Shown: positions 1 through 25,132 of the stretch, one piece after another
Layout of the letters: every line of letters starts with the position of its first letter
Position numbering within the stretch: the stretch's first letter is position 1
Origin: a virus
Lineage: Duplodnaviria > Caudoviricetes
Strand: one strand, 5' to 3'
Virus record (IMG/VR): IMGVR_UViG_3300020379_001212
Location: 1 to 25,132 of that record
Length of the DNA: 25,132 nucleotides
Notes under the pieces: model-generated
Seen by the model: only the letters and a program-made list of their open reading frames with translations
The model's database searches: none
What the model was told of the DNA's origin: nothing
Translations under genes and position numbers: made by a program

Positions 1-555
1 TTCGCGCCATCGTTTGGCGTTGCCGCTATTTTCAGGTTCCTACTTTTCCTACAAGGTTTCCACAATTGGACGCTTAATCCGTTCCACATGATGGGTGTCG
101 CAGGTATCCTGGGTGGTGCTCTGCTCTCTGCTATTCACGGTGTGACTGTAGAAAATACGTTGTACCAAGATGGTGAACAAGCAAATACTTTCAAGGCTTT
201 TGACAGTACACAAGAGGAGGAGACTTACTCGATGGTTACTGCGAACCGTTTCTGGTCACAGATCTTCGGTGTTGCTTTTAGTAACAAGCGTTGGTTGCAT
301 TTCTTTATGCTCTTCGTTCCCGTCATGGGTCTCTGGGTCAGTTCTATCGGTATTATTGGACTCGCTCTTAATCTTCGTGCTTACGACTTTGTATCTCAGG
401 AGATTCGTGCGGCGGAGGATCCAGAATTTGAAACGTTCTACACTAAGAACATTCTTTTGAATGAAGGTCTACGTGCTTGGTTGGCACCTGCTGATCAACC
501 ACATGAAGACTTTGTATTCCCCGAAGAAGTTCTGCCTCGTGGTAATGCTCTCTAA
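1..555 (+). CDS. psbD: Photosystem II D2 protein (5'-truncated by window)
   Basis: Frame 1 is open from base 1: [35 protein letters not shown]...[12 protein letters not shown]...[10 protein letters not shown], the D2 C-terminal half. Confidence 0.99.
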
Positions 556-558
556 ATA
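552..558 (+). promoter_or_regulatory. T4-like late promoter candidate (CTAAATA)
   Basis: TAAATA core overlaps the psbD stop, about 20 nt upstream of ATG 579; the same motif precedes several other genes in the window. Confidence 0.5.
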
Positions 559-578
559 GTACACTTGCTTGTATAATT

Positions 579-797
579 ATGTCTTGTGCCTTACGTACTA
601 CAATGTTAACTGCCCTACGTGGAGAAGCTGAAGGTAATATTGCCAAAGCAAAAGCAAACGTTGAAGTATACTTACACAATCCTGTAGGTATTGGTGAGCA
701 TCCAGATGTACTGGGTGCTATTCAAGAACAACTAGATATCATTGCCCATGAAGAAGAACGTATCGAAGTTCTTGACAAACACTTTACAGATCATTAA
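579..797 (+). CDS. Conserved cyanophage hypothetical protein
   Basis: 72-aa ORF with NPVGIGEHPD motif, followed by a terminator. Confidence 0.8.
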   Translation: MSCALRTTMLTALRGEAEGNIAKAKANVEVYLHNPVGIGEHPDVLGAIQEQLDIIAHEEERIEVLDKHFTDH

Positions 798-812
798 TGG
801 TCTGGTATAATT

Positions 813-838
813 AGAGGGTCATATGACCCTCTTTTTTT
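813..838 (+). terminator. Rho-independent terminator
   Basis: Perfect palindrome AGAGGGTCATATGACCCTCT followed by a T-run. Confidence 0.85.
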
Positions 839-1108
839 ATGGATATTAAAATCTATACATCACCAACTTGTTATTTTTGTTCTCAACTTAAAGAATTATT
901 TGAGAGAGCAAATATTTCTGAGTACGAAGAGGTGGTATGTCACGAACATAATGAACAACATTTAAAATTCAAAGAAGATTATCCTCAGGTCAAGAGTTTT
1001 CCTCATGTTATCATTGATGGTAATGAAATTGGTGGACTAGTTCAAACTGCTAAGTTTCTTTTGGAAAAAAATTTAGTCTCATCTAACAGAAAAAATGAAG
1101 GATCTTAA
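839..1108 (+). CDS. Glutaredoxin
   Basis: IYTSPTCYFC (CxxC), cis-Pro motif SFPHV, and IGG motif. Confidence 0.9.
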   Translation: MDIKIYTSPTCYFCSQLKELFERANISEYEEVVCHEHNEQHLKFKEDYPQVKSFPHVIIDGNEIGGLVQTAKFLLEKNLVSSNRKNEGS

Positions 1109-1274
1109 AATAAATAAAGGCATAGAGCTCATGCTTAGGGGGGCGAAAAAGAAGGAAGCAGAAGAAGAACCTTCTCCTAAGGGAAAGGGTTTTACTATTA
1201 CAAAATTTTTTACCCTACTAAAGAGAAGAGTCTACTTCAACTTTGAACTTTGGTGGGACAAGGAAACAAATTAG
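1095..1274 (+). CDS. Hypothetical protein, 59 aa (not in supplied ORF track)
   Basis: Hand translation MKDLKINKGIELMLRGAKKKEAEEEPSPKGKGFTITKFFTLLKRRVYFNFELWWDKETN; fills the gap between flanking genes. Confidence 0.7.
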   Translation: MKDLKINKGIELMLRGAKKKEAEEEPSPKGKGFTITKFFTLLKRRVYFNFELWWDKETN

Positions 1275-1288
1275 TTCGGAGTTGAACA

Positions 1289-1525
1289 ATGACTGAAACT
1301 TTATTCGTCTATCTATCAGCAACAGCGTCATTTATTTTTCTATGTGTAGGTGTGTTTGCTGGTTGGACAGTAAATGAGAAACTTCACGAGTACATGTATG
1401 GACAATCCCAAGATGAAAATGTACACCCCGAAATGTTAGACTCAGATGGACAATGGATCAACGAAGAACTACTCTCTGTCCGCTTCGTAGATGAAACTCA
1501 CGAAGAGGAATTTGACGAGGAATAA
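1289..1525 (+). CDS. Small membrane-anchored hypothetical protein
   Basis: Hydrophobic N-terminal segment, acidic C-terminus, GGAG RBS upstream. Confidence 0.75.
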   Translation: MTETLFVYLSATASFIFLCVGVFAGWTVNEKLHEYMYGQSQDENVHPEMLDSDGQWINEELLSVRFVDETHEEEFDEE

Positions 1526-1550
1526 ATACAAATACGACATAATTTAGGTC

Positions 1551-1982
1551 ATGAAATTATTACTGAATGAAGTGCTGCAAAAAATAAGCAACGCTAAAAC
1601 CAAGGCACAAAAAATTAAACTACTGGAAGAGTATAATACTCCAGCACTTAGACAAATTCTAATTGCTAACTTTGATGAGAGTATTATTTCTATGCTTCCA
1701 GAAGGTGAAGTACCTTACGAAAAAAATGAGGCACCTGAGGAGACAGAGCATACAAAACTTGTTCATGAGTATCGTAAGCTCTATCTCTTCTTTAAAGGTG
1801 GAGCAAATATTTCACAGACTCGTCGTGAAACTCTTTTCATTCAACTGCTGGAGGGTCTACACCAAGGCGAAGCGGAGTTGTTATGTCTAATGAAGGATAA
1901 ACAAATTGGAAAGCGTTGGAAGATCACCAAGCAATGTGTTGAGGAAGCTTTTCCAGAAATTCAATGGGGAGGTCGTTCCTGA
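1551..1982 (+). CDS. Conserved T4-like phage hypothetical protein
   Basis: 143-aa ORF with LPEGEVPY and RRETLFIQLLEGLH motifs; ATAAATA late-promoter-like site at 1522-1528. Confidence 0.8.
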   Translation: MKLLLNEVLQKISNAKTKAQKIKLLEEYNTPALRQILIANFDESIISMLPEGEVPYEKNEAPEETEHTKLVHEYRKLYLFFKGGANISQTRRETLFIQLLEGLHQGEAELLCLMKDKQIGKRWKITKQCVEEAFPEIQWGGRS

Positions 1983-2239
1983 TGGGTAAAGGTTGTAAAA
2001 TTCTTCATGGTGATTGTGATGCTACACTAGGTCAAGATCGGTCTTTACCTTACACTGCTTTTTTAGTTGAGTATTTACAAGATGGTATCACCAAGTTTGA
2101 TATAGTCACTGCTGCTAAGCAGGTAGATATTTTTGATGACTACTGGGATAAATATGGTCGTGATTTTATTAACATGACACAGACAGAAGGTAGAGTTAAC
2201 CCAAAAATGTGGATCGATCCTAACGGTAAAAAGAAATGA
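1982..2239 (+). CDS. Hypothetical protein
   Basis: ATG overlaps the upstream stop (TGATG); 85 aa. Confidence 0.75.
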   Translation: MGKGCKILHGDCDATLGQDRSLPYTAFLVEYLQDGITKFDIVTAAKQVDIFDDYWDKYGRDFINMTQTEGRVNPKMWIDPNGKKK

Positions 2240-2505
2240 GTTCAAAACAAACAGGACATTGGTGTATTTTTTACAGAAAAAATGCTGATCCAAGTGGTAT
2301 TTGGTATACCATGAAGACATGGAGAAAAGATGGTGTTCTTGTTTCTGCTAAAACATATAATGATGTGTATAAATTTGATAGGTATAAAGAAGCATGGCAA
2401 TTTGCTAAGAATTTAATTACTGAAGAACCAACACCTAAGTATGATGCACAAGTCAAACGTGTATGTCGTGCCAGAGGAGATGCCTTCTACCTTTCAGGAA
2501 ACTAA
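2236..2505 (+). CDS. Hypothetical protein
   Basis: 89-aa ORF, start overlaps the upstream stop (ATGA). Confidence 0.75.
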   Translation: MSSKQTGHWCIFYRKNADPSGIWYTMKTWRKDGVLVSAKTYNDVYKFDRYKEAWQFAKNLITEEPTPKYDAQVKRVCRARGDAFYLSGN

Positions 2506-2507
2506 AT

Positions 2508-2523
2508 TGTATCAACGGATACA
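2508..2523. promoter_or_regulatory. NtcA binding site
   Basis: TGTA-TCAACGGA-TACA, an exact TGTA-N8-TACA palindrome in intergenic DNA, 1 nt upstream of a -35 box. Confidence 0.75.
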
Positions 2524-2524
2524 G

Positions 2525-2554
2525 TTGACAGTACATACATAGTAATGGTATAAT
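2525..2554 (+). promoter_or_regulatory. Sigma70-type promoter
   Basis: TTGACA (2525-2530), 18-nt spacer, TGG-TATAAT (-10 at 2549-2554); predicted +1 near 2561 coincides with the start of the structured RNA. Confidence 0.85.
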
Positions 2555-2561
2555 TACCATA

Positions 2562-2605
2562 CGTTCATCCCGCTTTCGGGTGGGACGCAAGTAAGTCGCG
2601 GAACG
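2562..2605 (+). ncRNA. Glutamine riboswitch-like aptamer 1 (glnA / Downstream-peptide class)
   Basis: P1 CGUUC/GAACG; P2 UCCCGCU-UUCG-GGUGGGA; junction GACGCAAGUA; lies upstream of a DUF4278-like gene, the usual context for this RNA class. Confidence 0.75.
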
Positions 2606-2608
2606 GAG

Positions 2609-2793
2609 CGTTCATCCCATGGCAGAATTTCTTCTGTATACTACACTCAGTTGTCAACAAACTTCAGCAATCATGTTGAAGATTGAGGCAAGTAAATACC
2701 TTGATAATCTTGTTAAGGTTGAACTAGTTGAGACCCTCAAGGACTCAGCACCTGAATGTGAGTGGTATTGGGACGCAAACGACTGAAGGAACG
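2609..2793 (+). ncRNA. Glutamine riboswitch-like aptamer 2, interrupted by a ~150-nt coding loop
   Basis: Second CGUUCAUCCC at 2609-2618; matching 3' half GGGACGCAAACGACUGAAGGAACG at 2770-2793. Confidence 0.65.
2619..2786 (+). CDS. 55-aa hypothetical protein nested in aptamer 2 (not in supplied ORF track)
   Basis: MAEFLLYTTLSCQQTSAIMLKIEASKYLDNLVKVELVETLKDSAPECEWYWDAND; GGAG at 2605-2608. Confidence 0.7.
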   Translation: MAEFLLYTTLSCQQTSAIMLKIEASKYLDNLVKVELVETLKDSAPECEWYWDAND

Positions 2794-2828
2794 GCGCTAA
2801 TCACGTCAACTACTTCAGGAGTAAACTC

Positions 2829-2996
2829 ATGAACACACTCAATCTCATTCGCAAGCAGATCAACAAAGCTGCTGCACTTCACGACGCACAGATCTCTCAC
2901 ACCTCATATCGTGGTGTAGAGTATGACACCCGTTGTGTTGAGAGTAAGGAAACTCACGGTACATTCTGTTATCGTGGTAAGACTTACACCAAGTGA
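2829..2996 (+). CDS. DUF4278-like small protein, 55 aa (not in supplied ORF track)
   Basis: MNTLNLIRKQINKAAALHDAQISHTSYRGVEYDTRCVESKETHGTFCYRGKTYTK with two YRGxxY motifs; AGGAG RBS at 2817-2821. Confidence 0.8.
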   Translation: MNTLNLIRKQINKAAALHDAQISHTSYRGVEYDTRCVESKETHGTFCYRGKTYTK

Positions 2997-3009
2997 TCAA
3001 CTTACGTTC

Positions 3010-3035
3010 GAGAGGGTTTCGACCCTCTCTTTTTT
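3010..3035 (+). terminator. Rho-independent terminator
   Basis: GAGAGGGT-TTCG-ACCCTCTC followed by T6. Confidence 0.92.
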
Positions 3036-3049
3036 ATGTAAATAGTTTT

Positions 3050-3517
3050 ATGGAATGGTATGAAAATCATCATCATGTTTGTCGATATGATAAACTATAT
3101 GGCAACTGGCAATTTCCAAGATCTGATGGTAGATTAGATTGTGAATACAGACTTTACATACAAAAAATTCTTCACTTACTTACAGATTCTAAGTTGGAGA
3201 CCATAGACCTTTGTGATATTGCTTGGATAGGTAAGCATCATCACCCACATAATCCTGGAACTGTATGGTCTAATATGAAGTATCAAAATGCTGATCCATC
3301 GTACCCAGGAATTATTTTAAAAAATGCTCCTAATCCATACAACAATAAGTATAGGATGATTGATGGTAGACATAGGATAATGAGGTTATTGAATCAGGGA
3401 GAAACATCATCTCAATATTATGTGCTTGATTATGATGAGATCAAAGAGTATATTGTTGAAAAAGTATTCTGTCCTGTAGAAAAGAAAATGGTCTTAAAAA
3501 AAGCAGATCTTTCTTAA
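3050..3517 (+). CDS. ParB/Sulfiredoxin N-terminal-like domain protein
   Basis: YPGII...KYRMIDGRHR motif; start moved to ATG 3050, after the terminator and a GTAAATA site at 3038-3044. Confidence 0.65.
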   Translation: MEWYENHHHVCRYDKLYGNWQFPRSDGRLDCEYRLYIQKILHLLTDSKLETIDLCDIAWIGKHHHPHNPGTVWSNMKYQNADPSYPGIILKNAPNPYNNKYRMIDGRHRIMRLLNQGETSSQYYVLDYDEIKEYIVEKVFCPVEKKMVLKKADLS

Positions 3518-3526
3518 CGCTAAATG

Positions 3527-3542
3527 TGTAGCAACACATACA
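3527..3542. promoter_or_regulatory. Second NtcA binding site
   Basis: TGTA-GCAACACA-TACA, exact TGTA-N8-TACA, intergenic. Confidence 0.65.
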
Positions 3543-3587
3543 AAAAATAAGAGTTGTTGATAAACTTGGTTGTTTTGTTAAAATTTT

Positions 3588-3616
3588 CTGACATTCTATC
3601 TACATAGTGGTAGAGT
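3588..3616 (+). promoter_or_regulatory. Sigma70-type promoter candidate
   Basis: CTGACA, 17-nt spacer ending in TGG, TAGAGT. Confidence 0.5.
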
Positions 3617-3681
3617 TATGCGAGGTGGAAAAATGAATCCTTACCCTCCCCTTTATGATGAATCATTGCCTGGAGGAGACC

Positions 3682-3855
3682 ATGCACAATCTATTATCGC
3701 GCTCACAACTAGATGAGTGGCGACACTTTGAAGACACATTAGATGACTTGGAGGTGGAAAATCAAAAACTCAATGACTACTATGAATGTTTAATAGAGTG
3801 CGACTCATTAAACCAAAGTTCATGTAAAAAGGTGTGTAGTTACATCTTCAAATAA
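3682..3855 (+). CDS. Small Cys-rich hypothetical protein (CxxxC...CxxxC)
   Basis: GGAGG RBS at 3672-3676; MHNLLSRSQL...YYECLIECDSLNQSSCKKVC; terminator follows. Confidence 0.8.
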   Translation: MHNLLSRSQLDEWRHFEDTLDDLEVENQKLNDYYECLIECDSLNQSSCKKVCSYIFK

Positions 3856-3861
3856 AATTTC

Positions 3862-3887
3862 AGGGGGGTTGCGACCCCTCTTTTTTT
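3862..3887 (+). terminator. Rho-independent terminator
   Basis: GGGGT-TGCG-ACCCC stem followed by T7. Confidence 0.75.
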
Positions 3888-3897
3888 GTGTTATAAT
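3869..3897 (+). promoter_or_regulatory. Sigma70-type promoter overlapping the terminator
   Basis: TTGCGA, 17-nt spacer ending in TGT, TATAAT. Confidence 0.6.
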
Positions 3898-3919
3898 AGG
3901 TACACCTTACCATAAATAT

Positions 3920-4096
3920 ATGGATAGAGAACGACTAAAACTCATCGTCAAGAACCTTAAGTCTTTAACCGATGCGTTAGAGAGTGAAGTTTATTCTAAC
4001 GTAGCACTTTATGTTCACCCTTGGGACGAACATGTAAACAAAACAAAACCAAGAGTATTAACTTCAGAGGATGATGATGACGGATATCCAGACTGA
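3920..4096 (+). CDS. Conserved cyanophage hypothetical protein
   Basis: MDRERLKLIVKNLKSLTDALESEVYS...DDDDGYPD; ATG 3920 preferred over the TTG inside the terminator. Confidence 0.75.
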   Translation: MDRERLKLIVKNLKSLTDALESEVYSNVALYVHPWDEHVNKTKPRVLTSEDDDDGYPD

Positions 4097-4316
4097 TTGG
4101 CGCTATAGCGATGAACGCATGGACGTAAGAACACAAGGACTAAACATTCTACTAAAGAAGTTTGGGTCAGAGATTTGCTCTGATGGATCACCACGCTACA
4201 GCAACCAAAGCATCTACGAATGTATTCATGATTGGGTATCCCAAGGAAACATAAGAACAGATGGCATTGTTGCCTATTACAAAGCGTATTATGACCCGAC
4301 TAAAAGATCAAATTAG
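4071..4316 (+). CDS. Hypothetical protein
   Basis: 81-aa ORF in a tightly packed operon; exact start among three tandem ATGs is uncertain. Confidence 0.7.
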   Translation: MMMTDIQTDWRYSDERMDVRTQGLNILLKKFGSEICSDGSPRYSNQSIYECIHDWVSQGNIRTDGIVAYYKAYYDPTKRSN

Positions 4317-4563
4317 ATTAGCAAAGAAAGCAATTAAAGAAGCTAAGAAGAAACCTGAACTGTACACAGAAGAGGAACTTCAATACATGGCGCTACAATT
4401 GATCCGTGCTAAAATAGGATTGAAACTAAAACAACAACGACGCAAGCAGGAGAAAGGATTTAGTAATGAATTCAGTGAAACTCGTAACAGTAACTCCCGA
4501 AGCGGAGAAGACGATGGGGTACGTAGCGAGGGTGAGCAACCCGAGCAACCAGGAGAATCCTAA
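4291..4563 (+). CDS. Basic helical hypothetical protein
   Basis: MTRLKDQIRLAKKAIK...PELYTEEELQYM; 3' end overlaps thyX by 98 nt. Confidence 0.65.
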   Translation: MTRLKDQIRLAKKAIKEAKKKPELYTEEELQYMALQLIRAKIGLKLKQQRRKQEKGFSNEFSETRNSNSRSGEDDGVRSEGEQPEQPGES

Positions 4564-5104
4564 GGTCGCTGGTCTTCTAAAGTATTGCATCAAACACAAC
4601 CATTGGAGTGTCTTTGAGCAAGCACACATGACCCTTGAAATTGAGACTACCAGAGGACTGGCAGCTCAAATCCTAAGGCATCGTTCGTTCACATATCAAG
4701 AGTTTTCGCAGCGGTATGCTGACAGTTCTATGTTGGCAGACAAGATTCCTCTACCTGAACTTCGTAGACAAGACACTAAGAATAGACAGAATTCTATTGA
4801 TGATGTTGATCCATTTGTTCGTCAAGAGTTTCAGATCAAGATGCAGAAACATTTTGATGATGCTATGAAACTTTATCAAGATATGTTAGAATATGGTATC
4901 GCAAAGGAGTGTTCACGTTTTGTGCTCCCCCTTGCTGTACCAACAAAAATCTACATGACAGGCTCAGTTCGGTCATGGATCCATTATATCGAATTGCGTT
5001 CCGCTAATGGTACGCAGAAAGAACACATGGACATCGCACTAGATGCTAAGCGTGTGTTCGCAGAACAGTTCCCTATTTGTGCGGAGGCACTCGGATGGCA
5101 ATGA
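4466..5104 (+). CDS. thyX: FAD-dependent thymidylate synthase
   Basis: HWSVFE and the ThyX signature QILRHRSFTYQEFSQRY. Confidence 0.97.
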   Translation: MNSVKLVTVTPEAEKTMGYVARVSNPSNQENPKVAGLLKYCIKHNHWSVFEQAHMTLEIETTRGLAAQILRHRSFTYQEFSQRYADSSMLADKIPLPELRRQDTKNRQNSIDDVDPFVRQEFQIKMQKHFDDAMKLYQDMLEYGIAKECSRFVLPLAVPTKIYMTGSVRSWIHYIELRSANGTQKEHMDIALDAKRVFAEQFPICAEALGWQ

Positions 5105-5328
5105 AACTTTTGACACTAGACGATTACCAGAAAGCAGGTGAAACTTTTTGGCCTAAGTATTGGTACATCTCTAAAGAACTTGGAGAGGATGCCAAACCTG
5201 AGCAAGTCCTAAAAGTTATGGAAGCTATTGGTGGTGTCGCATTGAAAGCAGCACTAGAAGAAAAATCAGAAGGTCCATTTGGATTTAATAAAGTAAAGGA
5301 GGAAGAAGATGCCGACTTATCCAGTTAA
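5101..5328 (+). CDS. Hypothetical protein
   Basis: ATG overlaps the thyX stop (ATGA); 75 aa. Confidence 0.75.
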   Translation: MKLLTLDDYQKAGETFWPKYWYISKELGEDAKPEQVLKVMEAIGGVALKAALEEKSEGPFGFNKVKEEEDADLSS

Positions 5329-5572
5329 AAATTTAAAGACAGGTGAGGAGAAAACTCTTCGCATGACCATGAAAGAATACTGTGACTGGAAGGATGAAAA
5401 TCCTGACTGGGACAAAGACTGGTCAAAAGGTTGTGCTGGTGCGGGAGAAGTTGGTGACTGGCAAGACAAGATGAGTAGAACTCATCCTGGATTTCATGAC
5501 ATTATGAAGAATAAGATTGCTCCTCAAGCAGCAGTCAAAGGAAACAGAACTATTACTGATAAGTATCGCTAA
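5309..5572 (+). CDS. Conserved T4-like hypothetical protein
   Basis: MPTYPVKNLKTGE N-terminus; AGGAGG RBS. Confidence 0.8.
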   Translation: MPTYPVKNLKTGEEKTLRMTMKEYCDWKDENPDWDKDWSKGCAGAGEVGDWQDKMSRTHPGFHDIMKNKIAPQAAVKGNRTITDKYR

Positions 5573-5576
5573 GATT

Positions 5577-6329
5577 ATGCCACCTAGAAAGAAGACTACT
5601 AAAGCACCTGGACAAGGTATGACTGCTAAACAACGCAAGCGCCGTAAACCCATTGATGAAGCATACATGCTGCCCATCGAACCTCTTACACATAACCAAC
5701 AGGTTATGTTTGATGAGTGGGACAAAGGTAAGATGGTTTATGCCTATGGTGTAGCGGGAACTGGTAAAACTTATGTTGCTCTTTATAAAGCACTGAAAGA
5801 TGTGCTCAATGAGTACACACCATACGAAAAGATTTACATTGTTCGCTCTCTTGTCGCTACTAGAGAGATTGGTTTCCTTCCTGGAGACCATGAGGATAAG
5901 TCTTCTCTCTATCAAATACCATACAAGAACATGGTACAATCCATGTTTGAGATGCCTGATGATGCATCGTATGAAATGTTGTACGATAATCTGAAGGCAC
6001 AGGAGACTATCTCCTTTTGGTCTACTAGTTTCATCCGTGGTACTACACTAGACAATGCTATTGTTATCATCGATGAATGTCAGAACCTAAATTTCCACGA
6101 ACTTGATTCAATCATCACTCGTGTGGGACAAGATAGTAAGATTATTTTCTGTGGTGACGCAGCGCAGACTGACCTACAAAAAGTTAGTGAACGTACAGGT
6201 ATCTTAGACTTCCAACGTATCCTACAGAACATGGAAGAGTTCGCACTGATTGAGTTTGGTGTTGAAGATATCGTTCGTTCTGGTCTTGTCAAATCTTATC
6301 TTATTAATAAAATTAATTTGGGTCTATGA
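5577..6329 (+). CDS. phoH: PhoH-family ATPase
   Basis: Walker A GVAGTGKT, IGFLPGD, FIRGTTL, IIDECQN and GDAAQTD motifs; ATG 5577 preferred. Confidence 0.97.
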   Translation: MPPRKKTTKAPGQGMTAKQRKRRKPIDEAYMLPIEPLTHNQQVMFDEWDKGKMVYAYGVAGTGKTYVALYKALKDVLNEYTPYEKIYIVRSLVATREIGFLPGDHEDKSSLYQIPYKNMVQSMFEMPDDASYEMLYDNLKAQETISFWSTSFIRGTTLDNAIVIIDECQNLNFHELDSIITRVGQDSKIIFCGDAAQTDLQKVSERTGILDFQRILQNMEEFALIEFGVEDIVRSGLVKSYLINKINLGL

Positions 6330-7021
6330 AACTGTTCAATCATGTGGGACTAGATCCTATTGAAATGTCTGCTGAAATGGTGGAGGGTAAACGTGTTTAT
6401 CTTACACCAACAGGACATCATTATCCATCTGTCACCACTGTGATTGGCAACAATGCAAAGAAGATGGCGGGTATTGCTAAGTGGCGAGCTCGTGTTGGAG
6501 AGAAGGCAGCAAATGCTAAGTCTGCCCGTGCTACTGGTAGGGGTACAAAGTATCATTCTATTACTGAAGACTATCTCAACAACAAACTAGACCTAAAAAA
6601 GTATAAGAAGTTTCCGCTTCCTGTCCTCATGTTCCAGCATTCTAAGGATACTTTGGACCGTATAAATAATATTTACTTACAGGAAGCGGCGCTCTACTCT
6701 AAACATTTAGAAATAGCAGGGCGCGTAGATTGTATTGCTGAGTTCGACGGAGTGCTGTCTATTATTGATTTTAAGACAGCAGAAGAACCAAAGCGTGAAG
6801 CATATCTCTACGATTACTTCGTACAAGAAACCGCATACGCATGTATGCTACAAGAAAACTACGGGTTGAGTGTCAAACAACTCGTGACTATCGTTGCTTG
6901 TGAAAACGGAGAGACTCAAGTTAAGGTGCTTCCACCTAAGAAAGAATTCTTTATTAAACTAATGAGTTACATCGAGGAGTATCAAGAACGATATGGAGAA
7001 AAAACAATTATTAGAGGATAA
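6326..7021 (+). CDS. PD-(D/E)xK / RecB-like exonuclease
   Basis: YPSVTTV, RGTKYH, AGRVDCI, IIDFKT and QETAYA motifs. Confidence 0.9.
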   Translation: MKLFNHVGLDPIEMSAEMVEGKRVYLTPTGHHYPSVTTVIGNNAKKMAGIAKWRARVGEKAANAKSARATGRGTKYHSITEDYLNNKLDLKKYKKFPLPVLMFQHSKDTLDRINNIYLQEAALYSKHLEIAGRVDCIAEFDGVLSIIDFKTAEEPKREAYLYDYFVQETAYACMLQENYGLSVKQLVTIVACENGETQVKVLPPKKEFFIKLMSYIEEYQERYGEKTIIRG

Positions 7022-7247
7022 ATTTATGACTGCTGCGAGATTCTCGCAGGAGGTGGAAAAGATTGCATTACACAATCCCGATATGAATTATATTGATTCG
7101 GTTATCCACTACTGTGAGCTCAATGAAATTGAACTAGATAGTGTGAACAAGTTGGTGAGCAAACCTCTGAAGGAAAAACTCCGTCACGAGGCACAGCAAC
7201 TTAACTTTATGAAAAAAACAAGTCGTGCCAAATTAATGTTAGTATGA
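6993..7247 (+). CDS. g33: Late-transcription coactivator gp33
   Basis: FSQEVEK...NYIDSVIHYCELNEIE...LKEKLRHEAQQLNFM; position upstream of gp32. Confidence 0.9.
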   Translation: MEKKQLLEDKFMTAARFSQEVEKIALHNPDMNYIDSVIHYCELNEIELDSVNKLVSKPLKEKLRHEAQQLNFMKKTSRAKLMLV

Positions 7248-7609
7248 GCTTCTTTCAATCCGAATTAGTACGTGGTGACATCCAAGAGATGATGGAACTA
7301 CAACAGTTTTGTTTTAGATCTGCCATGAACTTTGTTCTTCTGGATGAAGAACGTAGACTGGAGTATTTCGATGCTCTAATGACACTAATTGAAAAACAAA
7401 AGATCTTTTATGCTCGCATCAAGTTGAGTGACGATCCCGAAGCTGTCTCTGTCCTTGAGACAATGAAGCAAGGGGTCGTTATGCTAGGTGCTACACCTAA
7501 CACACCTATTGAACAGATGTTTGATGAGTTGCTTGAGAAGGTGGCAATCCTTAAAAAAAGGTACGAAAATGGTGAAGGACCACCTGATTGGCGTCCATCA
7601 AAGGGTTGA
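7244..7609 (+). CDS. DUF1825-like protein
   Basis: MSFFQSELVR...LIEKQKIFYARIKLSDDPEA pattern; position before g32. Confidence 0.7.
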   Translation: MSFFQSELVRGDIQEMMELQQFCFRSAMNFVLLDEERRLEYFDALMTLIEKQKIFYARIKLSDDPEAVSVLETMKQGVVMLGATPNTPIEQMFDELLEKVAILKKRYENGEGPPDWRPSKG

Positions 7610-7634
7610 CGCCTAACCCTTCATCTGTTATCAT
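7606..7634 (+). promoter_or_regulatory. Sigma70-type promoter of g32
   Basis: TTGACG, 17-nt spacer ending in TGT, TATCAT. Confidence 0.75.
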
Positions 7635-7724
7635 AACTTCGTTGGGCAGACGGGACTGGGAGACTGGTTCGCACGTAAGACCCAACATACACAAACCAAA
7701 TCCAAAACAATCCGAGGTAATCTA

Positions 7725-8654
7725 ATGTCATTCGCAGATCTTAAGCGTAAATCCCAGACTAATTTTGACTTCCTACAAAAGGAACTTGAAAAATCATCCA
7801 GCGGCAAGAACGTTGATGAGAGATTCTGGAAACCAGAGGTTGACGCTTCTGGAAATGGGTACGCTGTTATCCGTTTCCTCCCTGCTCCTGAGGGTGAGAC
7901 CATCCCATGGGCAAAACTGTACTCCCACGCCTTCCAAGGTCCTGGTGGTTGGTACATCGAGAACTCTCGCACCACTATCAATGAGAAAGATCCCGTTGGT
8001 GAAGTGAACCGCCGTCTCTGGAACAGCGGTGCTGATGAAGACAAAGAGACTGCTCGTAAGCAGAAGCGTAAGCTCCAGTATTACAGCAACATCTATGTCG
8101 TGAAGGATCCTAAGCATCCTGAGAACGAGGGTAAAGTATTCCTTTACAAGTATGGTAAGAAGATCCATGATAAGATCCTTGCTGCCATGCAACCTGAGTT
8201 CCAAGATGAAGAACCAGTAAATGTTTTTGATCTGTGGGAAGGTGCTAACTTCAAACTGAAGATCAAAAAGGTCGCAGGTTACTGGAACTACGATAGTTCT
8301 GAGTTTGATTCTGTCTCTGCTCTCAGTGCTGATGATGATGAACTGGAAGCAACCTGGAAACTTGAGCACTCCCTGGAAGCATTCACTTCAGCGGATCAAT
8401 TCAAATCCTATGAGGATCTTGAGCGTCGTTTGAACCTTGTGTTGGGAATTGGGCAGCGACCTGCTCCCCGTCCTTCTGTTGAGGATGAAGAGTATGAACC
8501 AGTCGCTGCTACTGGTGGGTTCAATGACCCTGATATCACCTCTGCTCCCTCTGCTTTTCGTCAGCAGATGAGTGCTCCCTCTCCTGTCAAGGAAGAGGCA
8601 ATCGTTGAGGATGATGATGCTCTGTCCTACTTCGCTAAACTTGCTGAAGAGTGA
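7725..8654 (+). CDS. g32: Single-stranded DNA-binding protein gp32
   Basis: DERFWKP...GNGYAVIRFLP...HAFQGPGGWYIENS...GANFKLKI...NYDSSEF; acidic C-terminal tail. Confidence 0.98.
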   Translation: MSFADLKRKSQTNFDFLQKELEKSSSGKNVDERFWKPEVDASGNGYAVIRFLPAPEGETIPWAKLYSHAFQGPGGWYIENSRTTINEKDPVGEVNRRLWNSGADEDKETARKQKRKLQYYSNIYVVKDPKHPENEGKVFLYKYGKKIHDKILAAMQPEFQDEEPVNVFDLWEGANFKLKIKKVAGYWNYDSSEFDSVSALSADDDELEATWKLEHSLEAFTSADQFKSYEDLERRLNLVLGIGQRPAPRPSVEDEEYEPVAATGGFNDPDITSAPSAFRQQMSAPSPVKEEAIVEDDDALSYFAKLAEE

Positions 8655-8848
8655 TCAAGAAAGTGCTAGGGGTGGTCTTCCACCCCGTAACAGCAATGAA
8701 CTTACTGTTCGTTGGAACTTTAGGAATGATTGAACTCATTCACATCAGAGCACACCATACTTTAGAACAAGATGTCCATGGACATGTTCACAGAGCATTA
8801 AAAAATAATCCAGAACTAGCACGGTCAACGTGTTACGAATTGGATTAA
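8651..8848 (+). CDS. Small hypothetical protein with hydrophobic segment, His-rich
   Basis: GTG start overlaps the g32 stop; 65 aa. Confidence 0.65.
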   Translation: MIKKVLGVVFHPVTAMNLLFVGTLGMIELIHIRAHHTLEQDVHGHVHRALKNNPELARSTCYELD

Positions 8849-8851
8849 TCA

Positions 8852-8902
8852 ATTCCATAAAACTGGAAAAAAAATTCGGGCAATTTTTTGCCCGAAAAAG
8901 TC
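8852..8902. repeat. 51-bp A/T-tract element, copy 1; contains a hairpin usable as bidirectional terminator
   Basis: ATTCCATAAAA...AAAAAGTC with TTCGGGCAA-TTTT-TTGCCCGAA inverted repeat, between convergent genes. Confidence 0.65.
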
Positions 8903-9530
8903 AACCAGTTTTCTTTAGACGCTGACTAATATAGTTGGCGTCTTTTTTGTATAGATTTTGTTTTCTAAAATCATTTACAAATGATGTGAGATAATCTGAT
9001 TTAAGGAGATAGATTTCTCTTTTCTTTTCATTCTCATCATGGAACCATTCAGCAACGGTGACGGGACGGCAAATCTCGTTGCCGTTTTTTGTTACAATAG
9101 CACCGTCAATGTTTAGTTTATGTGTTTCATTGTAAAATGTCTCATCTACACGTTGACCTACTTTATATGGTCCGATTGCATCTGTTTCGTAGTGGTGAAT
9201 TTCTGAATAAGGATCATCATATTCACTCTCTAATACTTTATATACTTCGTAGTTAGTCATTGGCCAATCATATTGTACATTAACCATGTTGTTGACTAAA
9301 AGAATAACCCAATCATAGAATGGATCTCCATATGCTTTATCTGCTAGAGAATCTGGACGCTCTCCATCTTCAATCGCATATTTTTGAAAGAGTGTGACAT
9401 TGGAAAAGATGTCATCACTAATTTTATATCTACGAAAGAAATTTTTCGCAGTTACAAAGTCAGACTCTGAGAAAGGATAGCTAATTGGTTTCTCGTCATA
9501 CGAGATGTTTGGGATGAGTGAAAAATACAT
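8901..9530 (-). CDS. g53: Baseplate wedge subunit gp53
   Basis: YAIEDGERPDSLADKAYGDPFYDWVILLVNN...WP, and ENEKKREIYLLK. Confidence 0.92.
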   Translation of the reverse strand: MYFSLIPNISYDEKPISYPFSESDFVTAKNFFRRYKISDDIFSNVTLFQKYAIEDGERPDSLADKAYGDPFYDWVILLVNNMVNVQYDWPMTNYEVYKVLESEYDDPYSEIHHYETDAIGPYKVGQRVDETFYNETHKLNIDGAIVTKNGNEICRPVTVAEWFHDENEKKREIYLLKSDYLTSFVNDFRKQNLYKKDANYISQRLKKTG

Positions 9531-9531
9531 T

Positions 9532-10764
9532 TTACCTTACTGATTTACCGACATCTTCAGCAAAACAAATCTTTGTTTCCTGGAAGTTTAATTGTAATCC
9601 CACTGCTACTGGTTGTCCGTCAGAATATGTAGCGTAAGTTCCATCAGGTGTGTAGTTCACATCGACTGATGTTAATGCACACATTTTATATCGTGGCATT
9701 CTAGGATTTTCATTGGATCCTTTCATGAAGGAAACTCTAACTAGTTTTGGCACACCAATAAATCCTAATTTTACTCCTTGATTATTTCCGTCTTGATTAA
9801 ATCCTAATACTTTTCCTGGGTATTTTGATGGCAGCATAGCTTTTTTAAACTGCTCTGTCAGATTATTAACTTCTACTGATTCTTTTTGGTGCCTAGGAAC
9901 CAACTTAAAGTTCAATGAAAAATTTCTCATTTGAATTCCACCAAATAATAATTCTGTATTTGGATTGAAAATTGCTCCAGAGATACCACCAAAGATATCG
10001 TCATAAGATAACGAGTCGCCTGTTAGTTTGCTGGTAGCTGCTTGTAAAGCAGCAGCACCTGCTAGTGGTCCTACTTTATCAAGTAAATTATTAATAGCAG
10101 TTGCTCCTGATGCTACTTTATCTCCAAGACCCTTCCGACCCATAGCTCGCAGACCCTCTGTTGCTAGAGTGCTCATAGATTTTCCATCCCAGTTTGCTCT
10201 AAATCCAGTTGAAACATCTTCTGGCATGTAAAGCATTATTGGTTTATAACCACTAGCTGAGACATATTCATTTGCCATATTATAGTCGAACACTCCGCCA
10301 TCAGGTTTTCTGTCGCCAAATGGAGCTTTGTAATCATAAAACTGGAACAGTACAAAATCACCGTCTTTTGTTATACCTCCCTGATCCTCTCCTGCCATTG
10401 GATAACGATAACTACCATCACCTTCTGCTGGTCTCGCTACTGAAGGAAGTGTTTTTAAATTAATTAATCCAGCTCTTGCTCTCGCATCACCTGCTTTATT
10501 TTCCCTTTGAGTGTCTAGATCATAACCTAATGCTATACCAACTACTCCTTCTGGGGGTTGTACTATTTGTCTTCCCCCTTGTGGTTTGAAATTGAGTGGT
10601 TGCGGGACGAATCCAAAACTACCAGCAGACCATGTGGGGTCATTAATATCAACAGGTCTAGGTCCCCATACGTAGGTTTTACCACCAGTAACGTAATAAT
10701 CTCCTGGTTTATATGTTTGGGGTTTTTGAGTTGGTTGTGCTGATGGTGACTGCTCTTCTGCCAT
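9532..10764 (-). CDS. g48: Baseplate tail-tube cap gp48
   Basis: LYMPEDV, NPNTELLFGG..MRNFSLNFKLVPR, CALTSVDVNYTPDG, LNFQET. Confidence 0.9.
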   Translation of the reverse strand: MAEEQSPSAQPTQKPQTYKPGDYYVTGGKTYVWGPRPVDINDPTWSAGSFGFVPQPLNFKPQGGRQIVQPPEGVVGIALGYDLDTQRENKAGDARARAGLINLKTLPSVARPAEGDGSYRYPMAGEDQGGITKDGDFVLFQFYDYKAPFGDRKPDGGVFDYNMANEYVSASGYKPIMLYMPEDVSTGFRANWDGKSMSTLATEGLRAMGRKGLGDKVASGATAINNLLDKVGPLAGAAALQAATSKLTGDSLSYDDIFGGISGAIFNPNTELLFGGIQMRNFSLNFKLVPRHQKESVEVNNLTEQFKKAMLPSKYPGKVLGFNQDGNNQGVKLGFIGVPKLVRVSFMKGSNENPRMPRYKMCALTSVDVNYTPDGTYATYSDGQPVAVGLQLNFQETKICFAEDVGKSVR

Positions 10765-11453
10765 TACCTAGACATCTCCTTGGATTTTTTAGTACCGTAT
10801 CCTCTGATCATTCTCTGACCTGTGATTTTGTCGTAGAATTTATCATCGGTTTCTTCCCAAACAGTTTGTCTGTCGATAGGAAAGTTTCTTCCATTCACAT
10901 CCTTTACAAAGTCCTCGGTTGGTAGAAGAATGGCAGTGTCCCATTCTTTAGAAGCGAGGTCAAGATATAAACCTTCTACATGGTTACTGAGATATTTATG
11001 GAAACATGCCTTAGGTATGTCAATTCTACCTTGCATTAGTTTCTTCACAGTAACGATTCTCTTTTTGGGGGAGAGGTAATGTAAGTTAGCACCCCAGAAT
11101 TCACTCTTGCCTGGTGCTTTAAAACAGTATACTAAAGGAAATCTATCATAGTAAGGCAACCACCTTGATTTTGCCTTGTATTCAAACATATACAGATGAC
11201 CTGCTACAGCATATCTACGCAATTCATTTGCGTCTTGTTCTTCTACAGCACCAATTCTATCCCTTTTTTCTTCTAAGATATATTTGTTAAAGTTCTTTTT
11301 GTATTTACTTGCTTCTGCTTTTACAGCGTTTCTGTACCATGTAAGAGATTTTTTTTCTCCACCAGTAGAATTAGATACTCTTTCAAAGAGTGTTTTATAT
11401 CCTGGGTTTTTGTTTACGCTGTTGCGTTGTATTGAGGCGAATCCTGTTGCCAT
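10764..11453 (-). CDS. g2: DNA end protector protein gp2
   Basis: GHLYMFEYKAK..LPYYDRFPL, GANLHYL, HKYL, WDTAILLPTEDF. Confidence 0.9.
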   Translation of the reverse strand: MATGFASIQRNSVNKNPGYKTLFERVSNSTGGEKKSLTWYRNAVKAEASKYKKNFNKYILEEKRDRIGAVEEQDANELRRYAVAGHLYMFEYKAKSRWLPYYDRFPLVYCFKAPGKSEFWGANLHYLSPKKRIVTVKKLMQGRIDIPKACFHKYLSNHVEGLYLDLASKEWDTAILLPTEDFVKDVNGRNFPIDRQTVWEETDDKFYDKITGQRMIRGYGTKKSKEMSR

Positions 11454-11457
11454 TGCT

Positions 11458-11889
11458 CTAGACTCCTAAGTGATCTTCGGTAAGTATTAAGAAGTTCATC
11501 TGCCTGTCTTCACAATACTCTCGCGCAGCAGACCACTTAGTTTGGTTTTTTGCGTAAGTCAGAGCAGCATTACGATAGGCAGCAGTTTTTTTGTTTTTGT
11601 CATTCGGTGGTTTTGTTTGTTTCTTGGGTTTTACTTCAATAATATATTTTGTGACCTTACCAGACTTTTCGCGAACTTTAATGTAGAAGTCAGGAAAGTA
11701 TCTTCTCACTTTACCATCAGGAGCTCTGTATGGTATAATAACTTCTTCACTACCCCACTGTAAAATGGATGGGTTGTTGTCACAGAATACCATGAACTTT
11801 CGTTCCCACAACGATCTGTAGATGATGTTAGTGGGATTGCCACGATACTTCTGAGGATTTACAGGTTTGTAAATACCAGAGTATGCCAT
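11458..11889 (-). CDS. g4: Head completion nuclease gp4
   Basis: MAYSGIYKPVNPQKYRG..IIYRSLWE..WGSEE..YFPDF..IEVKP..NQTKW; start at ATG 11889 rather than 11949. Confidence 0.95.
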   Translation of the reverse strand: MAYSGIYKPVNPQKYRGNPTNIIYRSLWERKFMVFCDNNPSILQWGSEEVIIPYRAPDGKVRRYFPDFYIKVREKSGKVTKYIIEVKPKKQTKPPNDKNKKTAAYRNAALTYAKNQTKWSAAREYCEDRQMNFLILTEDHLGV

Positions 11890-11919
11890 AAATATAGAAG
11901 GACCAACATAGGTATTTAG
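11888..11919. promoter_or_regulatory. Pair of opposed late promoters
   Basis: ATAAATA on + (11888-11894) and CTAAATA on - (11919-11913), between divergent structural genes. Confidence 0.65.
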
Positions 11920-11920
11920 C

Positions 11921-12646
11921 GTGTCAATCAACAGCTTTTTGTCTGCCATCTCCGCTAGAGGCGGGATGTCATACTCAAATAACTACATTGTTGCATTTGA
12001 AAATGTGCCAATTAGTTACGCTGGATTGTCGGAAGAAATTGAGTATTTTTGTGATGAAGCACAACTTCCTAACATCAATACAGCAACTGGAACTATAAAT
12101 GGACTTTATACTGGACTTGGTAATATAGACTATCCACACACTAAAGTTTTTACAGAACTTCAGTTAGGATTCATGTTAGATGCTGACTTATCTGTGTTAA
12201 AATATTTGAACGCATGGTACAACTCTATTTTTATTGAGACTGGTACTAGCGAAAGTAGATCTACCAGAGTAAAATTTAGGAATGAATACACAGGAACCAT
12301 AAAAATTACAAAGTCTGAAACTGGTCCAGATTCTACAACCCAAAGAAAACCAATTACATATGTTTTGGAGCAAGCATATCCATATGCTATTGATTCTGTT
12401 CCACTACAGTTTGGTTCTTCTCAGATCACAAAAGTAACAGCACAGTTTAAATATCAAAGACATTATACAGTTGATAGAAATATTCGCAATATCAAGGATT
12501 CTAATATTCCAGCAAGTGGAGTTTTAGTTGGAGAAGTTGAAATTGGACCAGGAATATTCACACAACAATGGTTGCTTCCAAATGGAAAAATTGTTGAGAA
12601 ACGAGACAATAAAGTTGGAACTGGAACACAACCTACAGCCCGCTAA
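11921..12646 (+). CDS. Tail tube / baseplate tail-tube initiator (gp19/gp54-like)
   Basis: FCDEAQLP, YLNAWYN, YVLEQAYP..I..VPLQFG..ITKVTAQFKY tube-fold pattern; GTG start. Confidence 0.75.
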   Translation: MSINSFLSAISARGGMSYSNNYIVAFENVPISYAGLSEEIEYFCDEAQLPNINTATGTINGLYTGLGNIDYPHTKVFTELQLGFMLDADLSVLKYLNAWYNSIFIETGTSESRSTRVKFRNEYTGTIKITKSETGPDSTTQRKPITYVLEQAYPYAIDSVPLQFGSSQITKVTAQFKYQRHYTVDRNIRNIKDSNIPASGVLVGEVEIGPGIFTQQWLLPNGKIVEKRDNKVGTGTQPTAR

Positions 12647-12659
12647 ATTTAATTTTTTG

Positions 12660-12710
12660 ATTCCATAAAAGGGCGAAAATTTTTCCCGCTAATTTTTAGG
12701 TAAAAAAGTC
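12660..12710. repeat. 51-bp A/T-tract element, copy 2
   Basis: ATTCCATAAAA...AAAAAGTC, same length as 8852-8902; followed by CTAAATA late promoter at 12714-12720. Confidence 0.6.
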
Positions 12711-12744
12711 GCGCTAAATATACATATGAACTGGTCTAAACATA

Positions 12745-13458
12745 ATGGCATTACCACAAGTTGTGCTTCCAACTTATGAGTTGGAAATTCCGTCTAATGG
12801 CAAAAAAATCAAATATCGCCCATTTGTAGTAAAAGAAGAGAAATTACTTCTTCTGGCAATGGAGTCAGAAGATGTGGGTCAAATTGAAGCAGCAGTAAAA
12901 CAATTATTGAAAGGTTGTATTCAATCTAGAATTAAAATTGATGATTTAGCAATTTTTGATCTAGAATACATTTTCCTTCAGATTCGTGCAGTTTCCGTTG
13001 GGGAAGTTGTTGATATGAATATTACATGTGAGGATGATGGACAAACTACAGTCCCTTATAAGTTAAACTTGTTAGAAGTTGAGGTACAGAAACCAGAAGG
13101 TCATTCTAACAAAATTATGCTTTCTGATGAAATGGGTATTGTGATGAAATATCCAAAATTTGATACTTTTATCACTGGATCGATTATTGGTGAATCTCTA
13201 ACGGCAGAATCAGTTATTGATGTTATTGCTGGTTGTATTGATCAACTTTTTGACGCTGAAGATGTATATGATAGTTCTACTACTACTAAAAAAGAATTTA
13301 AAGAATTTTTAGAAAATCTTACCAATAGTCAATTTGAAAAAATTCAAGAATTCTTCCAGAGTTCTCCAAAACTAGAACATACTATTAAAATTACAAATCC
13401 CAACACTGGTGTTGAAAATGAAATAGTATTTTCGGGATTATCGTCTTTTTTCGGATAG
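12745..13458 (+). CDS. g26: Baseplate hub assembly protein gp26
   Basis: MALP...PTYELEIPS..KIKYRPFVVKEEK.LL, FDLEYIFLQIRAVSVGE, MKYP, C-terminal GLSSFFG. Confidence 0.93.
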   Translation: MALPQVVLPTYELEIPSNGKKIKYRPFVVKEEKLLLLAMESEDVGQIEAAVKQLLKGCIQSRIKIDDLAIFDLEYIFLQIRAVSVGEVVDMNITCEDDGQTTVPYKLNLLEVEVQKPEGHSNKIMLSDEMGIVMKYPKFDTFITGSIIGESLTAESVIDVIAGCIDQLFDAEDVYDSSTTTKKEFKEFLENLTNSQFEKIQEFFQSSPKLEHTIKITNPNTGVENEIVFSGLSSFFG

Positions 13459-13484
13459 CACTCTTCCACAACACGTTGGAAGGG
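13446..13484 (+). promoter_or_regulatory. Candidate -1 programmed ribosomal frameshift signal
   Basis: In-frame T TTT TTC heptamer (13446-13452), 8-nt spacer, hairpin CTCTTCCA-(8 nt)-TGGAAGGG (13461-13484). Confidence 0.65.
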
Positions 13485-13643
13485 TATTATAAAACTAATT
13501 TTGCTTTGATGCAGCATCATAAATATAGCTTGAGTGATGTTGAAAATATGATGCCGTTTGAGAGGCAAGTTTATGTTTCTCTATTGATGCAGCATTTGGA
13601 ACAAGTTAAACAACAACAAGAAGCGGCAGCTAAACAACGATAA
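13452..13643 (+). CDS. g51: Baseplate hub assembly catalyst gp51 (probably a frameshift extension of gp26; first ATG at 13509)
   Basis: -1 frame reads RIALFHNTLEGYYKTNFALMQHHKYSLSDVENMMPFERQVYVSLLMQHLEQVKQQQEAAAKQR; stop overlaps the next ATG; missing from supplied ORF track. Confidence 0.85.
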   Translation, partial: RIALFHNTLEGYYKTNFALMQHHKYSLSDVENMMPFERQVYVSLLMQHLEQVKQQQEAAAKQR

Positions 13644-16384
13644 TGGCACACGGATATCTAAACCCTACAGATTTAAGAACCGAGAGAAATTTTCTTGGTG
13701 ACATTGCTGGTGCTATCGGAAACAGAATTGGCAAAGCGTCTGATATGGCACGCAGAGAGCGTGCTTATGCAGAAAGTGTTGGCGAAAAAAATAATACCTC
13801 TCTTGCGGAAGCTGGTATTGGAAGAGGTCATTTTTTCCAGAGAGCACTAGGATCTACTTTCGGTGGTGATGCTCTAGCAAAAACTAGGGGTAGATTTGCT
13901 AAAGATGCTACAATGAGCATCGATCCAACAGGATCGCAAGCGTCTAGATTTAGAGGTGGTTTTGTTGACAGGGGTCGTTATGATTATTCTGAAGAAATTT
14001 TTGGTGCTCCTGCTGAAAGAGCTGGAGCATTAGCAACAATTTTTGGTGGTGGTGACAGTGGTCCTGGTGTTGCCCAAAGATTAATAGAAGCAGGACCGCA
14101 AGCAATTAATCCTGAGGTTCTTGGTGGAGAAACTGCCAAATATCAAGGAACTAAAACTAATGCTGCTGGATTTACTGTTGATACTACGGCAACAGAAATT
14201 AAGGATATTGCTGGTATTTTGAATCAAATTGGTCAGTTGATGGTTAGAACCAACAACAGTACCATTCAGGCAGTTGATAGTGTACAAAAAGTAAATGTTA
14301 AAGTTGTTGAAAGTATACAGAGTCTAGGACAACTTCAAGTTGGTATTGCCGAAAGACAAATTCAAAACCAGAAATTACTTGCCGCTAATGCTGAAAATAC
14401 AGCAGAAAAAATTGCTTCTAGGCAACAGGCATCTTCTGAAAAAGCAAATATGGCACAGAGACGTGTGTCTAGTGGGGATTTGGATCCAGAGGGTTCTGGA
14501 ATGGAAGGTCCAGAAGCTGGTGGTATTTTAGGTAGTATGTTTGGTAGTCTAGGAAATATTTTAGACACTGGAATGAGTTTACTTGGTGGTGGTCGCCGTG
14601 GTCGCCGTGGTCTTAGTAGAATGAGTCGTGCTGGTAGAAAAGCACAAAGAGCACAAGGATTTTCTACTGCTAATGCTGGAGACGTTGGTATTCGTGGAAT
14701 GAATTTCCGCAATAACAGTATGACTGGCGGTCAGTTATCTACAGCAAGAATCCAGGCTGGCGACATGCGCCCAGGTTCGCTTAGTAGAGCTCAAAATGAT
14801 ATAACAAAGAGATACGCTCAAAGATATGGTGAAAAAGCTGCCCTGAAACGCTTTGGCGCAGAAGGTTTAGAAGCAGCAGGAATGACTCTTACAAAAGGAG
14901 CAAGAGTTGCGAAATTCTTGAGTCCTGTTTTAAAGAGAGTTCCTTTAGTTGGTGGACTGTTAGATTTTGGTGTAAGTCTTGCTTTAGGAGAATCTGTTGG
15001 TAGAGCAGCAGCGAAAGCAATTGGTGCTACTTTAGGTGCAGGATTGGGTACTCTTGTTCCTATTCCTGGCGTTGGAACTATCTTAGGTGGTATTGCTGGA
15101 GATCTGTTAGGTGGTGCTGTATATGATGCTCTACGTGGTGGTGCTAGTAATAACGATGAGGCAGGATTAACTCCATTTGCTACAGGTGGTATTGTTACAC
15201 AACCTACAGCAGGTTTGGTTGGTGAAGCTGGTCAAGAAGGTGTTTTCCCACTTGAGGGTGCTAGAGGCAGGAAAACATTCCTTATGTTTGGTGAAGGTAT
15301 ATTAGAAGCACAGAAACAAAATAAAAAATTATCCGCTGAAATTCAAGCAAGAGGATTAGCAGAATATTTTGATAAAAAACCATGGTGGGAAAATTTACTT
15401 GAAGGATTAAAAAATTTCCTTCCTAATTGGAATCCATTCCAAAGAAATCCCAGAACTCCTCCTGGTCCTGGTCCTGGTGGTGGAGATATTGATGTATCTA
15501 AACTTGCTGGAGATACCCCAGAAGCAAAAGCATGGTTGGCAGCAATTAACGCTACAGAAGCAGGTGGTAAGGACAGATATAACACACTAGTTGGTGGTGA
15601 GGTTGTTCCTGAATTGACACAAATGACAATGCAGGAAGTTTATGATATGGCGTATGGAAGTTCTATTGGACAAGGATTCTTGCCAGAAAGATTTGGCGGT
15701 AGAAAAGTTAGATATGCTTCCCCAGATGGTACAGTATATTCTTCTCATGCTGCTGGTGCTTTCCAATTCCATCCAGGTACAATGATGGCGAGAGTGAAGC
15801 AAGCGGGAATGGACCCATCAACAACTTTATTTACTCCTGAAAATCAACAAAAACTCGCTTTAGCGCATTTGATGAATCTTGGTGTTGATCCAAATAAAGC
15901 AATGAATTCTGCTTCGTTATCAAAAGCTGGATCACTGGCAGGATGGCAAGGATTGTCTGTGGAAAATGGACATATCACAGAAGCTGGTGCTATGAAACTG
16001 TATGCGGACATGTTAAAGAAAGCACGAGCTGGTAACTCGACGTTTGGTTCAAATAATGAAAGTCCTCCTCTTGACGAAAAAACCAAAGGACTACTAGAGA
16101 TGTTTGGTCTGGAACCAGATCGTTCTTCTTTAAAAACCACACCAGTTAAAACATCATCTTTTATAGGACCACAACCTATTAGTGATTTATTAACAACGTC
16201 AGCACAAGTTGATTCTCAATCAAGAGCACAATCATATCAACCGTTGATGTTTACACTACCGTCACAGCAATCTACAGATTCAAATAGCGGTCAGCAAGGA
16301 TTTGCTTTAGGACTAGCAACTGCTGGTTCTTCTGGAATGGGACTTAATCCATATTCTAGTCTTGGTCTCATGACTCTTAAATAA
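13643..16384 (+). CDS. Tape-measure-like tail protein with lysozyme-like domain
   Basis: 913 aa, Gly/Ala-rich, hydrophobic Gly-rich stretch, FATGGIVTQPT.GLVGEAGQE.VFPL motif, then AWLAAINATEAGG..YNTLVGG...AAGAFQF...FTPENQQKLA (lambda-lysozyme-like pattern). Confidence 0.75.
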   Translation: MAHGYLNPTDLRTERNFLGDIAGAIGNRIGKASDMARRERAYAESVGEKNNTSLAEAGIGRGHFFQRALGSTFGGDALAKTRGRFAKDATMSIDPTGSQASRFRGGFVDRGRYDYSEEIFGAPAERAGALATIFGGGDSGPGVAQRLIEAGPQAINPEVLGGETAKYQGTKTNAAGFTVDTTATEIKDIAGILNQIGQLMVRTNNSTIQAVDSVQKVNVKVVESIQSLGQLQVGIAERQIQNQKLLAANAENTAEKIASRQQASSEKANMAQRRVSSGDLDPEGSGMEGPEAGGILGSMFGSLGNILDTGMSLLGGGRRGRRGLSRMSRAGRKAQRAQGFSTANAGDVGIRGMNFRNNSMTGGQLSTARIQAGDMRPGSLSRAQNDITKRYAQRYGEKAALKRFGAEGLEAAGMTLTKGARVAKFLSPVLKRVPLVGGLLDFGVSLALGESVGRAAAKAIGATLGAGLGTLVPIPGVGTILGGIAGDLLGGAVYDALRGGASNNDEAGLTPFATGGIVTQPTAGLVGEAGQEGVFPLEGARGRKTFLMFGEGILEAQKQNKKLSAEIQARGLAEYFDKKPWWENLLEGLKNFLPNWNPFQRNPRTPPGPGPGGGDIDVSKLAGDTPEAKAWLAAINATEAGGKDRYNTLVGGEVVPELTQMTMQEVYDMAYGSSIGQGFLPERFGGRKVRYASPDGTVYSSHAAGAFQFHPGTMMARVKQAGMDPSTTLFTPENQQKLALAHLMNLGVDPNKAMNSASLSKAGSLAGWQGLSVENGHITEAGAMKLYADMLKKARAGNSTFGSNNESPPLDEKTKGLLEMFGLEPDRSSLKTTPVKTSSFIGPQPISDLLTTSAQVDSQSRAQSYQPLMFTLPSQQSTDSNSGQQGFALGLATAGSSGMGLNPYSSLGLMTLK

Positions 16385-16386
16385 TC

Positions 16387-17796
16387 ATGGAAGCATCAAA
16401 CCCCACTGATTTTACACTAACAAAAGTCATCATTTATCCAAATGGTGATAAAGAACCACGTCCTATTACGGCTCTGGTTAATACTTTTGAATATGTAGAA
16501 AATATTACACATCCATTTTTATCAGCAAAAATGGAAGTAGTTGATAGTGCTGGACTTCTTACTACACTTCCAATTCAAGGTGGAGAAAAAATAGTAGTAG
16601 AAGTTGATGCGAAAGCATTTAAAAAGAAAATGGAGTATGAATTTGTTATTTGGACGATTCAAAATAGATTTGCTAGACAACAAAAACAATCATATGATAT
16701 TGGTTTAATTTCTATGGAGGCATTAGTAAATGAAATTACTAGGGTTAATCAACCATTATCTGGAAATCCTGAGAATATCATAGCTAAACTCCTCAATGAG
16801 AGATTGAAAACAACTAAGACAATATTTGGTGAACCATCAAAATTTGAAGTTAAGATGGTTGCGAATTATATGAGAACATTTGATATAATTGCGGAAATTG
16901 CCACAAAAAGTGTTTCAGCACAAACAAATTATAATTCTACGAATAATCAGAACAATAATAAATCAGAACAACAAGTAAAAGGATCTGCAGGATTTTTCTT
17001 TTGGGAATCGAAAAGAGGTTACAATTTTTTTGCTGTTGATTCTTTGTGTGCTGATCAAGATAGCAAATTAAAATCAAAAAATTTAGATTCTCCACCATGG
17101 GGACAATATGTGGAGACATTAGGAAATCAAGAAGGAATTGACACTAGATTTCAAATTTTGGAGTCTAATTTTGAATCTGAAATTGATTTACTTAGTTCAT
17201 TGAGACACGGAAAATACTCATCCATGTTGGTATTTTTTAATCACTCAACGGGACAATATGAAGAGTATGTGTACAAGATTAAGGATAGTTATGACAATAT
17301 GGCACATTTGGGTGGTCAGGAAGGAATTACTTTGATTCCAACAAATCAAATTGAATTATCTGATTATCCAAGTAGAATCATGTCTGTATTCTTAGATCAC
17401 GAATCATGGTATAATGAAGCAACACCTGCCTCACCCGATCCAAAAGATGGAGCAACAGATCCTACGAAATTTGCTGACTGGCAAAAATATTATACAGCAC
17501 AATCTTTAGCAAGATTTCAGTTGCTTAAGAATCAAATGTGTACTATAGTTATTGCTGGCAATCCAGATATTTGCGCTGGTGATAAAATTGATATTAGATT
17601 AGTCAACAAAGTTGGAACAGTTGAAGGTAGAAAAGAACCATATGACCCAGAAAGCAGTGGTGTGTATTTAATTTCTGAAGTAGCACATTTTTACGACACT
17701 ACGAATGGTCCTGGTGGCAAATTTACAACAACTCTCAGACTAATGAGAGATTCATACGGTCTAAAAGATAGACCATCAAACCACGGCACTAAATAA
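16387..17796 (+). CDS. Putative baseplate hub protein (gp27-like)
   Basis: YVENITHPFLSA..VVDSAGL..LPIQGGE, FFFWESKRGYNF, IAGN..I.AGDKI, SGVYLISEVAH; lies between tape measure and gp5. Confidence 0.65.
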   Translation: MEASNPTDFTLTKVIIYPNGDKEPRPITALVNTFEYVENITHPFLSAKMEVVDSAGLLTTLPIQGGEKIVVEVDAKAFKKKMEYEFVIWTIQNRFARQQKQSYDIGLISMEALVNEITRVNQPLSGNPENIIAKLLNERLKTTKTIFGEPSKFEVKMVANYMRTFDIIAEIATKSVSAQTNYNSTNNQNNNKSEQQVKGSAGFFFWESKRGYNFFAVDSLCADQDSKLKSKNLDSPPWGQYVETLGNQEGIDTRFQILESNFESEIDLLSSLRHGKYSSMLVFFNHSTGQYEEYVYKIKDSYDNMAHLGGQEGITLIPTNQIELSDYPSRIMSVFLDHESWYNEATPASPDPKDGATDPTKFADWQKYYTAQSLARFQLLKNQMCTIVIAGNPDICAGDKIDIRLVNKVGTVEGRKEPYDPESSGVYLISEVAHFYDTTNGPGGKFTTTLRLMRDSYGLKDRPSNHGTK

Positions 17797-17815
17797 CACA
17801 AGGAGGTAATTACCT

Positions 17816-18043
17816 ATGGAAAGTATCGAAAAGCATATCGAGAAGGATAAAGAGATTCTTGGGGATCCTACAACTTCTCCTCAGCAACGTCGTCATATTG
17901 AAGGCGAACTGCATGAATTGGAAGAATATGTAGAACACCACAAAAAAGAAATCGAAGCTGGTGATCATCATGATCCCACATACCTTGAACTCTATTGTGA
18001 TCAAAACCCATCAGAACCAGAATGTTTAATTTACGATGATTGA
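17816..18043 (+). CDS. cp12: Calvin-cycle inhibitor CP12
   Basis: C-terminal LELYCDQNPSEPECLIYDD; AGGAGG RBS at 17801-17806; CTAAATA at 17789-17795. Confidence 0.93.
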   Translation: MESIEKHIEKDKEILGDPTTSPQQRRHIEGELHELEEYVEHHKKEIEAGDHHDPTYLELYCDQNPSEPECLIYDD

Positions 18044-18048
18044 TTGAT

Positions 18049-20907
18049 ATGGATCAGTTATTATCACAGTTAATACCAACTCAACGCATTGGAAACGATG
18101 GTTTCAATTGGTGGGTGGGGCAAGTAGAAGGAACTGCCGCAGACGAAAAAAACAATAAAGGCGGATATCGTTTCAAAGTTCGCATCGTAGGATATCATCC
18201 TAAGAGTAAGGATATTCTCGATACGAAAGACTTGCCATGGGCTAACGTGATGATGCCAGTCAACGTACCCTTCATGCCTGGTAATGTTGGTGGAGCACAT
18301 CCTCAACTTGTTAAGGGGTGTTGGGTAGTTGGTTTTTATCTAGACAATAATAAGCAAAAACCCATTATCATGGGTTCTATTGGTCAAACTCCTGGTGCTA
18401 CAACTATTTCCCAGAGTGAAAGACCAGGAGATGATGAATCTTTTAAAACATATAATAATTGTACAGCAAGACCAGTAAATCCAGCAACGGATGGAAAACC
18501 AGCAGAGGAAAGTGATGGTGGTGAGGGCGAATCTAATAAAACTACTGGTGCTTTAGATGATGGCACATCAAATGCTGATGGTCAGAGAGTTCCACCAGCA
18601 GACAGAAAATATAATGGTCAAAAAGATGAAAAGTGGTGTCAAACAGTAGCAGAAAAGTGCGATAATGAAGACATCAAAACAAAGACTACAATTCTTCTTG
18701 GTGAGTTTCTAGCAGAAGTACAAAATAATAATGGCAATATTGGCACTTACTTGATTAGTCCTATTAATGGAACTATCAATGATGGTGTTGGTATTGCTAG
18801 AAAATACGTCAATAAATTTCAAAAAGTTATTACTGAATTTGTTGCGAGAGTAAAAGGATTTGTAATTGAGAAACTATCCAATGCGGTAAAGGATCTCATT
18901 AACGCATTGATTTACCCAGATGATACTGGAAATGTTCTAACTCCTGTTACAGAATGGTTCAATAACATATTGAAAGATCTTGGGTGTCAGATGGCAGACC
19001 TTGGAGATCGCTTGGCAAAGTGGTTGACAAATGTGTTAATGAGTTATGTCAATCAAATTTATCGTGCTGCAGCATGTCAAGTAGATGCTTTAGTCAATGG
19101 CATTTTATCAAAGATGAATTCTTTGATGGAAGATATCTTGGGTAAAGTCTTGGGTCCAATTCAAGATATTTTGGGTGCTATTGCTGGACCACTTAATATT
19201 CTTGGTGGAGCAATTAATTTTGTGTTGAATCTTCTGGGAATTTCTTGCTCTGGTCCTGAGAATGAGTGTGCCAAATATAAAGCAGTTTGTACAGATGGCG
19301 AGAAGAAGAAAGATAAAAATGACAAAGATTTCCTTGATGATTTATTAGAGAGTATTGATAATTTATTCCCTGCTACTGGTGCTGATTATACTCAGTATGT
19401 TTGTGATGAAGCATATAAAGGAGCACCATTAGAAGTTACTACTGTTGGATTTACTGGTGGTGTTCCAAGAGACGGCACTAGATCAGGAACACCTACAACA
19501 AAGAAGCAGAAGATTTCATATACAATATCTGATGTTAAGGTGACTGAAGGAGAGCAAGCACAGTTTGTAGTTACTAGAACTGGATACCTAGAAGTAGCAT
19601 CTTCTGTTACTTTTAAGACTCTTAAAAGAGGCGAAGCTACCCCGAATGAAGATTATTTGCCAGCAGAGGGAATTCTAGGTTTTGCTCCAACTGAAAAAGA
19701 AAAAACTATTATTATCGATACTTTGTATTCTGATGAAAGAGAACAAGAAGAAGATTTTTATATCAGACTGAAGAGAAACTCTCCTTCAAAGGGTAGTGGT
19801 GTTAGAAGTAGTTTTATCAAAGCTGTTGGTAAATGTACAATTACTGAGAGAAATGTTAAAGAACCATATGATCCTTATAATCCAAAACCAGTAAATCCAT
19901 TTCCAGATATTCCTACTGTTTTCCCACCAGATGAAATAGATGTTCCTACTGATCCAGAGTATCCTGATGAAGTTGATGTGCCAGATTCGGTAACAAACAT
20001 ACCAGCATACGCTGTAACTGCTGATAGAACTTCCTGTCCAGAAGGTGAGTTTATCATATACACTATTACTACATCCAATGTTGAAAATGGAACCATCTTA
20101 TACTATTCATTAACAGGAAATGGCATTACCGCTGATGATATTATTGGCAATAATTTAACAGGACAGTGTGTAATTAACAATAATTCTGCTGAAGTAACAG
20201 TGGGAATAGAAGACGATGGAGTCGTAGAAGAAGAAGAAGTTTTACGTTTCACATTAAATGGTACTGGTGCTGCTACAGATGTTCTTATTACAGCACCAGA
20301 TGGCGAAGATGGTGATGATGATGATGATGGGGAGGGAGAAAGTCCAGAGACTGAATTTGATGATTTTGTACCGCCCACAGTCAATCCAATTAAGGTCATC
20401 ACTGACCCAGGTGGTGGTATCATAGAGATTCCTATTGAAGATCCTGGTGATCCTTGGGAAGAACCACCATATGTTTGGATTGGTGGTGAAGGTATCGGTG
20501 CTACAGCAACTCCTTTACTTGATCAGAATGGGTTTATTACGGAAATTCGTATAAAATCTCCTGGATATGGATATAAACTAAACATTCCTGATAATGCAGG
20601 TGTTCGTTGTATCATTGATAGTTTTACTGTATTAAGTCCTGGTGTTGGATATAAAGAGACACCCGAGATGTATGTTGATGGAGAACTTGGTATTGCCGAA
20701 GCGATCATCAATGAAGATGGATTTGTTATTGGTGCCAGAACTTTGAATAGAGAACTCACATTCTCTGAGTTCCCTGAAATTGTAATTGTTGGTGGCGGTG
20801 GATATGGTGCTAGACTATTACCATCTCTAGCATGTCTAGATACTGAGGCATTGACTGTTGTTGGTGCTACTAAGATTGGAACTGGTCGTTACGTTGATTG
20901 CCCATAA
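18049..20907 (+). CDS. g5: gp5-like baseplate hub/spike protein (N-terminal OB fold; Calx-beta-like domains)
   Basis: GFNWWVGQVE...RFKVRIVGYH...LPWA...WVVGFYLD...QKPIIMGSI; later ISDVKVTEGE..FVVTRTG...L.FAPTE.EKTI Calx-beta-like pattern. Confidence 0.85.
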   Translation: MDQLLSQLIPTQRIGNDGFNWWVGQVEGTAADEKNNKGGYRFKVRIVGYHPKSKDILDTKDLPWANVMMPVNVPFMPGNVGGAHPQLVKGCWVVGFYLDNNKQKPIIMGSIGQTPGATTISQSERPGDDESFKTYNNCTARPVNPATDGKPAEESDGGEGESNKTTGALDDGTSNADGQRVPPADRKYNGQKDEKWCQTVAEKCDNEDIKTKTTILLGEFLAEVQNNNGNIGTYLISPINGTINDGVGIARKYVNKFQKVITEFVARVKGFVIEKLSNAVKDLINALIYPDDTGNVLTPVTEWFNNILKDLGCQMADLGDRLAKWLTNVLMSYVNQIYRAAACQVDALVNGILSKMNSLMEDILGKVLGPIQDILGAIAGPLNILGGAINFVLNLLGISCSGPENECAKYKAVCTDGEKKKDKNDKDFLDDLLESIDNLFPATGADYTQYVCDEAYKGAPLEVTTVGFTGGVPRDGTRSGTPTTKKQKISYTISDVKVTEGEQAQFVVTRTGYLEVASSVTFKTLKRGEATPNEDYLPAEGILGFAPTEKEKTIIIDTLYSDEREQEEDFYIRLKRNSPSKGSGVRSSFIKAVGKCTITERNVKEPYDPYNPKPVNPFPDIPTVFPPDEIDVPTDPEYPDEVDVPDSVTNIPAYAVTADRTSCPEGEFIIYTITTSNVENGTILYYSLTGNGITADDIIGNNLTGQCVINNNSAEVTVGIEDDGVVEEEEVLRFTLNGTGAATDVLITAPDGEDGDDDDDGEGESPETEFDDFVPPTVNPIKVITDPGGGIIEIPIEDPGDPWEEPPYVWIGGEGIGATATPLLDQNGFITEIRIKSPGYGYKLNIPDNAGVRCIIDSFTVLSPGVGYKETPEMYVDGELGIAEAIINEDGFVIGARTLNRELTFSEFPEIVIVGGGGYGARLLPSLACLDTEALTVVGATKIGTGRYVDCP

Positions 20908-21785
20908 TGCCACACTCTGTACCTGCTAACGAATACCCTACTGGTATTTTTAAACAAACAACACCAGATGAAGTTCAGCAACTTGATCGTGGTCCTAGAT
21001 TTAACACTGCTTTCAAGGGTGCTCTGACTCGTTCAGAGATCTATGAGAGAATGTATCCTGATGGTCAAACAGCAACATTGAGAATTGATGGACCAGCTAC
21101 AAACGGTGGGTTCCTAGCACTCCAGTCTGGTGGATCTGTAATGATCGTCACTGGAGAAAAAAATGTAGAGAAGGGTCCTGGCAGTGGCAAACTATGTATT
21201 CATTCTCACGGACAACAGCAAAAACACGAGCAAAGAACTGATATCGAGTATAGTGCTGGTGATGATGAAGAAAACCAAGCGTTGAATATGATTGCTTATG
21301 GTGATGTTGTGGAGCAAGCAATTGGTAGTACACGTCACATTAGAGCACAAAAAATTGTTATTTCAGCATCTGAAGAATTATTTTTGATTGGTAAATCACA
21401 AGTATTCATTCAAGCAGGATCTAATGGTGGTGGTACTATTACCATGAATGCTGGTAATGTTGAAAAAATTACCAATAATGATAAAGAAGTTATCTTAGGA
21501 CAGAAGATGACTTTTGGTGTTTCTGAGGAGACTACGGTTCAATTTGATCCTAGAGCATCAATCAACGCTGTTTCTCCTGGTCATGTCAATCATAAGATTT
21601 TGGGAGACTATAAAGTTTGGGTAGGTGGTGTAGAGCAGCATATTGTTGCTGGTGGTCCAGCAGTTCCACCACTTGTCAAAGATAGATTAAACAGTTATTC
21701 TGTGAAGACACTACTAGGAAATTCTGAGATTCAAAGTGTTGCTGGTAACACGAGTCTCAAGGGACTATTAATTTTACTTAACTAA
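20907..21785 (+). CDS. Putative gp5 C-terminal (beta-helix spike)-like protein
   Basis: TAATG-coupled to gp5; short beta-strand/Gly periodicity; ends ILLN. Confidence 0.55.
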   Translation: MPHSVPANEYPTGIFKQTTPDEVQQLDRGPRFNTAFKGALTRSEIYERMYPDGQTATLRIDGPATNGGFLALQSGGSVMIVTGEKNVEKGPGSGKLCIHSHGQQQKHEQRTDIEYSAGDDEENQALNMIAYGDVVEQAIGSTRHIRAQKIVISASEELFLIGKSQVFIQAGSNGGGTITMNAGNVEKITNNDKEVILGQKMTFGVSEETTVQFDPRASINAVSPGHVNHKILGDYKVWVGGVEQHIVAGGPAVPPLVKDRLNSYSVKTLLGNSEIQSVAGNTSLKGLLILLN

Positions 21786-21817
21786 TTAATCAGATATCCG
21801 TATCGAAAACTGGCACA

Positions 21818-21842
21818 AGGGGGGTTGTTTGACCCCCTTTTT
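21818..21842 (+). terminator. Rho-independent terminator
   Basis: GGGGGTT-GTTT-GACCCCC followed by T5, after the structural operon. Confidence 0.7.
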
Positions 21843-21901
21843 AATGCTAAATTACTCTTGTAGCAAATCAGGGGACTGCCTCAATTACCCGCACAACCCA
21901 C

Positions 21902-21930
21902 TTGACACACTCTGCTTCAAGTGCTACAAT
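21902..21930 (+). promoter_or_regulatory. Sigma70-type promoter
   Basis: TTGACA, 17-nt spacer ending in TGC, TACAAT. Confidence 0.85.
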
Positions 21931-22002
21931 ACATTCAACGGGACAAGTCGAGTCCCTATCCATCTGCGGGTAATCACTCCGCAAGTAAACAAAGGTATTA
22001 AA

Positions 22003-22374
22003 ATGATCAAATCTGTATTCGCAGCTACTGCTGCTCTGTCCGTTTCTGCTGGCGCTGCTGTTGCAGGTCCCTACGTCAACGTGGAAACCAATGCTGGTTG
22101 GACTGGCTCGGAATATAACGGTGCCGCAACTGACCTTCACGTAGGCTACGAGGGCGCTTTCAGTGAAACTGGTTCCTACTACATCCAGGGCGGCGCTACT
22201 GTGCTGACTCCCGATGGTGGTGACACTGACACCGTTCCTTCTGGTAAGGCAGGCATTGGTCTGGGACTGACCGAGGCACTGGGTGCTTATGGTGAGGTTT
22301 CCTTCGTCGGTTCTGGTGATGAGGATCTGGACCGTGGTTATGGTGCTAAGTTGGGTCTGAAGTATTCCTTCTGA
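22003..22374 (+). CDS. Small outer-membrane beta-barrel-like protein
   Basis: Signal peptide MIKSVFAATAALSVSAGAAVA, alternating amphipathic strands, C-terminal LGLKYSF; start at ATG 22003. Confidence 0.8.
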   Translation: MIKSVFAATAALSVSAGAAVAGPYVNVETNAGWTGSEYNGAATDLHVGYEGAFSETGSYYIQGGATVLTPDGGDTDTVPSGKAGIGLGLTEALGAYGEVSFVGSGDEDLDRGYGAKLGLKYSF

Positions 22375-22388
22375 TCTGAATAACAGTG

Positions 22389-22414
22389 AGGGCACCTTCG
22401 GGTGCCCTTTTTTT
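22389..22414 (+). terminator. Rho-independent terminator
   Basis: AGGGCACC-TTCG-GGTGCCCT followed by a T-run. Confidence 0.93.
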
Positions 22415-22446
22415 ATGCTTCTAAATATTGTGTATGATTCTTCATT

Positions 22447-22647
22447 ATGAACTACAAACCGTACAGTCCAGAGTGGCACAGATATCGTTATCTAAAGGAA
22501 GCTATTGATACGTACCTTGACGACTACGTTGAAAACGATATCATTATGGGTGATATCCTTAGTATCGTGTGTGATCGTCAAGAGAAAGCACATGCTGAGT
22601 ATCATCGACTCGAAGACTTAGAACTTAAACTAGATTTCAGAGACTGA
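22447..22647 (+). CDS. Hypothetical protein
   Basis: 66 aa, YKPYSPEWHR; CTAAATA at 22421-22427. Confidence 0.75.
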   Translation: MNYKPYSPEWHRYRYLKEAIDTYLDDYVENDIIMGDILSIVCDRQEKAHAEYHRLEDLELKLDFRD

Positions 22648-22648
22648 C

Positions 22649-22963
22649 ATGCTATCTACTCAATACAGACTAAGACTAGAATTCATCTGTAAGAAGATCG
22701 CAAACAAGGAGGAAGTAAAATTAGAAGATATGATCTGGGTGGAGAAACTTGCCAAGAGACATACTACTGCTAGGGACTGGTTAAACAAAGCACGTCGTCA
22801 GGCAGCGCAGGACATCCAGGAAGGCAGTATGGATGATTTTATGAATAGGATGGGTCTAGGAGATCCAGACCCCTCCAACTACCGCACAGGGTTCGATGGT
22901 GCGGATGATATTAAAGACTGGTTCGGACGAGACAAACCTGATGATTGGAGGCAACGTGACTAA
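22649..22963 (+). CDS. Conserved cyanophage hypothetical protein
   Basis: MLSTQYRLRLEFIC...GLGDPDPSN...DDWRQRD, 104 aa. Confidence 0.8.
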   Translation: MLSTQYRLRLEFICKKIANKEEVKLEDMIWVEKLAKRHTTARDWLNKARRQAAQDIQEGSMDDFMNRMGLGDPDPSNYRTGFDGADDIKDWFGRDKPDDWRQRD

Positions 22964-23225
22964 TGATTTTTTAGACAACTTGGGTGCTAATCAATATCGG
23001 AAGATGCATCAACCCAAAAAAATTAAACTCACACCTCAAACATATATTGATATGAATGAGGAATTTGAGCAAAACGGTGATAGGGTAAGAATTGAAGTTC
23101 CTACTCAAGAAGCAATTGACAAATGGCAGAACTGGATCGATCCAGACATGCATAATAGAACTGTAGAACCTAAAGATATGGTTCAGGAAATGTGGGATGC
23201 TATTGGAGGACGACCCAATGACTGA
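22956..23225 (+). CDS. Hypothetical protein
   Basis: GTG 22956 with GGAGG RBS at 22947-22951. Confidence 0.65.
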   Translation: MTNDFLDNLGANQYRKMHQPKKIKLTPQTYIDMNEEFEQNGDRVRIEVPTQEAIDKWQNWIDPDMHNRTVEPKDMVQEMWDAIGGRPND

Positions 23226-23379
23226 AGAATGGAGAGAAGCAACTAACAAAGTAATTGCTCTACAACAAGTTAGTAATATTGAAAAACTTTTAGATGGTAA
23301 AGCATCTCATTACGTTTGTGTTGATAAATTTACAACTCACGAAAAAATTGTAATCGAATACAATCACAAGAAAAAATGA
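23218..23379 (+). CDS. Hypothetical protein
   Basis: ATG 23218 with GGAGG upstream; 53 aa. Confidence 0.65.
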   Translation: MTEEWREATNKVIALQQVSNIEKLLDGKASHYVCVDKFTTHEKIVIEYNHKKK

Positions 23380-23621
23380 AGACAGCAACTATTTACAGCA
23401 ACGGAAGTCAAGAGTGTGAAAGGATGGCATCCTTACTTAAATCACTTGGTGGTGAATTTTTAGAATACAAACTAGGGCAACACTTTACTCAGAGAGCATT
23501 TGAGGATGAGTTTGGACTAGAAGCAACATATCCTCAGGTATCAATTGGTTATCAACATATTGGTAGCATGAAAGAAACACTATATTACATGAGTAATATG
23601 GGAATGTTAGCAAAAGCTTGA
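23376..23621 (+). CDS. Glutaredoxin-like protein (single Cys)
   Basis: IYSNGSQECER, TYPQV and HIG motifs of the Grx fold. Confidence 0.75.
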   Translation: MKTATIYSNGSQECERMASLLKSLGGEFLEYKLGQHFTQRAFEDEFGLEATYPQVSIGYQHIGSMKETLYYMSNMGMLAKA

Positions 23622-23646
23622 CATAACCTTAAAAACTCAGTATAAT
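23618..23646 (+). promoter_or_regulatory. Consensus sigma70 promoter
   Basis: TTGACA-N17-TATAAT exact match. Confidence 0.9.
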
Positions 23647-23671
23647 CAACTATGTTAGGGATAAAGACATT

Positions 23672-23812
23672 ATGGCTTTAAAGCAGTATAAGAAAATCGA
23701 TAGACACGGACACGAAGAAATTTGGGAATGGGATGAGACACCTGAACTTAGAGCATTTATTAAGCAACAATCAATCTTGAAACTATCTCAACCTCCAACT
23801 AGACCGAATTAA
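23672..23812 (+). CDS. 46-aa hypothetical protein (not in supplied ORF track)
   Basis: MALKQYKKIDRHGHEEIWEWDETPELRAFIKQQSILKLSQPPTRPN; TAATG-coupled to the next gene. Confidence 0.6.
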   Translation: MALKQYKKIDRHGHEEIWEWDETPELRAFIKQQSILKLSQPPTRPN

Positions 23813-24303
23813 TGAAAGTTTTTGACGACTTTCTTCCTGAAGAACAGTATAATGTAATTGCTAGTACCATGTTGAGTGCGGACTTTCCATGGTACTACGC
23901 CAATTCTGTTGTATCAAAAAATCTTCTTTGTACAGAACAAGAGAATTATCAATTTGGACATAGTTTTTATTTTAACTATGGATTCAAGAGTGAGTATGCT
24001 CAAATGTTGATACCTATCTTGGAGAGATTAAATCCTAGTGCTATTGTTAGAATTAAGGGAACACTTCTCCCCAGATCAGAAAAAAATATTGAGCATGGTT
24101 ACCACCTCGATAACCAATCGAGTACGTTAGCTGCGATATACTACATTAATACTAATGATGGGTATACAAATTTCAAAGAAGGTGGTAAAATTAACAGTGT
24201 AGCAAACAGATTAGTTTTGTTCAACACTGACGAATATCATACAGGGGCAACTTGTACTGATGAAAAAGTTAGAGTTTTAATTAATTTCAATTACTACTCA
24301 TAG
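23812..24303 (+). CDS. 2OG-Fe(II) oxygenase superfamily protein
   Basis: HxD (GYHLD), YYINTNDGYT, NRLVLF..H.G, R.LINFNY. Confidence 0.85.
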   Translation: MKVFDDFLPEEQYNVIASTMLSADFPWYYANSVVSKNLLCTEQENYQFGHSFYFNYGFKSEYAQMLIPILERLNPSAIVRIKGTLLPRSEKNIEHGYHLDNQSSTLAAIYYINTNDGYTNFKEGGKINSVANRLVLFNTDEYHTGATCTDEKVRVLINFNYYS

Positions 24304-24375
24304 CTTCCTTAGCAATCTGGTGAATGCAGCAAACTCATAATTTGCCTAAGGAGAGTTCGATCCTCTCAGGAAGCA
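24303..24375 (+). tRNA. tRNA with CAT anticodon (elongator Met or Ile2)
   Basis: Acceptor GCTTCCT/AGGAAGC; anticodon arm GCAAA-CTCATAA-TTTGC; T arm GAGAG-TTCGATC-CTCTC; CCA not encoded. Confidence 0.92.
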
Positions 24376-24380
24376 CCTAA

Positions 24381-24465
24381 GCGAGTGTGGCGGAATCGGT
24401 AGACGCACCAGACTTAAAATCTGTTGAGAATTAATCTCGTGGGGGTTCAAGTCCCCCCACTCGCA
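24381..24465 (+). tRNA. tRNA-Leu(TAA)
   Basis: Acceptor GCGAGTG/CACTCGC; anticodon loop CTTAAAA; long variable arm; T arm GGGGG-TTCAAGT-CCCCC. Confidence 0.95.
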
Positions 24466-24501
24466 TTCTGTTAAATAACGTTAACAGAAAACTCCAACAT
24501 C

Positions 24502-24783
24502 ATGGCTCAGTTCAGATACACAATCAGCAGAAAACATTGTTTCGTTGATAACGAACCAGTTCTTATGTATTTTGTTGAAAGTATGCCATTTGCTTTTGAC
24601 GTGTTAGAAAGACATGAGAAAGAAGACAAATGGATTTTATCTGAAGCAGCAATTAATCAAGAGTATACTTTGGAAGACATCTTTAGATACTCTGATTACT
24701 TGATTGCTGAAGAATGCCATCCTGTATTGTTTGAATTAGATCTCGTTAATCCTGAAGTATTGCCTGATGAACACGTTTCTTGA
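24502..24783 (+). CDS. Hypothetical protein
   Basis: 93-aa ORF between the tRNAs and cpeT. Confidence 0.75.
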   Translation: MAQFRYTISRKHCFVDNEPVLMYFVESMPFAFDVLERHEKEDKWILSEAAINQEYTLEDIFRYSDYLIAEECHPVLFELDLVNPEVLPDEHVS

Positions 24784-25132
24784 ATTATTTGAGGGGACTT
24801 TTGCTAACAAACGTCAAGCACAAAGTCATCCTACTCGTTATGCCCATATTCGTGTTAGTCATCGCAAGATTGGTGAAACTAGATTTTATGGAGAACAGGC
24901 ATATAATTATCAATTAGATCGTCCTTACAGACAGTTTGTTATTGAAGTTGTAGACGAAGGTGATTATCTTAGACTAAAAAATTATGAGATTAGTACCCCG
25001 TCTGATTTTGTCGGATGTAGGAACCTTGATAAACTTACTGATGACCTCTTGACTTATCGAGAGGGGTGTGATAATATTATTAAGGAAACCGCGCCAAAAA
25101 CATTTACTGGTAAGAATGATACTTGTGAATGT
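24767..25132 (+). CDS. cpeT: CpeT/CpcT-type phycobiliprotein lyase (3'-truncated by window; not in supplied ORF track)
   Basis: MNTFLELFEGTFANKRQAQSHPTRYAHIR...FYGEQAYNYQLDRPYRQ...REGCD, T-type lyase motifs. Confidence 0.9.
   Translation, partial: MNTFLELFEGTFANKRQAQSHPTRYAHIRVSHRKIGETRFYGEQAYNYQLDRPYRQFVIEVVDEGDYLRLKNYEISTPSDFVGCRNLDKLTDDLLTYREGCDNIIKETAPKTFTGKNDTCEC

Follow-up and report, generated by a model that had tools for sequence, protein, structure and literature searches.

A conserved gene within a hairpin of a likely glutamine-sensing RNA in marine cyanophages

Can a complete protein-coding gene reside within the fold of a metabolite-sensing RNA, and how would such a gene and its downstream neighbour be controlled? 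This question is raised by a locus of a marine cyanophage (Caudoviricetes), namely IMG/VR record IMGVR_UViG_3300020379_001212, positions 1-25,132. We refer to this whole analysed stretch of 25,132 nt as the window; all features discussed are on its plus strand. The initial annotation had described the locus as a tandem glutamine-riboswitch-like RNA whose second aptamer carries a gene in its loop.

Motif copies and similarity to glutamine riboswitches

The element is preceded by a sigma-70-type promoter at 2525..2554 (TTGACA, 18-nt spacer, TATAAT; 12/12 hexamer matches and a TG before the -10 hexamer). Its spacing predicts a transcript start at about 2561, one base 5' of the putative sensor. 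Two genes follow, i.e., a nested gene of 55 codons plus TGA (2619..2786; from the ORF list, with homologs and a match to phrog_504) and a DUF4278 (IF17-like) gene encoding 55 aa (2829..2996). A hairpin with a T run at 3010..3037 resembles an intrinsic terminator by its sequence and would end a two-gene transcript.

Both copies of the scaffold claimed for this region were confirmed. The 5' part CGTTCATCCC is present at 2562-2571 and 2609-2618, and GGGACGCAA...GGAACGG at 2582-2606 and 2770-2794. For the 3' motif GACGCAA-N9-GGAACGG, two copies (2584-2606, 2772-2794) compare with 0.07 expected, and this count was reached in 0/100 shuffles. The 9-mer CGTTCATCC has two exact copies, at 2562 and 2609; when one mismatch is allowed, 5 are found versus 3.5 expected, which is not rare. 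Folding of the first copy gives the hairpin with UUCG tetraloop that had been read from the letters (outer P2, 2568..2585, loop 2575-2578). Between the halves of the second copy lies the 55-codon ORF, again as described, with its ATG at 2619, its TGA at 2784-2786 and WDAND as C-terminus. The ATG abuts the stem, and the last codons of the ORF are at the same time the 3' strand of the stem.

No Rfam model matches the window at its gathering score, which is 33 bits for RF01704 (Glutamine-II, Downstream-peptide) and 35 bits for RF01739 (Glutamine, glnA). Below these cut-offs, cmscan aligns copy 1 to RF01704 with 27.3 bits (E 7.7e-5) and, at 2560-2609, to RF01739 with 24.3 bits. The second hairpin of RF01704, which has GGAACGG in its loop, is aligned to the window with several non-standard pairs. 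The split copy was not reported by cmscan on the window, where the 165-nt insert exceeds what cmscan reported, and the 3' half alone obtains an uninformative score (8.0 bits, E 4.1). This agrees with the earlier expectation that covariance models miss a split aptamer.

Higher scores are obtained for relatives that carry no ORF and in which the same two halves are joined by GAAA or TTCG loops; these stand in for the deletion of the loop that the initial annotation had called for. Here, RF01739 yields 41.1 bits for L001 (ACG-2014f), i.e., above its cut-off of 35, and 34.5 bits for L002 (Bellamy). For RF01704, the relatives score 32.1 (L001), 27.2, 27.1 and 24.3 bits given a cut-off of 33. At the level of single letters, the outer core compares with the type-1 consensus as follows: its junction CGCAAGUA (2586..2593, placed by the cmscan alignments) is one change away from the CGGAAGUA of the Rfam Glutamine consensus at this place, GAAGGAACG is exact, and P3 (AGUCG/CGACU) never varies. 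The inner core has the junction CGCAAA (2774..2779), invariant except for A/C at one position, and is without the GUA and GAAG letters of the type-1 consensus; it may not bind ligand. P1-type strands (CGUUC/GAACG) are found at 2562-2566, 2601-2605, 2609-2613 and 2789-2793, all of them near-invariant.

The ORF at 2829-2996 matches PF14105 with 23.2 bits, just under the cut-off of 25.3, and phrog_545 with an E-value of 2.9e-36. Thus, the two glutamine-riboswitch-like units do lie upstream of a DUF4278 gene, as had been annotated. Given the copy-1 matches, the scores of the ORF-less relatives and the DUF4278 gene downstream, we read the element as a likely glutamine-sensing RNA.

By the sequences compared, the layout is common to many related phages. 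The exact 3' motif occurs in about 1300 IMG/VR stretches, and the region is matched by 421 GenBank phage records. Isolates with the split form include S-CAM4 and S-RIM44. For comparison we used 149 distinct ORF-bearing versions of the element. A scan of genome contigs for the junction motif, covering 34/64 parts of the collection, returned 120 loci; 119 of these are chance occurrences in unrelated bacteria, while a Synechococcus MAG contains the sole true match, on a contig of 194 kb that looks like a phage genome.

Arrangement of the cores and predicted regulation

The sensor probably consists of two interlocked cores, the second of which is permuted and placed inside the P3 arm of the first. 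In this arrangement, outer P1 would be formed by CGUUC (2562..2566) and GAACG (2789..2793), which are complementary, followed by outer P2 (2568-2585). P3 would pair AGUCG (2594..2598) with CGACU (2780..2784) and be common to both cores; its strands are complementary and are aligned by cmscan as P3 in L001, and the 3' strand reaches one base into the nested stop codon. Within this arm, inner P1 (2601-2605:2609-2613) would form the hairpin GAACG-GAG-CGUUC (2601..2613), whose loop region holds an SD-like GGAG (2605-2608) located 10 nt 5' of the nested ATG. Finally, inner P2 would join UCCCA (2615..2619), the last base of which is the A of the nested ATG, to UGGGA (2769..2773), which is read as the Trp codon plus the beginning of the Asp codon, and so enclose the ORF.

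The alternative that follows the initial annotation most directly is a simple tandem, in which 2562-2566 pairs with 2601-2605, to which it is likewise complementary, as P1 of aptamer 1, and 2609-2613 pairs with 2789-2793 as an independent second P1. The gene would then be in the loop of the second P2, and the GAACG-GAG-CGUUC hairpin would be merely a ligand-free alternative fold. Indeed, neither unit lacks a P1 or P2 strand, cmscan aligns the window's unit 1 and L002's unit 2 (34.5 bits) as self-contained aptamers, and the loci L042 and L078 carry unit 2 without the 3' half of unit 1. Furthermore, some glnA RNAs are tandem according to Weinberg 2010 (PMC2864571).

A set of swap variants speaks, indirectly, for the interlocked arrangement. 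In 6/6 distinct variants, unit 1 has CAACG instead of GAACG as its 3' P1 strand and, at the same time, unit 2 has CGTTG instead of CGTTC as its 5' P1 strand, while the outer P1 strands are unchanged. That is, the swap breaks both tandem P1 helices by costing each its innermost pair but leaves all interlocked helices intact, with the hairpin between the units remaining perfect. The pair concerned (G2601-C2613 of inner P1) is the only P1 pair for which a compensatory change is seen; outer P1 and P3 are free of variation, such that no covariation backs them. The six swap variants may descend from very few events. Constrained energies are -71.4 kcal/mol for the interlocked and -68.9 kcal/mol for the tandem fold, i.e., the latter is 2.5 kcal/mol less stable, and the free fold (-72.0 kcal/mol) contains both outer P1 and inner P1. 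Moreover, the highest-scoring Rfam alignment among the relatives (L001, 41.1 bits) joins the 5' part of unit 1 to the 3' part of unit 2 with AGUCG/CGACU as P3. Our preference for interlocked cores thus comes from one swapped pair in six variants and the energy difference of 2.5 kcal/mol, and we consider a simple tandem unlikely. Of the original description, the two units upstream of DUF4278 and the ORF enclosed by the second unit's hairpin stand; the side-by-side independence of the units is, given the swaps, probably wrong.

A candidate expression platform is found between the sensor and the DUF4278 gene. The strand CUGAAG (2783..2788), which contains the nested stop codon UGA (2784-2786), can pair with CUUCAG (2813-2818), which overlaps the Shine-Dalgarno AGGAG (2817-2821) within 2813..2821. 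Both strands are identified by folding and covariation. Among 114 pairs, CUGAAG/CUUCAG occurs 55 times, CUGAAG/CUUUAG 31 times and CUAAAG/CUUUAG 28 times, while the mismatching CUAAAG/CUUCAG occurs 0 times. The helix is part of the minimum-energy fold of the region, for which the fold z-score is -2.87.

From these sequence features we infer reciprocal glutamine control of the two genes, including its sign. Without glutamine, the anti-SD helix (2783-2788:2813-2818) would keep DUF4278 off, while the weak 5-bp stem would permit initiation at the nested ATG. Glutamine would lock P1, P3 and the junctions and thus withdraw the anti-SD strand, such that DUF4278 is turned on, as in the Synechocystis gifB leader; at the same time, the start region of the nested gene would be buried and the gene turned off. 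A ribosome arriving at the nested stop codon would have to open three helices (inner P2, P3 and outer P1) and would thereby reset the sensor. Translation of the nested gene and folding of the sensor are expected to be mutually exclusive from geometry, since the gene is closed within a hairpin of the sensor on one mRNA. However, the minimum-energy fold computed without ligand already contains inner P1 and inner P2. Access to the start region would thus be partly blocked with and without glutamine alike, and the predicted glutamine dependence of the nested gene is weaker for it. For the reading as a whole, i.e., an early cyanomyovirus mRNA with a double sensor, a hairpin round a gene, reciprocal glutamine control and likely interlocked cores, we see the chances as evenly balanced.

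The sign of the coupling could also be the opposite of such a toggle. The terminating ribosome of the nested gene might melt the anti-SD helix, so that translation of the nested gene always brings about that of DUF4278, with the sensor setting only the frequency of nested-gene starts. The location of the stop codon inside the anti-SD strand in 143/149 versions fits this, as does the DUF4278 SD only 31 nt downstream of that codon. It is also in line with M. tuberculosis, where uORFs in or beside riboswitches alter downstream expression (bioRxiv 10.1101/2023.04.25.538288). The ORF-less L001, however, retains the CUGAAG/CUUCAG platform, and the presence of the platform in ORF-less relatives implies that it works without a nested ribosome. 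In addition, in 6/149 versions the ORF ends at a UAG before the junction and thus upstream of the anti-SD strand. We therefore judge positive coupling to be rather improbable and retain reciprocal control as the preferred reading.

The nested gene and the stem that encloses it

The initial annotation had reasoned that homologs should keep both aptamer halves and an open frame between them. This is what we observe: in 143/149 versions the ATG is found 10 nt past the CGTT start and the stop codon in the 3' strand. The covariation it had called for across homologs is present as well. The four to five inner P2 pairs are kept in 149, 149, 149, 148 and 132 of the 149 versions, where one pair occurs as C-G (118), U-A (21), U-G (8) and A-U (1), counts that come from related and not phylogenetically independent versions. 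Shuffling of the varying pair gives on average 129.4 paired versions with a maximum of 135 (500 shuffles). The U-A form goes mostly with ORF families of 59-65 codons. In an alignment of 147 sequences, both sides change in 3/4 inner P2 pairs while 99.8% of the cells stay paired, and the covariation score is 0.110 vs. 0.079, a value reached in 0/500 shuffles. On the same alignment, RNAalifold predicts 7 pairs only; 4 of them form the inner P2 stem and none is inside the ORF. Hence, as judged from the aligned sequences, the stem across the ORF is maintained by compensatory changes. In the relatives, 72 different compact hairpins occur at the place of outer P2, and 40 different stems are represented among them.

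The enclosed frame itself is, by its pattern of substitutions, a real coding gene. Within the frame, pN/pS is 0.37-0.57, compared to 0.85-1.85 in the other frames, and variation is highest at third, lower at first and lowest at second codon positions. The proposed dN/dS-type check across homologs thus yields frame-specific purifying selection. An annotation artefact had been considered for the ORF and was rejected on this pattern. The length class modulo 3 is the same in 144/149 versions, and the family comprises 1228 homologous clusters. The product has two invariant cysteines and a helical AlphaFold model (pLDDT 77.8); it has no match in Pfam, and the best Foldseek match of the model in PDB is only at E 2.1. 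Pairwise hhalign comparisons of three nested-ORF families give probabilities of 17.3%, 46.9% and 45.2% with aligned cysteines, which is suggestive of homology among them. The translation start region follows the gene: the SD-like GGAG tracks ORF presence, since the inner P1 loop is GAG(C/U) in 128/139 ORF-bearing forms vs. 1/12 ORF-less forms.

The end of the gene is under a further constraint. Among 57 distinct ORFs that were picked via DUF4278 alone, synonymous variants are absent from the four final sense codons, while the third codon position is invariant in 0/42 upstream codons. This bears on the possibility that the inserted gene has destroyed the second core. Only the compact first unit would then sense, and the flanks would be relics that persist as translation start region, stop context or recombination scaffold. 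The flanks do provide the SD-like GGAG and the stop codon, the split unit is not detectable by Rfam, and different ORF families are found at the same site, as expected from cassette exchange between conserved flanks. Yet the stem across the ORF covaries, the final codons are frozen at synonymous sites, and the flanks are letter-identical to those of ORF-less versions; the first unit alone, moreover, lacks the GAAG junction and scores under the cut-off. Relic halves thus appear quite implausible. Still less credible, to a degree that we all but dismiss it, is a structured non-coding hairpin expansion with an incidental open frame: the region as a whole has a somewhat more stable fold than its shuffles (z -2.87) and the minimum-energy fold has several hairpins within the window's insert, but substitutions are frame-specific, lengths differ by multiples of three in 144/149 versions, both cysteines are invariant, RNAalifold gives zero conserved pairs within the insert, and the ORF belongs to a PHROG family.

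The insertion of genes is not confined to the second hairpin. In other phages, the first hairpin holds an ORF of 65-75 codons (24 distinct, phrog_6471), enclosed by the stems UCUUAUG/CAUAAGA and UCUCAUG/CAUGAGA, in which the start codon is paired and the stop codon is contained. At least three PHROG families occupy the two hairpins, and all four combinations of occupancy are seen. A broader scheme can be tentatively put forward, in which reciprocal control of the inside and downstream genes is combined with the ribosome reset and the sensor halves serve as flanks for cassette exchange between co-infecting phages; we hold it to be possible rather than probable.

Significance and relation to known systems

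In the textbook view, a riboswitch is a leader upstream of the genes under its control. In the present locus, a conserved gene is found inside a putative ligand-sensing fold, with start and stop codons built into the sensor helices, and the ocean viruses concerned are very abundant (421 GenBank records, about 1300 IMG/VR stretches). The contest between ribosome and RNA folding would thereby become part of the regulatory design, and the layout suggests that two or three cistrons may be regulated in opposite directions by a single sensor. Via the IF17-like protein, early phage expression would be linked to the nitrogen status of the host. For annotation, the split core marks a blind spot of covariance models, as it is invisible to Rfam scans. 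Since the system is small and natural alleles with and without ORF exist, these predictions are directly testable. Our literature search found no description of a gene nested in a phage glutamine-riboswitch-like RNA.

Genes within RNA folds are known from self-splicing group I introns of phages, where the RNA is a ribozyme and the loop genes code for homing endonucleases, by which the intron is mobilised. Both cases have a protein gene in a peripheral loop of an RNA fold, and translation and folding must be reconciled. In contrast to these introns, the RNA studied here is a putative metabolite sensor, and its small proteins are without nuclease-like features.

Among glutamine riboswitches, type 1 (RF01739) is represented by the leader of Synechocystis gifB (IF17) (Klahn et al. 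2018, PMC6212724). In that article, glutamine binding is proposed to melt the pairing of a strand with the ribosome site, i.e., an ON switch, and DUF4278 genes are the usual partner of glutamine aptamers. The phage element shares with RF01739 and this leader a P1 of CGUUC/GAACG, an A preceding a variable P2 hairpin, a junction of the ACG-AAGUA type, GAAGGAACG, a putative P3 arm and the DUF4278 gene downstream, and, as in the gifB leader so described, an aptamer strand is able to pair with the ribosome site. It differs from RF01739 by the probable permuted second core within the P3 arm, by the whole protein gene in a hairpin, by CGCAAGUA in place of CGGAAGUA in the junction, and by a window score under the Rfam cut-off. 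Type 2 (RF01704, the Downstream-peptide motif) is described in PMC2864571 and PMC6212724 for marine picocyanobacteria with short DUF4278 ORFs. No other model matches a single unit better in cmscan (27.3 bits), and both the host group and the DUF4278 association are shared; in contrast, the score is below 33, the second hairpin is poorly matched, and the peptide of RF01704 is encoded downstream while here a gene lies inside.

Tandem riboswitches (glnA in Weinberg 2010, PMC2864571; the glycine riboswitch) likewise combine two sensor units with one expression platform. In our case, however, the swaps fit units that are nested with a shared helix, and a gene interrupts one of them. The nearest precedent found is umetE2, a weakly translated uORF of 16 codons in the B12 aptamer of Mycobacterium tuberculosis metE (Kipkorir et al., bioRxiv 10.1101/2023.04.25.538288). 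Here too, an ORF is inside a riboswitch aptamer, and translation of umetE2 alters the expression of the downstream gene. While umetE2 overlaps aptamer sequence and corresponds to no known conserved protein, the phage ORF is a gene of 50-65 codons under purifying selection, which is inserted in a variable hairpin, has both its start and its stop within the stem, and counts more than 1200 homologous clusters.

Layout and coding capacity of the locus

The window covers part of the genome of a T4-like cyanomyovirus. Its stretch 2500-3030 is matched by 421 GenBank phage records, nearly all of them Synechococcus or Prochlorococcus myoviruses; for 175 records the match spans at least 80% of the query. 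The sensor is preceded by a perfect sigma-70-type promoter (TTGACA, 18 nt, TATAAT; 2525-2554), whose end lies 7 nt upstream of the first CGUUC. The first sensor copy (unit 1; 2562-2606) consists of CGUUC, A, a hairpin with UUCG loop and GACGCAAGUAAGUCGCGGAACGG, in this order. It is followed by a second CGUUCAUCCC (2609-2618), i.e., the 5' half of unit 2, by the 55-codon nested ORF (ATG at 2619, TGA at 2784-2786) and by GGGACGCAAACGACUGAAGGAACGG (2770-2794), the 3' half of unit 2. The 3' motif is thus present twice, against a chance expectation of 0.07. The DUF4278 gene (2829-2996; Pfam 23.2 bits vs. a cut-off of 25.3; phrog_545, E 2.9e-36) comes next, and the unit ends with a terminator-like hairpin (3010-3029). 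All these elements of the sensor and its ORF lie where the initial annotation had placed them.

Further afield, we find a DUF6433 protein upstream of the sensor (1551-1982; 178 bits) and two adjacent tRNA genes (24303-24375 with 52.5 bits and 24381-24465 with 60.6 bits in Rfam). The downstream ORF 4466-5104 is taken to be a ThyX-type thymidylate synthase, since annotations of its counterpart name a flavin-dependent thymidylate synthase in phage ACG-2014f and a thymidylate synthase in phage Bellamy. An inverted repeat (2543-2560) encloses the -10 hexamer, with arms that covary between phages (AUGGUA-UAAU-UACCAU in the window; GGUCUA-UAA-UAGACC or GGUGUUA-UAA-UAACACC elsewhere). Of 96 distinct promoter regions, 86 have a stem of at least 5 pairs here, and the arm pairs come in 53 different versions. 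The 3' arm is mostly upstream of the predicted start, such that the repeat would either fold as RNA in read-through transcripts alone or be a DNA feature.

GenBank phage records label the nested ORF merely as hypothetical protein. Within length classes, its third codon positions vary more than the first and these more than the second, and pN/pS is 0.37-0.57 in frame compared to 0.85-1.85 in the two other frames. That is, judged by its substitution pattern the insert in the hairpin is a protein-coding gene. Two cysteines and several further residues are invariant. The ORF belongs to phrog_504; a profile search returned 1228 protein clusters, all unnamed, of 53-56 residues or longer via upstream read-through. 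The AlphaFold model is small and helical (pLDDT 77.8) and has no significant neighbour in the PDB (best E 2.1). Among 57 distinct ORFs from an unbiased sample chosen by DUF4278, the last four sense codons (Asp-Ala-Asn/His-Asp) show zero synonymous variants, while none of the 42 upstream codons has an invariant third position. Read from this alignment, the 3' end of the ORF does double duty as coding sequence and RNA strand.

Conservation of the split hairpin

We sampled IMG/VR in two ways: 120 loci were collected via the exact 3' motif (of about 1300 stretches estimated to hold it), and the best 80 of 587 confirmed loci (600 candidates) via the DUF4278 protein alone, which leaves the RNA unconstrained. 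Of the 203 copies of the 3' motif found, 177 belong to forms interrupted by an ORF, 14 were classified as compact (wrongly so for locus L173, a split form), 10 lie in truncated loci and 2 are rearranged.

Homologs keep both aptamer halves with an open frame between them, as the reading in the initial annotation requires. In 143/149 distinct split versions the nested ATG begins 10 nt after the CGUU start; the 3' strand contains the stop codon, UGA or UAA, again in 143/149, and the other 6 stop at a UAG abutting the stem. ORF lengths fall into a single class modulo 3 in 144/149. The five pairs of the stem across the ORF (inner P2; 2615-2619:2769-2773) are retained in 149, 149, 149, 148 and 132 of the 149 versions, where these counts, like all pair and covariation counts for this stem, are phylogenetically non-independent. 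The pair adjoining the ATG is C-G in 118, U-A in 21, U-G in 8, A-U in 1 and U/C in 1 version; shuffling the partners leaves on average 129.4 paired (maximum 135). In about 40% of split versions, all three bases of the AUG are paired, their partner being a CAU that precedes GGGA.

In a MAFFT alignment of 147 ORF-bearing sequences, both partners vary in 3 of 4 stem pairs, and 99.8% of cells are paired; sliding the partners lowers pairing to 37-53%. The covariation score of the whole named structure is 0.110 compared to 0.079 for shuffled alignments, and none of 500 reached it. Unguided, RNAalifold predicts only 7 pairs, of which 4 form the stem across the ORF and none lies inside it. Given these alignment statistics, the stem is conserved as a hairpin. 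Deviating loci were also seen: in L023 the nested ORF has its own stop codon 14 nt short of the stem, L069 lacks the 5' halves after a rearrangement, and a deletion in L142 joins unit 1's 3' half to the final third of the ORF.

The inner site holds at least two ORF families, i.e., phrog_504 (50-56 codons) and phrog_13397 (59-65 codons). In at least 22 of the loci L001-L124, an ORF interrupts the first hairpin as well, with 15 others having too little upstream DNA to tell; genes are found there in L009, L014, L018, L039, L073 and others (e.g., L073:809-1006:-). These ORFs (phrog_6471; 65-75 codons, 24 distinct sequences) again have their ATG after CGUUCAUCYN and their stop codon within the stem's 3' strand, and the stems (UCUUAUG...CAUAAGA, UCUCAUG...CAUGAGA) are perfect, covarying 7-bp helices. 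They start about 10-14 nt past the predicted transcript start and would therefore be nearly leaderless. All four combinations of hairpin occupancy were found. All three families can be aligned colinearly, both cysteines being in register, at hhalign probabilities of only 17-47%. Among 120 loci from a cellular-genome collection, the phage-type junction occurs once (L255). This contig from a Synechococcus MAG carries a further nested two-cysteine ORF ending WDAND and a typical DUF4278 gene; its size of 193,981 bases points to a cyanomyovirus genome that was binned together with its host.

Kinship and probable topology of the sensor

At Rfam gathering scores, the window yields the two tRNAs only and no riboswitch. 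When hits are reported by E-value instead, unit 1 reaches 27.3 bits for Glutamine-II (cut-off 33, E 7.7e-5) and 24.3 bits for Glutamine (cut-off 35). Split unit 2 is absent from this output too, and its 3' half scanned alone reaches 8.0 bits (E 4.1), in line with the earlier expectation that covariance searches would tend to miss a split aptamer. The proposed removal of the loop is realised by natural relatives: ACG-2014f (L001) and Bellamy (L002) have the same two halves with GAAA or UUCG loops instead of the ORF. The compact ACG-2014f locus scores 41.1 bits for Glutamine, i.e., above the cut-off, and 32.1 bits for Glutamine-II; that of Bellamy scores 34.5 bits. Glutamine aptamers are known upstream of DUF4278 genes, with one acting as ON switch for the Synechocystis IF17 gene (PMC6212724), are carried by T4-like cyanophages (PMC9964418, PMC9602691, PMC9004378) and can occur in tandem (PMC2864571). 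Based on these scores and this context, we treat the element as a divergent, putative glutamine-type sensor.

The initial annotation had taken the two units as side-by-side aptamers. Unit 1's 3' P1 strand is complementary to unit 2's 5' P1 strand (GAACG-GAG-CGUUC, 2601-2613), and these middle strands change jointly to CAACG...CGUUG in 6/6 distinct variants, in two different loop contexts, with the first CGUUC and last GAACG unchanged. No unswapped mixture is found among about 140 other junctions. In a side-by-side tandem, the swap would introduce a mismatch into each of the two P1 helices. All helices stay intact if the units interlock via an outer P1 (2562-2566:2789-2793), an inner P1 hairpin (2601-2605:2609-2613) and a shared P3 (AGUCG 2594-2598:CGACU 2780-2784). 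The strands of outer P1 and P3 never vary, and covariation therefore lends these two helices no support. The best cmscan score in ACG-2014f arises through interlocked-type pairing, constrained energies favour the interlocked over the tandem fold by 2.5 kcal/mol, and the unconstrained fold of 2560-2796 includes both outer and inner P1. We thus consider the interlocked arrangement probable and the simple tandem topology probably wrong; the split sensor and its nested gene as such are real.

Proposed control of the two genes and known systems

The strands CUGAAG (2783-2788) and CUUCAG (2813-2818) are complementary, and the latter extends into the Shine-Dalgarno (SD) sequence AGGAG (2817-2821) located 7 nt upstream of the DUF4278 ATG. 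Both strands were recognised in 114 of 167 distinct linkers. Here, we observe CUGAAG/CUUCAG 55 times, CUGAAG/CUUUAG (G-U pair) 31 times and CUAAAG/CUUUAG 28 times; the mismatching CUAAAG/CUUCAG is never seen, compared to about 13 expected if the strands were independent. The helix is present in the minimum-energy fold of 2560-2835 (-84.3 kcal/mol, z -2.87). P3 and the GAAG junction share bases with the anti-SD strand. The anti-SD helix is therefore incompatible with a sensor that is folded around its ligand, which predicts an ON switch for DUF4278, resembling that proposed for gifB (PMC6212724).

In addition, GUUCAU (2563-2568) at the sensor's 5' end is complementary to AUGAAC (2829-2834), i.e., the DUF4278 start and next codon. 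The minimum-energy fold pairs the two, which could be an extra OFF-state pairing; ATGAAC opens DUF4278 in 94/114 recognised starts, which may simply reflect conserved Met-Asn. Relatives with long linkers (L002:480-560, L127, L163, L199 and others) contain one more hairpin that covaries, ACGGAUCC-stem-GNRA-stem-GAGAAGGUU, and a longer stretch able to pair with GAAGGAACGGG; this form looks like a different expression platform.

The nested gene's SD-like GGAG (2605-2608) is in the loop of the inner P1 hairpin. This loop reads GAG(C/U) in 128/139 ORF-bearing forms, compared to GAU(U) in 9/12 and GAG in 1/12 ORF-less ones. The A of the nested ATG is part of the stem, as is the whole ATG in many relatives. 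A ribosome on the nested ORF would hold inner P2 open, and on termination would have to unwind inner P2, P3 and outer P1, such that translation and sensing would not take place at the same time. Once glutamine locks the fold, the nested start would be hidden and the DUF4278 site accessible, i.e., the two genes would respond in opposite directions. Two points count against a clean toggle. The minimum-energy fold without ligand already contains inner P1 and inner P2. The nested stop codon sits within the anti-SD/P3 strand, and a terminating ribosome could instead switch DUF4278 on and thereby couple both genes, a rival reading that we regard as unlikely.

Cyanophage glutamine riboswitches and tandem glnA RNAs are published (PMC9964418, PMC9602691, PMC9004378, PMC2864571). 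In the main texts covered by full-text searches, we found no description of a gene inside a glutamine aptamer or of an interlocked pair. The nearest precedent there is the B12 aptamer of M. tuberculosis metE, which holds a weakly translated uORF (bioRxiv 10.1101/2023.04.25.538288); that uORF has 16 codons, compared to 55 for the nested gene of the window.
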